Shown here one piece after another: positions 1 to 64,000 of a stretch of DNA of 64,000 nt (position 1 is the stretch's first letter; every line of letters begins with the position of its first letter). The stretch is from assembly GCA_963674735.2 (NCBI GenBank), contig CAXXQS010000001.1, forward strand, positions 1-64,000, given 5' to 3'. The notes beneath the pieces were generated by a model. That model searched no databases. It had not been told where the DNA came from and saw only the letters and a program-made list of their open reading frames with translations. Source of the DNA: Myxococcota bacterium. GTDB taxonomy: Bacteria > Myxococcota_A > SURF-8. Made by a program: the position numbers and the translations under genes.

Positions 1-162
1 AACAACTTGGCCATGATGTGGCGTTCGACCCCCAAGCCCAGCGCCAGAAAGAACAGCGCTACTGCCACCCCCCGCCGAAACGCCCAGCATGGCGGCGGGC
101 CAAAAACGTCGATGGCGATAGAGGCTGTCGCGGGTAACGGCCAGCAGGGCGTTGATGCGCAT
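1..162 (-). CDS. ABC transporter permease (MacB/LolC-like), N-terminal part; runs off the window edge
   Basis: ATG at 162 overlaps the stop of the ATPase gene (TGATG). Manual translation gives MRINALLAVTRDSLYRHRRFWPAAMLGVSAGVAVALFFLALGLGV, a typical first TM helix of a FtsX/MacB-type permease. Confidence 0.75.
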   Translation of the reverse strand, partial: MRINALLAVTRDSLYRHRRFWPAAMLGVSAGGGSSAVLSGAGLGGRTPHHGQVV

Positions 163-824
163 CACCCGGCCTCCTTCAGCGTGCCGTTCTCCAAGATGAG
201 AACACGTTCGCAGGCGGCGGCCAGGGCTTCGTCGTGGGTGACGATCAACAGCGTCTTACCTTCTTTGTGCAGGTCGCCCAGAAGCTCGATCAGGTCGGTG
301 GCGGTGTGCTTATCCAGGTTGCCGGTGGGCTCATCCAGCAGCAAAAGCGGCGGGTCGGCCAAAAGCGCGCGTGCGATGGCCAGCCGTTGCCGTTGCCCGC
401 CCGATAGCTGTGGCGGTCGCTGCTCGGCCACCTCGGATAATCCCAAACGTTGCAGGCAGTCTGTCACGTGCGGAGTGTCGGCAGATGCTCCGGCGAATCC
501 GGCGGCCAGACGCAGGTTGTGGAAGGCCGTGGTGTGGTCGAGAAAAATCGGATCTTGAAAGACATATCCCAGAGTGCGGCGGCGCAAAATCGCCAGTTCG
601 CGGTCGGAGGCGCGATCGAGTTGGCAGGTGTCGACGCGGATATGGCCGTTGAAACGGCGGTCGAGCCCGCCCAGCAGATTGAGCAGGGTCGATTTTCCTC
701 CACCCGAACGACCGAAAACCGCCACCGCTTCACCCGGTTGGACGGCGAGCTGCAGACCCTTCAAAACGGTTTTCGGACCGGCCGGGGTCGGGTAAACCTT
801 GGTGATGTCGCGGCATTCGATCAT
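162..824 (-). CDS. ABC transporter ATP-binding protein (LolD/MacB-like)
   Basis: Walker A GRSGGGKS, signature LSGGQRQR, Walker B LLLLDEPTGNLD, H-loop VTHD. Confidence 0.95.
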   Translation of the reverse strand: MIECRDITKVYPTPAGPKTVLKGLQLAVQPGEAVAVFGRSGGGKSTLLNLLGGLDRRFNGHIRVDTCQLDRASDRELAILRRRTLGYVFQDPIFLDHTTAFHNLRLAAGFAGASADTPHVTDCLQRLGLSEVAEQRPPQLSGGQRQRLAIARALLADPPLLLLDEPTGNLDKHTATDLIELLGDLHKEGKTLLIVTHDEALAAACERVLILENGTLKEAG

Positions 825-1007
825 GCGTCCTCCGGCGCTGTTTATACCAGCGCGGCGTTGCGACTGTCAAACGGGGCAAAGCCGGTTCTCGGGCGGTCGC
901 GCGGTGGCGGATCTCATAAGGAAGGCTTGACGCGGCGTGCCGTCGGTGTAGACTTGCGTTCGAAACACACTCTCGACGCTGCGTCGAATCACTTAGCGAG
1001 GTGTCCC

Positions 1008-1598
1008 GTGTCGTCATCCGTTCGAAAAATCGTTCTGGCTTCCACCTCCCGTTACCGCCGGGAACTGCTCGAACGTCTCGGTTTTCCCTTCGAAGCCGTT
1101 GCGCCCGACTACGGCGAGCCGCCCCTCGACCTGCCGCATGACGAATGGGTGAGTCACCATGCCGTCGAAAAAGCCCGCAGTCTGGCGACGCGTTTTCCGG
1201 ATGCGCTGATCATCGGCTCCGACCAGCTCGTCAGCTTCGAAAACGAGGTGTTGGGCAAACCCGGCGATGTAGAGCGGGCGGTGGCGCAACTGATGTGCTT
1301 GTCCGGCCGGACTCACCGGCTGCTTACGGCGGTGGCGGTTCTGGATACGCGTGACGGGCGTATCGAAACCGCGCTGGACGTCCATCGCATGCGTATGCGG
1401 CCGTTCGACCGACAAACGGCCGAGCAGGTCGTCGCCCGCGATAACCCGGTGGACTGTGCCGGTGCCTACAAACTCGAAAGCCTCGGAATTGCGTTGTTCG
1501 CTTCCATCGAAGGGGAGGACGACACGGCGGTGGTCGGGCTGCCGCTGCTCAAGTTGCTGGATCTTCTGGAACGTTTCGAGGTTACGCCCTTTACGTGA
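1008..1598 (+). CDS. maf: Maf family nucleoside triphosphate pyrophosphatase (YceF-like)
   Basis: Motifs IVLASTSRYRRELL, IIGSDQ, LGKPG, DCAGAYKLE, VVGLP; GTG start at 1008 inside ORF 450..1598. Confidence 0.92.
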   Translation: MSSSVRKIVLASTSRYRRELLERLGFPFEAVAPDYGEPPLDLPHDEWVSHHAVEKARSLATRFPDALIIGSDQLVSFENEVLGKPGDVERAVAQLMCLSGRTHRLLTAVAVLDTRDGRIETALDVHRMRMRPFDRQTAEQVVARDNPVDCAGAYKLESLGIALFASIEGEDDTAVVGLPLLKLLDLLERFEVTPFT

Positions 1599-1622
1599 AC
1601 TGCTGGCGGGTTCCCCTCGTTC

Positions 1623-2775
1623 TCAACCGAAACGGACCAAAACGTCTCGAACCAGATAGGTGGCGAACAATCCCGCCAGAATGAAGGGCGCAAAGGGGAT
1701 CGTGTTTTCGATTTCCACCGTGTCCGGCTCTTCGGGATCTTTGAAGAGATGGCGCACGCGCATCGCTTCTTCCTCTCCCAATCCTTCAACGCCGATGGCG
1801 GCCATTTCTTCTTCCGTAAATACCTTGTCGCGCACGAGGTGCTGGCGCATGAGTTCGGAGAGGATCATATGCGGTTTGAGGTCTTGTAACGGAATGCGGC
1901 GCACTTCGACCAACTCGCACCAGTACGTGTAGATCTGCCGGAACATGATCAATCCCAAGGCCCAGGCTCCGATGCTCACCGACTCGATCAGCAACGCACC
2001 GCTTGGGTCGAGAGTGAGTTGGTAGCCCATGAAACCGATGATACCGAGGAGCAGCAGAACGGCCAAAATGCGAATCTGAAAGAGCTGGTGCAAGGGTCGG
2101 AAAGCGAGAAAGAGAAGTAAGAACAATAAAGTCTGATTCAAATGCACCACCGCCTCGATTTCGTCGCGGGCGACGCTGCGTAACAGCCGGACCATCATCA
2201 AGATAAAGGTGGAAACCGAGAAAGGTTTTCAACCAGCCGGGGACGTTGGCGGCCAGGTAGCGGTAAATCTCGCCGATCATCTCTCGCCGCTCTCCGGAAG
2301 CGCCTTGGCGAAAAGCCTCCAGACGGGTGGCGATGCGGCGACTGAGGCGTATCAGAAAGTCCCCGGTAATAATGACGAAGGCCATCGCATAGGTATTGAC
2401 CAGGAGTACCATCGAGGCGAAATAGTCGGCGTCGTGGCGCATCAGCAGCATCGGTGGCGACAGAAACGTCAACACGACAAACAGCTTGGCGTCGGCGGCC
2501 GACCAGACGTTGAACCACCACATCGCCCCGGTGATAAGTAGGCCAAGCAAAGTGACACTGAGGACTTTGGGGACGATCGTCGTGAACACAAACGGCGTAT
2601 CGAAGAAGAAAAGATAGAACAGTCCTAGCGCCGCATACCAGCCGATACCCAACCAGAGCCCCAACAGGATATGGCGCTGGTAGATTTTTCCGAAACGGAT
2701 ATCCTCGATGCTGGTGATGATGCCGAGATACAAAATCGGCGGAAGTATCGCATATTGCAGCCATCCTAGATCCAC
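1623..2775 (-). pseudogene. A24/prepilin-peptidase-like membrane protein split by a 1-bp frameshift near 2211 (real lesion or sequencing error)
   Basis: N-half has TSIEDIRFGKI and WSAADAKL (A24-like aspartates); C-half ends TIPFAPFILAG. Removing one base from TTCCACC joins the two ORFs as ...LGFTFILMMVRLL... Confidence 0.7.
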
Positions 2776-2787
2776 CGGCGCCTCCGC

Positions 2788-3786
2788 TTATCGGCCGTCG
2801 GCGGAATCGGCGCAAGGAAGCTTGCGGATCGCCTCGGGTTCGTCCGGGTTGACAGTGCGGCTTTGGATGATGCGGTCGATGACGTTTTGCGGGTTGAGGA
2901 AAACCGGCGACAGCTCTTTCGATGAATAATACACATCCATCTTGAATAGACCGGCGCAGATTTGGTTGAAACGGCAGACCTTGCAGAATTCGTTTTTACC
3001 ATGCTGGAAGTTTGTTTCAAGGAAGGTCGATTTTTTGTCGAGAAAGTGAATCAGGCGCTCCTCGCTTTTGACGATTTTGCGCGTTTCGGTGGAGCAGTGG
3101 GCGAATTCGGCCATGTAGCACAGGGGGACGCGTTCCACCCGGAAAGAACGGCCCGAGCGGTCGAGAAAACGCATGGCTTTCATGAGCGAAACCTCGAAGT
3201 CGCGCAGTCGCGGCACGAGTTCTTCGTGGTTCATCTCATCGTTCATCGAGGGATCGAGGTTGTTCCACACAAAATGGGTAAGGAAAGGAAAACGCTCGAC
3301 CAGCCAGTGCACGTTTTCGTCGAGGTGGTCGGTATTGTGCTTGTTGATGACGCAGTTGATGTCCACCGTCACGTTTAGCTTACCTGCATTCTCAAGGCTT
3401 TTCAGCTGCTTACGAAAAGATCCGGGGGTTTGAGTGAGGTAGTCGTGCACCTTTTCATGCACCGAATGCACCGACAAATGCAGGTGAATCAACCCGGCTT
3501 CGGCCAGGGCGCGCAGGTAGTCGTAGCGAGCCGTTTTCTGACCGTTGGTAATGATCCGGGAGGGCATGCCGTGTTCGTTGGCGTAGGAGACCAGCTCCAC
3601 GATGGGTTCGAAGAGCGTCGGTTCGCCGCCGGTGAGGATGATCCCGTGGTAGCCGCGTTCCACAAAATCGTCCACGAATTCCTTGGCCTGCTCCAGATCC
3701 AGAATGCGACCGTTGGAGGGATTGCTGCAAAACACGCAATTTTGATTGCAGCGGCGTGCCAGCTGAATGTATCCGAGGTTGGCCAT
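2788..3786 (-). CDS. Radical SAM protein, HxsC-like (resembles the HxsC4 group)
   Basis: CxxxCxxC motif CNQNCVFC, GGEPT, PLCYM and a C-terminal CKVC..C cluster; lies near an HxsD-like gene. Confidence 0.85.
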   Translation of the reverse strand: MANLGYIQLARRCNQNCVFCSNPSNGRILDLEQAKEFVDDFVERGYHGIILTGGEPTLFEPIVELVSYANEHGMPSRIITNGQKTARYDYLRALAEAGLIHLHLSVHSVHEKVHDYLTQTPGSFRKQLKSLENAGKLNVTVDINCVINKHNTDHLDENVHWLVERFPFLTHFVWNNLDPSMNDEMNHEELVPRLRDFEVSLMKAMRFLDRSGRSFRVERVPLCYMAEFAHCSTETRKIVKSEERLIHFLDKKSTFLETNFQHGKNEFCKVCRFNQICAGLFKMDVYYSSKELSPVFLNPQNVIDRIIQSRTVNPDEPEAIRKLPCADSADGR

Positions 3787-3868
3787 GACGGCGTGATCCT
3801 TTCACTTTATCTTCTTATGCGAGCATAGACCACGTCGCGTATGCGGTCAAGGCGTTCGAATGGTTGGT

Positions 3869-4813
3869 TCAAGGCTTGTTCAGGTCGGTGCAGTAGGCGT
3901 TCAGTGCGGTTTCCGTCATATTACGGCAGACTCCGGCTTCCCCAAGCGCTGCTCGGACAAACGCGGCGGAGGTCGAACTTTTAAGCTGCGTCATAAACGA
4001 CCGTTTGCCGGTACGCAAAGTGAGAATCATGTAATAGGATTCAAGCAGGTGGCGGTTGTCCGGGGGATGGTCGATCGGACCGCTGGCCATACGGCAAAGG
4101 CTGAGAGTTAGAATGTCGTCGGCCAGTCGGCGGCAGTTGTCCGGCTTCTGCTGGGCCATGGTGTCGAAAAACTCCAGCATCCAGGCTCGTTTGGTCTCGG
4201 GCACCTCTTCCAACTCGCGGGCGAAGTCCGCCCGGCTCAGGTGTTCGATATAGTGGGCGCGTAGCGGGAGCATCAGTTTGGCGACCGAATGGCAGTCGAG
4301 CCCGACGTTGGGAGGAACCTCGGGAGAAAGGCGGCGAGCCTGGTCGCATAAGTCGTAGCGCTTGCTTTCGATGGCGCGACAGGTGAGATATTCTTCGGCG
4401 AACATGCGCCAGACGCCGGTCACTTTCGGGTCGGTTTCGGTGGTCAGGGGCGGCAGCGCGTTTTGCAGGTCTGTCGCCACATCCAGCGATAGAAGATCGA
4501 CGGTGGCCGCCCGGCAGCGATCCGTGTCCAGGCGCGTGTGGGGGATCACTTTGTCGGGTGACCCTTCCGGCAGCTTCGGCTCGCGTGTTTTGTAAGGCAG
4601 CGCCATTCCAGGGTTATCGGCGGGATTTGTCGCTTCCCCGGACGGCTTCGGGCGGTCGTTTTCCGCGTTTTGCGCCGGGGTTGGAGGTTTGGGCGAAAGA
4701 TCTTGTACGGCTGGAGGGGGCTCATCCTTTTCGAAGCTGGAAAACGAGCGCACAGCCAGATCGACAAGCAGAGCGAGAATCAGCAATCCGATGAGAATCA
4801 GTGCTTTTTTCAT
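3869..4813 (-). CDS. Membrane-anchored Cys-containing hypothetical protein
   Basis: N-terminal hydrophobic anchor, Pro-rich linker, scattered Cys; co-oriented within the HxsD-like/radical SAM cluster. Confidence 0.75.
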   Translation of the reverse strand: MKKALILIGLLILALLVDLAVRSFSSFEKDEPPPAVQDLSPKPPTPAQNAENDRPKPSGEATNPADNPGMALPYKTREPKLPEGSPDKVIPHTRLDTDRCRAATVDLLSLDVATDLQNALPPLTTETDPKVTGVWRMFAEEYLTCRAIESKRYDLCDQARRLSPEVPPNVGLDCHSVAKLMLPLRAHYIEHLSRADFARELEEVPETKRAWMLEFFDTMAQQKPDNCRRLADDILTLSLCRMASGPIDHPPDNRHLLESYYMILTLRTGKRSFMTQLKSSTSAAFVRAALGEAGVCRNMTETALNAYCTDLNKP

Positions 4814-4867
4814 GTACAGAATGGTTTGTTTGGCTGGGGCCGACCGGACTTGCGGCCGACTCGACGT

Positions 4868-5518
4868 TTAAGACTTTTTGTCATCTTTATCGGGTTCTGC
4901 GGGCGCGTTGTCGCCGTCTTCGCCGTATTTCTCGTCCCACGGAACGGCGATTCCCATCGGATCTTCGGCGAAATCCTTTTCGATTTCGGCCAACAGGCGA
5001 TCCAGTTCCTCCTGCTCTTCTTCCGTGGCGTCATCCCAGGGACGGGGCGGTTCGGCTGCGGACGACGTGAGACCGCTCATCCCTTCGCTGATTTCACGGA
5101 GTTCCTGCGGACGTCCGGCGGCGAACAGCGCTTTTGCGACGATCAGCTCGCGGATGCGCTTGTTCTGTTTGGCCACATTTTTCCGAACGGCATGGTTTAG
5201 CAGCTCGTTTGCAAATTCGCCCTGCAGCGCCTTCAAAGCGGCTTCATCCAGCGTTTCTTTCCCTTTGAGTTGCACCAGGATCTGCTTGTCGTCATCCATA
5301 TCGAGGAAGAGATAGGCGCGATCGATGAAAACGAACGAAGCCTGATAGACCACTTCCAGCGGATAGACCTTGGGATTCAACTTCCATTGGATGCTGTTCT
5401 CGCCGATCTTCACCTTCACGATCCCGTCAACAGCTGAAGCTTTCTTCGCTTTGCCCGTTTTCGGGGTTGCCGTTTGCGTTTTCTTCGTCTTGCTCGGTTT
5501 TTCCGATTGGGTGGCCAT
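4868..5518 (-). CDS. His-Xaa-Ser system HxsD-like protein with acidic tail
   Basis: Segments LNPKVYPLEVVYQASFVFIDRAY and GEFANELLNHAVR..IRELIVAKALF resemble the HxsD family from memory. Confidence 0.75.
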   Translation of the reverse strand: MATQSEKPSKTKKTQTATPKTGKAKKASAVDGIVKVKIGENSIQWKLNPKVYPLEVVYQASFVFIDRAYLFLDMDDDKQILVQLKGKETLDEAALKALQGEFANELLNHAVRKNVAKQNKRIRELIVAKALFAAGRPQELREISEGMSGLTSSAAEPPRPWDDATEEEQEELDRLLAEIEKDFAEDPMGIAVPWDEKYGEDGDNAPAEPDKDDKKS

Positions 5519-5629
5519 CGTTATCCCTCGTCTCTCGAACTAACTCAGAAGGTCTGCTTTTAAAACGATCCTATATTAGGCGCGGGGTTTGAAAAAATCA
5601 AGCCTTTCGAACAGTTGCCGGTGAAAAGC

Positions 5630-6022
5630 TTAGAATAGGCGTCGATGCCGATAGCGTCGCGGCAGATGGGCGCCGACCGAGGCGATTAGAAATCCCGTGA
5701 CAGCCAAGGCCGCGGCTTGACTCTTGAAAACCGGGATCAGGGCGATTAGAACAACCTTGAGCACGGTGGTCCATCCCGCCGTTTCGCGGTATAGCTCGCG
5801 ATGTCGCCAGAATTCCGTACCCACCAGCAGCAGACCGCTGAAACCGGCCGCCATGAGCCAGCTATGCAGGTGGGGGGTCGTGGGCTCCAGCAGGTACGCT
5901 CCCACCACGACCCCGGCGGCGAGCAGATGCGCGGCCCGGATGAAAACCGAGCCGGTGCGGATGTAATCGGGCCGGTCGCCGATTTTGCCGAATTTGCGAT
6001 CCTCGTGATTTGCGGACATCAT
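5630..6022 (-). CDS. Small multi-pass membrane protein
   Basis: About four hydrophobic segments with HLL and HLP..RH motifs; start set at ATG 6022 because the longer ORF overlaps the divergent gene. Confidence 0.7.
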   Translation of the reverse strand: MMSANHEDRKFGKIGDRPDYIRTGSVFIRAAHLLAAGVVVGAYLLEPTTPHLHSWLMAAGFSGLLLVGTEFWRHRELYRETAGWTTVLKVVLIALIPVFKSQAAALAVTGFLIASVGAHLPRRYRHRRLF

Positions 6023-6185
6023 GCGCCTCGTCGGTTGACTGATTGGGCGCATCATAACGGGTACAAACGGGATTTCGCCATTAAAAAAGAGCTGGCCGAC
6101 GAACAAAAGCGTTGGCAAGCGGCTGGCCCCTTTGCTAAACTTACTGAAATTCGCGAGCATTTCATCGATGATGAAAGGATTGGAC

Positions 6186-8015
6186 ATGCGTTGTGTAACG
6201 ACCGGCTGGCTTTTGATCGCGATACTTTTATGGACGATGAATGCTTGGGCGGCTCCGGTGTGTCCGGGACCGGTGAGCGGGAGCACGACTTGTTCCTTTC
6301 AGGCTTACAGCTTTGCTTCCATCGATCCCCAGCCGGTGAGCGTGAGCGCCACCTGCCGGGCGGTGGAAGCGCGTGCGTACTATTTCGTGGAAGATAGTCT
6401 ATGGGGTAACAGCGTCACCCAAGCGAAACTGGATACCCTGATCGCCGCTCTCGAAACACAAACGCCCGCTTTTACGGATAAGGGTGTGATCGAAAGCGTC
6501 ACCTCTTTTTTCGGTCCGCTCCCCAACGTCTTCGATCAGGACTCTCATCTGTACGTCGTCATTCATGACATCGCCGATACGAGTATCGATCCGGTAACGG
6601 CCTATATCCGTGACGTGGATTTGGATAAAGATTTCTTCGGCGATCCGCTTCCCGGCAGCAACCAGCATGAAATTCTGTTCCTCGACAAAGCCGACCTCGA
6701 TAAAACCATTCGCCAGGCGGATGTCGCCCGTGAATTAATGAACATGATCCATTTCTCCTATGATCCCGACGAAGAAGCCTGGGTGAAGGACGTGATGGCA
6801 CGCTGGGCGACCTACTATCTCGGTTATCTGGATTATACGAGTGATATCGGCTTGTTCGCCAACGATTCGGCCCACTCCCTGATCGGAGAGCAGGAGGCCG
6901 GGCGGGTTCTATTGGATCCCGGCGCAACCTTGCTGTTCGGCATCTACCTGTATGAACACTTCGACAAAAATCCGTTTTTCTTCAGCGACTGGGCGCAGTC
7001 GGACTTAACCGGTGTGGCCGGTTTTGAGTTTATTCTGCCGCTCATGGGCGATTCGAACGGGAACTTCTGCGATTACCTGAACAACTGGGTGATCCAAAAC
7101 ATGATCGACCGTGCCGATTATGCCTACGCTGATTTCAATCCGCCCTCCTTTACCGGATCGTTTATTCGTCAGCATCCCGGAACCACCAGTCCCGTCATCA
7201 CCGCCTATGCGGGTAGCTACGTGGAAATCGACGCGGGGGATCTGTTGGCCGAGCAGACTTTGGGGGTGACCTTCGAAGTTCCGAATACCACCGGGATGCG
7301 TATCACCGCCGCCAAGCTCGATTCCGGCAATCCGACCTATTTGGAGATCGAGGAATTGACCGTGCTGGCGGGGCAGCCCACCCAGTTTTTATTCGATGAT
7401 GTGGGGGAAGCCTTCGATCGGCTGATTCTCATCAGTTCACGCTGTTCGGAAGCGGCCCCGATGCTGTACACCGTCACGACCAGCGTGATCGAGCCGGAAG
7501 CGGATGGCGATGTGGAAACCGATGGCGATGCGGACGACGAGACGGAGAGCGAATTGGAGGAAGAGCTGGAAAGCGTCGACTCCGACGGCGATGTGGATCA
7601 GGATGCGGATGCTGGAGAATCGAGCGGACCGACCATAACCGGCAGTAAAACCTGCCCGCAAATCAACGCCTGTTACAGCGCATGTGAAGATTCGCTCTGT
7701 CAGGATGTCTGTGTTACCGACGGTACGGCCGAGGCCCAGGAACAATGGGAGCATTACATAAACTGCATCAGCGGACAGAATCCGGAAGGGATCGACTGCC
7801 TGAGCTTCTCGAACGCGGAAGAACGCAAGGCCTGTCTTTATCGCAACTGCCATCTGGCGGTGGAAAATTGTGCGGTGGTAGAGGAAGTCGATGTCGATCC
7901 GGACGACCTCGGCGGCTCCAGTTGCCGTTCGGTTTCGCATCCAGCTGCCATGTTGGTGGGCTTGCTGCTCGTTTTGGGGCTCGCCTGGCGACGTCGGGAG
8001 GGCTTCGGTGCGTGA
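6186..8015 (+). CDS. Secreted MYXO-CTERM-type surface protein with a degenerate zincin-like domain and a Cys-rich C-terminal region
   Basis: Signal peptide, DGD-rich linker, and tail GGSSC..LLLVLGLAWRRR. Confidence 0.8.
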   Translation: MRCVTTGWLLIAILLWTMNAWAAPVCPGPVSGSTTCSFQAYSFASIDPQPVSVSATCRAVEARAYYFVEDSLWGNSVTQAKLDTLIAALETQTPAFTDKGVIESVTSFFGPLPNVFDQDSHLYVVIHDIADTSIDPVTAYIRDVDLDKDFFGDPLPGSNQHEILFLDKADLDKTIRQADVARELMNMIHFSYDPDEEAWVKDVMARWATYYLGYLDYTSDIGLFANDSAHSLIGEQEAGRVLLDPGATLLFGIYLYEHFDKNPFFFSDWAQSDLTGVAGFEFILPLMGDSNGNFCDYLNNWVIQNMIDRADYAYADFNPPSFTGSFIRQHPGTTSPVITAYAGSYVEIDAGDLLAEQTLGVTFEVPNTTGMRITAAKLDSGNPTYLEIEELTVLAGQPTQFLFDDVGEAFDRLILISSRCSEAAPMLYTVTTSVIEPEADGDVETDGDADDETESELEEELESVDSDGDVDQDADAGESSGPTITGSKTCPQINACYSACEDSLCQDVCVTDGTAEAQEQWEHYINCISGQNPEGIDCLSFSNAEERKACLYRNCHLAVENCAVVEEVDVDPDDLGGSSCRSVSHPAAMLVGLLLVLGLAWRRREGFGA

Positions 8016-8676
8016 AGAAGCCATTCTTTTCGGTAGCGATCCACGTTTGAGCGGGCGCTACGCCTATCCCGACCACCCACGGGCGACCGTGGTCTTTACA
8101 CATCCGCATCCGCTGTACGGCGGAAGCATGTCCAATAACGTGGTTCGACTCGGTTGCCGTCGTTTCCATGAACATGGCTTTGCCACCTTGCGTTTCGACT
8201 ATCGCGGAGTGGGCGACTCGGAGGGCCGGTACGATGGCGGCGAAGGGGAACAGCAGGATCTTGTCGCGGCGTTGGCCGAAGCGCGTTGGCGCGCCAACGA
8301 ATGGTTGGAACCGGGAGACGATCTGCGTAACATCCCGCTTATCGCAATCGGATACAGTTTCGGTTCCTATGTGGTGCACGCCGCGCTTTCGCAAATAGAA
8401 GACCTTGCGGCGGCCGTGTTGATTTCACCCCCGCTCGGACTGGCGGAATATCCGTTTTCCGCTCCCTCCATACCCCACCCGCCGTTAGCTGCTTTCATCG
8501 GCTCGCAAGACGACATCTGCCCCCAGTCCGTTTTCGACCGGAAAATCGGGACGCTCGGGGAGAATGTGCACACCCATGTTTATCCGGGAATGGATCATTT
8601 CTGGCTTGGTGGCGAAAATGAGTTGATTGACGACACTGTAAGCTGGCTGCTCGCCATTCTTCCCATCCAAGATTGA
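8008..8676 (+). CDS. Alpha/beta hydrolase
   Basis: Motifs HPHPLYGGSM.N.VV, RFDYRGVG.S.G, nucleophile GYSFG, G.QDD and DHF. Confidence 0.92.
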   Translation: MREEAILFGSDPRLSGRYAYPDHPRATVVFTHPHPLYGGSMSNNVVRLGCRRFHEHGFATLRFDYRGVGDSEGRYDGGEGEQQDLVAALAEARWRANEWLEPGDDLRNIPLIAIGYSFGSYVVHAALSQIEDLAAAVLISPPLGLAEYPFSAPSIPHPPLAAFIGSQDDICPQSVFDRKIGTLGENVHTHVYPGMDHFWLGGENELIDDTVSWLLAILPIQD

Positions 8677-8766
8677 GTTCCTGGAATAAATTTGCACCTT
8701 TGAGCCAAATATGTTAGCAAGGGTGGGAAAAACAAGAAGCAAGATCAAGAACAGGAGAGGGCTATC

Positions 8767-9630
8767 ATGACCACGAAAAAAAGTATTTTATGCATAACCT
8801 TATTGGTTGCGTTGTTGGTTCCGGCCGTTGCGTTTGCCGGTTTCTTCGATTCGGTTAAGAAAGCCGCCGGGGTTGAAAAAGACGAAGAAGTCAAGATCGA
8901 ATCGAAAGATCTGTGTCCGCAACTGGCGGCTTATGCCGGAACCAAGTACGATCCTTACGCCGAAGAAGGCGTGACCTACACCAAAATCAACGTCCAGCAG
9001 GTCGACGATTTCACGCTGAAGAGCCTCAAACTCACCAAAACCATGGATTTCGCTTCCAAGCTTATTTCGGAAACTTCCGCTGAAATGGCGGGTGCGGAGC
9101 TTGAAAAAGAAGCCATGCTGAAACGGCTGGCGGATGTTCAGCAGGTTCTCACTGCCTTGGTGGGTAACTCGCAGGAAGTCGTGGGCTCCGGGCAAAGCTT
9201 GGTAACGAGCCTCCCCAGTGTTCTGGCGGGCCCCAAAGCGATGAAGGTTAAGTCGGTGACCAAGTCGGTAAAGGAAAGCATCACGTCCTTGACTGAACTT
9301 CCCGACAAAGCCAAGAAACTGGGCGAGGATGTGAAAAACATGGTCGCCAAACTGAGCACCGAAAGCCTGGTGGACGCGGCCAAAGAGGTTGCGGACGACA
9401 AGATCGAGCAGGGCAAAGAAGCCGTTGCCGAAGCTCAGCAGGCTGCGGGCGAAGCGGTCGAGCAAGCCAAAGACACCGCCGGTGAGGCGGTCGAGCAGGC
9501 CAAAGATGCGGCTGCCGACGCCACCGAAAAAGCCGGTGAAGCGGCCGCGGCGGCCGGCGATGCGGCGGCGAAAGCCGGAGAGCAGGTTGAAGAGGCTGCC
9601 GAAAAGGCCGGCGAGGCGATGGATAAATAA
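8767..9630 (+). CDS. Secreted hypothetical protein with Ala/Glu/Lys-rich 11-aa repeats at the C-terminus
   Basis: RBS GAGAGG, signal peptide ending AFA, repeated AGEAVEQAKD. Confidence 0.8.
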   Translation: MTTKKSILCITLLVALLVPAVAFAGFFDSVKKAAGVEKDEEVKIESKDLCPQLAAYAGTKYDPYAEEGVTYTKINVQQVDDFTLKSLKLTKTMDFASKLISETSAEMAGAELEKEAMLKRLADVQQVLTALVGNSQEVVGSGQSLVTSLPSVLAGPKAMKVKSVTKSVKESITSLTELPDKAKKLGEDVKNMVAKLSTESLVDAAKEVADDKIEQGKEAVAEAQQAAGEAVEQAKDTAGEAVEQAKDAAADATEKAGEAAAAAGDAAAKAGEQVEEAAEKAGEAMDK

Positions 9631-9650
9631 ATCCTCGCAGGATCGAAATC

Positions 9651-9683
9651 GAAAAGGGCGGCCCGCTGGGGTCGCCCTTTCTC
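9651..9683. terminator. Probable bidirectional intrinsic terminator
   Basis: Hairpin aaagggcggccc-gctg-gggtcgcccttt between convergent genes. Confidence 0.7.
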
Positions 9684-9709
9684 GTTGTGATTACCGGTAT
9701 GGAGCCCGG

Positions 9710-12700
9710 TCACGCGATGGGGTAAATCCGCCTGCGTGTCAGCATGAGCAAAAGCAGCATGAAAAGCAGCAATCCGTCGAAGGGACCGGCGGAACCGCTG
9801 CAGCCTTCGCAGCCCGAGGCGTCGAGAGGAGTTCGCGGCTTCTCATCGTCGTCGGATTCGATCGCGTCGAGATCGCCATCGCCGGATGTGTCGTCGCCAT
9901 CCGATTCGATGGTCTCCGCTTCCGACTGGTCGCCGTCCGACTGGTCGCCATCGGCTTCCGTTTCGTCGTTTTCAATTTCATCTTCGTCTTGGTCGCCGTC
10001 CACATCGCCGTCGGCTTCCGTCAGGGATACGACCAGACGGAATTGCCCGGCATCGAGCACCCGCTGGCTGCGGTTTTCCACCACCAGGAAGATCGGGCCG
10101 TCTTGGGTGATTTCATGCGTGAAATGCTCGTTTACCTGTTCGCTGCCTTGATCGACGAAGGCCTGACAGGGCTGGTTTTCGGCGCAGTCGGATAGCACGA
10201 TCAACGCGCCGTCGAAATCAAGCGGCTTCAACGTTACATCGAGGAGGTCGCCGGTCATGGCCTCAAGCGTGAAAACGGCATCCTCCCACTCGTAGACTTC
10301 CAGCGGGCCGCAGGCTGCACCGTAGGCATCGAGATGACTGCCGCGATTGCCCAACGCGTGAAGGTGGTCGTAAGGGGTTTCGATGAGGATGGGGTTGTCG
10401 CAATGGCCCGATTCGACGAAGACGCAACCGGCGCTGTCGTCACAGGAATCTTCGGTGAAATCGAGGCCATCGTCGCAGACGCTGTCATCGGGTTGGTGGA
10501 GACAAGCCCGGCTTGTTTCGTCGCAGCTGTCCTCGGTGCAGGAAATCGCATCGGTGCAGGGATTGGCTTCAGCCAGGCATACCCCGCTTTCGCAGTGGTC
10601 GTTGATGCTGCAGAACAGGCCGTCGTCGCAGGGGTTGCTGTCGTCGAATTCGGGGACGCAACCGACCCAGGCTTGGCAGCGGTCGTCGGTACAGGCGTTG
10701 CCGTCGTCGCAGGCGGAATCGTCCGGCTGTTGTTCGCATTTCGCCGATTGTGGGTTGCAGCTGTCGAGGGTGCAGGGGATACCGTCGTTGCAGTCGCTGT
10801 CGGATTGGCATTCGACCACACAACTCCCGTCTTGGCAGTTCCCGATCGCTCCGCTTGAGATTTGGCAGGCCGTTCCATCCAGAACTTCCGCATATTCGCA
10901 GTCGCTTGTCGGACTGCAGGTTCCGGCCATGCAGGGGTTGGTGGAGACGCAGGCGCCGTTGTCGGGAAGATGCAGAATCTCGCCCAGGTTGTCGGAGAGG
11001 TCGTTGCCTTCGTTGCAAACATCTTCCGTGCAGGTTATGCCGTCGCCGAAAGAGGGTGTTTCTCCGGCTTCACATCCCCGGCTGATGTCGCAGACTTCCG
11101 GGCCGTCGCAGAAAAGGCCGTTTTGGCAGAGTGAATCATCGGGTTCATGCAAAACCTGCCCGTTTCCATTACCGCTTTCCACGCAGCTATCCAGGGTACA
11201 GGGAATGCCGTCGTCGATCACGGGCGGATCGGCGCGCTGGCACTGGCCGTTTTGGCAGGCGTCGCCGCCGTTGCACCACAGATCGTCGTCGCAGGACCAT
11301 CCGTCCGGTAAGTTGCAGAGCACGCATTGGGTGCCGTCATGCCCGCCGAGTTGGCAGGGATTATCGTTTGAACAGCCGCCGCCGATCCCGCTGAAAACCA
11401 CCGTGTCGATCCAGGCCTGCGAGGAGCTGAACCAGCCATTGGAAACCGTCCAGCGCAGGGTGTTCGTTCCGGCCGAGAGCTCGGCCTCGTGGTTCTGCCA
11501 GGTGTCGGAAGAGGATTCCCACCTTGCGGATTCTCCTCCGTTGACCGCCAGGGTTAAGGATCCGCTGACGGTAAAATTCTGTTTATGTTGGAACGAAACC
11601 GTGCCCGCTTCCGCCAGGGTGATGGCCACTTCCAGCCAGGCCGATCCGCTCCAGTCGGTCACTTGCGGGCTTTGCGCCGAATAACTGCCGTGCTGGGCGG
11701 TCGATGAGGTCGCCGTCCAGGCTGCTTCACCGGTCGTCCAGTACGAAGGAATGGAGCCGCTTTCAAAACTTTCCGTTACCGAGGTTCCATGGCCGCCGCA
11801 GAGTCCGTCGACACAAACCTTCCGGCCGTCGTTGCAAAGGGTGCAATCGTCGACATCGGTATGCTGACATCCGGCCTGCGGGTCGCAGGTGTCGGTCGTG
11901 CAGGCGTTGGCGTCGCCGCAATCGATGGATGTATAGGTGCAGGTTCCGTTTGCGGGGTCGCAGGCGTCGTCGGTGCAGACATCCTGATCGTCGCATTTGG
12001 CTTGTACGGCGCAGAACCCATCATCGTCGCAGTAAGGTGTCAGACAGGGGGCGCTGCTGGAGCAATCGGTATCGGCGGTGCAGGGCTCGCGGTCGGCGAT
12101 GTTATGGAGATAAAGTGCGAAATCCTGGGCCGTGGCTGCGCCGCTGCCGGGAATCGCATTGGCGGGCAGGTTGGCGGCGATGACCTCCACCTCAATCGAC
12201 GCATAATCGCCGGGTGGCAGAAAGACGTTTTCCAGGTTGTTTTTCTCGTCGAAGCTTCCGCCTGTGGTGCTGGTGCCGTTTGCGAAAACGTTCCCCTTAT
12301 AGGAGCGACCGTCCACGGTGACAAACAGATCGAGATTGTTGCTGTAGGCGTTGCCACTGGTCGAACCGGGGGCGTCGGTCCAGGCGAGAGATATTTTGAC
12401 AGGCTTGGCGGGGTCGGCCGAACGCAGGTCGTCAATGGAGAACGAGGTGCCCGTTTCGTACAGAACGTGAGTTTGGTCGACGAAGCGCCGGGGTGTTTGC
12501 AAAAAGAATCCGGCCATGTCGATCAGTCCCCAGCCCTGGCGTTGGCTGGGAATGGCTTCCAACGCCGAACCGAAACCGTTGTCGCCGCCCGCGATATCAT
12601 CCGTATGAACGCTCAACATGGCTTTCATCAAAGCCGGAGAGGGGAGAACGCCTTTCGCCTGTTTGTACCAGGCGGAATAGATGGCCGCGACCCCGGCGGT

Positions 12701-14389
12701 GGCCGGAGTGGAATGGCTGGTGCCCGAGGACCAGGCGTAGCGGGTTTGCCCGGCGGGCCAGTAGAAGTCGCACACGCCCTGCGCCGCGCCGTAATCGGGG
12801 TCGGACGAGGCCGCGCTTTGAATATGGGTGCCCGGCGCAACAACGTCGGGCTTGCGGCGACCGTCGCTGCAGGGACCGCGCGAGGAAAAATCGATCAAGT
12901 CGCCGAGGTCGTCTGCACCACTGTTTGGAACATCACAACCATCGGTGCCGGTCATACGCACGTTTTCCGTTGCACCGACAGTGATAACGTTTTTCGCGGT
13001 TCCCGGGCTGATGATCGACTGGGTATTCTCTCGACCCAGATAATTGTCGTCTCCTTCGTTTCCGGCAGCGAACAGGATAATGATAGGTTGCAGACCGTTG
13101 GAGGTGTCCCGGTCGGCGTCGCGTACCAGGGCATCGTATTCCTGCGACTCGGCCGTATATTGGCCTTCGTCCGGTGAACCCCAACTGTTACTGGATATCA
13201 GGCTACCGCCTTCGTAGGAGCCTTTCACGATGTCCGTGAGGGTGTGGCTGCCGATATCCCATTCGGCGGCATCGAAGATGCGGCTGCAGGCCAAAGACGC
13301 ACCTGGAGCGATGCCTGCGCCATACAGATAGCCGCTGTCATCGAGCAGACCGCTGCCGGTATCGCCGGAGGGCGGATAGCCGCCGACGATGCCGACGTTG
13401 AGGGTGCCGTGTCCGTCGACATCGTTGCCGACACTCTGGCCGGTGTAGTTATTGATTACGGCGATGCGGCCGACCAGATCGGGGTGAGCAACGCTGGCCG
13501 GAGTGCCGCGGTCGCAACCGCTGTCGGTAACATCTACTCGGATCTGAGCGAGCGACTGGCTGTCGATGCGCTGGTCCAGCCAGGTCTTGTAACCCGGACC
13601 GTTCGGCAGGATACCATTGTGAGCGCCCGACAGGATGACACCTTGTCGTTCATCCGCCAACTGCGGCTTGGTGAAGGGCTCGATCCAATAGATATCCGGA
13701 CGGCGGCTAAGCTTTGCGATGCTGTCGGCGGAAAGTCGCAGCCGATAGACGCGGCAGTTTTTGATCCGCGACGTTCCCATGTAACGGGCCAGCGCGGCCG
13801 TTTCCAACATCTTGCGGCTGTTCGCGTTGTCGGGATGCTCGACCAGGTAAACGGTCACATCCCGATCCTGTGTGTTGTTGGCGAGTTTGAAGTGCAAGCG
13901 ATCGGTGGGGGACCATTCGCGTAGATAATCCAATGAGGTGGAAATCGCAGTCATTGCCGCACGGGTTTGGTCGCCGCGATCGAAAACCACGTAGGCGTTC
14001 TCCGGGATGTAATCCAGGATGGTCAGTCCGACTGCCTGCAGTTTCTCGACGAAGTCGATTTTGATGGGACCCCGGTGGTGGATCAGCCGAATGGCCGAGC
14101 CGGAAACGAGGCTTTTGACGTTGAGCGGTTGGCCGTGGTGGGGGAGCGTCAACGGACCGTTTTTCAAAAAGATCGTGTTGAAGCGTTCGACCGTTTCCCG
14201 CCAGCGGCCGTCGCGGGCTTCGATGCGAAACCGACCGTCGGCTTGTTGTTGGACGTGGAAACTCTCCAATCCGCCCGTTTCGCCGATGGGGCTTGCTGCG
14301 GCCTGGGCTGTGACGGACCAAATGGTGAGAATGATGGCCAACCCGAGGGATCGGAAAGCCGCTGCCGTATTCAGATGGGAATGCTGCAT
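9710..14389 (-). CDS. S8 subtilisin-like serine protease with Cys-rich repeats and MYXO-CTERM-type anchor
   Basis: Catalytic motifs VTDSG, HGT, AAGNEG, SGTSHSTP; many CDDGxxCTxDxC repeats; tail SGCEGC..LLLFMLLLLMLTRRR. Confidence 0.92.
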   Translation of the reverse strand: MQHSHLNTAAAFRSLGLAIILTIWSVTAQAAASPIGETGGLESFHVQQQADGRFRIEARDGRWRETVERFNTIFLKNGPLTLPHHGQPLNVKSLVSGSAIRLIHHRGPIKIDFVEKLQAVGLTILDYIPENAYVVFDRGDQTRAAMTAISTSLDYLREWSPTDRLHFKLANNTQDRDVTVYLVEHPDNANSRKMLETAALARYMGTSRIKNCRVYRLRLSADSIAKLSRRPDIYWIEPFTKPQLADERQGVILSGAHNGILPNGPGYKTWLDQRIDSQSLAQIRVDVTDSGCDRGTPASVAHPDLVGRIAVINNYTGQSVGNDVDGHGTLNVGIVGGYPPSGDTGSGLLDDSGYLYGAGIAPGASLACSRIFDAAEWDIGSHTLTDIVKGSYEGGSLISSNSWGSPDEGQYTAESQEYDALVRDADRDTSNGLQPIIILFAAGNEGDDNYLGRENTQSIISPGTAKNVITVGATENVRMTGTDGCDVPNSGADDLGDLIDFSSRGPCSDGRRKPDVVAPGTHIQSAASSDPDYGAAQGVCDFYWPAGQTRYAWSSGTSHSTPATAGVAAIYSAWYKQAKGVLPSPALMKAMLSVHTDDIAGGDNGFGSALEAIPSQRQGWGLIDMAGFFLQTPRRFVDQTHVLYETGTSFSIDDLRSADPAKPVKISLAWTDAPGSTSGNAYSNNLDLFVTVDGRSYKGNVFANGTSTTGGSFDEKNNLENVFLPPGDYASIEVEVIAANLPANAIPGSGAATAQDFALYLHNIADREPCTADTDCSSSAPCLTPYCDDDGFCAVQAKCDDQDVCTDDACDPANGTCTYTSIDCGDANACTTDTCDPQAGCQHTDVDDCTLCNDGRKVCVDGLCGGHGTSVTESFESGSIPSYWTTGEAAWTATSSTAQHGSYSAQSPQVTDWSGSAWLEVAITLAEAGTVSFQHKQNFTVSGSLTLAVNGGESARWESSSDTWQNHEAELSAGTNTLRWTVSNGWFSSSQAWIDTVVFSGIGGGCSNDNPCQLGGHDGTQCVLCNLPDGWSCDDDLWCNGGDACQNGQCQRADPPVIDDGIPCTLDSCVESGNGNGQVLHEPDDSLCQNGLFCDGPEVCDISRGCEAGETPSFGDGITCTEDVCNEGNDLSDNLGEILHLPDNGACVSTNPCMAGTCSPTSDCEYAEVLDGTACQISSGAIGNCQDGSCVVECQSDSDCNDGIPCTLDSCNPQSAKCEQQPDDSACDDGNACTDDRCQAWVGCVPEFDDSNPCDDGLFCSINDHCESGVCLAEANPCTDAISCTEDSCDETSRACLHQPDDSVCDDGLDFTEDSCDDSAGCVFVESGHCDNPILIETPYDHLHALGNRGSHLDAYGAACGPLEVYEWEDAVFTLEAMTGDLLDVTLKPLDFDGALIVLSDCAENQPCQAFVDQGSEQVNEHFTHEITQDGPIFLVVENRSQRVLDAGQFRLVVSLTEADGDVDGDQDEDEIENDETEADGDQSDGDQSEAETIESDGDDTSGDGDLDAIESDDDEKPRTPLDASGCEGCSGSAGPFDGLLLFMLLLLMLTRRRIYPIA

Positions 14390-14546
14390 GAAAACCGCCT
14401 TCGGATATGCTGGGGTTGCGGTCAATGAGGATCATGCTATCTATATCATGGCCAAGCGGGTCTTTCCAAGCCTCTTGTCATTTGCCTAACGAAACTGTTA
14501 GGTTAAGGCAGGTGAAAAAGAGATGCACTTAATCAGGAGGAGTTCG

Positions 14547-14747
14547 ATGCCGGTTGTGAATTGTCAGGTTCTGGGGACGCTGTCGGATGAGCAGAAACGC
14601 GAGTTGAGCCGCCGTTTCACCGAGGCGCTTCAGCAGGTTGCGGGTAAACCACCCGAATATACCTATGTGATTTTCCAGGAAGTTCCGCGAGAAAACTGGG
14701 CGCATGCCGGAGTGTTGTTTGCCGACCGCGCCAAACCGTCGTCTTAA
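14547..14747 (+). CDS. 4-oxalocrotonate tautomerase family protein
   Basis: RBS AGGAGG, N-terminal Pro (MPVV), SDEQKREL, EVPRENWAHAG. Confidence 0.9.
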   Translation: MPVVNCQVLGTLSDEQKRELSRRFTEALQQVAGKPPEYTYVIFQEVPRENWAHAGVLFADRAKPSS

Positions 14748-14758
14748 AGTCGACTGTA

Positions 14759-15658
14759 TCAGGTCAAAAACAGGATCGCTACACCCGTCACCGCCAGAAC
14801 GGCCCCCGCGCTGGCGCGGGCGCTGACGCGCTGTTTGTAAAGCAGGATCGTAACCGGGATTATCAGGACGGGCGTGATGGACATGATGGTGGCGGCAACG
14901 CCGGTGGTGGTGTATTTGACGGCGGCCAGCGACAAGGATACGCCCAGAAAAGGTCCGAAAACCGATCCGAGGGTGATGCGGCTCATCGCTGATTTGTGCT
15001 TTAGCGCCGTGAAGACTTTGGGCCACCATCCGATCACGACAAATAAAACCGAAAAGCCCACGATTCCGGCGATGACGCGGATTTGCGTTGCGGCAAAGGG
15101 AGAGTAATTGCCCATGCCGTACTTGCTTAGCACCAGTCCCACCGCTTGTCCGATGGCACCGATAAAAGCCAACAATATCCCGCTTTTGGGAATGCGGACG
15201 GCTTGGCCGTCGAGGCTTGGCTGGCGTTCGAGCACAACCCAGCCCACGCCGAAGACGGTCAGGCTCATGCCCAGCCAATCGCTGCCGACAAGGCGTTCAC
15301 CCATGACCAACCATCCGATGATGGCGGTCAAAGGCGGCACCAGCGACATGATGAGCATCGAAAGGCGTGCTCCGGCAACCACGAAGGCCCGAAACAGACT
15401 CAAATCGCCGACGACAAAGCCGATCAGACCCGACAAGGAAAGCCAAAACCAGGCGTGACCACCGGCATCGGTGGGGAAGGCCTGTCCACGTGTGAAGTAG
15501 GTGAAAAACGCCAAAAACACCAGCGCCATCACCAAGCGGATCAAATTGACGGCCAGCGAACCGACGCGCTTGCCTGCGTATTCAAACGACAGCGCCGTGA
15601 TCGCCCAGCAGAAAGCGGTTGCTAGGGCCGCCCATTCTCCATAGTGTTCTGAAATCAT
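14759..15658 (-). CDS. DMT/EamA family transporter
   Basis: About 10 TM helices in two repeats, ending PVTILLYKQRVS. Confidence 0.9.
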   Translation of the reverse strand: MISEHYGEWAALATAFCWAITALSFEYAGKRVGSLAVNLIRLVMALVFLAFFTYFTRGQAFPTDAGGHAWFWLSLSGLIGFVVGDLSLFRAFVVAGARLSMLIMSLVPPLTAIIGWLVMGERLVGSDWLGMSLTVFGVGWVVLERQPSLDGQAVRIPKSGILLAFIGAIGQAVGLVLSKYGMGNYSPFAATQIRVIAGIVGFSVLFVVIGWWPKVFTALKHKSAMSRITLGSVFGPFLGVSLSLAAVKYTTTGVAATIMSITPVLIIPVTILLYKQRVSARASAGAVLAVTGVAILFLT

Positions 15659-15860
15659 GTCCTTAAACCACAAATGAGAAGTCCGCGCCCCGTCTCCCGA
15701 GTTTCAGAGGGGCTTGCGGTGCAGGAAGTGTGGAGAAGTCCGGGAGAAAATGCAAGCGGTTTTCCACGAGTTAAAGAATTTCTGCGATGATCCGAATAGT
15801 ATTTTACTGGTTTTGTTTAAACGCGATAATTAGAGACCGATAAGGAAGAAAGAGAAATCC

Positions 15861-16922
15861 ATGAGTCGGGATGCGTGGGAATGTCGGCAGTGTGGGCGTT
15901 GTTGTCACGCCGAAATACCGGTCACCGTCTGGGATATCGAACGTTTGAGGAAAGAGTTGAACGAAACGCCCGAGAGCGTGTTTGCACGTATGGTGGACCC
16001 GCAGCCATCCAAACATTCGTCCGTTTTCAAGATCCGGAAACAACCTTCCGGGGGCTGTGTGTTTCTCGACGAGCAAAATACTTGTTCCATTCATTCTGAA
16101 AAACCACGCATCTGTGACTTTTTCACCTGCCAGGAACAATCCGCCGAGGGTGGGACTCCTCTGGCTTGGACCGCGCGCTGTCATGACCCCCAGGATCAGT
16201 TGAGGATATGGGAAGAGTCGGTGGCGGTGGAAGCCACACGGTGTTATATCAAGAAATACGGCTGTTTGTACGACGAAAACGGCTATCGCGCCGCCATCGA
16301 GAGCGTTCGGGATCAGATCGTTACGTCGGATGGTGAACAGGCCAAGCTTGCCCGCAATGAAGACGGTTCCGCCCTGGCCATGGTTTACGACTGCGAATCG
16401 TGCCCAAACCGAGGGGAACACGTCAAAGAGACGCCGGTCACGTTGTTGGACATTCAGGGGATGGCCGCGCACCTGAATATGAGTATCGCCGAATTTTTCA
16501 CGGATTGTTTGACACCCGCGTCCAGCACGGAAACCGGAGGATTGCAACTCAAGCGAAATCGGACCTGCCTGTTTTTCGATCCCATTTCCCATTGTTCCAT
16601 TACGACCGCCCGTCCGATGCATTGCCGTTTTACTCCTTGCCCGCAGAGAGTGAAACTGGCCGGACAGTTCGACCGGTTTTTCCTGGCAGCCGGAACCGTG
16701 TCTCAACAATTCCGACACCAAGTCGCTCTTCATTGGACACGCCGCTATGTGGAAGAAAACGGCGTGCATTTTCGCGAGTCGGCGTTTTATGATTATTTGG
16801 CTTGCATCGAGCGTGATGAACACAATGTGGAGAACTGGCGTAACTTCTGCGATACGATTCGACCCTACCGTTTCATCGACGACACGTCGAGATCCTGCCA
16901 CGATTCCGCCGAAAAGGTCTAA
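15861..16922 (+). CDS. YkgJ/CxxCxxCC Fe-S or Zn cluster protein with two tandem domains
   Basis: CRQCGRCC..CVFL..CSIH..KP..C..F.C, then a second copy CESC..CLFF..CSI..RP..CRF.PC. Confidence 0.85.
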   Translation: MSRDAWECRQCGRCCHAEIPVTVWDIERLRKELNETPESVFARMVDPQPSKHSSVFKIRKQPSGGCVFLDEQNTCSIHSEKPRICDFFTCQEQSAEGGTPLAWTARCHDPQDQLRIWEESVAVEATRCYIKKYGCLYDENGYRAAIESVRDQIVTSDGEQAKLARNEDGSALAMVYDCESCPNRGEHVKETPVTLLDIQGMAAHLNMSIAEFFTDCLTPASSTETGGLQLKRNRTCLFFDPISHCSITTARPMHCRFTPCPQRVKLAGQFDRFFLAAGTVSQQFRHQVALHWTRRYVEENGVHFRESAFYDYLACIERDEHNVENWRNFCDTIRPYRFIDDTSRSCHDSAEKV

Positions 16923-17151
16923 GTTGAAAGAATAATTACATTTCCCATGAAAAATCAGATTATTAGATGAAAAAAATGAGTAACTGCTCACTTTTTTCCT
17001 TGGAAAGGTATGCCGGAATGGGTATAGTTAGCCCAAACTAGCGGCCTTATATTCCGCAAAGAAAACGAAACATATGCATCTGTGCTTTTTTGGATATCTC
17101 AACGATCCCACATGCCGGCGATGAACCAGGTTGTGCCGGGAAGGAGGACTG

Positions 17152-17982
17152 ATGACTTTGGAGCCCCAAGAACTGCAGCGTCTTAAAGACAAAGCCAAGC
17201 AGATCCGAGAGGAGATCGTCCTCGTTACGGAAAAATGCGGTGGCAGTCATCTGGGAACGGCCCTCAGCCAGACGGAAATGCTGGTGGCCCTGTACTACCA
17301 GATCATGAAGTACGATCCTAAGAAACCGGAATGGGAAGAACGGGATCGCTTCGTTCTGAGTAAGGGACACGGAGGCGTGGGTCATGCCGTCGTGCTGGCC
17401 GATGCCGGTTTCTACAGCAAAGACCTCCTGAACGATTTCAATAAAACCGGCTCTCCTTTCGGTATGCATCTCGATCGTCTGAAGGTGGCGGGTGTGGATG
17501 CTTCCACCGGATCGCTGGGACATGGGCTCGGTATCTCCGTCGGGATGGCCATGGGTGCGCGTTTGCAAGGTTTTACGTGGCATACCTACTGCATGGTCGG
17601 CGACGGCGAATGCAACGAGGGATCTATTTGGGAGTCGGCCATGTCCGCCGCCCATCACAAAGTCACGAATATGACGGTATTCGTCGATCGCAACAAGCTG
17701 ATGATTGATGGCCCCACCGAAGAAGTGATGGGACTGGAGCCGTTCGTGGATAAATGGCAGGCCTTCGGCTGGAACGTGATCGAAATCGACGGCCATGATT
17801 TCCAACAGATCTTCGACGCGATCGAAGCCTCGCACAAGGAGACCGCGAAGCCGACCGTGATTGTCGCCAATACGGTGAAAGGCAAGGGCGTCGATTTCAT
17901 GGAAAACAAGGCCAGCTGGCACTATGCCGGTTTGGATTCCGAAATGGCGCAGAAGGCTCTTGAATCCATCCGCCGCGGCTGA
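17152..17982 (+). CDS. Transketolase N-terminal (TPP-binding) subunit
   Basis: RDRFVLSKGH, STGSLGHG, TPP motif GDGECNEG..N; RBS AAGGAGG. Confidence 0.95.
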   Translation: MTLEPQELQRLKDKAKQIREEIVLVTEKCGGSHLGTALSQTEMLVALYYQIMKYDPKKPEWEERDRFVLSKGHGGVGHAVVLADAGFYSKDLLNDFNKTGSPFGMHLDRLKVAGVDASTGSLGHGLGISVGMAMGARLQGFTWHTYCMVGDGECNEGSIWESAMSAAHHKVTNMTVFVDRNKLMIDGPTEEVMGLEPFVDKWQAFGWNVIEIDGHDFQQIFDAIEASHKETAKPTVIVANTVKGKGVDFMENKASWHYAGLDSEMAQKALESIRRG

Positions 17983-18011
17983 CGGCCGGATCAACGCAAA
18001 TATAGAGGTGA

Positions 18012-19025
18012 ATGATGACAACCAAAGGTTTGACGTGGACCATCGATGATGCCGACCACATGACCCAGGCCGAAGTATACGGCGAGGTACTGACCCAACT
18101 TGGTAAACAAGATCCGAGCATCGTGGCGTTGACGGCCGATCTGGCCAACTCGACCAAGATCGGTCGCTTCCAGAAAGATTTCCCCGAACGTTTCTTCAAC
18201 TTCGGGATCGCCGAATGCAATATGTTCGCCGCCGCCTCCGGAATGGCTGCCGCAGGTCTCACTCCCGTGGTTTCGACCTTCGCGGTTTTTGCCGCGTTGC
18301 GTGCCGGGGAATTCGTTCGTACCGATCTGTGCTATAACAAACGCAATGTCAAGATTATCGCCACCCACTCCGGGACGTCCTTCGGGCAGGCGGGCACCAC
18401 CCACCATTGCACGGAAGATCTGGCGGTGATGCGCAGTTTCGCCGGTATGACCGTCATCGCGCCGGCGGATGCCTATGAAACCGCCAATGCCGTGGCCGCG
18501 TCGCTCGAATGGGATGGCCCGGTGTACATCCGCATCGGTCGCAGCTTCGAACCGCCCTTGCACAAAAGCATGGATTTCGATTTCGAGATCGGTAAGGCCA
18601 TCACCCTGCACGAAGGAACCGACGTCACCGTTATCGTGGCGGGCCGTCCTACCTTGGGTGCGCTGGAAGCCGCCGAGATCGCCAAGCAAAACGGAATTTC
18701 GATGCGCGTGCTCGATATGCACACCATCAAGCCGATCGACGAAGAAGCCATCATGCAGGCCGTGATGGATACGCGCCGTATCATTACGGTCGAAGATCAC
18801 AGCGTCAACGGCGGCTTGGGTTCGGCCGTGGCGGAAGTCATTGCCAAAAACGGCAAGGCGGCCGCGCTGCGTCGCATCGGGATGCAGGACGAATACGCCA
18901 AAGTCGGGTACCCCGACGACCTGCTCCATGTTTACAAGATGGATGCCGACGGGATCCTCGAAACGATGCAGGAATTATTGAAGGCCGAAATTGAAGAAGA
19001 CGACGATTGGGAAGACGAGGTGTAA
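18012..19025 (+). CDS. Transketolase C-terminal subunit
   Basis: FFNFGIAE.NM, G.THH..EDLA, P..YIR..R, TIKPID, TVEDH...GGLG. Confidence 0.95.
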   Translation: MMTTKGLTWTIDDADHMTQAEVYGEVLTQLGKQDPSIVALTADLANSTKIGRFQKDFPERFFNFGIAECNMFAAASGMAAAGLTPVVSTFAVFAALRAGEFVRTDLCYNKRNVKIIATHSGTSFGQAGTTHHCTEDLAVMRSFAGMTVIAPADAYETANAVAASLEWDGPVYIRIGRSFEPPLHKSMDFDFEIGKAITLHEGTDVTVIVAGRPTLGALEAAEIAKQNGISMRVLDMHTIKPIDEEAIMQAVMDTRRIITVEDHSVNGGLGSAVAEVIAKNGKAAALRRIGMQDEYAKVGYPDDLLHVYKMDADGILETMQELLKAEIEEDDDWEDEV

Positions 19026-19028
19026 GCC

Positions 19029-19799
19029 ATGCCGAATCAGGATATTCTCGTCTCGCGGATCTTTCTGCGCTCGGCCCTGCCGCTGACGAAAGTCTTGGCC
19101 GACGAAAAGCCGCTGATGAAAAAAATATGGCCCAAAAAGGGCGTGTTGCAGTTTTCGGTCAAGAATTCGGATGTGGGAGCTTCGCTGGTTTTCGAAGACG
19201 GCGAGCTGAATGTCGTGCAAGGCCTGCATCCCAAGCCCGACTTGAATCTGGTGTTCTCAACGGTGCATGACCTGAACGCGTTTTTTGCCGGAAAGGTCGC
19301 CTTGCCGCGTCCCAAAGGTCTCTTGCATCTGCATCTGCTGTTCCGTGCTTTGCCGCTATTGCTCGGACTCAAAATCCTCATGCCCGACGCGCTGCCCACC
19401 GATCCGGCCAAGCAGGCGTTGAAGGTCAAGCTGGTGCTCTTCATGATCACCAATGCCCTGAGCCAGCTTAACAAAGCGGGCGATGAAGGCATGACCAAAA
19501 TGACCAAAAACAGCCCCGACCGCATCTTCCAATGGACGGTCGAGGGTGGTGGTCCGGCCGCCTATTTGCGGGTGAAGAACGGTAAAAGCAAGGCCGGGCG
19601 CGGCACTTATACCCGTCGGCGTCCCTTCGTGCACATGATCTTTCCCGACATCGACGGCGCCTTCAAAGTGCTGACCAGCCAGGTGGCTCTGGTGGAAGCC
19701 GTCAAGCAGGGCTTCGTTAAAACCGAAGGCGCCATGGAATATTCCAAGGAGATCGGGTATCAGATGCAGAGGATCGAGGAAATGACCACTCTCGATTGA
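19029..19799 (+). CDS. Hypothetical protein, possibly tandem SCP2-like fold
   Basis: Starts 3 bp after the transketolase stop; two segments resembling sterol-carrier folds. The fold call is tentative. Confidence 0.6.
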   Translation: MPNQDILVSRIFLRSALPLTKVLADEKPLMKKIWPKKGVLQFSVKNSDVGASLVFEDGELNVVQGLHPKPDLNLVFSTVHDLNAFFAGKVALPRPKGLLHLHLLFRALPLLLGLKILMPDALPTDPAKQALKVKLVLFMITNALSQLNKAGDEGMTKMTKNSPDRIFQWTVEGGGPAAYLRVKNGKSKAGRGTYTRRRPFVHMIFPDIDGAFKVLTSQVALVEAVKQGFVKTEGAMEYSKEIGYQMQRIEEMTTLD

Positions 19800-19861
19800 G
19801 GGGCGAGATCCGATCGTCATGTGAGAAACCGACGTCCGTCAGGGCGGACTGGAAGGATGTT

Positions 19862-20701
19862 ATGCCGGAGACCTTCGACAAGTTTCAGGGAACCAGCCAA
19901 TATATCGCTTCGCGTGATTTACGCGATGCGGTGAACGTTTCCATCGCCTTGCGACGTCCGCTTCTCATCAAGGGAGAGCCTGGCACGGGCAAGACGCTTC
20001 TGGCCGTCAACATTGCCGAGTCGTTGCAGATGCCGTTTTTCAAGTGGATGGTCAAATCCACTTCGAAGGCGGTGGACGGCTTGTATGTTTACGATACGGT
20101 GCAGCGTTTGAATGACAGCCGCTTCGGCGATAAGGATGTGTCGGACATCAATCAGTACATCGGTTTCGGTCCCCTGGGACGGTCGTTCAAATCCGACGAA
20201 CGTGCGGTCGTGTTGATCGATGAAATCGACAAGGCCGACCTGGAATTCCCCAACGATCTGCTGGCCGAACTCGACGATATGTCGTTCGATATCATCGAGA
20301 CGGGGGAGCATGTCGCCGCCAAGCATCGGCCCGTGGTGATCATTACGTCCAACTCCGAGAAGGAATTGCCCGATCCTTTCCTGCGGCGCTGCGTTTTCCA
20401 CTACATCGAATTCCCCGATCAGGCCTTGATGGAACAGATCGTTGATGTTCATTATCCCGATCTGAAAAAAGCCCTGCTTCAGCAAACCCTGGCGCGTTTT
20501 TACTGGTTGCGCAGTATCGAAGAATTTCGCAAGAAGCCGTCCACCTCCGAGTTGATCGACTGGATCGGGGTGCTGCTCAAAGCCGGAATCAGCGAGAAGG
20601 AATTGCGTAGCGAGATCCCGTTTTTAGGTGTTCTGCTCAAAAAAGAACAGGATCTGGAGACTTTCGACAGGGTGCGGCGGCGCGCCAACCGAATCGGGTA
20701 G
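19862..20701 (+). CDS. MoxR family AAA+ ATPase
   Basis: RPLLIKGEPGTGKT, LIDEIDKAD.EFPNDLL, TSNSEKELPD.FLRRC. Confidence 0.95.
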   Translation: MPETFDKFQGTSQYIASRDLRDAVNVSIALRRPLLIKGEPGTGKTLLAVNIAESLQMPFFKWMVKSTSKAVDGLYVYDTVQRLNDSRFGDKDVSDINQYIGFGPLGRSFKSDERAVVLIDEIDKADLEFPNDLLAELDDMSFDIIETGEHVAAKHRPVVIITSNSEKELPDPFLRRCVFHYIEFPDQALMEQIVDVHYPDLKKALLQQTLARFYWLRSIEEFRKKPSTSELIDWIGVLLKAGISEKELRSEIPFLGVLLKKEQDLETFDRVRRRANRIG

Positions 20702-20713
20702 GAGGCCATCCGG

Positions 20714-21877
20714 GTGCTCACCGATTTTTTCTTCACCCTCAAAGCGCAGAAGGTGCCGGTTTCGACCACCGAGTGGTTGACCTTTATGGAGGCGCTGACG
20801 CAAGGATTGGCCTTCGCCGATTTCTACACGTTCTATACCTTGGCGCGTTCGTTGCTGGTAAAAGACATCGCTTATTACGATGCCTTCGACCAGGTGTTCG
20901 CCCATATCTTCAAAAACGCCAATCTCTCCGAAACCTTGCGCGACGACATCCAGCAATGGCTTGAAGATCCCATCCCGCTTCCGAAATTCGACGAGGAAAC
21001 CATCAAGGCTTTGGAAGCGATGGATTTCGATCGACTCAAGGAAGAGTTCGAGAATCGCCTCCGGGAGCAGGACGAACGCCACGACGGCGGCAACCGCTGG
21101 ATCGGGACGGGTGGAACCTCGCCTTTCGGGCATGGCGGCCAGAATCCGGCCGGAATCCGGGTCGGCGGCGAGGGACGCAACCGCAGCGCCGTCCAGGTGG
21201 CCAGCGAGCGGCGCTTTCGAAATTATCGCCAGGACATCACCCTCGATGTGCGTCAGATGAAAGTGGCGATGAAGAAGCTGCGCGTGCTCGAACGAGTGGG
21301 GGCGGAAGACCAGTTGGATGTGGATGCCAGTATCGACAAAACCTGTCGCAACGCCGGTGAACTGGATCTGGTTTTCGTGCCCGAACGCAAGAATCGTCTG
21401 AAGCTGTTACTGCTGATGGACGCAGGCGGGTCGATGGATCCCTATGCCCGGTTGGTCAACCAATTGTTTTCGGCTGCCAGCCAGATGAACCATTTCAAGG
21501 AATTCAAACACTATTATTTCCATAATTGCCTATACGAAGATGTTTTCGAAGACATCTATCTGGACCGACGTTGGCCGACCGGCAAGCTGTTTAGCGAATT
21601 GGACGGCAGTTGGCGGGTGATTCTGGTCGGGGATGCGGCCATGAGTCCGTATGAGCTGACCTCGCGGCATGGGGCGATCTATTATTACCACCGCAACGAG
21701 ATTCCCGGTATTGTCTGGCTCAAACGCGTGGCCGATCATTTTCGCAAAACCGTCTGGCTCAACCCCATCCCGGAACGACATTGGTGGGGGTCTTCCATCA
21801 CGATGATTCAACAAACCTTCCCCATGTTTCCCCTGAGTGTCAAAGGATTGGAAGAGGCGGTTAAAACCCTGCGTTAG
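20714..21877 (+). CDS. VWA domain protein (CoxE-like partner of MoxR)
   Basis: GGNRWIGTGGTSPFG, MIDAS-like MDAGGSM, YYFHNC, VGDAAMSPYE. Confidence 0.92.
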   Translation: MLTDFFFTLKAQKVPVSTTEWLTFMEALTQGLAFADFYTFYTLARSLLVKDIAYYDAFDQVFAHIFKNANLSETLRDDIQQWLEDPIPLPKFDEETIKALEAMDFDRLKEEFENRLREQDERHDGGNRWIGTGGTSPFGHGGQNPAGIRVGGEGRNRSAVQVASERRFRNYRQDITLDVRQMKVAMKKLRVLERVGAEDQLDVDASIDKTCRNAGELDLVFVPERKNRLKLLLLMDAGGSMDPYARLVNQLFSAASQMNHFKEFKHYYFHNCLYEDVFEDIYLDRRWPTGKLFSELDGSWRVILVGDAAMSPYELTSRHGAIYYYHRNEIPGIVWLKRVADHFRKTVWLNPIPERHWWGSSITMIQQTFPMFPLSVKGLEEAVKTLR

Positions 21878-21892
21878 GCCGGATTTCTTTTT

Positions 21893-22783
21893 CTACATGT
21901 ATTCGGTCGAGGGTTGGCCGTGCTCGTCGATCACCTCGAAGTCCCATGCAATACCGACCCCATAGGTAAAGAAGAAGTTTTTGAAGTAATCGATGGTGGA
22001 AACTTCCAGAGTCGGGGCGATAACCAACCCTTTCCACATATAAAAACGCGGTAGGATGGTGATGCCGTAAAGCGGGTTGACTTGTTTGTCGAACTCTTTC
22101 CAGGCCGGGGTTTTATGGGCAATGTTGGCCCCGACTTTAAGCCCGAGATACAAGTCCATCGGTACATTGTAATGGTACTTGGCGAAATGCGCTACGTTGT
22201 AGAGGGCATACGCGGCCGGTTGAATCAGCCAGACGGCATAGGTGGTTTTGCGGTTTGTCGGTCGATCGGTATAGTCGTGGGGGTTGCGCATCACCCAGGT
22301 AAACAAGCGGAAATGCCATTTTTCGTCATAGGTGAAGCCCACGCCGCCGCCGCCCGCAACATAATTGAAATAGCCCAAGCTTTTATAGTTGGAGAACATG
22401 CCGCCGATCACGATTTCCGGATCGATGGACAGGGTGCGTCGCTTTTCTTCTTCCACCGGGGCAACCAGCGTGTTGGAAATCGGGGTCCGGTAGCTTCCGG
22501 GATAGACGTCTTCATCGGTCAGGGGCCGGTCGTCGAGTCCTTGTGCTTCCGGCGGGGTATCCGTATCCGCATTGGCGTGAGGAGGGTCGAGAGGGGGCAA
22601 CGGCGATTGCTCGGGGGCCGTCTCGCCATTTTCAGCCGCCGGTGCTTGGTCGATATTGTGACCGTTGAGATCCACCAGTTCGATATCGGGATCTTCGATT
22701 CCTCCGGTGGTGGCCGCATTTTGAGCCCAAGCGGTGGATTGTGCGGCCATTAGCAGGATCAACAGGTAAAGGGCTGCTTTCAT
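21893..22783 (-). CDS. Secreted hypothetical protein, probable outer-membrane beta-barrel
   Basis: Signal peptide, acidic/Pro linker, alternating aromatic strands ending FTYGVGIAWDF. Confidence 0.65.
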   Translation of the reverse strand: MKAALYLLILLMAAQSTAWAQNAATTGGIEDPDIELVDLNGHNIDQAPAAENGETAPEQSPLPPLDPPHANADTDTPPEAQGLDDRPLTDEDVYPGSYRTPISNTLVAPVEEEKRRTLSIDPEIVIGGMFSNYKSLGYFNYVAGGGGVGFTYDEKWHFRLFTWVMRNPHDYTDRPTNRKTTYAVWLIQPAAYALYNVAHFAKYHYNVPMDLYLGLKVGANIAHKTPAWKEFDKQVNPLYGITILPRFYMWKGLVIAPTLEVSTIDYFKNFFFTYGVGIAWDFEVIDEHGQPSTEYM

Positions 22784-23167
22784 GGATACGTCGGGATGTT
22801 GCATCGCTTCTCCTTACATTTAGCGAAGATGCTCTCTACCTCGTCGGCAATCACCCACATTCCGAAATTCGCCGAGTTTGGATGCCAAGCGTGTTATATT
22901 GCACTATCTACGGCATCAAACGTCGAACAAGCAACGGCTTGACGATTGCGAAACTCTTATGATATTAAATCGTTATGAATCTTTTTGCAACAAGGTTATC
23001 TGTTTTTTCATGTCGATAATCCGCTAAGGCGAGCAGGCGAAAGGCGATCTTTCACCTAGTGGGGTGGAATATCTCGACATGATGAGGCGTCTCAGTTGCA
23101 GCGTTTGTCAACTTGCGGCTGCGAAGCTTGCCGTATGACCTCTTGATTGGAGTTCCGGTTAACGACG

Positions 23168-24181
23168 ATGACACAAATAGTGAGACATTCTCTGGGAACG
23201 GTTCGTATAGAAGACCGGCCTGCCGACCGTCGTTTTATCGAGGTAACTCCCCATTCCGCTCAGGAACACGTACCGCATCGAAGTTGGGAGACGCGTTATC
23301 CGTTATCCTTGATCGAGCATGTCGTCGAGGTGAAGGGCCCCGCGTATCTGTGTGAAGAGATCATGCGCGATGAGAGCCCCCATTTGGTGGAGAATCCGCT
23401 CAAGACCGTGCTGTTCGCCCATTATGCACCCGAACGTTTCGCTACCGCCCGGATTTTGGATTTCGGCTGTGGTTCCGGCGCTTCGACGTTGATTCTGGCG
23501 CGGCTTTTTCCCCAGGCTGAGATCGTGGGGGTGGATATTTCCTCGCGTCTCCTCGATCTGGCGCGACATCGGGCCCAAACCTTCGGGCATCGCAATATCC
23601 GCTACATGCAGTCGGTGGGCGGATCCGAGCTGCCATCGGAACTCGGGACTTTCGATGTGGTGTTGCTCAACGGCGTGTATGAGCATTTTCTGCCCGCCGA
23701 GCGTCCGGTCTTGTTGCCGCTGCTTTTCGATTTACTTGAAACGAACGGGGTTCTGTTTGTTCTCGATACACCCAATCGACTGTGGCCGATAGAGTCGCAT
23801 ACCTCCGGGCTGCCGTTGATCAATTACCTTCCCGATGGCGCGGCGCATTGGCTGACGAACCGGCTATCCTCGCGCTACTCCCTGAAGCAGTCCTGGGAGG
23901 CGTATCTGCGCGACGGCATTCGGGGCGCGATGGTGTCCGAGATCGAAACCTATCTATCCAATAATTCGAGTATGCAGCCTCGGCTGGTTTTGCCGACTCG
24001 CGATGGCTGCCGCGATCACGCCGACTTGTGGTATCGCTTATCGTCTCAAACGCGTTTGCCGACTCTCAAACAGGCCATCCGAGAGGGGCTGAAGGGGAGT
24101 CGCCGTCTGACCGGGATCGACTTCACTCCCATTTTGAACCTGGCTTTTGAAAAGCGTTCCTCGACCTTCTCGCCTTCCTGA
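23168..24181 (+). CDS. Class I SAM-dependent methyltransferase
   Basis: ILDFGCGSG, GVDIS, FDVVLLNGVYEH. Confidence 0.9.
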   Translation: MTQIVRHSLGTVRIEDRPADRRFIEVTPHSAQEHVPHRSWETRYPLSLIEHVVEVKGPAYLCEEIMRDESPHLVENPLKTVLFAHYAPERFATARILDFGCGSGASTLILARLFPQAEIVGVDISSRLLDLARHRAQTFGHRNIRYMQSVGGSELPSELGTFDVVLLNGVYEHFLPAERPVLLPLLFDLLETNGVLFVLDTPNRLWPIESHTSGLPLINYLPDGAAHWLTNRLSSRYSLKQSWEAYLRDGIRGAMVSEIETYLSNNSSMQPRLVLPTRDGCRDHADLWYRLSSQTRLPTLKQAIREGLKGSRRLTGIDFTPILNLAFEKRSSTFSPS

Positions 24182-24278
24182 TCGATTGCCAGTATGACAA
24201 ATTTCACCCTGATTTTGGTGAAATGTGATAATCTGTATAGGGATCAAAACCGACTGCAGCCGTCACAGGGGAAGGACT

Positions 24279-26078
24279 ATGGAAAAGCGCGAAACGGCGC
24301 TACGCACACATATTGTCGGTGACATCGGCCTGGAGCATGTCGGACAGCTTGTGGTGCTGTGTGGTTGGGTGGAGACGCTACGGGATCACGGCGGATTGGT
24401 CTTTCTTCATCTGCGCGACCAAAGCGGACGTCTGCAGGTTGTGGCGGACCCGTTGCGGCTGCCGTTGCCGGTATGGGAAACGATACAGCGTTTGCGACCG
24501 GAGTTTTGTGTTCGCATAGAGGGCCGGGTGCTGCGTCGTCCGGAAGGGGCCGAACATACCGTGCTCGATACGCGTGAGATCGAATTGAAGCCGATGGCTC
24601 TCGATATCTTGAATGAATCCGCCCCGTTACCGTTTCATCCCGAACAGGCGGAGCAGAGCAGTGATGAGTATCGTCTGGCCTATCGGTATCTGCATTTGCG
24701 CTCGGATCCTTTGCAAGCGGCGCTGCGGTTGCGTTCGAGGCTGGTTCATGCCATGCGGACTTATCTGCAAGCCGAACATTTTCTCGATATCGAAACCCCC
24801 ATGCTGGCGCGTTCAACCCCGGAGGGCGCGCGGGACTTCCTGGTTCCCAGTCGTCGTTATTCCGGACGTTTTTTTGCCTTGCCCCAATCCCCCCAGCTTT
24901 TCAAACAGCTTCTCATGGTCGGCGGGGTGGATCGCTACTTCCAGGTGGCGCGTTGTTTTCGTGATGAAGATCTGCGCGCCAATCGTCAGCCTGAATTCAC
25001 TCAACTCGACATGGAAATGGCTTTCGTGAGTGAGGAGGACATCTTTCGTGTCGTGGAAGGGCTGCTTGGTCATGCCTTGGATGAACTCGGTTTTTCGGTT
25101 CGCACGCCTTTTGCGCGTTTAAGTTATCAGGAGGCGATGAATCGCTATGGGAGCGATGCTCCCGATTTGCGCTTTTCTCTTGAACTCGTTGAATTGACAG
25201 ACGTATTTCGCAATACCTCTTTTCAGATTTTCCGTCGGGTACTCGATTCCGGCGGCGTGGTGAAAGCCATTGTGGTTCCCCACCGGCTGGCGCTGAGCCG
25301 CAGCGATATCGAAGCCGTGCGCGCCTACGCCCATTCGCTTAAAGTCAACGAACCGGCTTGGGGGCATATTCGTGCCGATCGTTTCGAAAGCACCATCGCC
25401 AAATACTGGTCTGACGAAGAAAAAGCTGGAATTTTAACCGTCTTAGACGGTGAGCCCGATGACTTGGTGTTTTTTATGGCCGGTCGAGACGCCGACGAGA
25501 CAAACCGTACGCTCGGGGCCTTGCGCCTTTTCATCGCGGATCGTTTTCAACTCACCAGTCCAAGCGATCCCCTTAATTTTGTTTGGATAACCGGCTTTCC
25601 GATGTTCGAACGCGAAGCGGGCACGGGTCGTCTGACGGCGGTTCATCATCCGTTTACGCGTCCTCAAGACGTGTCGGTTCTGAGCTCGGAAGAGCCGGAA
25701 GATTGGCTGGCGCTTCAGGCTTGTTCGTACGATCTTGTGCTCAACGGCCAGGAGATCGGTGGCGGAAGCTTGCGTAATTACAAGCGAGAATGGCAGGAGC
25801 GGCTGTTCGAAATCATCGGAATGTCGAAGGAGGAAATGGTTCAGCAGTTCGGCTTTTTCCTCGAAGCGCTTAGCTACGGTGCGCCACCCCATGGAGGAAT
25901 CGCATTCGGTCTCGATCGACTAACGGCGATTTTAGCCGGTCGATCGGCCCTCCGCGATGTCATGGCTTTTCCCAAAAACAAATCCGCCGCCTGCCCGTTG
26001 ACCGGGGCTCCGGCGGATGTCGATATCAAACAATTGCTGGATGTCCATATTTCCATTTCCTCGCAAAAGGAAAGCTAA
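24279..26078 (+). CDS. aspS: Aspartate-tRNA ligase (probably non-discriminating type)
   Basis: RTH, RDHGGL, STPEGARDF, LPQSPQLFKQLLM, CFRDEDLRANRQPEFTQLD.EM, HHPFT, PPHGGIAFGLDR, AFPK. Confidence 0.95.
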   Translation: MEKRETALRTHIVGDIGLEHVGQLVVLCGWVETLRDHGGLVFLHLRDQSGRLQVVADPLRLPLPVWETIQRLRPEFCVRIEGRVLRRPEGAEHTVLDTREIELKPMALDILNESAPLPFHPEQAEQSSDEYRLAYRYLHLRSDPLQAALRLRSRLVHAMRTYLQAEHFLDIETPMLARSTPEGARDFLVPSRRYSGRFFALPQSPQLFKQLLMVGGVDRYFQVARCFRDEDLRANRQPEFTQLDMEMAFVSEEDIFRVVEGLLGHALDELGFSVRTPFARLSYQEAMNRYGSDAPDLRFSLELVELTDVFRNTSFQIFRRVLDSGGVVKAIVVPHRLALSRSDIEAVRAYAHSLKVNEPAWGHIRADRFESTIAKYWSDEEKAGILTVLDGEPDDLVFFMAGRDADETNRTLGALRLFIADRFQLTSPSDPLNFVWITGFPMFEREAGTGRLTAVHHPFTRPQDVSVLSSEEPEDWLALQACSYDLVLNGQEIGGGSLRNYKREWQERLFEIIGMSKEEMVQQFGFFLEALSYGAPPHGGIAFGLDRLTAILAGRSALRDVMAFPKNKSAACPLTGAPADVDIKQLLDVHISISSQKES

Positions 26079-26093
26079 CCAACAGGAGGATCG

Positions 26094-26396
26094 ATGTCGC
26101 CCCGTCGTTCGTCAAACAGCAAACGTTCCGGTCTGCGCCTTTCCGACACGCTTGTAGAAGAGCTTAAAAAATATGTAAAAGAGTTCAAGTGCCCGGAATG
26201 CAAGGCTTATGTCTTGTGGATCGACGATTCGGGACCGGGTGAGGCGTGGGTGCGTTGTCGTAAGTGCGGCTATAGCTTGCAACTGGCGGCTTTCGCCGTC
26301 GAGTACATGGGGTTACGCATGGAAGGCGACCAGGCGCTGATCCGAATTCCGAACCTGTATGGAGGGGAGGCGAAAGAAGTACGTTTGGCAATTTGA
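26094..26396 (+). CDS. Small zinc-ribbon protein
   Basis: RBS AGGAGG; CPEC...CRKC. Confidence 0.75.
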   Translation: MSPRRSSNSKRSGLRLSDTLVEELKKYVKEFKCPECKAYVLWIDDSGPGEAWVRCRKCGYSLQLAAFAVEYMGLRMEGDQALIRIPNLYGGEAKEVRLAI

Positions 26397-26544
26397 CGGC
26401 GGTTTCGACGTGTCGAAGTAAGATCGGCCGAAAAAACGACAATCGGTCGAAATGTTTTATGACGATGGAACGTCTAACCCATATAGGTGGGTGGATGAGA
26501 AACGGGTGATCGATACACATTGTCTTGGAAGAAAGGGGGCCGAC

Positions 26545-26826
26545 ATGCAAACCCTGAAAGTCAATGCTTTGAAACCGCCCGCGGATCTCAACCAGGCCAA
26601 AAGCCTGGCCGACAGGATGGCTGTGGATCTCTTGGGGACCGAGCGAGAATGTTTGGGGTGGTACGACTCAGCCAATGATCGCGACTTACCGCTGCAGGCG
26701 AACCAGGATGGGAACTCGGATGAATTCGGGTATGCGGACTACCCGATCAATCGAGGTGCGGAGCTGAAAGTGGTGATCAACGACGGCGATTACACATTCT
26801 TCTATCGGCGCATGACGACCGTGTAG
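26545..26826 (+). CDS. AF1514-like small protein
   Basis: Pattern LGWYD...GYADY..NRGAELKVVINDGDYTFFY resembles the AF1514 family; purine-rich RBS upstream. Confidence 0.6.
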   Translation: MQTLKVNALKPPADLNQAKSLADRMAVDLLGTERECLGWYDSANDRDLPLQANQDGNSDEFGYADYPINRGAELKVVINDGDYTFFYRRMTTV

Positions 26827-27033
26827 CCTGCGAGGGTGGGCGGCATCTCCGGAGGGGGATTATCAAGCTGTTTATCGATGGCGGCTAAAGAAGGCGATCA
26901 ACACTTCTCTTTTATTCTATCTTTTGCATGACTATCGTACAGGGCGGGGGTGCAGGGAAGGATTCTGGTGGCAATATCGGGGAAGGTCTGGTTTTTCCGG
27001 ATCAAATACGCTAGGTAAAAAAGGAAGAAACGG

Positions 27034-28731
27034 GTGCCGGATAACGCTCATTCAGTGACGGAAAACGGGGATACTTCGTTTGGTGGGCGATTGTCGCCTA
27101 CCGCTTCGGATATACGCCTAACTCGCCGGGGGGCGCGGTTTTATCGGAACTATTTTCTCATGATGTTCTCGATCGCCTTGTTCGTCGGTGTGGTCTTGGC
27201 CGCTGTTTTTTTCGGTGAACGGCGCGACTATTTTTACAAGCTTCGTAGTCAGGAAAGCTTTGCTCTGACCTTACAGACCGATTTGATCAAACGCTATCTG
27301 GCGAATACCGCCAACGACCTCATTTTCTGGACTTACCAAGTCGAGATGCTCATGGCTCTGAAAGGTGGAGCCGAGGAGCACGTGTGGATCGATCGTATGG
27401 CCAGTGAATATCTGGCTTTCAGTAACATCTCCGGCCATTATGACCAGATTCGGTTTATCGATCGCCATGGAAAAGAAATCGTGCGTGTCAACCAAGGTGT
27501 CGATGGGTTGTCGTACAGTACGCCGCCTGAGCAATTACAGGATAAAAGTAGTCGCCCCTATTTTAAGGAAGCGATTCGGTTGGAGCGAGGAGGAATCCAT
27601 ATCAGCCGGATGGATTTGAATGTCGAACATGGTGAGGTCGAACGTCCGTATAAACCGGTGATTCGCTTGGCTACGCCGGTTGTCGATCAAGAGGGGAAAA
27701 CGCGTGGGATCGTCATTTTGAATGTGTTGGTTTCGCAAATGCTCGATGCCATTCGCACTCAGGCCGAACTGGCTCCCGGCAACGTTGTTCTGTGTGATGA
27801 AAACGGGTATTTCATGCTGGGTCTTGCTGAAACCGATGAGTGGGGGATGCAGCTTGAAGAACGCCGGGAACGTCGTTTCGGAAATCTGTTTTCCGAAGCA
27901 TGGGAAAAGATTTCCAGAGACGATTCCGGGCAGTTCAGCAATGCCGATGGCTTGTTTACCTTCTCCACTGTTCGACCGTTTTCACCGTTGAAAGGACCGT
28001 TGCAGGAGGTCGGGAGCCGTTGGATCGATTTCCGTTTGAACATTCCTTACGGTTGGAAGTTGGTTTCCTTCATGCCGGCGATGTCATTGTTTGCACCGAT
28101 GAAACGGTTGTTTTGGGAATTGGTTTTTCTTTGGGGCCTCATTATTTCGGGTTTGGCTTTGATGGTGATGTACGTGATGGAGAGTGTTCGCAAACGTCGC
28201 ATTTACCAGCGCCGGATTTATCATTATGCCCATTACGATTTGTTAACCGACTTGCCGAATCGGGTGCTGTTTTTCGATCGCCTCGATCAGCTGATCCTCC
28301 AGTTTTCGCGTTATGGGGGGAGCTTCGCTTTGCTGTTTGTGGATTTGGATGGCTTTAAGGCCGTCAATGACGAGCACGGCCATGAAGTTGGAGATGAAGC
28401 TTTGCGCACGGTCGCGAAGCGTTTCAAAGACCTGCTGCGAGCTTCCGATACCGTTGCCCGGGTCGGAGGTGACGAATTTACGGTGCTTTTACCATCCGTT
28501 ACCAATATCGAGAAGGCGACTGAGGTCGCAGACCGGATCGTGCGCGCCATCGCGCCGCCCATGGTTCTCGCCGGTAATCGATGCCAACTGGGGGCCAGTG
28601 TGGGAGTGGTGCTCTTCCCCCTGCATGGGGAGACCAGTCAGGCCCTGATTCAAGCCGCCGACCAAGCGATGTATCAGGCGAAGGCGGCCGGGAAATCGAC
28701 TTTTCGCCTCGCGGATGTTCCCAAACCTTAG
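27034..28731 (+). CDS. Diguanylate cyclase with periplasmic Cache-like sensor
   Basis: Two TMs flanking YDQIRFID..QDKSSRPYF; HYDLLTDLPNR, DLDGFK.VND.HGH.VGD, RxxD I-site (RASD) and GGDEF. Confidence 0.95.
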   Translation: MPDNAHSVTENGDTSFGGRLSPTASDIRLTRRGARFYRNYFLMMFSIALFVGVVLAAVFFGERRDYFYKLRSQESFALTLQTDLIKRYLANTANDLIFWTYQVEMLMALKGGAEEHVWIDRMASEYLAFSNISGHYDQIRFIDRHGKEIVRVNQGVDGLSYSTPPEQLQDKSSRPYFKEAIRLERGGIHISRMDLNVEHGEVERPYKPVIRLATPVVDQEGKTRGIVILNVLVSQMLDAIRTQAELAPGNVVLCDENGYFMLGLAETDEWGMQLEERRERRFGNLFSEAWEKISRDDSGQFSNADGLFTFSTVRPFSPLKGPLQEVGSRWIDFRLNIPYGWKLVSFMPAMSLFAPMKRLFWELVFLWGLIISGLALMVMYVMESVRKRRIYQRRIYHYAHYDLLTDLPNRVLFFDRLDQLILQFSRYGGSFALLFVDLDGFKAVNDEHGHEVGDEALRTVAKRFKDLLRASDTVARVGGDEFTVLLPSVTNIEKATEVADRIVRAIAPPMVLAGNRCQLGASVGVVLFPLHGETSQALIQAADQAMYQAKAAGKSTFRLADVPKP

Positions 28732-28874
28732 CCCTCGTTTTCGTCGAATATTATCTTTAGGTTTGCGGCTAATTTCCTTGCATGGTATTAAACATAGCTT
28801 ATGCTGGATAGAAGTTGAATCCGGTGGCGGGGAGCGGTTTTCACGAAGTGAATTCATCGGATTGGAATGATATC

Positions 28875-30263
28875 ATGGGTCGTCAGCCACACGCATTGCT
28901 GATCTATCCGCCTGTCAACATGGTGGAAGAGGTTTACCATTTCTGGTCGCCACGTCATTCGACCAGCTTCCCCCTAGCCCTTTTGCGCTTGTCCACCTAT
29001 CTCAAGAAAAACGGATATAAAGTCAGTTATATCGACACTTTTCATGCTAAACGCTATTTTCGGATCGGGAATTTCAACGAATGGAAGAATCTTTTGCACA
29101 ATTCCGGGGTGGTGTATGAGGCTTCCATGGGTGGCTACAATCCGGAAGGTCGGACGCGCCCTGTTTTTCGTGTGGGGTATTCTCGTGATGAGATTGTGGA
29201 GCGGCTTCGTGCCGTTTCCGCTGTAGACGAGATCTACATTACTTCGATTTATACCTGGACATGGCAAACCACCCACGAGTTGGTGGAACTGTGCAAGGAA
29301 ATCCATCCCCAGGCGAGAGTGATCGTCGGAGGGATTTACCCCACTCTGTGTCCGGAAAAAGCGGCGGAATCGGGGGCCGATGAGGTGTTTGCCGGGCGCA
29401 TGCCCGAAATCGAGCATGAATGGTCGGATCTGGCAATCGCGACCGCGCAATCCCCCGATTGTCTGGTTGTCAAGTCGACGATCGGTTGCCCCAACGGCTG
29501 TACCTATTGTGCGGTTGATAAATTGGAAGGGCGCCATGTCTTGGCTCGCGATCCCGCCGATGTCGTGGCGGAAATCGTGGACGCCTACCATCGTTTCGGG
29601 CTTAAAATGATCAATTTCTGGGAATCCAATCCCCTGGTAAAACGCAAAGAGCATTTCGAGCCGCTCTTGCGTGGAATCGCCGATACGGGATTGCCGCTGA
29701 AGATGGCCATGCCGGAAGGACTGCAAACCAGTTATATCGATGATGAATTGGCAGCCCTGTATAAGCGCGCGGGCATGCATGCTTTCATGTTGACGGTTGA
29801 AACCACCGACCCGGAATGGGGCAAGCGCACCCATCGTCCGACCGGTTATGCCGATATGAAGCGTGCAATCGACGTGCTGCAGCGTCATAAATTCGATTGG
29901 CATCAGATTCGCTGCATCTTGCTGATCGGTCAGCCGGAGCAAACCCGGACGTCGATTTTACGTGATATCCTCAGTGTTTATTCCGCAGGTGCGATTGTGT
30001 CTTTCCTCTTTTATACGTTGATCCCCGGCACGAAGGATTACGACACACACGCCAAGTGGCGTGAGGGTAAAAAGCTGGAAGATCTCGATCCGTTGTTGTT
30101 TCCATTCGCCAGCCCGCAACTGACGATCGAAGATATCGAAAAAATGCAGCGTTATTTCCACGAACGTTACATTCCCGTCGAGCGCATCCAAAACAGTCAC
30201 ACCGATGACGACCTTATCCGTGAGATGCAGCAGTTAATCGCGGACGACGATTATTTCCACTGA
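28875..30263 (+). CDS. B12-binding radical SAM protein
   Basis: N-terminal cobalamin-binding region (PLALLRLSTYLK, IVGGIYPT) and GCPNGCTYC. Confidence 0.9.
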   Translation: MGRQPHALLIYPPVNMVEEVYHFWSPRHSTSFPLALLRLSTYLKKNGYKVSYIDTFHAKRYFRIGNFNEWKNLLHNSGVVYEASMGGYNPEGRTRPVFRVGYSRDEIVERLRAVSAVDEIYITSIYTWTWQTTHELVELCKEIHPQARVIVGGIYPTLCPEKAAESGADEVFAGRMPEIEHEWSDLAIATAQSPDCLVVKSTIGCPNGCTYCAVDKLEGRHVLARDPADVVAEIVDAYHRFGLKMINFWESNPLVKRKEHFEPLLRGIADTGLPLKMAMPEGLQTSYIDDELAALYKRAGMHAFMLTVETTDPEWGKRTHRPTGYADMKRAIDVLQRHKFDWHQIRCILLIGQPEQTRTSILRDILSVYSAGAIVSFLFYTLIPGTKDYDTHAKWREGKKLEDLDPLLFPFASPQLTIEDIEKMQRYFHERYIPVERIQNSHTDDDLIREMQQLIADDDYFH

Positions 30264-31754
30264 TCAGGATTGGGTGAGACCGGCGCGCCATTCCCGCTCG
30301 CAGTCATGCCAGAACATTTCCTCGGGGTGAACATCTGTGCGTCCGCCGTAAAAGCGAGTGCGGAAATCCTCGATCAGTTCCCAGAAACGCGTCGCGCCCA
30401 TCCAGTCCTCGCTGGTATAGGGAATGTCGAAAACATCGAGATGAGTGGCGGCTTGGGGCGTGAGCCGAATGTTGAGCAGATCCGGGTCGCGGTAAACGGC
30501 GTTATTGCGGGCCAGGGCAAAGCGTTGCATGAAGATGCCGTGTAGTTGCTCGCGGTGCTCGACGACCCAGTCGATGGTGTCATGCAGGTGGTGTTCCGGG
30601 AAGCCGGGGATATCGATAAGAAACATATTGAGACCGATTCCCGCAGGGTGGGCGCAGGCAATCATGTTTTCAAGATTGGCAAGCGAGGTGCCTTTGTGGA
30701 TGTACTGGAGGATTTCCTGAGAAACGGTTTCCATGCCGACCCATAGGTAGCGGCAACCTGCCCGATAGAGCAACTTGGCCAGGTCGGGCGTATAGTGGCG
30801 CTCGGCGCGCGACATCGCCACCCATTCCACATCGAGTTTGCGGCGCAGAAGTTCTTCCGATAGGGCTGCCATGGTTTCGGGATGGGTGGTGTTTTCACTC
30901 AGGACGAAACGCCGCAAGCCATGGCGTTCGATCAACGTCTGTATTTGGTCGACCACCTGCTCCACCGGCCGCTCGGTCATGGTTTTCCAGTCGACGTGAT
31001 GGTGGCAGAACAGACAATGTCCCCAATAGCAACCGAGACGGGTGGCCACCGGCAACAGTTGTGTCGGATAGAGCGACAGATCGAGGTCGCGAAATTCGGG
31101 GACGGGCAGTTCTTGGAGTGGAACGCCGCTTTGGGGCGGATTCACCTGGATGGTTCCATCGGGCAGACGCCAGTGAAAACCGGCAATATCCGATCCGTCC
31201 TCGCCGTTTTCCAGACTGCGGGCCAGTTCCAGCAGCGGTCGTTCTCCAGCAAACGTGACGGCTCCGTCGAAGTAGCTGAAAGCTTTGAGGAAATCCGGGA
31301 GAAGGTCGTGGGCCGTGGTGGTCCAGGGACCGCCGATAATGATGCGTGTTTCGGGCCTGGCTTGCTTGACTCGTTTCGCCAGCAACCCGGCGGGGAATAG
31401 CTGGGCGGTTCCGATGACGGAGATTCCAAGGATCGCGGCGGGCGATTTCAAAAAAGGTTTGAGGAAGGCCGACTCGAAGAAACGGTCGTACAGGGGATGC
31501 CCGTTTTCCACGGCTTCGATGAAGAAATCAAGCTGGTGATTGGAAAGCTTGAGTCGCCGCATGCGATCTTCATATTCCAGGCGCGGGAGGATCTGCGGGC
31601 GCGTCTTAAATAAGTGGATAAATAGTTGATTGAGGTCGATCTGGCGCACGCCCACGCCTTGTGCACGCAAGTAGGCGGTCATCTGCGGCAGCGACAGCTC
31701 GGGGATGGTGAGTTCGTCATTGTAGGGCGGTATCACGAGCTGAATCGGTATCAT
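30264..31754 (-). CDS. B12-binding radical SAM protein
   Basis: P.LSL..M.AYLR, IIIGGP, GE.PL, GCYWGHCLFC, GMET...L.YIHKG. Confidence 0.9.
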   Translation of the reverse strand: MIPIQLVIPPYNDELTIPELSLPQMTAYLRAQGVGVRQIDLNQLFIHLFKTRPQILPRLEYEDRMRRLKLSNHQLDFFIEAVENGHPLYDRFFESAFLKPFLKSPAAILGISVIGTAQLFPAGLLAKRVKQARPETRIIIGGPWTTTAHDLLPDFLKAFSYFDGAVTFAGERPLLELARSLENGEDGSDIAGFHWRLPDGTIQVNPPQSGVPLQELPVPEFRDLDLSLYPTQLLPVATRLGCYWGHCLFCHHHVDWKTMTERPVEQVVDQIQTLIERHGLRRFVLSENTTHPETMAALSEELLRRKLDVEWVAMSRAERHYTPDLAKLLYRAGCRYLWVGMETVSQEILQYIHKGTSLANLENMIACAHPAGIGLNMFLIDIPGFPEHHLHDTIDWVVEHREQLHGIFMQRFALARNNAVYRDPDLLNIRLTPQAATHLDVFDIPYTSEDWMGATRFWELIEDFRTRFYGGRTDVHPEEMFWHDCEREWRAGLTQS

Positions 31755-31962
31755 GGTGCGTCGGATCCTCTTCTGCACATCGGCGATGCCCAACCATAGC
31801 AAAAGGCGCCGGATCTCACAAGTTGAAGGCGCAGGTGATAGGCGAAATGGCGCTTCAAGTGGACAAGCCGTTCACCGGGTTGACATTTCCTGGTAGGTCG
31901 TTTAGCTTCCCCTTATGGTTGTCCCACTGTTGGTCTTGAGTCTTGGAAAGCGGAGGTAACTG

Positions 31963-34122
31963 ATGAATTCGCCCATCATCAAGCGGATGAACGTCTGTTT
32001 TTTTCTGCTCGTTTTGTTGGTTGCGGTTCCGGGCTGTTTAGGTGAATCCGCTTCGGAAGATCGCCGTTGCGATCCCGGCGAAATCGACGACTGCCACTGC
32101 GATGACGGCACGGAAGGCGAGCGCGAATGCTCGGACGACGGCATGGATTGGTCCGGTTGCTCTTGCTACTCGGCTGATGGGGACCGCGATAGCGATGGGG
32201 ACAGCGACCGTTGCCCGACCGGTTTCTACTGGAACGGCGAGATGTGCGTGCCCGGTGATGACCCGAACGACCACGATTGCCCGACCGGTTTCTACTGGAA
32301 TGGCGAGATGTGCGCGCCGGGTGACGATCCAAACGACCACGAATGCCCGACCGGTTTTTATTGGAACGGCGAAGCGTGTGTGCCGGGAGAAGATCCCGAT
32401 GGTGATTATCCCGATGGCGATTGTACGGCCACCTGCGAAGGTCGTGAATGCGGAGACGATGGTTGCGGAGGGAGTTGCGGAGAGTGTCTGCGCGGCGAGT
32501 GCGTCGGTTTCCAATGCCTGATGCCGCCAGGGACCCATTTCGACGAACCTGCCGAGTCATGGTCGGTTCCGGAGGGTGGTCGCAAGGACGGCGGCTTCGA
32601 CAAAACCGGTGGCGGCGTGCCGGGCGGTGAATACTATTACGGTTGGGAATCGTGGGTCACCATGGACATCAATGGCGATTATCTGCCGGATCTGGTGGTA
32701 ACGTCGACCTCCAGCGCCAAAGACGGCTATTATTACTGGGATCGCGTGTTTAGCGACGACGACGGGGGGTATTGGAAAGTCTATTTCAATAGCGAAGACG
32801 GATTCCAGGAAAATGCGGTTAAGTGGCGGGTTCCCGATGGCGGAAAAAAAGACGGCGGATTCGACAAAACCGGTGGCGGTGTACCGGGTGGCGAGTACTA
32901 CTACGGCTGGGAGTCGTGGACCACGATGGATATCGATGGCGATCGTCTCCCGGATCTGGTGGTGACGTCGACCTCCAGCGCCAAAGACGGCTATTATTAC
33001 TGGGATCGCGTATTTAGCGATGATGATGGGGCTTACTGGAAAGTTTTCAAGAACAACGGCTCCGGTTTTGAAATGAATGCGGTCAAATGGCGGGTCCCGG
33101 AGGGCGGCCGCAAGGACGGCGGCTTCGACAAGACCGGTGGCGGTGTACCGGGTGGTGAGTACTACTACGGCTGGGAGTCGTGGTCGACGGTGGACATGAC
33201 CGGCGACGGTCTGCCGGATCTGGTGGTGACGTCGACCTCCAGCGCCAAAGACGGCTATTACTACTGGGATCGCGTGTTTACGGATGATGATGGAGCCTAC
33301 TGGAAAGTCTTCGAAAATACCGGTTCCGGCTTCGAGATGACGGCGAATAAATGGCGGGTTCCGGAGGGCGGTCGCAAGGATGGCGGCTTCGACAAGACCG
33401 GTGGCGGTGTACCGGGTGGCGAGTACTACTACGGCTGGGAGTCGTGGACCACGATGGATATCGATGGCGATCGTCTCCCGGATCTGGTGGTAACCTCCAC
33501 ATCCAGCGCCAAAGACGGTTACTATTATTGGGATCGCGTGTTCTCCGATGACGACGGAGCCTATTGGAAAGTTTTTGGCAATACGGGTTCCGGTTTCGCC
33601 ATGCGTGCGGACAAATGGCGGGTTCCGGATGGTGGTCGCAAGGACGGTGGATTCGACAAAACCGGTGGTGGCGTGCCGGGCGGTGAATACTATTACGGTT
33701 GGGAATCGTGGTCGACGGTGGACATGACCGGCGACGGTCTCCCGGATCTGGTGGTGACCTCGACCTCCAGCGCGAAAGACGGCTATTACTACTGGGATCG
33801 CGTGTTCTCCGATGACGACGGAGCCTATTGGAAAGTCTTCGAAAATACCGGCAGCGCCTTCGCGGCCAGTCGCGACAAGTGGCGGGTCCCCGAGGGCGGA
33901 AAAAAAGACGGTGGTTTCGATAAGTTGGGCGGCGGTGTGCCGGGCGGCGAGTACTATTACGGCTGGGAGTCGTGGGCGACCCTGGACCTCACTGGCGACG
34001 GCTTGTTGGATCTGGTGGTGACGTCGACCTCCAGCGCCAAAGACGGTTACTATTATTGGGATCGCGTGTTGGGATGGGCGAACGATGATTTGCATTGGAA
34101 CGTCTTCCCGGGTACGCCGTAA
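31963..34122 (+). CDS. Lipoprotein with Cys-rich repeats and six near-identical 88-aa FG-GAP/VCBS-like repeats
   Basis: Lipobox-like VPGC; each repeat contains DxxGDxLxDLVV; 264-bp period. Confidence 0.88.
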   Translation: MNSPIIKRMNVCFFLLVLLVAVPGCLGESASEDRRCDPGEIDDCHCDDGTEGERECSDDGMDWSGCSCYSADGDRDSDGDSDRCPTGFYWNGEMCVPGDDPNDHDCPTGFYWNGEMCAPGDDPNDHECPTGFYWNGEACVPGEDPDGDYPDGDCTATCEGRECGDDGCGGSCGECLRGECVGFQCLMPPGTHFDEPAESWSVPEGGRKDGGFDKTGGGVPGGEYYYGWESWVTMDINGDYLPDLVVTSTSSAKDGYYYWDRVFSDDDGGYWKVYFNSEDGFQENAVKWRVPDGGKKDGGFDKTGGGVPGGEYYYGWESWTTMDIDGDRLPDLVVTSTSSAKDGYYYWDRVFSDDDGAYWKVFKNNGSGFEMNAVKWRVPEGGRKDGGFDKTGGGVPGGEYYYGWESWSTVDMTGDGLPDLVVTSTSSAKDGYYYWDRVFTDDDGAYWKVFENTGSGFEMTANKWRVPEGGRKDGGFDKTGGGVPGGEYYYGWESWTTMDIDGDRLPDLVVTSTSSAKDGYYYWDRVFSDDDGAYWKVFGNTGSGFAMRADKWRVPDGGRKDGGFDKTGGGVPGGEYYYGWESWSTVDMTGDGLPDLVVTSTSSAKDGYYYWDRVFSDDDGAYWKVFENTGSAFAASRDKWRVPEGGKKDGGFDKLGGGVPGGEYYYGWESWATLDLTGDGLLDLVVTSTSSAKDGYYYWDRVLGWANDDLHWNVFPGTP
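32212..32400 (+). repeat. Three 66-bp tandem coding repeats (CPTGFYWNGExCxPGxDP)
   Basis: Units begin at 32212, 32278 and 32344. Confidence 0.9.
32560..34119 (+). repeat. Six 264-bp tandem coding repeats
   Basis: Units begin at 32560, 32824, 33088, 33352, 33616 and 33880; the last is shorter. Confidence 0.92.
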
Positions 34123-34134
34123 ATCCCGACCATG

Positions 34135-34198
34135 AAAAAGACAAAAAGACAAAAAGACAAAAAGACCGGATCCCTTTCGACGGGTCCGGTCTTTTTTC
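34135..34198 (+). terminator. Intrinsic terminator preceded by (AAAAAGAC)x4
   Basis: Hairpin aaaaagaccgga...tccggtctttttt directly after the repeat gene. Confidence 0.85.
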
Positions 34199-34295
34199 TG
34201 TTAAAAGCATTTCGGGATCATCCGATAATAGGTTAAAATCGCTCGAATTATCGGCGAACAACGCAACAGCGGCCACGAACTGAAATGCGGAAAAC

Positions 34296-35309
34296 ATGAT
34301 CATCTATTCCAACCTTCAATATGCGCATCAACCACGTTCGGAATGGAGCTTTGGTCGAGCGGTTCCCTACCCCGAAAAGCCGGGACGCATCCGCCGGATT
34401 TTGGCCAGTTTGCGAAAGCGCGGTTATGAGAAGCAGTTTGTCGAAGCCAAAAGCTTCGCGCTCGCAAACATTCTACGCGTACACGACCGCCGCATGGTGC
34501 AGCACATCAAAAGCTGCGCGTCGTTGCCGGCCGGGGAGAAGGTATACGCCCACATTTTCCCCTATCGGCATCTGGAAGTTGCCCCACAAACCGACCTGAA
34601 ACGGGCCGGTTTTTATTGTTTCGATGTCGGAACTCAGATCGATCGGCACACGTTTTCCGCCGCCAAATCGGCGGTCGATGTCGCTCTCCACGGTACGCAG
34701 TTGATTTTAAAAGGAAAATCCAAGCGTGTCTTTGCCCTCTGTCGCCCGCCCGGTCACCATGCCGATCGCGCCATGTATGGCGGTTACTGCTATTTCAACA
34801 ACGCCGCCATTGCCGCCTACTTCTTGTCTCAGCGCGGACGGGTGGTGATTCTCGACCTGGACTTCCATCACGGCAACGGGACTCAGTATCTTTTCTACAA
34901 TCTTCCCAACATTTCCTTCATCTCCATTCACGGCGACCCGGCGCGTCACTACCCTTACTTCTGCGGCTTTCGCCATGAACGCGGCGATGGGATGGGGGTG
35001 GGACATAACTGGAATCTGCCGTTGCCGGATGGTGTCGATGATGCGGAGTATGCGGTTGTCTTGAAAAAAGTATTGAAACGGATTCGCAGTTATCGACCCG
35101 CCGGGTTAATTGTTTCGATGGGTTTCGACACCTTCATCGACGATCCATTGGGAACCTTTGCTCTCAGCCGCGACTTCTACCATCGTATCGGACAACAGAT
35201 CGCCGCTCTCGATCTGCCCACCTTGGCGTGTTTGGAGGGGGGGTATGATGTCGGGGACTTGGGTGAAAACGCCACCAATTTTTATGAAGGCCTGATGCAG
35301 CGCGGATAG
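34296..35309 (+). CDS. Histone deacetylase family protein (acetylpolyamine amidohydrolase-like)
   Basis: PEKP.R, RPPGHHA, GGYCYFNN, DLDFHHGNGTQ, SMGFD..DDP, LEGGY. Confidence 0.93.
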   Translation: MIIYSNLQYAHQPRSEWSFGRAVPYPEKPGRIRRILASLRKRGYEKQFVEAKSFALANILRVHDRRMVQHIKSCASLPAGEKVYAHIFPYRHLEVAPQTDLKRAGFYCFDVGTQIDRHTFSAAKSAVDVALHGTQLILKGKSKRVFALCRPPGHHADRAMYGGYCYFNNAAIAAYFLSQRGRVVILDLDFHHGNGTQYLFYNLPNISFISIHGDPARHYPYFCGFRHERGDGMGVGHNWNLPLPDGVDDAEYAVVLKKVLKRIRSYRPAGLIVSMGFDTFIDDPLGTFALSRDFYHRIGQQIAALDLPTLACLEGGYDVGDLGENATNFYEGLMQRG

Positions 35310-35579
35310 CGGAAACGCCACCGGAAGCGGCATTTTTCGGACGTGCAAGCGCCGTTTGAAAAGGTTGCGTCAATAAAACATTCACCCTCCGAATAAAATG
35401 TGTTAAGTAAATTTATCTGCGATGAGAACCGGTCGACTGTGGTTGCGAAGCAATCATGGTGTCCCCTATCGTCGTTTTGCCTACGGCTTCGTTTGGTCGA
35501 CGGAGTCTCGGTATGCGGGCGAGAGTTCCGCGACGATAATTCATTTCCTGAGGAAAATGGGAGAGATGACGTGACTCCG

Positions 35580-38252
35580 ATGAAACGGTATATCTTGGCT
35601 GGGCTGATTGTTTTGCTTACTATCGGTTTGGGTGCCTGTGCGGATAGCAATGACAACCAACCCGACGGCGATATGGACGACGACACCCCGACGGAAAGCG
35701 ATTTGGATCCGTCGGAGAGCGACTCGCCCGAGCTGGATGTTGTGGAAATGGATGATGAAATCGATGGGGATGGCGAAGCCGAAGAAGAGGAAGAAGCCCC
35801 GCCGGTGATCGCGTTTTCCATCACGGCCTCATCCCATTGCGTGCAGGTGGACGATACTGCCAGCCCATCCGAGCAGACGGCCGCCGAAGAGTTGCGCAGC
35901 ACGTTGGAGGAAATCTTCGGAGTTGCGCAGTTGTTTTGCGATGATGCGGCTGCCCAGGATCGCGCCAAGATCGTGGTGGGAATGGGTGCGTCGGCCGAAG
36001 CCTTGGGCGCGGACCCCGATCCGGAAGCGCTTGGGGAGCAGGGCCATCTCATCCGCACGATTCCGCCCGATCTCGTGATTGCCGGTACGGCCGGGGCAGG
36101 TACGATGTATGGCGTTCATCGTTTTCTCGAAAGAATAGCCGGGGTTCGTTGGCTCGCCCCCGGTGTGACGCAGATTCCAACGTTGTCTGAAATTCCGGTG
36201 CCGGAAAACGACCGGATTGTGACGCCCGCCTTTTTGTGGCGCGACACCTATTACACCTGGCCGGGCGGCGACGATGCCTTTCAGGCGCACATGGCCGATA
36301 ACGCGGGGGGGCATGGGAGCGACGATCCCTACGGCTTGGAATACGCCTTCGACGGCACCTGCCATACCTATTTCCGCTTCATCAGTCCCGGCGAGTATTT
36401 CGACGAACACCCCGAATATTTTTCGGAAATCGGCGGCGTGCGGGTGCGCGATGAAACGCAGCTGTGCCTCACCAACCCCGACGTACTCGACATCGTGACC
36501 GAGAAAATGCTGGCTCGCATGGCCGACAACCCCAACGTGCGCCAGCATAATTTTTCGCAGATGGATCACTACAATTATTGCGAATGCGACGCCTGCCGCG
36601 CAAAAAACGAGCAGTACGGCACCAGCGGCGGCACGCAGTTCTGGTTCATCAACGAACTGGCTAAACGCACGGCGGAAGTCTACCCCGATAAATTGGTCGG
36701 CACACTGGCCTATATGTACACCGAGGAGCCGCCCGTCGGGCTGACCATGCATCCGAACGCGGCGGTTTGGCTTTGCCACATGTACCCATCCTGCGACAGT
36801 CATCCGATCGAAAGCTGTCCGCTCAATGCCGATTACAAGCGGCGTGCGCTGGCTTGGGCCGATCTTACCGAGCATCTCTACGTTTGGCATTACATCACGG
36901 ATTTTACGCATTATTACGTGCCGTTCCCCAACTTCGACGCCATGTCGGCGGATATGCGTTTCTACCGTGATATCGGGGTGGAAGGGATTTTCCTGCAAGG
37001 TATGGGGCAAGGTGGCGGTGGTGGAGAATGGAGCCTGCTGCGTCCCTATTACGGGGCCCACCTGTTATGGAACCCCGACCGCAACCCGCAGGCCTTGCGT
37101 CGTGAATTTTTAGAGGGCTATTACGGGGCCGCCGCGGAACCGCTGGAACGCTATATCGAATTGCTGCAAGCGAAAGTGCGCGATGACGACATTCATATGC
37201 ACCTCTACACCAACCCGGCCCAGGGCTATCTGCCCGATGACATTGTGTCGCAGGCCGAGGCCGCCTTCGACGAAGCCGAGAGTCTGGTGGCCGACGACGA
37301 GGAAATCCTCGAACGTGTTCGCGTGGCTCGCATGCCGCTGACGTATACGAAGATGTTTCCCCATAACGGAAACGACATCGTGGACGAACGCATCCACTGG
37401 TTGTCGGAAATCGCCGACTGGGGAGAGGTGCAGGATTTCTTCGAGCGCATGGAAGCGCATGGTTTCCAGATCGTGCGCGAACAGGCCGGAGATCGCGCCA
37501 GCATGGAACTCTTGTATTTGTTGATGTCGGGTGATCCGCAGGTCTACACGATCGAAAACAGCAAGCTGGCCATCGAAATCGTCCCGAACCTGGGCGCGCG
37601 TGCCCTGCGTATCACACACAAGGCCAGCGGCGAATGCATCACCGCCTGGAACGTCAAGCAGGGGTTGTTTTATCCCTTCAACGGCGGGCTGGAAGATCGG
37701 ATCGGCGGGATCATTCCCTTCGGTTGGGTGGAGCCGGGAGCCATCGTGGCCCAGGAAGACACCCTTTTCGGGACACAGCAGAACACCATGAACGGCTTCA
37801 AAGTCCGGCGTGAAATCGCACTCGACGGAAACGAGGCGGCCTTTACCGTTCGCACGACGGTCACAAACCCGTCCGATGGTCCGCTTCTGTGTCAGTTGCG
37901 CGAGCATGTGGAATACGATCTCGGGTCCGTTCAATCGACGCGCGTGGCCTTTACCGCTCGTTCCGGTGCCTCGGTGGATCAGGACATGAGTGCCGTCATC
38001 GCCGGTATGCGGGAGGGAGTTCACTATTACGATCAGGATGTTCCGTTGAATGAATGGAAATTGCGCGGCGATAAAGGCTTGGAGGTCGTGGAGAGCTTCG
38101 ATGATGCGCAGGTGGATTACACCTGGATTTACGCCTTTCCCGAAAGCTTGAACGAAGTGGAGTGCGAAGTGGCGGTCAAGCCGCAGACGCTCGAAGCCGG
38201 GGAGAGCATTATCTTCGAACGCCGTTTCGAGATCAACAGCCTGGACGACTGA
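35580..38252 (+). CDS. DUF4838-like lipoprotein (putative glycoside-hydrolase-like fold)
   Basis: Lipobox LGAC, DGD linker, GTMYGV..FLE..GVRW..P, HPEYF, QLCLTNP, CEC..C, TLAY.YT..PP. Confidence 0.8.
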   Translation: MKRYILAGLIVLLTIGLGACADSNDNQPDGDMDDDTPTESDLDPSESDSPELDVVEMDDEIDGDGEAEEEEEAPPVIAFSITASSHCVQVDDTASPSEQTAAEELRSTLEEIFGVAQLFCDDAAAQDRAKIVVGMGASAEALGADPDPEALGEQGHLIRTIPPDLVIAGTAGAGTMYGVHRFLERIAGVRWLAPGVTQIPTLSEIPVPENDRIVTPAFLWRDTYYTWPGGDDAFQAHMADNAGGHGSDDPYGLEYAFDGTCHTYFRFISPGEYFDEHPEYFSEIGGVRVRDETQLCLTNPDVLDIVTEKMLARMADNPNVRQHNFSQMDHYNYCECDACRAKNEQYGTSGGTQFWFINELAKRTAEVYPDKLVGTLAYMYTEEPPVGLTMHPNAAVWLCHMYPSCDSHPIESCPLNADYKRRALAWADLTEHLYVWHYITDFTHYYVPFPNFDAMSADMRFYRDIGVEGIFLQGMGQGGGGGEWSLLRPYYGAHLLWNPDRNPQALRREFLEGYYGAAAEPLERYIELLQAKVRDDDIHMHLYTNPAQGYLPDDIVSQAEAAFDEAESLVADDEEILERVRVARMPLTYTKMFPHNGNDIVDERIHWLSEIADWGEVQDFFERMEAHGFQIVREQAGDRASMELLYLLMSGDPQVYTIENSKLAIEIVPNLGARALRITHKASGECITAWNVKQGLFYPFNGGLEDRIGGIIPFGWVEPGAIVAQEDTLFGTQQNTMNGFKVRREIALDGNEAAFTVRTTVTNPSDGPLLCQLREHVEYDLGSVQSTRVAFTARSGASVDQDMSAVIAGMREGVHYYDQDVPLNEWKLRGDKGLEVVESFDDAQVDYTWIYAFPESLNEVECEVAVKPQTLEAGESIIFERRFEINSLDD

Positions 38253-38269
38253 GCGTGTCCATCTTTTAA

Positions 38270-38660
38270 ACCGGTTCCGCACAAGTAGCTGGGGAGGCGA
38301 TTGACTGTCTGAAACAGTAGGTCGGACAGATTCTTTGTCCGACACATGAATTGTCGGGCACATTGTGCTCGACCTACGTGGCTTGGTTTCGCCATTGCCC
38401 GAATGATGGGCAACAAGTTGCCCATCCTACCTTTCTGCACCCTCACCCGTCGACCCATGGTCGGCGACCTCTCCCCCTAAGCAGGAACCGGGCTCTGTCC
38501 TGTTCCGCATGGTTGTCTCGATCTTTCATCACAAACGGCCCATCCGAGACAAGGCAGGAGCCCGTCACAGACGCGCTCCAACAGGAGGGTCGGACAAATT
38601 CTTTGTCCGACAATTATAATCTCCCTTTTTGTCGGACAGAATATCTGTCCGACCTACAGC
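38270..38660. repeat. Mosaic of REP-like palindromes (BIME/REPIN-like)
   Basis: GTAG-gtcggacaga..tgtccgac at 38317-38344 with an inverted partner at 38630-38657 and a third copy near 38585-38612; gatgggcaacaagttgcccatcctac at 38405-38430. Confidence 0.85.
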
Positions 38661-38793
38661 TGCTTCCACCCCGTGATGCATCCGCTAAAGCTTGTACTCA
38701 GTCTAATATTTCCTTTGGTGGTTGCAATGATCGTCTGACGTGTTACACTAAAGCCTCCTAAAAAAGTATGATTCCAAATAGCGAGGTAATGCC

Positions 38794-39906
38794 ATGAGAT
38801 CGTCTCTCTGTCGGCTCGTTTTGTTGGGTGTCTTTCTTTTGTCCGCCTGCTCGGGCGATGACTACCAAAACGATGGGATATCGCCGGATGGCGACCAGCC
38901 GGATGGCGATGAGGCTCCGGCGGACGGCGATGACGGCGATGGTGATGATGATCCGGCCCTGATCGAGTATGCGCCGCTCGCGTTGGAAGCGAGTGAAGCG
39001 CCGTTCGATTTAGGCGAGGTCGAAGCCGACTATTTTCAGGATGTGGCCTACGGCGATGATGAACTTCAAACCTTCGACTTTTTCCTGGCGGACTCCGCTG
39101 AGCCCACCCCTTTGATCGTCTATATCCATGGCGGAGGCTTCACGGGAGGTGACAAGGAAGGCATTTACGATAATTCGGATGAGATTCTGGAAGCACTCGA
39201 AAATGGGGTTTCTTTTGGAACGATCAACTATCGCTTGCTGGCCGATGTGGACCCCGACGGCGTGATCAAATCGCTTTCCGATTCCGCGCGTTGTTTGCAA
39301 TTCATGCGCTATTTTTCCGAAACCCTCAACATCGATCCCGAACGTATTGCGTTATACGGCGGTTCGGCCGGGGCCGGGACAAGCCTTTGGCTCGGATTCC
39401 ATGACGACATGGCCGATGAGGAAAGCCTGGACCCGGTGGAGTGGGAATCGACGCGGGTGGCGGCCGTCGGTGCCATTGAAACACAGGCGACTTACGACCT
39501 GATGCGTTGGACCGATGACATTCTGGCGCAATTCGGCATCACCTTCAATTTGGTGTTTGCGCTGCTACCCGAAGCCGAGCAGTTGCTGCTTTCGTTTTAC
39601 GGCATCGACGAATTCGAGGAGATCGAATCGGAGGAGATCGTCGCTTATCGAGCTAATGTGGATATGCTGGCTTTGATGTCGGACGACGATGCGCCCATGT
39701 TCGTGATGAACACCAGTGTCGATCCGGGCGTGCCGAGCGACTTGAACGGCTTTTTCCACCATCCCAATCACGCCTTGTTCTTGAAGGAACGCGCCGACGA
39801 AGTAGGCCTGGAGTATATCGCCCACATTCCCGAACTGGAGATCGAGGACGCAAGCGAAACACGGGTGATTCCCTTCCTGCTGGACCATTTGGGGGTGTCG
39901 GAGTAA
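38794..39906 (+). CDS. Alpha/beta hydrolase (HSL-like esterase) lipoprotein
   Basis: Lipobox LSAC, IHGGGF..GDK, INYRL, GGSAG, HHP. Confidence 0.88.
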   Translation: MRSSLCRLVLLGVFLLSACSGDDYQNDGISPDGDQPDGDEAPADGDDGDGDDDPALIEYAPLALEASEAPFDLGEVEADYFQDVAYGDDELQTFDFFLADSAEPTPLIVYIHGGGFTGGDKEGIYDNSDEILEALENGVSFGTINYRLLADVDPDGVIKSLSDSARCLQFMRYFSETLNIDPERIALYGGSAGAGTSLWLGFHDDMADEESLDPVEWESTRVAAVGAIETQATYDLMRWTDDILAQFGITFNLVFALLPEAEQLLLSFYGIDEFEEIESEEIVAYRANVDMLALMSDDDAPMFVMNTSVDPGVPSDLNGFFHHPNHALFLKERADEVGLEYIAHIPELEIEDASETRVIPFLLDHLGVSE

Positions 39907-39973
39907 ACGACGACTCGCGTTTGCACGCAGCCGGCGTGGCGGCGCTCGGCAGAGATCCTGGATCGACACGGTT

Positions 39974-40801
39974 CTATTCAGGACTCACCACCCAATAATT
40001 GAACGAGAAGCGCCCGTTGTCCGTGCGCAGTCCGGCGGGACCATCGAATTCCAGCCCGCTGGGCGGGATGCGGCCGCTCCAGACCAGACGCTCATCCGCA
40101 TGAACGACGAGCCGGTCGCCGGTCAGTTCGGCTTCCAGGCTGTGGGGGATGCCGATGCCCATTGCCGGAGGGGCTTGGGAGATGTCGGCTTTCACGTTGG
40201 TATAGTTACTTGCGCCGCATTCGGCATGGATGCGTTGACCCGGATTGCGCTTGACCGACACGACGATCGCCTCTTTGGGTTCGATGCGCCACATGACGTA
40301 GAGTACGTTGCAGGTGTTTTGCGCTCGCAGCTTCAGCCCGAACTGCACCCGCATTTCCCCCGACGCCAGCGGTTTTTGAGTTGTCGTGTGGCCCAGATAA
40401 GTGAATTCGGCGCGCACATGCCGGGCCCTTCCCGCTTTCAAGACTGCGCGCACCTGATGGTGCTCGATGGTCGGGCCGGGGCGGATCGTGCCAGCGGTTA
40501 CGTTGAGATCGGAAAGGCGCACCTTTACCGATGCGACAGCCTGGGTCGTTGGGGGCGTGGAGGCTGCAATCTTAGTCCGTTCCGGCTTCGCGTCCGGCTG
40601 CGCATCTGCCATAAGTGCAGGCAGCGCTTGAGATGCGACGCCGGGCGATCGAACCGGATTCCGCTCCGGGGTATGTGGGGCGCAGGCGGAGAAGAGAAAA
40701 AGTAGTGTCGGTAAGATAAAACGCGAGAAAACGGCGACTGGTCGTGTTGAAAATAGTGTACAGATGGATAGATATGCACGACAGAATGCAAACATATTCA
40801 T
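39974..40801 (-). CDS. Hypothetical (lipo)protein with a beta-rich domain
   Basis: FSAC lipobox-like motif, low-complexity linker, globular domain ending GPAGLRTDN; start uncertain. Confidence 0.65.
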   Translation of the reverse strand: MNMFAFCRAYLSICTLFSTRPVAVFSRFILPTLLFLFSACAPHTPERNPVRSPGVASQALPALMADAQPDAKPERTKIAASTPPTTQAVASVKVRLSDLNVTAGTIRPGPTIEHHQVRAVLKAGRARHVRAEFTYLGHTTTQKPLASGEMRVQFGLKLRAQNTCNVLYVMWRIEPKEAIVVSVKRNPGQRIHAECGASNYTNVKADISQAPPAMGIGIPHSLEAELTGDRLVVHADERLVWSGRIPPSGLEFDGPAGLRTDNGRFSFNYWVVSPE

Positions 40802-40955
40802 CGCTATGCCACTTATAAAAAACGTGATAAATTGTGATAATGAAACACAAGCAAGACCTTACTAGTCTTCATCATTGAAATCAAGATCGATTCAGTTGCA
40901 AACATGAAATACATTTCGTCCACAGTTCGGTTATTGTGAGGGTCCTACTAAATCC

Positions 40956-41999
40956 TTACTCCTTCGTCTTTATCGATGGCCTTTTGTTTTCCTCCTCCTC
41001 TCGAAACAGATAGAAGAACGCCGCCGGTACGAGAATAAACGCCAGCGGCACCATCTGGCGCACCTCGCTGAAGATGCCGGTGATCAGGTGGCAGAAAATG
41101 AAAAACGGGATCATCAGCAGGCTGCAGCGCATAAAAGACGGCAGGTGTTTGAAGCGCCAGTAGGCGAAGAACCACAGCATGCCGAAGATAAAGAAGGGGT
41201 AGAGTCCTTTTTCGGTAAATTGAGCGAACGGGTGGGCCGTGAGGGCGGTGCCGATCCGTTCCAGATTGTCCGGCCAATGCCAGGCACCACCCAGGTGCGG
41301 ACGGTTGCGGGTCAGGTAGCGGATGAACCCGATGGCGACGACCATCGGCAGGCTGACGAGCGCCGTTCGCCAGAGGGAAAAGGCGATCTGCCGCAACGAC
41401 CAGCCGCGCCAGTTGCAGAAAAGATGCACCAAGGGAAGGCTCAGCATGGTTTCGTTATTGAGTCCGCCGACGAAAAACACCCCCGTCGTCCAGGTATCTT
41501 TGTGTTCGCGCATGGCCCAGAGCGCTAAAAGAAAGGTGACCAGCAGAAGCGACGCGCTTTCTTGCAAGTCGTTGGTGTGGGTAAACGGCATGATGGCCGC
41601 CAGAAACAGAACCCCGGCAAAGGATGTCGACGGCTTGAACCAGCGCCGCAAATAGAGGTGAAATAAAAAGAGCGCGAGCCAGGTAAAGAGCAGACGCTGC
41701 AGCAGGTAGGCGTTTTCAATGCTCAGTCCGAGCAGGCGGTGAAAACCTTCCGGGATCGCCCATTGCAGCAGGCGCGATTGCTCGTTGTTGTAATAGTTGA
41801 AATCCAGCAGGCGATGGTGATTGCGTACGAGGCGGCCGCTGGTCCAGGCGGGCGTGGCCATGAGTTTGACGCGCGTGTCGAGAAACGCCAGAAAGAGATA
41901 AATCGACGAAAACACAAAGCCTTCGGAATGACGCGCAACGAAGCGACGGAGCGCCGTGTAAGTTTGGATGGTTTTTTCTGTCAACCCGTCGAAAGTCAT
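40956..41999 (-). CDS. Multi-pass membrane protein of unknown function (GT-C-like topology possible)
   Basis: About 9 hydrophobic segments, GGLNNET motif, late EVRQMVP loop. Confidence 0.7.
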   Translation of the reverse strand: MTFDGLTEKTIQTYTALRRFVARHSEGFVFSSIYLFLAFLDTRVKLMATPAWTSGRLVRNHHRLLDFNYYNNEQSRLLQWAIPEGFHRLLGLSIENAYLLQRLLFTWLALFLFHLYLRRWFKPSTSFAGVLFLAAIMPFTHTNDLQESASLLLVTFLLALWAMREHKDTWTTGVFFVGGLNNETMLSLPLVHLFCNWRGWSLRQIAFSLWRTALVSLPMVVAIGFIRYLTRNRPHLGGAWHWPDNLERIGTALTAHPFAQFTEKGLYPFFIFGMLWFFAYWRFKHLPSFMRCSLLMIPFFIFCHLITGIFSEVRQMVPLAFILVPAAFFYLFREEEENKRPSIKTKE

Positions 42000-42455
42000 T
42001 CAAAATCCCCGTGACAAATGAGGCATTCCCATGGTTAACCGCCGATTCAGGTGGTTCTTAAATCCATAAAACGAAATGCGGTTGTTTCGAGTAAACGGAA
42101 ATATTGATAGCAAAAATCACGCCATCATACAACCCAATAAAACAGGCGACTTTCGTCTCTGCTTGTCAGAAATACAGGACAAAGGCGGCGAAGGCGCGAC
42201 ATTTGTGTCATGGGCGACGATTAGGATCGGTGGTCTTGTGAGAAGAGATCGCAATCAAAGCCGCCGTTAGGCGGGGTTAGGCAAAGGTCTTGGCCGATAT
42301 CCTTGGCTTTCAGAATAGTTTGCGCGGTGATCGTCGCTTGCGTATTATAATCAAATCAGAAGCATTGGAAATATTCAACGAAAGCCGGAAAAAATAGAAG
42401 AGGCTCCTTTTGAAGGCGAGAAGAAAACGTCCCTTTATTGAAGAAAGGATATTCG

Positions 42456-42683
42456 ATGTCCGACATGACCAGGCTTGGAATGTCGATCGGACTCTATCTT
42501 GTCGGTGTGATTATCTTCCTATGGATCATTTTCTGGGGAGGAGCGAATCGCCTTGATGGAACCTTAAAATCAGGATTGCTTTTTTCTCCACTCGCGGTGA
42601 ATTGGGGGGCGGAAGGATTGAAGCTCGCTGCCTGGATCGGCCTGATCGCCTCCACGTATTACTTTGTGTCTGATTTATTCTAA
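42456..42683 (+). CDS. Small membrane hypothetical protein
   Basis: RBS AAAGGA; two hydrophobic segments around WGGA.RL.G. Confidence 0.6.
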   Translation: MSDMTRLGMSIGLYLVGVIIFLWIIFWGGANRLDGTLKSGLLFSPLAVNWGAEGLKLAAWIGLIASTYYFVSDLF

Positions 42684-42727
42684 ACAGCGTAGCGCAACGG
42701 CCGGTCTTTGAATGATTGACGAAAGAT

Positions 42728-43120
42728 GGGGTGGCACGGTCTTGTTTTCGTGAGAAAACATGGCCGTGTTGGAATCGGACATATTATGATACAATCCGAG
42801 CTTGGAATGGATTAAAATTACAGCCCTGTAGGTCGGACAGATTTTCTGTCCGACACAAAAAGAGATGATAATTGCGGGCGGATAGCGAGGTGTTGTGGGA
42901 GACCACCACCGACGCCTACACGTTCTACAGACAACAACGTAGGCACCCAGGATGACGCTTGAACTATTTCTTTAATATTTCGTTCTTTTCTATCCGAATA
43001 AACCCGGCAGAATACCAGCCGCCGTTTTCGTCAATCGAAATACCCCTAGGTTGGTTCAGGTCTCCCGACCTGAACATGATGTTTTGTGCCTCGTTTCGTT
43101 CTAATATGATGGCACACGTT
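42728..43120. repeat. Cluster of REP-like palindromes
   Basis: GGGTGGCA-type copy near 42728, GTAG-type at 42828-42855, and ggttcaggtctcccgacctgaac at 43053-43075. Confidence 0.75.
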
Positions 43121-43364
43121 GTCGATCTGAAGGCCTTCGTGCCGGAGTTGGTTTCCGAAAAGGCGGACGCATCGGGCGGCTGGACGCGCGGTTTCGTCAT
43201 CGCAGAACGCACGGGGCGGCCACCTTCGTCGGAGCAGGGCTCCTGTCCTGCTCTGATGGTTTGTCTTCAAACAAGGTTTTGCCATGTTTCCGGCGGAGAC
43301 GGTCCGGGTGAAAAGATCAAGACAAACTTGCGGAGCATGACAGAATAGTAGCGACTGTTATCGG

Positions 43365-43370
43365 TGTCAA
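43365..43370 (-). promoter_or_regulatory. -35 box (TTGACA) of the circle-junction promoter
   Basis: Overlaps the transposase stop; lies exactly 17 bp from TATTAT (44518-44523) once the ends are joined through one CT core. Confidence 0.8.
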
Positions 43371-44302
43371 GCGAAATTCGGGTTCCAGGCTTCGTTTTTC
43401 CGCATCATCGTGTTGAGAATGAGGACCAATTTTCGCATGCAGGCCACCACCGCCGTCATCTTCGGTTTGCCGCGTCCGACCAGCCGCTGGTAGTGTCCGC
43501 GAATCACCGGGTTGTGTTGAATCGCCACCAGCGTCGGCATGTAGAGCGCCGTGCGCAGGCGATGACGACCGCCGCCGGTCATGCGTTTACCCCGAAACGT
43601 TCCGCTGTCCCGATTCATGGGCGCCACGCCGATCAACGCCGCGATCTGCCGCCGGTTGTAGATCCCCAGCTCCGGCAGATCCGTCACCAGAAGATTCGCC
43701 GTGCACGCGCCGACGCCCGGCATCGTTTGGAGCCGCGCGGCCCGGTCGCTGCGCTCCCGATCCGATGCAATGGCCGCCGCGATGGCCCGATCCAGCCGCT
43801 CGATTTCCCGTTCGATCACCTCCAGAATGCGGTGCAGGCTTTGTCCGATCGTCCGATCGCCCACGTGTTCGGTGCGGTTTTTCTCCATCGTGCGCATGGC
43901 GACCAGCTGCCGCCTCCGTGAAGACAGGGCTTTTAACAGGAGGGCGGTTTCGCCGAGCGTTTCGTTCGGTGCGGGACGCATGGCGGCTGCGTAGCGTGCG
44001 ATGATGCCCGCATCGAGTCGATCCGTTTTCGCCATCACGCCGACGGCGCGGGCATAATCCCGGATGCGCCGGGGATTGACCACCGCCACCGGCCAACCCG
44101 CTTTCTGAAGACGTTTGCACAGCTCCCGTTCGTAGCCGCCGGTGGCTTCCATCACGACGCCCTCCACCTCGATCCGCTTCAACGAACGGACGAAGCGTGT
44201 CATGCCGGCTTTGGTGTAAGCGTAGCGGACGCACGTGCTTTCGCCGTCGACGGCGACATCGAAAACGGCTTTGCTGACGTCGATCCCGATCCATTTCTTC
44301 AT
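43367..44302 (-). CDS. IS110 family DEDD recombinase/transposase
   Basis: GIDVSK, MEATG, KTDRLDA (D-E-D-D), PGVG, catalytic-Ser motif RDSG, GG..LR.ALYM, A.MRKL. Confidence 0.96.
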   Translation of the reverse strand: MKKWIGIDVSKAVFDVAVDGESTCVRYAYTKAGMTRFVRSLKRIEVEGVVMEATGGYERELCKRLQKAGWPVAVVNPRRIRDYARAVGVMAKTDRLDAGIIARYAAAMRPAPNETLGETALLLKALSSRRRQLVAMRTMEKNRTEHVGDRTIGQSLHRILEVIEREIERLDRAIAAAIASDRERSDRAARLQTMPGVGACTANLLVTDLPELGIYNRRQIAALIGVAPMNRDSGTFRGKRMTGGGRHRLRTALYMPTLVAIQHNPVIRGHYQRLVGRGKPKMTAVVACMRKLVLILNTMMRKNEAWNPNFA

Positions 44303-44511
44303 GGCGCACCCTTCCTTGCCAATACGGGCTCATTTCGATTACAATGGCCCCTGCGACTGTTCGGGTTTTCCCGGACGAAACGGACGGCGGATCCGGCTAC
44401 AAAACGGGCTCATCAGGCCCCAGGATGGGACGATCTCGCCGCCCACCACGGCCTCCCGCTTGCTACGGGAGGTCGTTTCATCTTATCATCACAAACGATG
44501 ACAGTCGCTTG
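44303..44511 (-). ncRNA. Predicted bridge RNA (5' stem-loop, target-binding loop, donor-binding loop)
   Basis: Stem-loop at 44449-44475; target guides CCCAUCCU (44422-44429) and GUAG (44397-44400); donor guides ACAGUCGC (44353-44360) and CAAG (44315-44318). Each guide pair flanks an internal hairpin. RNA ends are inferred. Confidence 0.85.
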
Positions 44512-44517
44512 AAAGGG

Positions 44518-44523
44518 ATAATA
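44518..44523 (-). promoter_or_regulatory. -10 box (TATTAT) of the circle-junction promoter
   Basis: Two bases inside the left CT core, pointing into the predicted bridge RNA. Confidence 0.8.
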
Positions 44524-44525
44524 CA

Positions 44526-44600
44526 AGGATGGGCAACTTGTTGCCCATCGCGACATCAGACTAAACTCCTTGAAGATGGGCAACAAGTTGCCCATCCTAC
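44526..44600. repeat. Inverted pair of GTAG REPs (REPIN); the left copy is interrupted by IS110
   Basis: (gt)aggatgggcaacttgttgcccatc...gatgggcaacaagttgcccatcctac. Confidence 0.88.
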
Positions 44601-44890
44601 CACTGAAACTATTTGAATGTCTCAAACAGGGTTGCCCCCTGCTGGAGCGTGTCTTCCGATAGGCTCCTATTCCGCCCATACTTCGCTCCCTGCGCCGTTG
44701 CGGCGATTGACCGCAACCGCCGATTTTCGCCGTTTCGACAAAATCGCGTCGTCACCCCTAAATTTAGCCGCTTTGCCGGGGGGAGGTGGCGATGCGCTTA
44801 ATGCGTTCGTTGCGCCGTTTCGAGCCGGTCGTGGTTGCTTTTCGTGAAATCATTGGGTTTTTCGCCCGCGAGTTGGGGGGTAAAATAGTA

Positions 44891-45082
44891 TTCCACGGAC
44901 CATACTAGGTTGGGCATAATACGTCACATCTGTTCGAACCTGAAACGACTCGGGAAGCGGCAAGAGGTCGGGACGATCGGCGGTAAGCCCCCCTCGGCTA
45001 ACGACAGAGTTCTTGTTATTCCAGTTATATAGACAGCTACAGTCACAAGCGCCGGGAGGGGGCAGACCCGTAAACACGTGGA
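44891..45082. ncRNA. Candidate structured non-coding RNA, family unknown
   Basis: Terminal pairing tccacg/cgtgga encloses three hairpins found by eye, including gcccccctcggc/gccgggagggggc; TAAAAT at 44881. Confidence 0.35.
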
Positions 45083-45258
45083 CGAAAGCGCTTTGATAAT
45101 CGTCTTAATATCGTATACTAAATATAATACATTTAAAAGAATTCAGTGTAATACTCTTAGTTTGTTGATATCACTGGCTTTTTCCCGATTTAGCGTTTCA
45201 GCGTCGAAATAGGGGCGGAAAACAGTACGCAAACCGGCTGTTAAGCTAGTGATAACGA

Positions 45259-46794
45259 TTACTTAACGCCTCGATCCAGCGTGCGGTACTGGATCGCCTC
45301 GGAGAGGTGCACGGCCTGGATGTCGGGGGCCTGTTCCAGGTCGGCGATGGTGCGCGCCACTTTCAAAATGCGGTCGTAGGCGCGTGCGCTCATGCCCAGG
45401 CGATCCACCACCATTTCGAGCAAACGCTCGCCTTCGGCATCCACCTTGCAGAATTCCCGCAGGTGGCGCGGGGTCATTTGTGCATTGCAACGGATTCCGT
45501 TCATACCTTTGGTGTAGCGTTTGTGCTGGAGCGCGCGGGTGCTCTGGACGCGGTCGCGGACGTTTTTGGAGCTTTCGCCGCAACGCGAATCCGCCAGCTC
45601 TTTGTAACGCACCGCCGGAACTTCCACATGCAAATCGATGCGATCGAGCAGTGGGCCCGACAAGCGGGCGCGGTAACGTTGAATCTCGCCGATCGAGCAG
45701 GTGCATTCGTGCTTGGGGTCACCTAAGTAGCCACATGGGCATGGATTCATCGCCGTGACCAGCATGATGCGTGCCGGGTAGGTGATGGAAACCATCGAGC
45801 GCGTGATGGTCACCTGATTGTCTTCCAGCGGTTGGCGCAGCACTTCGAGCACGTTTTTCTTGAACTCCGGGAGTTCGTCGAGAAACAAGACGCCGTTGTG
45901 CGCCAGACTGATTTCGCCGGGTCGCGGGATGGAGCCGCCGCCGATGAGTCCCACATCCGAGATCGTGTGGTGCGGAGAGCGGAAAGGCCGCTCGCGAATA
46001 AGCGATTCCTTCTCGTGAATCATGCCCACCACACTGTAAACCTTGGTGGTTTGCAGGGATTCCTCGAATTCGAGATAGGGCAGGATGGTAGCCAGACGAC
46101 GCGCCAGCATGGTCTTGCCCGATCCGGGCGGCCCGACCATCAGCACGTTGTGTCCGCCCGCCGCCGCCACTTCGAGGGCGCGTTTGACATGCTCCTGGCC
46201 TTTGACATCCGCCATATCCACCCGGGCCGAGTCCGTCGTTTCCATTTCGTTGATGGCGAGCGCCTCCGCCGAGGCGATGCCTTCCGCGCCGTTCATGAAG
46301 CGGATGACCTGCTGCAGGTCGTGCACACCGATGACGTCGATATCCTGAACGACGGCCGCCTCCGGTGCGTTGGCCTGCGGTAGAAGAATACCTTTTAGCC
46401 CATGCTCGCGACACGCCGCCGCCAGGGGCAGGACGCCGCGCACCCGTTTGATGGTGCCGTCGAGCGCCAGTTCGCCCACCACCATGTAATCTTTCAGCAA
46501 GTCGGGGCTGATCACCTGGGCGCAAGCCAGCATGCCGAGCGAAATCGGCAGATCGAAGGCCGCGCCCTCCTTGCGGATATCCGCCGGAGCCAGGTTGACC
46601 GTCAGCCGCCGCGCGGGCACCATGAATCCGCTGTTCTTGATCGCCGCGCGCACCCGCTCTTTCGATTCGCGCACCGCGCCGTCGGGCAACCCCACGATGT
46701 TGAACTGCGGTAGCCCCATCGCCATATCGACTTCCACATCCACTCGGTAGGCGTCGATTCCCAAAACCGCCCCCGAAACCACGGTCGCCAGCAT
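45259..46794 (-). CDS. comM: YifB/ComM family Mg-chelatase-like AAA+ ATPase
   Basis: [75 protein letters not shown]. Confidence 0.96.
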
Positions 46795-46973
46795 GAATGC
46801 CTCCTTCCACCTGTGCGTAAGGGAATCTAAGCAAGCCGTGTGCCAATGAGGAAAGTGTGTGCTATCAGTCGGTTACGGGGGTACGCTTGGTGCTCTGCGG
46901 TTGGAAAATGGACGGGCGGCTGGATTCCGGACGGGAGACTGCAAACCACCAGACTCGATTTGCTGGAGGGTCG

Positions 46974-47044
46974 GGGGCCGTGACAAGCCCGGATCGATGA
47001 ATAAAAGGAGTGGCATGGGCTAAGTGCAGCCTTGTGGGTCGAGT
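46974..47044. repeat. ~72-bp imperfect direct repeat, copy 1 (copy 2 at 48074-48146)
   Basis: Both copies share ccgtgacaagc..gatcgatgaat.aaaaggagtggcatgg....gccttgtgggtcgagt. Confidence 0.85.
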
Positions 47045-47110
47045 CCCACGTTGGCTGTGATCGGGAGACCTCAACCAAGCTGGGGATAATATACTGCAGA
47101 ACTCATCAAA

Positions 47111-47617
47111 TCACCATAAGATAGGACGTATCGACATAAAGATAGATACTGCGCCTAATCCCAAAATCAATACCAATAGTACTCGCTCAACTGGTCTGTA
47201 CCAAGTGGGTTTTTCCGGATAGGGACTGGAAAAATTGAACTCACTCCGCAGACCAGTGGAATAGTAGAAAATGCCAAGAACCATAATAAGAGCAATTGTT
47301 CTCATTGCAATGGTCACATATCCACTGGCATCCAGGGAATACACTTTTCCCATGTATTCCCAGCCTTGAAGGCTACCCCATATCCCCAAGAGTCCATTGG
47401 CTGCTATCATTACCAGAAACAGGTTGAAATATTTTCGGTGAATAGCTTCTGATCCGATAACGAAAAAAGTAAGTGCCCCAAGTATGCCAACATTGTCCAG
47501 ATCGGCCACAGCGTCTCCGAAAACCTTGTGGTAGAGAAGGGTCCAGATACCCAAGGCCAAGCTACAATATCCCCCCAAAGTTAAAGCCTTGTTCCATGAA
47601 ATAATTTTGCTGGTCAT
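47111..47617 (-). CDS. AT-rich membrane hypothetical protein, probably foreign
   Basis: About five hydrophobic segments; visibly more AT-rich than neighbouring genes. Confidence 0.75.
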   Translation of the reverse strand: MTSKIISWNKALTLGGYCSLALGIWTLLYHKVFGDAVADLDNVGILGALTFFVIGSEAIHRKYFNLFLVMIAANGLLGIWGSLQGWEYMGKVYSLDASGYVTIAMRTIALIMVLGIFYYSTGLRSEFNFSSPYPEKPTWYRPVERVLLVLILGLGAVSIFMSIRPILW

Positions 47618-47963
47618 TTCTGCTCTTTTAAGTTATCCAGCCATTGGGACACGAACACAGTAAACTTTTCTAGTAATCCCCTGATTGAAGTATCGGTGGA
47701 ATATCCCATACTCTGCATTTCAGGTCAACTTTCAGCCCCGATTGAGCCCCATCACAGCCCCGAGCGTCTCCCCATAAACATCAAAAGGTTTCCCGGTTCC
47801 CCGAAAAGCCCAATGACATCAGTGGTACCGAAGAGGAATACTCGAACTCGCACATCCTTGCGGACACTAGAACCTGAAACTACTGATTAGCCTGCCATCT
47901 GCTTTTGATAATAATATTACATTGTTACAGCTTCACATACAAATTCGTATGATATCACCAATA

Positions 47964-48075
47964 TAGATACCCGCACGGGCAGGGATTCATCGCCGTAACC
48001 AGCATGATGCGTGCCGGGTAGGTGATGGAAACCATCGAGCGCGTGATGGTTACCTGATTGTCTTCCAGCGGTTGG
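47964..48075 (-). pseudogene. Orphan internal fragment of comM ending at MNPCPCGYL
   Basis: 47983-48075 matches 45743-45835 at 91 of 93 nt; the next 19 nt encode the same PCPCGYL with 6 synonymous changes. Confidence 0.9.
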
Positions 48076-48146
48076 GGACCGTGACAAGCACAGATCGATG
48101 AATCAAAAGGAGTGGCATGGACCCCGCGTAGCCTTGTGGGTCGAGT
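48074..48146. repeat. ~72-bp imperfect direct repeat, copy 2
   Basis: Matches 46974-47044. Confidence 0.85.
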
Positions 48147-48149
48147 GGG

Positions 48150-48300
48150 TTGTTACCTTTCTTTCCTCAAAGAAAGGTAACCCAAAGAAAGCGCTCCCGG
48201 GGTTCGCTGCTGCCGCTGCGTGTCGACGCTCGGTCCGACGGGCGCTGCGGAACTCGCCCGGCTAACCGGGCTCAAACAGTCCTCGCGCTCTGTCCGTCTT
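48150..48300. repeat. Structured MITE/REP-like element
   Basis: Hairpins gttacctttcttt-cctc-aaagaaaggtaac and gcccgg-ctaa-ccgggc, followed by tcaaacagtcctcgc. Confidence 0.5.
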
Positions 48301-48327
48301 CCTTCGGGTTGGTTCAGGTCTCCCGAC

Positions 48328-49631
48328 CACAACTGTCCGGTTAACTGTTGAATAATTCCAGCTGGTTAGTGAAAGGGGCGTATTTCGCTGGGTCGCCGTT
48401 TGCGTTTAGCGCCTGTAAAATGGGGCTTTCCTCGAAAAGCGTGACGCTCAAAATCTGTAGAATCGTCATCAAACTGTGATCGAGATTCAGATCCTTTTTC
48501 AAAATCGCCACCAAAAGATAAACCGTGATCGAAATCCAGATTTGCGTTTTCACTGCATTGACGCTGGTCCCGTAAAACGCCTTGATGCGCAGATTCTGTT
48601 TGATCCATTTGAAAAAGACTTCGATACTCCAACGCAACCGGTAGAGTTCCGGGATTGTTTCCGATGACAGATCGAAGTTGTTGGTGAGCCAGACGAAACG
48701 CGTTTTCGACTCCGGATCGGTGTAATTGATGCGTCGCAGATGATCTGGATAGCGTTTTCTCGAATAATAATCGACAAGTGTGACGGTTTGATCCGATGTT
48801 AAGCCTAGACTTCTATCGATCTTGCGAGAATAAATGCGCTTGGTGCGGGTGTCTTTCCGCCCTCTGAGAATGAAGAACGCCCCTGCCTGATGGATTCGAT
48901 ATATGCGCCTGTAATCGAGGTATCCGCGATCCATAATGTAGAACGCTCCTGCTTCAAACGGCAGGATATCCAGCAGGCGTTTGTCGTGACTTTTGCCGTC
49001 CGTGATGGAAATGAACGTGGGAATCCGTCCGCGTAAATCCATTTGAGTATGCAACCGAAGCGATCCGTATTGGCGCGTAAACTTGGCCCAGGGAAAGAGC
49101 GACAAGCTCAAGTCAATCGCGGTGGTGTCGAGCGCGTAGGCCGTGGCGTCCAGTTCGACCGCCAGTTTTTCGTCGGCGTATAGCGCGCGGGCCCGTCGAA
49201 TAAGGGGCTGAGCGAGATCCGCATAGATACGCCAGTCGCGGTGTTCGTTGGCGTCGGCGAGTGTACTGCGTGATATCTTTCCCCGGATGCCCATGCGGTA
49301 GAGCTTCGGCCCCAACGCACGCAAGGTGGCTTCAATATCCCGCAGGCTTTCACGGTAAGATAACTGCGCGAAAGCCATACAGATGAATTGATCCATGCAT
49401 GAGAAGGTGTGTACACGCTTGTCTCCCTGATAGCGTTTGACACAACGCCGGAAATGACGATCCGGCAGATAATCAAGCGCCTGAGAAAAAACAGTCCGTG
49501 GCATGACGATCTCCTACATCCTGAAGAAAGGTGATGCGGAAAATCTATCGCGGACAGCCGCCAACGCACAATTATATATGTGATATTATGGGGTTACATG
49601 GATTCTGCGCAAAGTTAACCGGACAGCTGTG
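48328..49631 (-). mobile_element. Complete IS4-family element with terminal inverted repeats and 10-bp target duplication
   Basis: IRs cacaactgtccggttaac and gttaaccggacagctgtg (17/18 match); gtctcccgac duplicated at 48318-48327 and 49632-49641. Confidence 0.93.
48341..49504 (-). CDS. IS4 family transposase (DUF4372-type N-terminus plus DDE)
   Basis: QF.CMAFAQL..RESLRDI, SRSTLADAN, LDTT.IDL, MDRGY, Y..RW.IE.FFKWIKQ.L.IK. Confidence 0.95.
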   Translation of the reverse strand: MPRTVFSQALDYLPDRHFRRCVKRYQGDKRVHTFSCMDQFICMAFAQLSYRESLRDIEATLRALGPKLYRMGIRGKISRSTLADANEHRDWRIYADLAQPLIRRARALYADEKLAVELDATAYALDTTAIDLSLSLFPWAKFTRQYGSLRLHTQMDLRGRIPTFISITDGKSHDKRLLDILPFEAGAFYIMDRGYLDYRRIYRIHQAGAFFILRGRKDTRTKRIYSRKIDRSLGLTSDQTVTLVDYYSRKRYPDHLRRINYTDPESKTRFVWLTNNFDLSSETIPELYRLRWSIEVFFKWIKQNLRIKAFYGTSVNAVKTQIWISITVYLLVAILKKDLNLDHSLMTILQILSVTLFEESPILQALNANGDPAKYAPFTNQLELFNS

Positions 49632-49754
49632 GTCTCCCGACCTGAACCTGATGTTTCGTCCCCCGTTCCGCTCTGAGTATGATAGCGCTACGTCTATCGT
49701 GAGGCCGTGACAACCCATGATCATTGAAAGCTGGATGGGTGGCATGGGCTAAGC

Positions 49755-49934
49755 GCAGCTTGCCCATGTGCAGGATCTTCGAACACGGGCAAGCTCCATT
49801 CCATTCCGCTTGGCCCGTGGCACCCGTTACCCAGGCCACCCGCCGCAGCTTGCCCATGTGCAGGATCTTCGAACACGGGCAAGTTCCATTCCATTCCGCT
49901 TGGCCCGTGGCACCCGTTACCCAGGCCACCCGCC
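49755..49934. repeat. Tandem 2x90-bp duplication containing GGGTG(G/C)CA-type palindromes
   Basis: 49755-49844 and 49845-49934 differ at one visible position; related palindromes near 49737, 50127-50205 and 42728. Confidence 0.9.
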
Positions 49935-50286
49935 GTAAAGATAAAGGGGGATTGATGAACAACCTGAAACATTGCCTGGTTTCTTCTGATGAGCCTTTTC
50001 AGCGCGAGCTACGCCAAAGGCAATGTCGTTGGCGTGAGAAAATAGCATTTCCGATAGGTTCGCATAATGGCACGGCGTTTCAATTCTAAGCTTTTCACCA
50101 TTTTCCACCCACTATAATTCGGCTTACGGGGTGCCATGGGCCAAGCCTTTGGCTTGCCCATGCTGTTTTCACGGGCAAACCTGACGGTTTAGCCCGTGCC
50201 ACCCATCACCAATTGAAGATAATTCGAGACTCAATCAGAATTGAAACGCCCTACGCATAATGGAAGACCTCTTGACTTTTACAGTT

Positions 50287-50325
50287 AAAAAAAAACACGA
50301 GCGAATTTGCGTTCGCCCGTGTATC
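50287..50325 (-). terminator. Intrinsic terminator downstream of the RRM gene
   Basis: Minus strand acacgggcgaa-cgcaaa-ttcgctcgtgt followed by a T-run. Confidence 0.75.
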
Positions 50326-50418
50326 TTTAAAATCCAGAGCCTTGAAAAAGCCAGTGCGCCGAAATCGGCGTCAGGCTGCTGTCAGGCTCACCGGAACCTC
50401 TTGAGGTTCCGGCTCCCG

Positions 50419-50706
50419 CTACCAGCGGCCACCGCCACCGCCACCACCATTGTCACGACGGGGCTTGTCCTGAGCGATGTTCACTTTTAGGTTGCGACCG
50501 TCCAGCTCGGTGCCATCTAACGACAAGGCTTTGTCTGCGGCTGATTCTTCGGTGAATGTGACGAAACCGAAACCACGGCTGCGACCGGTTTCACGATCCG
50601 TGATGACCTTTGCCTCTTCGATGGTTCCGAATGAGCTAAAAGCCTTTTCCAACCCGGCGTTATCCGTGCCCCAAGATAAGCCACCAACATAGAGTTTGTT
50701 CTGCAT
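50419..50706 (-). CDS. RRM RNA-binding protein with Gly-rich tail
   Basis: RNP2 LYVGGL, RNP1 RGFGFVTF, DRETGRS; RBS GAAAGGA. Confidence 0.95.
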   Translation of the reverse strand: MQNKLYVGGLSWGTDNAGLEKAFSSFGTIEEAKVITDRETGRSRGFGFVTFTEESAADKALSLDGTELDGRNLKVNIAQDKPRRDNGGGGGGGRW

Positions 50707-51078
50707 CGTATTTGTCCTTTCAGTATAAACCCATGGTTTCGGGAACATTCCCGTAAAGGCGATGAGCACAAAAATCGGAGAATGTTATCTTGAAGTGGAA
50801 CATCGTAAAGACATTGAAGAGAACATGGCCGGTATTTATTTTCGTCACCAAAACCCAGAAATTATCCTACACGTAGGTGAAATGGAATGCAAGATAATAA
50901 AAAATAACGACAAATTTATGGATTTTGCTTCAAAACCTGCAGCGGGGGGCCGTGACTCGAAAATATCAACCATGACGGGGGGCTCTCTTATAGATAGAGA
51001 TGTCACCCATTATGATCGGTCGCCTGGCTTGAAGATGGAAATGATTGGAATATCAGGAGTCTTTCAGCCAACAACCCT

Positions 51079-51106
51079 GTAGATCGGGCAAACTTCTTGC
51101 CCGACA
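51079..51106 (+). repeat. GTAG REP-like palindrome
   Basis: gtagatcgggcaa-acttc-ttgcccgaca. Confidence 0.65.
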
Positions 51107-51159
51107 ATTCTTCATTCCGTTTCGCCCGTGTCACCCGTTGTCCGGGCCACGCGCGGCGC

Positions 51160-52800
51160 TTAATCCATTGCAGACGGGCTGATTTCAACCCGTTGTTCGG
51201 TTAGGGAGTCCGACGGCGCATCAGCGGCGGAATCGAATACCAGCAGCACACCCAGATCCTCGATATACTCATACCGACCGAAGGCCAGCGTTACGCTCGG
51301 AGCCTGGGGGTAATGCCGCTTGGGCAGCCGAATGACCGTCGGTTGGGTTTGCTCCGCATCCACCCGGTAGCTGTAGCTGAGGTGCTTGTCCACCGGAGAG
51401 TAGCTGAAGGCAATCGCTTCGCCATTTGTAAACTCGGGGTAGGGCCGGGCCACGGCATCCGCTCGGGGAACGCGCTCCGTCCAGTCGCTGTTGACGAAGG
51501 AGCAATCTTCTTGGTTCCAATAGTCGGTGCTTACCTCGTGGGTCCAAACCGTGGCGTGCATCAACTCGGTGTCCAGTGACGCATAGAGATCATCGAAAAA
51601 CCAACCGGCGTTGCCGTCGTCTCCGGGATCGTCCTGCGAGCCCCGAAAGCCGAACTCGCTGAGCAAGGCGGGGACACCCAGTTCGGTTGCCCGGGCGCTG
51701 CGCTCGGCCAGGGCGTCGGCGATTTCCTCGGCGTCGCCATTGTATTCACCCAGGACAAACTGCATCGGATAGTAGTAATGCGGGGAGAGGATGTAGTTGG
51801 CGATTCCCTCGATGGTCCAGCTTTCTTCGCTTTCGCTCTGACCGGCTTCCAGCCCGCTGGGTTCGAGAAACATAATGAAGTGCGGTGCTTGTTCGCGGAT
51901 GCGCGCGCTCAGTGTCGTGTAAAAAGGAATGAGCTTCGTCGTGTGCCACAGCGCCAGATCCTCTTTGCCGTCGGCGCCGGGATTGGGCTCGTTCATCAGG
52001 TCGATGCCAAGCAGGTTCGGGGCATCCGCAAAGCGGGCGGCAACGGCCTCGACCATGGCGATATAGGCGTCCTGGATGCCGTCGCCGTTTGACCAGAAGC
52101 GATCGAAGGTACCCAGAACGGTTTCATCCGAGAAGACTTTCATGAACCAGCTGGTGTCATCCAGTGGCGGCGCTTCGGCGGGCGGATTTTCGAGCGCCCA
52201 GGCGGGAGCGCCGGAGCCGCCCAGGTAGCGGCTGAAGAGATCCTGGTGGAAATCCAAAAACACATACATGCCGCGTTGCGCCGCCGCCTCGATCTGGCTT
52301 TCGATGAAGTCCAGATAGTGTTCGTCGTAAGTCCCTCGCTCGGGTTCGACGGCCTCCCAGAAGACGGTCAGGCGGATGCAGTTCATCGCCCAGTCTGCGG
52401 GAAAGTCCATATAGCGTTCGTGTTCGTCAAGGAAGTCGGGCGCCTCCGGATCCCCCTGCCAGGGAATGTGCGGCGGAATCTTCGCACGACCGCCGATGTT
52501 GATGCCGCGCAGAAGGACGGTTCGCCCGCTCGCATCGACGATATCCAGGCCTTCGACGTGCAGGCGAGGAAACTCCCAGCCGGTCATCGAGGGGGGGGTG
52601 TCGCCATCGTCATCGCTATCGCCGTCGCCGTCGCTTTCAGGCGTATCTTGGTCGCCATCCGTCACGTCGTCCCGGTCGCCGTCGCTTGACGGACTCGACT
52701 CTCCTTCGTCGCATCCCGCCATCAATACGAGAGAGAGAAGAAGGAAGATAAAGAATAGGGTCACCCTTGTTAAAGAAGCAGAATGGGTGGATGTACGCAT
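51160..52800 (-). CDS. GH5 glycoside hydrolase lipoprotein (endoglycoceramidase-like)
   Basis: GR.VLLRG.N, RL...WEAVEP.RG.YD, LDFHQD..SR, G.GAP.W, acid/base NEP, PHYY, nucleophile SEFG, RPYP; lipobox MAGC. Confidence 0.9.
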   Translation of the reverse strand: MRTSTHSASLTRVTLFFIFLLLSLVLMAGCDEGESSPSSDGDRDDVTDGDQDTPESDGDGDSDDDGDTPPSMTGWEFPRLHVEGLDIVDASGRTVLLRGINIGGRAKIPPHIPWQGDPEAPDFLDEHERYMDFPADWAMNCIRLTVFWEAVEPERGTYDEHYLDFIESQIEAAAQRGMYVFLDFHQDLFSRYLGGSGAPAWALENPPAEAPPLDDTSWFMKVFSDETVLGTFDRFWSNGDGIQDAYIAMVEAVAARFADAPNLLGIDLMNEPNPGADGKEDLALWHTTKLIPFYTTLSARIREQAPHFIMFLEPSGLEAGQSESEESWTIEGIANYILSPHYYYPMQFVLGEYNGDAEEIADALAERSARATELGVPALLSEFGFRGSQDDPGDDGNAGWFFDDLYASLDTELMHATVWTHEVSTDYWNQEDCSFVNSDWTERVPRADAVARPYPEFTNGEAIAFSYSPVDKHLSYSYRVDAEQTQPTVIRLPKRHYPQAPSVTLAFGRYEYIEDLGVLLVFDSAADAPSDSLTEQRVEISPSAMD

Positions 52801-53063
52801 TTGTTTTGTCCCGAGTGCAAGGGGAAACATCGTGAACGCCCGGTATTGAAAAGCCATTCAAACCTGTAAACAGGGCGATTCTTCCAAGCTTATACCTCGA
52901 TAAGGTCGTCGCTTAATCAGTGATAGCATACGCACCTGTTGTGTCAACATGAAAGTAGGAAGCACGATCTTCCCCTGGCATTCGGAATGGCACCGTGTTC
53001 TGGTGTCCTTCTGCGGCCATGTCGGGACTGCCCGATTGGCGGCTCGTCCAGAGGCGAGAGCAT

Positions 53064-53097
53064 AAAATAAAAAGCCGGAAGGACAAACCTTCCGGCA
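53064..53097 (-). terminator. Intrinsic terminator
   Basis: Minus strand gccggaagg-tttgt-ccttccggc followed by ttttatttt. Confidence 0.8.
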
Positions 53098-53121
53098 CAG
53101 TGTTTATCCGTCTCGGGCCGC

Positions 53122-53964
53122 TTATTTCCAGCCTTCGACCAGTTCCAGGCTCATGAATCCCGGCGGATCCGTCCAACTGACGATGCGGTGTTCCGGGTGT
53201 GCGTAGATGGTCACTACAAGGTCGTCGCCCAGAAACTCGCCGCTCACCGCAATCTTGACTTCCATGCAGCCGCTGAGTGTCCCGTATGGGACGGTGACAT
53301 CCGCATTGAAATCCGTCACGGTCACGGCATAGGTTACATCCATAGGATCCCCGCCGAACATGCTGATCTCGCCGTCATAGACGGTCTCGACATCCAGGGC
53401 CGTATCCAGGCGGAAGGTGATGGGTGTATCGAAGCTTTCGGTAAAGCCGCTGCCGTCCTTATTGTAGCTGGCGACGCCCTTCACTTCCACAACCCATGGG
53501 GCCGTCTCGTTGATGTAGATCGCCACGCCGGTGTGGTCGGGTTCCGGTTCGCCGATGACGATGCGGGTCCAGGTTCCGCCTTCATATTCCACGTCGTATT
53601 CCAAATGCGTCTGCAGATCTTCGGCTTCGCCGCCGTAGGGCGTAGAGCGGTAAACGGCGGACTCATTCTCATCAGGGAAGAAGTCCTGCCATCCCACCTG
53701 CCAATGGGGATGTATATCGGGGTCGTCACCGTCCGGGTCATCGCCATCCGGGTCATCGCCATCGGGGTCATCGCCATCCGGGTCATCGCCATCGGGGTCG
53801 TCGCCATCGGGGTCATCGCCATCGGGGTCGTCGCCATCGGGGTCGTCGCCGTCCGGGGTGTCGCCGTCGCTGGAGTCATCATTGTCGCTGCTGCAGGCGC
53901 CAAGACTCACGATCAGAGTCAGAACGAGTAACAGTGAGATTACGATCATTCGCGAAAAGCGCAT
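53122..53964 (-). CDS. Lipoprotein with (DGDDP)n linker and a beta-rich domain
   Basis: Lipobox LGAC; C-terminal domain contains the VTVPYGT..GC motif. Confidence 0.82.
   Translation of the reverse strand: MRFSRMIVISLLLVLTLIVSLGACSSDNDDSSDGDTPDGDDPDGDDPDGDDPDGDDPDGDDPDGDDPDGDDPDGDDPDGDDPDIHPHWQVGWQDFFPDENESAVYRSTPYGGEAEDLQTHLEYDVEYEGGTWTRIVIGEPEPDHTGVAIYINETAPWVVEVKGVASYNKDGSGFTESFDTPITFRLDTALDVETVYDGEISMFGGDPMDVTYAVTVTDFNADVTVPYGTLSGCMEVKIAVSGEFLGDDLVVTIYAHPEHRIVSWTDPPGFMSLELVEGWK
53719..53868 (-). repeat. 15-bp coding tandem repeat, 10 units (DGDTP plus 9 DGDDP)
   Basis: Units of the form gggtcatcgccatc(c/g) are directly visible. Confidence 0.92.
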
Positions 53965-54240
53965 TTCCACTTTCTCCATTATTAGTTGTGTGAAAAATCC
54001 CTGCGCAATCAGTGCCATCCGGAGAATGAAAAGTCAAGCACATTGCATCGGCCCAAAGCCTTCAGCCCATCAAAATCGGTGTTTTGCGTGCGGGTGTTGG
54101 ATCATCGCTGCGTTGTCTCCTGCCGTCTCGATCACGATTGAAGACGGCAGCTCTCTTCGAAAGCTTGACTCAAGCACGATCCCATGCATAGTGGGATGGA
54201 CAAGGGAAAACTCAGATCCGTACGCACGGGATAGCACAGG

Positions 54241-54921
54241 ATGACAAGCCGGAAATTCAGAGAAAGAAGAGCCTGCGTTTATGTTTGGGCGGTGTTCTGG
54301 CTATTGGCAACACTGATGGCGATGGCCGCCCTGACACCGTGGGACTTGGAGATTGCGTGGTCATTCAAGGATTCCTGGTCGTCGTCCTTTGGCGAATTTG
54401 TGCAGGACTGGGGGCGCAAGCCGGTTAGCCTGCTGGTGATCGGCGCGGCCTTCCTGCTGACTTCCAAACGCCACCGTATACAATACCCGAACCTGAGCCG
54501 CGCTTCCGCGGCCTTGCTCGTTCAGCTCGTCGTGCATCCGGCTTTGTTGACAAACGCAATCAAGCTTTTGGCGGGGCGGGTCCGGCCGGTGCATCTGGAT
54601 GCGGCCGCGGAAAACTATCGCCCGTTCTTCCACTGGAGCCCCGGCGTGGGAGACTTCTCGTTTCCATCGGGACATGTTGCCGTCGTGATGGTCCTCGTTC
54701 CCTGCGTGATCCAGCTTTTCCTGCTCCGCCGACGCTTCGCCGGCTGGTTGCTCGGATTGGTTTTGGCTGTGTGGGTGGCTGCGGTTGCCTATGGACGGGT
54801 CATGTATGGAGCCCATTACCTCACCGATGTGGTTTTCTCAATCGGCGTCGGCATGGCGTTGGGGCCGGTCTCTCTGACGCTGGCCGACCGTTTTTTCAAG
54901 CGGAAGGAATCGTCCCCCTGA
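54241..54921 (+). CDS. PAP2 family phosphatase
   Basis: C1 K....R.RP, C2 SFPSGH, C3 R...GAHYLTDV; several TMs. Confidence 0.93.
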   Translation: MTSRKFRERRACVYVWAVFWLLATLMAMAALTPWDLEIAWSFKDSWSSSFGEFVQDWGRKPVSLLVIGAAFLLTSKRHRIQYPNLSRASAALLVQLVVHPALLTNAIKLLAGRVRPVHLDAAAENYRPFFHWSPGVGDFSFPSGHVAVVMVLVPCVIQLFLLRRRFAGWLLGLVLAVWVAAVAYGRVMYGAHYLTDVVFSIGVGMALGPVSLTLADRFFKRKESSP

Positions 54922-55279
54922 TGCTGGGGTAATCTTCAATCTGTCGTTTAGCCCGGAAGATCGATTAGAAGCCTTGCCGTTCACAAAAAGCCGGGTAGCA
55001 TTCGTTGCATAAGCCCTCCCGTCGTAGTCGGTCAGGCAAATGTCTTGCCCGACGCATCATTTGTCGGGTCAACTGGACCCGGCCTAGCTTTAACAGTCGT
55101 GTTGGATTTGACTCAATTCGGGGTCGGCTGAATACGAGCCGAACGTTGCTGTAAATCGCTTTGGTTGACAAAGCGTGGAATGATGGCATATGTTGAAAAA
55201 CATATTGACGTGCTATCCAAATACCATGCATGAAAACGCGAGCGAGCGGGGCTTGTTCCGTTTGATGGAGGTCGTAACG

Positions 55280-57112
55280 ATGAGTTGTATCAAATCGTTG
55301 AATGTTTTCGTTGTTTTGCTTTCTTGCCTCGGAGTTATTTATGCCTGCGGGGAGAGTGAATCGACTTCCGGAGCGGATGGCGATGGCGATTCGATCGAAA
55401 GTGACGGCGACGGCGATTCCGAAACCGACGGCGTGGAGGACGTTCCGCTGCCGGTGTTGTCGGTCAATGTCGAGTCGTCTTCGGGCGACGCGGATGACGA
55501 AAAGCGATTTTCGGTTACGGTGCGTAATGAAGGGGACGTGCCTGCCTATAACGTGCGCGTGACACCCGAGTCGGAGGCGGCCATCGCGTTCGGCGGAGCC
55601 TTTTCCGAGTCTACGATTCTCGATACTTACGACGGCGAGCAGGGCCGGGCTTGGCTGGAAAAACGCGGCGGCCTGCTTTTCGTCCACATCTCCGGCGATC
55701 ACTATCAGATGGGCTTTCAGCATGGAGTGCTCTTGGGCGAGGCGCTGCTGCCCGTATTCAACGGACTCGTGACCACCACGGCCATGGAACTGGGATTCGG
55801 TTCCCTCGAAACCGGGTTGGGCTGGCTGGAGGAAATGAAGGAGGCGATGGAGCCTTACACCCCGGCCAAGTATATCGAGGAAATGCACGGCATCGCCGAC
55901 GGAGCGGCGACGGTGGGCTGTCCGCTGGATTTCGACGATATCTTCATGTTGAATCTGATCATCGATGCCGGTTTAGTGCTGTACAAGCTGGCCCCGGTAA
56001 CGGGGATGGACGTTACCGTCCCCTACGATCTCGAATACGGTCCCGACTGCAGCGGCTTCACCGTGTGGGGTGGCAGCACGCAGGATGGCGAGATGATCAG
56101 TGCGGCCATTCAGGAGTACAAACCCTACCGTATCGACGCCTTCGGCGGAACGGAGGTGACGGCCCTCTATCGCGGACTGCTATTGGTCGGGCGCCCCACG
56201 GAAGGCTACAACTTCCTGGTTCCCACGGTTCCGGGCATGGTCGGCATCGCCCAGGGCCTGAACGCCGCCGGGATCTCGACCAGCTCGAAGGGCAGCAACT
56301 CCATTCATGCCACCATGTGCGGCTGCGCCATCAGCTTTGAATCGCGCGAGATCGCCCAGTATGCGGGTAACATCGACGACGCCATCGATTTTCTGGCCGG
56401 ACCGCACGCACGCGCACGCGGACACAATCGCCAGGTGGACGACAGCGCGGCGGGGCGTTCGGTCGTGCTCGAAGTCAGTGCCTCCGAGTTGGCTCTGCGC
56501 GAAGGAAACCTGGATGACGCCGTGATCGCCGCGAATCATTTCCGCGCCTGGCCGGGATTCGAGGGCTACCCGGACGACGGCCATAATATGGTGCTGGGCC
56601 AGTTCGCGTTCGGAAGTTGGGGCTATAAAACGGCCGACATCGAAACGCGGGAAGACTGGGAGGCGATTCTGGAAGAGAAGGCGACGCGCTACAACTTCTA
56701 CGCGTCGGTCATCGGAGAAAACGACGGAAACATCGATACGGAGTTGGCCAAGGAGTGGCTCAGTCGCAATCGCGGCGACGGCCATTATGCCGCCGCCGAG
56801 TGGTCGGAGATTTTCAGCGATGCCGCCCTGTACAAAACCGAAGAGCGCGGCGACATTCACAGCACCGGCGAACTGGGGCCGTCGCATCGCAGCGTGATGC
56901 TGCCCGCCCGGCGTTCCGCCTGGATCAGTTGGGGATTGGAAGATCTGGAGAATCTCGGCCCCTGGGTGTTCGTCAACCTGGAAATTCCCCCCGGTGGCGA
57001 GGTTGTCTTCGAAATTACCGCGACTTCCGATGCCGCGTGGTCGGGGAGTTCGGTCCATTTCGTCGCCGACTGCGATCAGGGCGTAAGCGGGCAGGCGGAT
57101 TTATCTTTGTAA
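55280..57112 (+). CDS. C45/Ntn-hydrolase family lipoprotein
   Basis: Lipobox IYAC, G..YQMG.QHG.LL, EEM.GIADG, autoprocessing DCSGF, GLNAAG, ANHF. Confidence 0.82.
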   Translation: MSCIKSLNVFVVLLSCLGVIYACGESESTSGADGDGDSIESDGDGDSETDGVEDVPLPVLSVNVESSSGDADDEKRFSVTVRNEGDVPAYNVRVTPESEAAIAFGGAFSESTILDTYDGEQGRAWLEKRGGLLFVHISGDHYQMGFQHGVLLGEALLPVFNGLVTTTAMELGFGSLETGLGWLEEMKEAMEPYTPAKYIEEMHGIADGAATVGCPLDFDDIFMLNLIIDAGLVLYKLAPVTGMDVTVPYDLEYGPDCSGFTVWGGSTQDGEMISAAIQEYKPYRIDAFGGTEVTALYRGLLLVGRPTEGYNFLVPTVPGMVGIAQGLNAAGISTSSKGSNSIHATMCGCAISFESREIAQYAGNIDDAIDFLAGPHARARGHNRQVDDSAAGRSVVLEVSASELALREGNLDDAVIAANHFRAWPGFEGYPDDGHNMVLGQFAFGSWGYKTADIETREDWEAILEEKATRYNFYASVIGENDGNIDTELAKEWLSRNRGDGHYAAAEWSEIFSDAALYKTEERGDIHSTGELGPSHRSVMLPARRSAWISWGLEDLENLGPWVFVNLEIPPGGEVVFEITATSDAAWSGSSVHFVADCDQGVSGQADLSL

Positions 57113-57213
57113 AAAAGCATCCGCCCAAGATTCTTCCCCCTTTGTCAAAAAGGGTTGGAATCATGGGCGGTGTTATCCTGCGGTTGCCGGTAAGCGGGTT
57201 TCGATTGTCTGGA

Positions 57214-57897
57214 CTAATCGGTTTCCAGGGCTTTGATGCGGAAAAGTATACCCGCGACTAGACCGGCCAGACTGGGGACGATTAGAAACAGCCACAGTTG
57301 CGACAGCGCTTTACCACCGACAAAGATCGCCGGTCCCAAACTGCGGGCCGGGTTGACCGATACGCCGGTTATCTGAATACCGACGATGTGAATGACAACG
57401 AGAGTCAAGCCGATGGCCAAACCGGCGAGCATGCCGGGAGCACTTTTCTGAGTCGAGCCGAGGATGGCAACCAGAAACAAAAAGGTCGCCACAAACTCGA
57501 ACAGCAGTGCCGATGCCAGTCCGTATTCTCCCAGATAACCCGGTCCCCATCCGTTTTGCCCAAGACCGGAGGCCACCACATCGTATCCGGCCAATCGGCC
57601 GCTGACGATGCCGTATAGGACGGCCGCCCCGAGGATGCCGCCGAGACATTGTGCGACAATGTAGCCGCCTAGGTCTTTTCCTCCCATGCGGCCAGCGGCA
57701 AAGACGCCGAGGCTGACGGCAGGGTTGATGTGGCAGCCGGAAATCGGTCCGATGCCGTAAGCCATGGCGATCAATGCCAAGCCGAACGCAAAGGCGATGC
57801 CCAGTACGCCGACCTGTTCACCGGCGATGACTGCCGACCCGCATCCCAACAGAACCAAGGTGAATGTTCCGATACACTCTGCCAAGTACTTTTTCAT
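57214..57897 (-). CDS. aqpZ: Aquaporin Z
   Basis: AE..GTF.LV..GCGSA, ISGCHINPAVS, SVNPARS.GPA, QLWLF. Confidence 0.93.
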   Translation of the reverse strand: MKKYLAECIGTFTLVLLGCGSAVIAGEQVGVLGIAFAFGLALIAMAYGIGPISGCHINPAVSLGVFAAGRMGGKDLGGYIVAQCLGGILGAAVLYGIVSGRLAGYDVVASGLGQNGWGPGYLGEYGLASALLFEFVATFLFLVAILGSTQKSAPGMLAGLAIGLTLVVIHIVGIQITGVSVNPARSLGPAIFVGGKALSQLWLFLIVPSLAGLVAGILFRIKALETD

Positions 57898-58117
57898 AGT
57901 CTAAGCCCTCCTTAGAAAACGAGGTTGCACTCATCGTCCGTTTTTACCGCGTAGTCCCCAACCGAAATGATGTGAAGCACTGTGAAATTATAATCTTTTC
58001 TCTGCCTGGAAACAATGCAAAACTCGGCCAAGCTCTCGCGATCAATGTATCGGAAAACGGGCCGGGCGAGTTTTTCGCCCGACCGAGTGGATTATGATTG
58101 AATTACACCGTAATGGC

Positions 58118-59158
58118 TTACCAGGTGATTTCGCTCACGATGGGAAAATGATCGGAAGGGTAGAAGTCGTCGTCGCCATACACGGTCTGGTCCACGGTCC
58201 ACCACGGACAGCCCCACTCGGCGCTGCCGCCTAGAAAAATGTGGTCGATACGGCGGCTGGGATCGTAATCGGGCGCCGGGCTTTGATTGTGAGTGGACGA
58301 CCATGTCTCGGCGATTTCGAAGGTGTCGATGAAATGGAAGCCTTGGTCGTCGACGCCCTGAGTCAGGGTGGCGTAGGCGGTGGAATCGGGTTTCGAGTTG
58401 TAATCGCCGACGAAAATGACGGGGTGCTCTTCGGCCCAGGGAGCAAAGCGCTCAAGCGCCAGCACCGCGCTGTGATCCTGGTTGGGCGGGTTGTTGTCGA
58501 AGTGGGTGGTGGCGAAGTAGAACTCACGGCCATCGGAGATCTGCTTCAGCCGCGCCCATGCCACGATGCGCCAGAACGCGCTGCCCGACTGCCAGCCGCC
58601 CGCCCAGGCTTCGTCGGGCGTTTCGGAGTTCCAGTAAACCCCGCTTTCAACAACGGTGAAGCGTTCTTCGCGATATAGAATCGTCGCGTCCGGGTAATCC
58701 GTCCACCCGACCTCGTTGGCGGGCAGGTCTTTCCCGAAAAGGGCTTGATAACCGGAGGTGACATCGAGAATCTCCTGGGCTTCCGTTCCATAGGTCAATT
58801 CCTGCAACCCGATCAGGTCCGGCTCAAAGCGAGCGATGATGTCCCCGAAATGCTGCACGCGTTGCTCCCAGTTCTCGTTGCCTCCATCGGTATTGGAACA
58901 GAACGAGCACATCACGTTGAAGGCCATTGCCACCAGCGTATCGTCGCTCCACGGGTATTCCACGGCCTCGTCTTCGGCGTCCGGTTCTGCGTCGGCATCC
59001 GGCAAGTCTATTTCGGCTTGTTCGCCGTCGCTGTCGCCGTCGATCAGAGTATCGGCATCGCCATCGGAGGCGGGATTATCATCGGACGAGCTGCAGCCTG
59101 CCGCCGTTGCTGCCAGAAACATGATTACGAATAGTGCTGTGAAATGAATGGTACGCAT
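58118..59158 (-). CDS. Endonuclease/exonuclease/phosphatase family lipoprotein
   Basis: AFNV, DLIGLQE, THFD, GDYN, RIDHIF, SDH; lipobox AAGC. Confidence 0.92.
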   Translation of the reverse strand: MRTIHFTALFVIMFLAATAAGCSSSDDNPASDGDADTLIDGDSDGEQAEIDLPDADAEPDAEDEAVEYPWSDDTLVAMAFNVMCSFCSNTDGGNENWEQRVQHFGDIIARFEPDLIGLQELTYGTEAQEILDVTSGYQALFGKDLPANEVGWTDYPDATILYREERFTVVESGVYWNSETPDEAWAGGWQSGSAFWRIVAWARLKQISDGREFYFATTHFDNNPPNQDHSAVLALERFAPWAEEHPVIFVGDYNSKPDSTAYATLTQGVDDQGFHFIDTFEIAETWSSTHNQSPAPDYDPSRRIDHIFLGGSAEWGCPWWTVDQTVYGDDDFYPSDHFPIVSEITW

Positions 59159-59352
59159 CGGAACTTCCTTTCGCCATATTCCAATCTCGGCTAACCTTTG
59201 AGAGCGGCCGCCGAATTCCTGAATCTATCCGCGAATATAGCACAGGCTTTCATGCCGGATAGGAATTAATTTTGGGACTTGAGTTCAATATGAACCCGAG
59301 TGAAATCTCGTCGCGGTCATTCCCTACTAGACGCGGATTCCATGCCCGAAGA

Positions 59353-59378
59353 GACTCCGGATCAAGTCCGGGGTGACG
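59353..59378 (-). repeat. CGTC-type REP-like palindrome
   Basis: Minus strand cgtcaccccggacttgatccggagtc. Confidence 0.6.
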
Positions 59379-59631
59379 AGTGCGAGCGCACCGAAATAAC
59401 GCTCGGTTCAATGAAAAACGCCGAAATTGCGAGGCGGTTTTTTGGGTGATGGGATGGCGACAGTCACGCGGCAAGCCGCTCAACGGTAAGCTGCTTAACC
59501 GATTTGACAATCGGCGGGGGAACGGCGATAATCCCGCCGACGCAATCACTCGCACCCGACGGCACGGACGGTGCTTGAAAAACAGCGGGAGCGCTTTGTT
59601 TGAGCGAGCCGCTTAACGAGGGGAGCCGAAA

Positions 59632-61173
59632 ATGGCCCAACTGACGGAAACCATTCTGCGTGACGCCCACCAGTCGCTTATCGCCACCCGTATGCGCACC
59701 GAAGATATGCTGGAAGGCGCGGAACTCATCGATAAAGTCGGGTATCGGTCGGCCGAGATGTGGGGAGGGGCGACCTTCGATGTCTGCATGCGTTTTCTCA
59801 ATGAAAATCCCTGGGAACGTTTGCGGGTGTTGAAAAAACGCCTGAAGAACACACCCACCCAGATGCTGCTACGCGGTCAAAACCTGGTGGGATATACGCA
59901 TTATGCCGATGATGTGGTGGATCTTTTCGTGAAGCAGTCCGCCCGAAACGGGATCGATATCTTCCGTGTTTTCGATGCCTTGAACGACGTGCGCAACATG
60001 GAGCGGTCCATCGCCGCCGTGCTCGCGGCGGGAGCGCACGCGCAGGGTACGATCAGTTACACCCGCAGTCCCGTGCATACCATCGAGAAGTTCGTGACCA
60101 TAGCGCGCGAACTCAAAGATCTGGGTTGCCAGTCGATCTGCGTGAAAGACATGGCGGGCCTCTTGACGCCCAAAGAGGCGATCCCACTGGTCAAGGCCTT
60201 GAAAAAAGATATCGGTTTGGAATTGTGGGTGCACTCGCACAACACCGGCGGTTACGCTCAAGCCACGTACTATGCCGCGATCGAAGCGGGGGCGGATGTG
60301 GTGGACTGCTCCCTGTCGCCCCTGTCCAATGGTACGGGCCAGCCTCCCACCGAGTCGATGGTGGCGGCGCTGGAGGGCACCCCGTGGGAAACCGGCTATA
60401 AGCTCGAAGACCTGGAACCGCTCACCCGTCTGTTTGCCAAAGTACGCGAAAAATACCTCGGCTACCTCGATCCGATTTCGGAACGGGTGGACGTTCGTGT
60501 GCTGACTTACCAGGTGCCGGGCGGGATGATTTCGAATCTCGTCAGCCAGCTCAAGCAACAGAACAAGCTGGATCAGTTCGAGGCGGTGCTGGCCGAAGTG
60601 CCTGCCGTGCGTGCCGATCTCGGTTATGTCCCGCTGGTGACGCCGACCAGCCAGATCGTGGGCACCCAGGCGGTGTTGAACGTGCTGATGGGCGAACGCT
60701 ACAAGATGGTTTCGAAAGAGTCGCGCGCATTGGCGCTGGGCCGCTACGGACGCACCCCGGCTCCGGTGTCGCCGGAAATCGTCGAAAAGCTGGGCGGGGG
60801 CGAAGAGCCCATCACCGGGCGTCCGGCGGACGAACTCGCTCCGGCCCTCGATTCGGTGCGGGAACAATATGGCGATCTGATCGGCAGCGACGAGGATTTG
60901 CTGATGCTGGCGATCTACGGGGATGTCGCGGCGCGTTTTTTGCGTGGCGAGACGGAGGCCGAAGCCATTCCGGCCCGCAGTCTTACCGAAGCGCCGGGGA
61001 AAATGCCCAAGCTCGAAGGGGACTTGAGTGCCTTCGAATTCGTCATAGATGGCGCGGTCCACCATGCGGAATTGCGTCCGGCCAAAGCGATTCCCGGCAA
61101 CCATGCGGATACCATGAAAAAGAAGCCCCCCAAACAAGTGGCGCGTCCGGCTCCCTATTCGGCTCGGCGTTGA
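59632..61173 (+). CDS. Carboxyltransferase subunit (pyruvate carboxylase B / OadA / transcarboxylase 5S family) without a biotinyl domain
   Basis: LRDAHQSL.ATRM, WGGATFD, QMLLRGQN, KDMAGLL, HSH, QVPGGMISN, PLVTPTSQIVG; no EAMKM motif. Confidence 0.93.
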   Translation: MAQLTETILRDAHQSLIATRMRTEDMLEGAELIDKVGYRSAEMWGGATFDVCMRFLNENPWERLRVLKKRLKNTPTQMLLRGQNLVGYTHYADDVVDLFVKQSARNGIDIFRVFDALNDVRNMERSIAAVLAAGAHAQGTISYTRSPVHTIEKFVTIARELKDLGCQSICVKDMAGLLTPKEAIPLVKALKKDIGLELWVHSHNTGGYAQATYYAAIEAGADVVDCSLSPLSNGTGQPPTESMVAALEGTPWETGYKLEDLEPLTRLFAKVREKYLGYLDPISERVDVRVLTYQVPGGMISNLVSQLKQQNKLDQFEAVLAEVPAVRADLGYVPLVTPTSQIVGTQAVLNVLMGERYKMVSKESRALALGRYGRTPAPVSPEIVEKLGGGEEPITGRPADELAPALDSVREQYGDLIGSDEDLLMLAIYGDVAARFLRGETEAEAIPARSLTEAPGKMPKLEGDLSAFEFVIDGAVHHAELRPAKAIPGNHADTMKKKPPKQVARPAPYSARR

Positions 61174-61184
61174 GCGTCTAGCGG

Positions 61185-62621
61185 TTACTTGTCGTCCAAT
61201 CCGGGGTAGAGTTTTTGGATACAGTCGGGGCAGATACTGTGGCTGAAGTCGGCGTCGGAGTGTGCTTTGATGTACGACTCGATCTGGTTCCAGTAGCCTT
61301 CGTCATCGCGGACTTTTTTGCAGGAGGCGCAGATGGGAATCAGGCCGGTGAGGGTTTTCACTTCTCCGAGGGCGTTTGTCAGATCCTGATTGCTGGTTTC
61401 GAGATCTTTCGTGCGTTCCAGAATCAGTTCTTCCAAGTGTTCCTGGTGCTGCAATAGGTTGGCATTCGCGGCTTTAAGCTCGCGGGTGCGCTGGTCCACC
61501 AGGCGTTTGAGGCGGCGATTGAAGGCAATCAGTGTCAGGATGATCAAAAGCGCCATCAGTCCGATAGCGGCTGCGGCAAGCAGCGTTTGACGCACCCAGC
61601 CGTAATCGGGTTCCGGCGAATATAGAAATCCCTCCAAATCATAATCCCGCTCGGTCATTCCCAAGCCGGCGCAGGTATCGGCGATGTGACGCCAGCGCCC
61701 GGCGTTCATATGCCCGACCTCGATCAATTCCGGCTGCAACAGGCTGAGCATGGTTTTAGCCTCGTGTTGCAGCAGCTTCTTCATCGATTCGGCCTCGAAT
61801 CGCAGATGGCTGCGCGATTTTTCGGTGTGATAAGTGGAGAGAATGTAGCTCACCATCTCGTCGATATGATTCATGGCATAGTCCCACCCTCGCAGACTGG
61901 CTGCCCGGAACGCCTTCACGATCTCGGGGTTCTCGGCGAGGTAGGCTTCCGTCGTGAATAGGGTGTCACCGTAAAAATCGATGCCATACGTGCGCGGCTG
62001 AATGATGGATATCGGGATGTTGCGCTGCTGCAGGTAATAAGCCTGGTCGCTGATATACGCATGATAGACGTCGGTGTTGCCGTCGATGAGATCGTTGATG
62101 TCGTAACTGATGGTCTGCCGCTTGATGTTGTCTATCGAGATGCCTTCGTTTTTAAAGACGGCCAGCAGTTCCGCCGAATCGATGCCTTCGCGCAGCATGA
62201 CCCGTTTGCCGATCATATCCTCAGGGCTCATGATGCCGCTGTCGCGCCGGGACAGGAAAATGGAGGGCGAGTGCTGAAAAATCACCGCTAGGGCGACCAC
62301 CGGCTTGCCGTTGAGGCGATGGATCAGGAGTTCCGAGTTGGCCACCCCGAATTCCGCTTTTTGGGCGAGCACCGCTTCGACCGGAATCACTTCAGGTCCG
62401 CCTTCCAGCAACTCCACATTGAGGCCGGCTTCTTTGTAATAACCCTTGATTTGGGCTGCGTAGAATCCGGCGAACTGGAATTGGTGACGCCACTTCAATT
62501 GCAGGCGCACGGCGGATCGTTTCGTGAGTGTCGGAGGAACGCTGGCAGTCGCTGTGCCGCTCGATGATACGAAGCAGAAAAGCAGCAGGGACAGGCAGGC
62601 GATGATCGTCTTGCAGGGCAT
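61185..62621 (-). CDS. Membrane sensor with NMT1/THI5-like binding domain, TM, coiled coil and C-terminal Cys-rich domain
   Basis: LQLKW.HQFQFAGFYAA..KGYY; after the TM, PICASCKKVRDD.GYW...E.YI..FSHSICPDC. Confidence 0.88.
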   Translation of the reverse strand: MPCKTIIACLSLLLFCFVSSSGTATASVPPTLTKRSAVRLQLKWRHQFQFAGFYAAQIKGYYKEAGLNVELLEGGPEVIPVEAVLAQKAEFGVANSELLIHRLNGKPVVALAVIFQHSPSIFLSRRDSGIMSPEDMIGKRVMLREGIDSAELLAVFKNEGISIDNIKRQTISYDINDLIDGNTDVYHAYISDQAYYLQQRNIPISIIQPRTYGIDFYGDTLFTTEAYLAENPEIVKAFRAASLRGWDYAMNHIDEMVSYILSTYHTEKSRSHLRFEAESMKKLLQHEAKTMLSLLQPELIEVGHMNAGRWRHIADTCAGLGMTERDYDLEGFLYSPEPDYGWVRQTLLAAAAIGLMALLIILTLIAFNRRLKRLVDQRTRELKAANANLLQHQEHLEELILERTKDLETSNQDLTNALGEVKTLTGLIPICASCKKVRDDEGYWNQIESYIKAHSDADFSHSICPDCIQKLYPGLDDK

Positions 62622-62878
62622 CAACCGTTTCCTTATGCAATGGCGTCGTCGCCGGTGCCGTTCTCTCGCTTCGATGGTTCGGACTGTTCGACTTCTTTCA
62701 CTGAACGCCGTGCAGACGATAGCATGAATGCATTCCGTTGACAATGCGATGTGACGACAGGTGTTGCAGTGAACCAGAGGCGGCTACTTGTGGAAATTCG
62801 AATGACAGCCGAGAGTGGCTGGTGTAAATTAAAACCGGTTTGTCCGAATCTTTGTCCGCTGCGTTTAGTGAGGAAACC

Positions 62879-63322
62879 ATGATTCGCCCTTTTCGATCCG
62901 ATGAAACCGAGACGATGATCGATATCTGGTATGCGGCTTCCATCGAGGCTCACGCCTTTATGTCGCCTACCTTCTGGGAACGGGAAAAGAAGGCGATTCG
63001 TGAAACCTACATTCCCCTGTCAACGTCCTACGTTTACGAATCGGACGGGCGCTTTGTCGCTTTCATTTCGTTGCTCGACCCGGATGAGATCGGGGCGCTG
63101 TTCGTGCATCCGCAGTGGCAGGGACGTGGCATCGGGGCGGCGTTGATCCGGCATGCCGCCGACTTGCGCGGAACGCTCCATGTCGAGGCGTTCAAAGAGA
63201 ACCCGCGCGCGGTGTCGTTCTACGAAGGGATGGGTTTTGTTCGGGTGGAAGAAAAGGTGGAGCCGACAACCGGCCATCCGCTCGTTCGGCTGCGGCGTGA
63301 CGGCGCGGGGACGGCGGGATGA
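62879..63322 (+). CDS. GNAT N-acetyltransferase (YjaB/YiaC-like)
   Basis: IW..AS..AH.F, IGALFV.P..QGRGIG..L, N.RA..FY...GF. Confidence 0.92.
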   Translation: MIRPFRSDETETMIDIWYAASIEAHAFMSPTFWEREKKAIRETYIPLSTSYVYESDGRFVAFISLLDPDEIGALFVHPQWQGRGIGAALIRHAADLRGTLHVEAFKENPRAVSFYEGMGFVRVEEKVEPTTGHPLVRLRRDGAGTAG

Positions 63323-63428
63323 GGGCCGGCTTGACAGGGGCACGATCTTGACCATACTGATAGGGTCTTTTCATGTCGATAATTAACCGCGCCGGGCGGT
63401 CGATATCAGCTCGATTGATGGGTGAAAG

Positions 63429-64000
63429 ATGACCATGTTTGAAATTCTCGCTCCGTTTCTTCGTTATTTCGAAACGCCTTTGGCCAGGGCGGGGGCCATT
63501 TGGGTGGTGTCGTTGGCCTTGGCTATGCTGCTGCGCTTTGTTATCGTCGGTATCGCCGCCGTTTTGGCAAGAAAAACCTTCACCGATTGGGACGACCGCC
63601 TGATTCTGGCCGTAAAGTGGCCGATCTTTTGGAGTGCGTTGCTGGCCGGGACGTGGTTCGCCATCGACGAGCTGACGCTGTCGGTCAATGGGTCTTACGT
63701 CGTAACGGGACTGATTAAAAGTATTGCCGTTCTGATGTGGGGAAAGGCCATCAGCCATATCGCGACCCTCGTTTTGGAGATCCTGAGCCGCAGTTCGGAG
63801 AAGTACTCGTTTATCAAACCGGCGACTCTGCCGTTGTTGCAAATCACGGTGAAGGTTCTCGTGATGGGAGGTGTGGCTTACTTCGCCTTTGTCGCCTGGA
63901 ACATCGATGTGACGGGCTGGCTGGCCTCGGCGGGGATCGTGGGTATCGCGGTAGGTTTTGCTGCCAAAGATACCCTGGCCAACCTGTTCGCCGGGATTTT
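63429..64000 (+). CDS. MscS family mechanosensitive channel, runs off the window edge
   Basis: Manual translation from ATG 63429 stays open to the end and contains T.WDD and WLASAGIVGIAVGFAAKDTLANLFAG. Confidence 0.9.
   Translation, partial: MTMFEILAPFLRYFETPLARAGAIWVVSLALAMLLRFVIVGIAAVLARKTFTDWDDRLILAVKWPIFWSALLAGTWFAIDELTLSVNGSYVVTGLIKSIAVLMWGKAISHIATLVLEILSRSSEKYSFIKPATLPLLQITVKVLVMGGVAYFAFVAWNIDVTGWLASAGIVGIAVGFAAKDTLANLFAGI

Follow-up and report, generated by a model that had tools for sequence, protein, structure and literature searches.

Does the mobile element on the minus strand of this 64,000-nt stretch of a Myxococcota contig (the window) choose its insertion sites with an RNA of its own? 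A sequence-only reading had proposed that the interval 43350-44527 is an intact IS110 element with the bridge architecture of IS621, and we confirmed this base for base. We consider it highly probable that this is an intact IS110-family, IS110-group bridge-recombinase element, one that was probably active recently. It is a canonical bridge-RNA element, one more orthologue of the kind already described for E. coli IS621. All of the sequence-level features by which the IS621 papers define a bridge-RNA element are present, and the recombinase, RNA, guides, junction promoter and handshake positions all match the IS621-type architecture that the reading had named.

Element boundaries and recombinase

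The insertion sequence runs on the minus strand from 44525 to 43350 (1176 bp, one CT core counted), with its ends set where the flanks of eight genomic copies diverge. On this strand, the left flank finishes with ...GTTGCCCATC-CT (core 44527-44526), the element begins with TGTATTAT from 44525 and closes with ...TAACAGTCG-CT (core 43351-43350), and AC, the right target (43349-43348), opens the right flank. A CT dinucleotide lies at both junctions in 8/8 copies and is identical in target and donor, as had been read from the sequence. The left donor ACAGTCG (43358-43352) and the core CT together occupy 43350-43358. The noncoding left end (LE) is 223 nt and the right end (RE) 17 nt long, which is the long-left, short-right arrangement of the IS110 group. 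The donor is flanked by a 4-bp subterminal repeat, GATA...TATC, around 14 bp, which we counted with the 2-3 bp of the IS110-group criterion. Subterminal repeats of at least 3 bp are found in 10 of 16 orthologues, versus 4.6% of cross pairs.

The recombinase gene (43367-44302, minus strand) encodes 311 aa. The protein has an N-terminal RuvC-like DEDD domain with its four acidic residues (D8, E52, D94 and D97) and a C-terminal Tnp domain with the catalytic Ser followed by Gly (S233 and G234). It matches PF01548 (3e-22) and PF02371 (8.3e-19), as well as the NCBIfam model NF033542 'IS110 family RNA-guided transposase' (218.3 bits, cut-off 140). In phmmer searches against solved structures, residues 4-300 match ISCro4 (3.2e-37) and IS621 (1.3e-34). 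The six residues align with D11, E60, D102, D105, S241 and G242 of IS621 (8wt6_A), named as in the available text of PMC11208158, and are invariant among 11 orthologues. The frame is open and the catalytic residues are complete, so the earlier description of a 311-aa DEDD/Ser recombinase in an intact element holds. The recombinase is the sole member of its own 90% cluster and carries no name. The nearest relatives that we found share 62% identity (a same-order genome) and 53-54% identity (metagenomes).

Genomic copies at REP sites

The genome contains eight copies of the element, which are 100% identical over 1175 bp and share one insertion position within a REP palindrome. In 8/8 copies the insertion lies between ...GATGGGCAACAAGTTGCCCATC-CT and AC, and a look at the other copies, suggested with the sequence-only reading, thus returned CCCATC-CT-AC every time. 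In the window, the REP unit GATGGGCAAC-AA-GTTGCCCATC with the core CT spans 44526-44549 (minus strand) and provides the left target GCCCATC (44534-44528); this flank is the same in 8/8 copies. Sixteen more perfect GCCCATCCTAC sites are empty, and 16/16 are located in REP units. The REP unit and the T-rich start of the element score together as a terminator-like hairpin (44549-44528).

Neither a circle junction nor an empty site at the locus was found in the assembled contigs (three contig-only runs from one study, with no RNA run listed for the organism). A 1202-nt contig piece spanning 43348-44549 has depths of 78.7 and 90.7, versus 16.5-17.8 and 8.8-10.5 in the flanks. This raised depth fits a multi-copy repeat and is silent on mobility.

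Predicted bridge RNA

The 223-nt LE folds into a 5' hairpin followed by two internal-loop modules, and alignment and covariation agree with this architecture, which had been claimed for the ~225 bp upstream of the gene. All features lie on the minus strand. The 5' stem-loop CCUCCCG-UAGCAAG-CGGGAGG is at 44452-44472, and a smaller hairpin is at 44501-44486. The target-binding loop module (44382-44444) has an outer stem (44444-44432 with 44393-44382) and an inner hairpin (44420-44406). Its loop 1 contains the target guides LTG (UCCCAUCCU, 44430-44422) and RTG (GUAG, 44400-44397) and the handshake CC (44396-44395). The donor-binding loop module (44309-44365) has an outer stem of CCC (44365-44363) with GGG (44311-44309) and an inner hairpin (44350-44326). 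Its loop 2 contains the donor guides LDG (ACAGUCGC, 44360-44353) and RDG (AUUGGCAAG, 44323-44315) and the handshake GA (44314-44313). The 3' strand of the donor module, GGAAGGG, doubles as the Shine-Dalgarno sequence of the recombinase ORF.

The first internal loop is obtained as described both with RNAalifold on seven orthologues and in single-sequence folds. The second internal loop is backed by alignment and covariation; the single-sequence minimum-energy folds lack the outer stem of the donor loop, and LDG pairs with the 5' leader instead. A covariance model (R1), a check proposed along with the fold, matched 20 of 21 searched sources at E <= 1e-5 (none in L044) and hit 19 of the 20 loci with a match to a ~300-aa recombinase. 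With metagenome loci added, the same RNA is found upstream of the recombinase gene in 93/97 sources; in each of the four misses, the sequence ahead of the gene is shorter than 130 nt. Over 20 sequences, 96.2% of the cells are paired, a figure biased toward the structure because the alignments are fitted to the model, compared with 25.6-45.3% in slid controls. Compensatory changes on both sides are seen in 21 of the 29 base pairs in these 20 sequences, and 0/500 shuffles reach the observed value. Rfam gave no family at gathering score in the whole window. Near the element, just three weak Rfam matches appeared (E 0.18-0.42), one to sX15 on the other strand and two to mir-1285 over the REP pair; all were taken as chance.

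Guides, targets and donors

The guides match both DNA partners. In 8/8 copies, LTG CCCAUCCU (8/9) and GUAG (4/4) match GCCCATC-CT-AC on both target strands, core included, as had been proposed for opposite strands; the single mismatch is LTG position 1 (U) against G. In loop 2, ACAGUCGC and AU..GCAAG match the donor junction ACAGTCG-CT-TGTAT on both strands, so the match of this loop to the circle junction was also correctly recognised. LTG, RTG and LDG are 9, 4 and 8 nt long. RDG pairs discontiguously: segments of 2 and 5 nt are separated by two nucleotides without a partner, and there is a G-T wobble. For the composite CCCATCCT-N15-30-GTAG, 0.04 occurrences are expected in the 64-kb window and one is observed; for ACAGTCGC-N20-40-CAAG, 0.14 are expected and two are observed, one of the two being the right end itself. 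We also considered an RTG extended beyond GUAG, and it is unmatched in the element; the flanks after AC vary among the eight copies.

Since the eight genomic copies are identical, evidence for guide/target covariation comes from orthologues alone. The covariation that the sequence-only reading looked for is present there. Among same-order relatives, a REP arm CCCGAC goes with LTG CCCGACCU and CCCATC with CCCAUCCU: LTG has GA in the former case and AU in the latter. Beyond the core, the RTG of an element pairs with that element's right flank over a mean of 4.03 nt, versus 0.54 +/- 0.11 when permuted (78 distinct loops, 0/5000), and the identity between LTG and the element's left flank is 4.71/7, versus 3.38 +/- 0.12 (52 distinct loops, 0/5000), although these permutation figures overstate independence because the orthologues are interrelated. 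The LDG 7-mer recurs beside CT after the gene in 89/93 elements (83 exact, 6 with one mismatch). A poor left-target fit (LT identity of at most 3/7) is found in 13/52 elements, partly because the left-end boundaries there were inferred from RDG. L009 has an RT value of 0, and an incomplete copy of its left end lies beside it.

Of 16 elements, 15 have a target-loop handshake whose position 1 pairs with donor position 7, and in 2 it pairs with the target of that element. Position 1 of the donor-loop handshake pairs with target position 7 in 12/16 and with its own donor in 3/16. At position 2, the A of the element pairs with target T6, but its counterpart in G004 does not follow the target, and we therefore confine the handshake claim to position 1.

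Predicted junction promoter and leader

Joining of the two ends creates a predicted promoter, TTGACA-17-TATTAT, with 11/12 consensus positions. Its -35 element TTGACA (43365-43370, minus strand) overlaps the TGA stop codon (43369-43367), and its -10 element TATTAT (44518-44523, minus strand) covers LE positions 3-8, within the right donor region. A -35 and a -10 separated by 17 bp across the junction are found in 12/16 orthologues, with at least 9/12 consensus positions in 10/16. In the integrated state the same -10 has a poor -35 partner (TGGGCA-18-TATTAT, 9/12). An outward promoter from the RE -35 was rejected: it scores 10/12 in this copy only, and the other flanks supply no -10.

The leader CAAGCGACTGT at the predicted transcript start (44501-44511, minus strand) matches the reverse complement of the 11-bp donor junction (LD + CT + TG) at every base. 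This inverted repeat is strong (8-9/9) solely in the window, L021 and L022, and reaches 7/9 in L056 and L067. We rejected it as a family-wide trait: over 35 elements, the mean match of a leader to its own donor is 5.23/9, donors of other types give 4.92 and shuffled leaders 4.89, and the L045 leader fits a donor of a different type more closely than the donor of its own element. That the bridge RNA of this clade carries a built-in mimic of its own donor (44511-44501) is a speculative and rather unlikely reading. If true, the leader as RNA could pair with LDG and close the donor-binding loop for as long as neither recombinase nor donor dislodges it, and as DNA the 11-bp inverted repeat around the junction-promoter -10 could act as an operator. 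Such a leader would add a layer of self-regulation; none is described for IS621 or ISPpu10 in the portions of the sources available.

Proposed mechanism and alternative explanations

By analogy with IS621, the element would be excised as a circle. Joining of RE to LE would set the -35 TTGACA 17 bp from the -10 TATTAT, and this junction promoter would transcribe a ~200-nt RNA from LE. The first internal loop would then pair with the REP target and the second with the donor junction, where the pairing of AU..GCAAG with the CT-TGTAT top strand would be discontiguous. The 311-aa DEDD/Ser recombinase, as a tetramer, would cut after the CT core and exchange strands, so that the element ends up between CT and AC, where the REP hairpin has its foot. 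The sequences show the anatomy, copy number and site specificity as well as the covariation of RNA structure and of guide with target; that the RNA is transcribed, that the recombinase binds it and that recombination is catalysed are inferred.

We considered that this is a true IS110 member that is now silent or defective, with relic copies kept by chance and an RNA that guides nothing. The contig data contain no circle junction, the integrated -35 partner is the poor TGGGCA-18-TATTAT (9/12), and LE is preceded by a REP hairpin whose tail is T-rich, all of which would suit a silent element. Weak expression when integrated is nevertheless normal for IS621, according to the available text of PMC13626964. 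Relics would have diverged, whereas the eight copies are 100% identical along their 1175 bp, and every one of them retains an open 311-aa frame and the full set of catalytic residues. We therefore regard silence of the element as improbable, and recent activity as probable. Alternatively, the left end might be just a 5' untranslated leader that controls translation of the recombinase, with the protein reading the REP hairpin and the guide matches being incidental. GGAAGGG of the second loop is indeed a ribosome-binding site 6 nt ahead of the ATG, the natural sites are all REP hairpins, and a target hairpin raises the efficiency of ISPpu10, as far as the preprint 10.64898/2026.03.19.712850 could be consulted. 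The loops of orthologues, however, change along with the flanking target while the stems stay paired, the composite guide patterns are far above chance, and the same preprint, in the part available, gives sequence complementarity as the primary determinant for ISPpu10. This makes a leader without a guiding role very improbable, and a guide-carrying bridge RNA in a recently mobile element is the reading that we retain.

The element provides a clean example of how related elements track the REP variant of each host genome, and it leaves the understanding of the bridge mechanism unchanged. Bridge recombinases are being turned into programmable tools that insert, excise or invert DNA, and screens of natural orthologues have yielded useful ones. 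The present element is compact (311 aa and a predicted RNA of ~200 nt) and, with eight identical copies, evidently recently mobile. Both of its natural partner sites, target and donor, are defined, and it is therefore ready for an orthologue screen; judging from the sequence, it may be both active and reprogrammable.

Comparison with known systems

One of the nearest described systems is IS621 of E. coli, as presented in the available parts of PMC11208160 and PMC11208158. Both elements have the same domain order and five catalytic residues, and in both LE encodes an RNA that consists of a 5' stem-loop and one loop each for binding the target and the donor. Guide lengths are identical for LTG, RTG and LDG, RDG is discontiguous in both (PMC11208158), and the starts of LTG and LDG lie 70 nt apart here versus 73 nt in IS621 (PMC11208158). 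The REP target, the sigma-70 junction promoter and the handshake logic are also common to both. The sequence-only reading had taken target and donor to be unlike those of IS621, which is true in part: the left target (GCCCATC versus ATCAGGC, in the target ATCAGGC-CT-AC of PMC11208160) and left donor positions 6-7 (CG versus AT) differ, but the CT core, the right target AC and the right donor CT-TGTAT are the same (PMC11208160, PMC11208158). The proteins are distant (123 bits over residues 4-300; 311 aa versus 326 aa, with a solved chain of 328), and LE is 223 nt, with an extra small hairpin and an LDG-complementary leader, versus 191 nt in IS621. The best-scoring solved relative of the recombinase is ISCro4 (9t56; 3.2e-37, 131.5 bits, residues 4-300), in a protein-only comparison.

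ISPpu10 and ISPpu9 of Pseudomonas putida are REP-targeting IS110 elements, according to the available text of 10.64898/2026.03.19.712850. ISPpu10 and the present element both enter the foot of a REP hairpin, with the 3' arm as left target, and the targets of both are often convergent REP pairs; there, too, the REP hairpin and T-rich start resemble a terminator before the integrated copy. A 5' stem-loop is present in our element, whereas ISPpu10 reportedly lacks one (same source). The IS1111 group with its seekRNA belongs to the same DEDD/Ser recombinase family and shares RNA-guided site choice, as far as PMC11208160 covers it. In IS1111 elements it is a long right end that contains the RNA, and subterminal inverted repeats measure 7-17 bp, whereas here the RNA lies in LE, RE is 17 nt and the repeat around the donor is 4 bp.

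Element boundaries, copies and target sites

We found an insertion sequence of 1176 bp (one CT core counted) on the minus strand, running from 44525 down to 43350. Its left flank (44549-44526, minus) is a unit of the palindromic host repeat REP, GATGGGCAAC-AA-GTTGCCCATC, followed by CT. The element starts with TGTATTAT and ends with TAACAGTCG-CT, and the right flank opens with AC. As the CT core is present at both junctions, 43350-44527 spans the element and both cores, and the boundaries proposed in the sequence-only reading are exact to the base. The genome (5.26 Mb, 3 contigs) carries eight copies that are identical to one another (100% across 1175 bp); BLAST against it found no fragments of the element. 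That reading had also proposed a comparison of the other genomic copies, and these do sit at related sites: all eight share an identical 24 bp at the left (the REP unit ending in CCCATC-CT) and AC at the right, beyond which their flanks diverge.

The 11-mer GCCCATCCTAC exists without an insertion at 16 more genomic places, every one within a REP unit, so that roughly one perfect site in three is occupied. In the window, a free site lies at 44590-44600, with GCCCATCCTAC on the other strand, inside the convergent partner REP (44576-44601) 40 bp from the occupied one, and another unoccupied perfect 11-mer is found at 38420-38430. Both strands of 44523-44600 gave Rfam mir-1285 matches that are weak (E 0.18 and 0.26) and fall well short of the gathering score; we rejected this reading of the convergent REP pair as an artefact of the long palindrome. 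In the contigs of three public runs, the element is a single 1202-nt piece (43348-44549) at 4-10x the depth of its flanks, which fits a repeat, and neither a circle junction nor an empty site was found in these contigs.

Recombinase

The sole long frame in the element (44302..43367, minus) encodes 311 aa and matches Pfam PF01548 (DEDD_Tnp_IS110, 3e-22) and PF02371 (Transposase_20, 8.3e-19), as well as NCBIfam NF033542, 'IS110 family RNA-guided transposase' (218.3 bits, cut-off 140). The only solved structures matched are ISCro4 (3.2e-37) and IS621 (1.3e-34), both over residues 4-300. Residues D8, E52, D94, D97, S233 and G234 align with D11, E60, D102, D105, S241 and G242 of IS621 (the 8wt6 chain numbering is the native one plus two), which form its composite active site (PMC11208158). 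These columns are invariant across 11 aligned orthologues, and the earlier description of a 311-aa DEDD/Ser recombinase is borne out. The protein is the lone member of its 90% cluster.

Predicted structure of the left-end RNA

The left end of 223 nt folds better than its shuffles, with z-scores of -3.57 (232 nt) and -3.08 (205 nt) and no equally good fold among 200 shuffles for either length. RNAalifold with six orthologous left ends gave two successive modules, each a long stem around an internal loop plus a short hairpin. A covariance model of both modules, made from 7 sequences, scores 143.3 bits at 44306-44447 and has no credible match elsewhere in the window (two other places, E 0.15 and 0.41). 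At E <= 1e-5, 20 of 21 sources have a full-length match directly in front of the recombinase gene, L044 being the one miss; of the 20 loci where the recombinase match spans about 300 aa, the model matches 19, and its remaining match, L018, has only a partial gene. After the addition of 80 metagenome loci, 93 of 97 sources are matched, and each of the four misses has <130 nt upstream of the gene. The alignment of 20 sequences was fitted to the covariance model and so leans towards the structure; pairing is standard in 96.2% of its cells, and both sides have changed in 21 of 29 pairs. None of 500 shuffles matches it on any of five measures, and sliding the partners by 1-3 columns lowers pairing to 25.6-45.3%. 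The sequences themselves show changes in the outer stems, such as CCC/GGG becoming CUC/GAG in the second module. The first internal loop appears in the consensus structure and in the single-sequence folds, and the second is supported by the alignment and by pair covariation, in keeping with the two-loop upstream RNA with a 5' hairpin that had been read from the sequence.

The GGAAGGG at 44309-44315 (minus) is both the 3' strand of the stem of the second, donor-binding loop (DBL) and the sole Shine-Dalgarno-like sequence, 6 nt upstream of the ATG, and its spacing to the ATG is the same in four same-order orthologues. Because of these two roles, RNA folding and recombinase translation may compete.

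Guides and handshake positions

With IS621, the E. coli bridge-RNA element, as the reference for guide layout (PMC11208160 section 7; PMC11208158), all four guides can be assigned. In loop 1 (TBL), the left target guide (LTG) UCCCAUCCU (44430-44422, minus) is in the same sense as the top strand of the target, GCCCATC-CT, and agrees with it at 8 of 9 positions, and the right target guide (RTG) GUAG (44400-44397, minus) is the complement of CT-AC. In loop 2, the left donor guide (LDG) ACAGUCGC (44360-44353, minus) has the sense of ACAGTCG-C. The right donor guide (RDG) AUUGGCAAG (44323-44315, minus) pairs as CAAG:CTTG and G:T, skips two nucleotides and continues as AU:AT, a discontiguous nine-on-seven pattern like that of IS621 (A157-U158/C162-G165; PMC11208158). 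Loop 1 matches the target, loop 2 matches the donor junction, and both share the CT core, just as had been noticed. Chance expectations for the two composite loop patterns in the 64-kb window are 0.04 and 0.14, and the patterns occur once and twice, respectively.

Guide lengths are 9, 4, 8 and 2+5 in both elements, and the starts of LTG and LDG lie 73 nt apart in IS621 and 70 nt apart here. The nucleotide 3' of each right guide behaves like the IS621 handshake position: the C that follows GUAG is complementary to position 7 of the donor (G) and not of the target (C), and the G that follows CAAG is complementary to the target C and not to the donor G. Of 16 orthologues, 15 can pair the TBL position with non-cognate DNA and 2 with cognate DNA; for the DBL position the counts are 12 and 3, respectively.

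Covariation of guides and targets

Of 10 same-order genomes, the host's own included, five have a relative at E <= 1e-40. G009 (protein 59% identical) has a CCCATC-type REP site and LTG UCCCAUCCU. G004 (62%, 8 copies) has CCCGAC-CT at the left in 8/8 and AC at the right in 7/8, with LTG UCCCGACCU; G003 (54%) has CCCGAC at 5/6 loci and the same LTG. In G006 (57%), the LTG is UUCCGACCU, the site is a degenerate REP, GATCGAC, and the adjoining REP has TCCGAC. Copy L031 of G004 has TC instead of AC at the right, and L032 of G003 has AACGGAC instead of CCCGAC at the left, which suggests some natural mismatch tolerance. Three metagenomic elements (L056, L057 and L058; 53-54% identical) share both target GCCCATC-CT-AC and LTG with the window, and the L063 target is ACCCATC-CT-AC. 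In distant elements both guides have changed, for example target ACCGCCC-CT-AC with loop ACCGCCCC, and right guides UAAG with CT-TA, CGAG with CT-CG and UAACCAG with CT-GGTTA.

All compared elements are kin, and the following permutation numbers therefore overstate independence: the summed own-guide/own-flank match of 13 representatives is 100 versus 56.4 +/- 6.6 with flanks permuted (0/20000); RTG-flank pairing beyond the core averages 4.03 nt versus 0.54 +/- 0.11 (78 distinct loops, 0/5000); and LTG identity to the own left flank, when only the RDG was used to place the left boundaries, is 4.71/7 versus 3.38 +/- 0.12 (52 distinct loops, 0/5000). Downstream of the gene, 89 of 93 elements have the LDG 7-mer plus CT, exactly in 83 and with one mismatch in 6. 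Left-target fits are weak (identity 3 or less) in 13/52 elements, and the right-target run is 0 in 5/78. The guides thus follow the flanks among relatives, as the sequence-only reading had asked to be checked; this covariation, like the anatomy, is shown by the data.

In L009:2435-2560 (Gemmatimonadales MAG), the right end is directly followed by a partial second copy of the element's own left end. The flanks do not fit its own guides, a right-target match being absent, and the arrangement may reflect nested or tandem insertion.

Predicted junction promoter and donor-complementary leader

A -35 sequence, TTGACA (43370-43365, minus), overlaps the recombinase stop codon at the right end (RE), and a -10 sequence, TATTAT (44523-44518, minus), occupies positions 3-8 of the left end (LE). 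Only RE-LE joining brings them to a spacing of 17 bp (11/12 consensus positions), and 12 of 16 orthologues share this arrangement, spacing included. When the element is integrated, the best partner of the -10 is poor (9/12), and upstream of it lie the REP hairpin and a T-rich tail, listed as terminator-like by a scan. In ISPpu10, the REP-targeting IS110 element of Pseudomonas putida, such an arrangement is reported to insulate the resident element (preprint 10.64898/2026.03.19.712850). In this copy (43342-43370, minus), the RE TTGACA is also spaced by 17 bp from a TATTCT of the flank (10/12), a would-be outward hybrid promoter; the other seven flanks have no comparable -10.

The 14-bp donor is flanked by a 4-bp inverted repeat, GATA...TATC, which is in line with the short subterminal repeat of the IS110 group (PMC11208160). 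Such repeats of 3 bp or more flank the donor in 10/16 orthologues versus 4.6% of mismatched pairs.

The first 11 nt of the predicted transcript (44511-44501, minus) correspond exactly to the donor junction ACAGTCG-CT-TG in reverse complement. Their RNA pairing with the LDG is predicted at -12.5 kcal/mol (0/300 shuffles), and this helix replaces the donor-loop outer stem in the minimum-energy fold. In the circle, the leader would be one arm of an inverted repeat of 11 bp that encloses the junction -10. It scores 8-9/9 only in the window, L021 and L022, and 7/9 in L056 and L067. Across 35 elements the complementarity (5.23) is barely above controls (4.92 and 4.89) and does not clearly follow donor type. 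We found no mention of it in literature passages on related elements, and treat it as a lead specific to this clade rather than as a finding.

Proposed mechanism and comparison with known elements

By analogy with IS621, the element's own recombinase and RNA would excise it in circular form, a step that in IS621 is inefficient and depends on read-through transcription (PMC13626964). Circle formation would create the strong junction promoter and yield more RNA and recombinase; the RNA would link the donor junction to an unoccupied REP site, and the recombinase would cleave after CT and exchange strands. Transcription, RNA binding and catalysis of the window element are presumed on this analogy. 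At the sequence level, the element has every defining feature of IS110-group bridge-RNA elements, which agrees with the IS621-type architecture first proposed. The NCBI family model already names proteins of this type RNA-guided transposases, and for a specialist the element is ordinary; its practical value, as a defined and apparently active orthologue, would be modest.

The window element differs from IS621 in its only distantly similar protein, its left target, left-donor positions 6-7 and a left end longer by about 30 nt. With ISPpu10 it has in common a REP hairpin as target and the frequent arrangement of REPs in convergent pairs; the 5' stem-loop, which it keeps, sets it apart.
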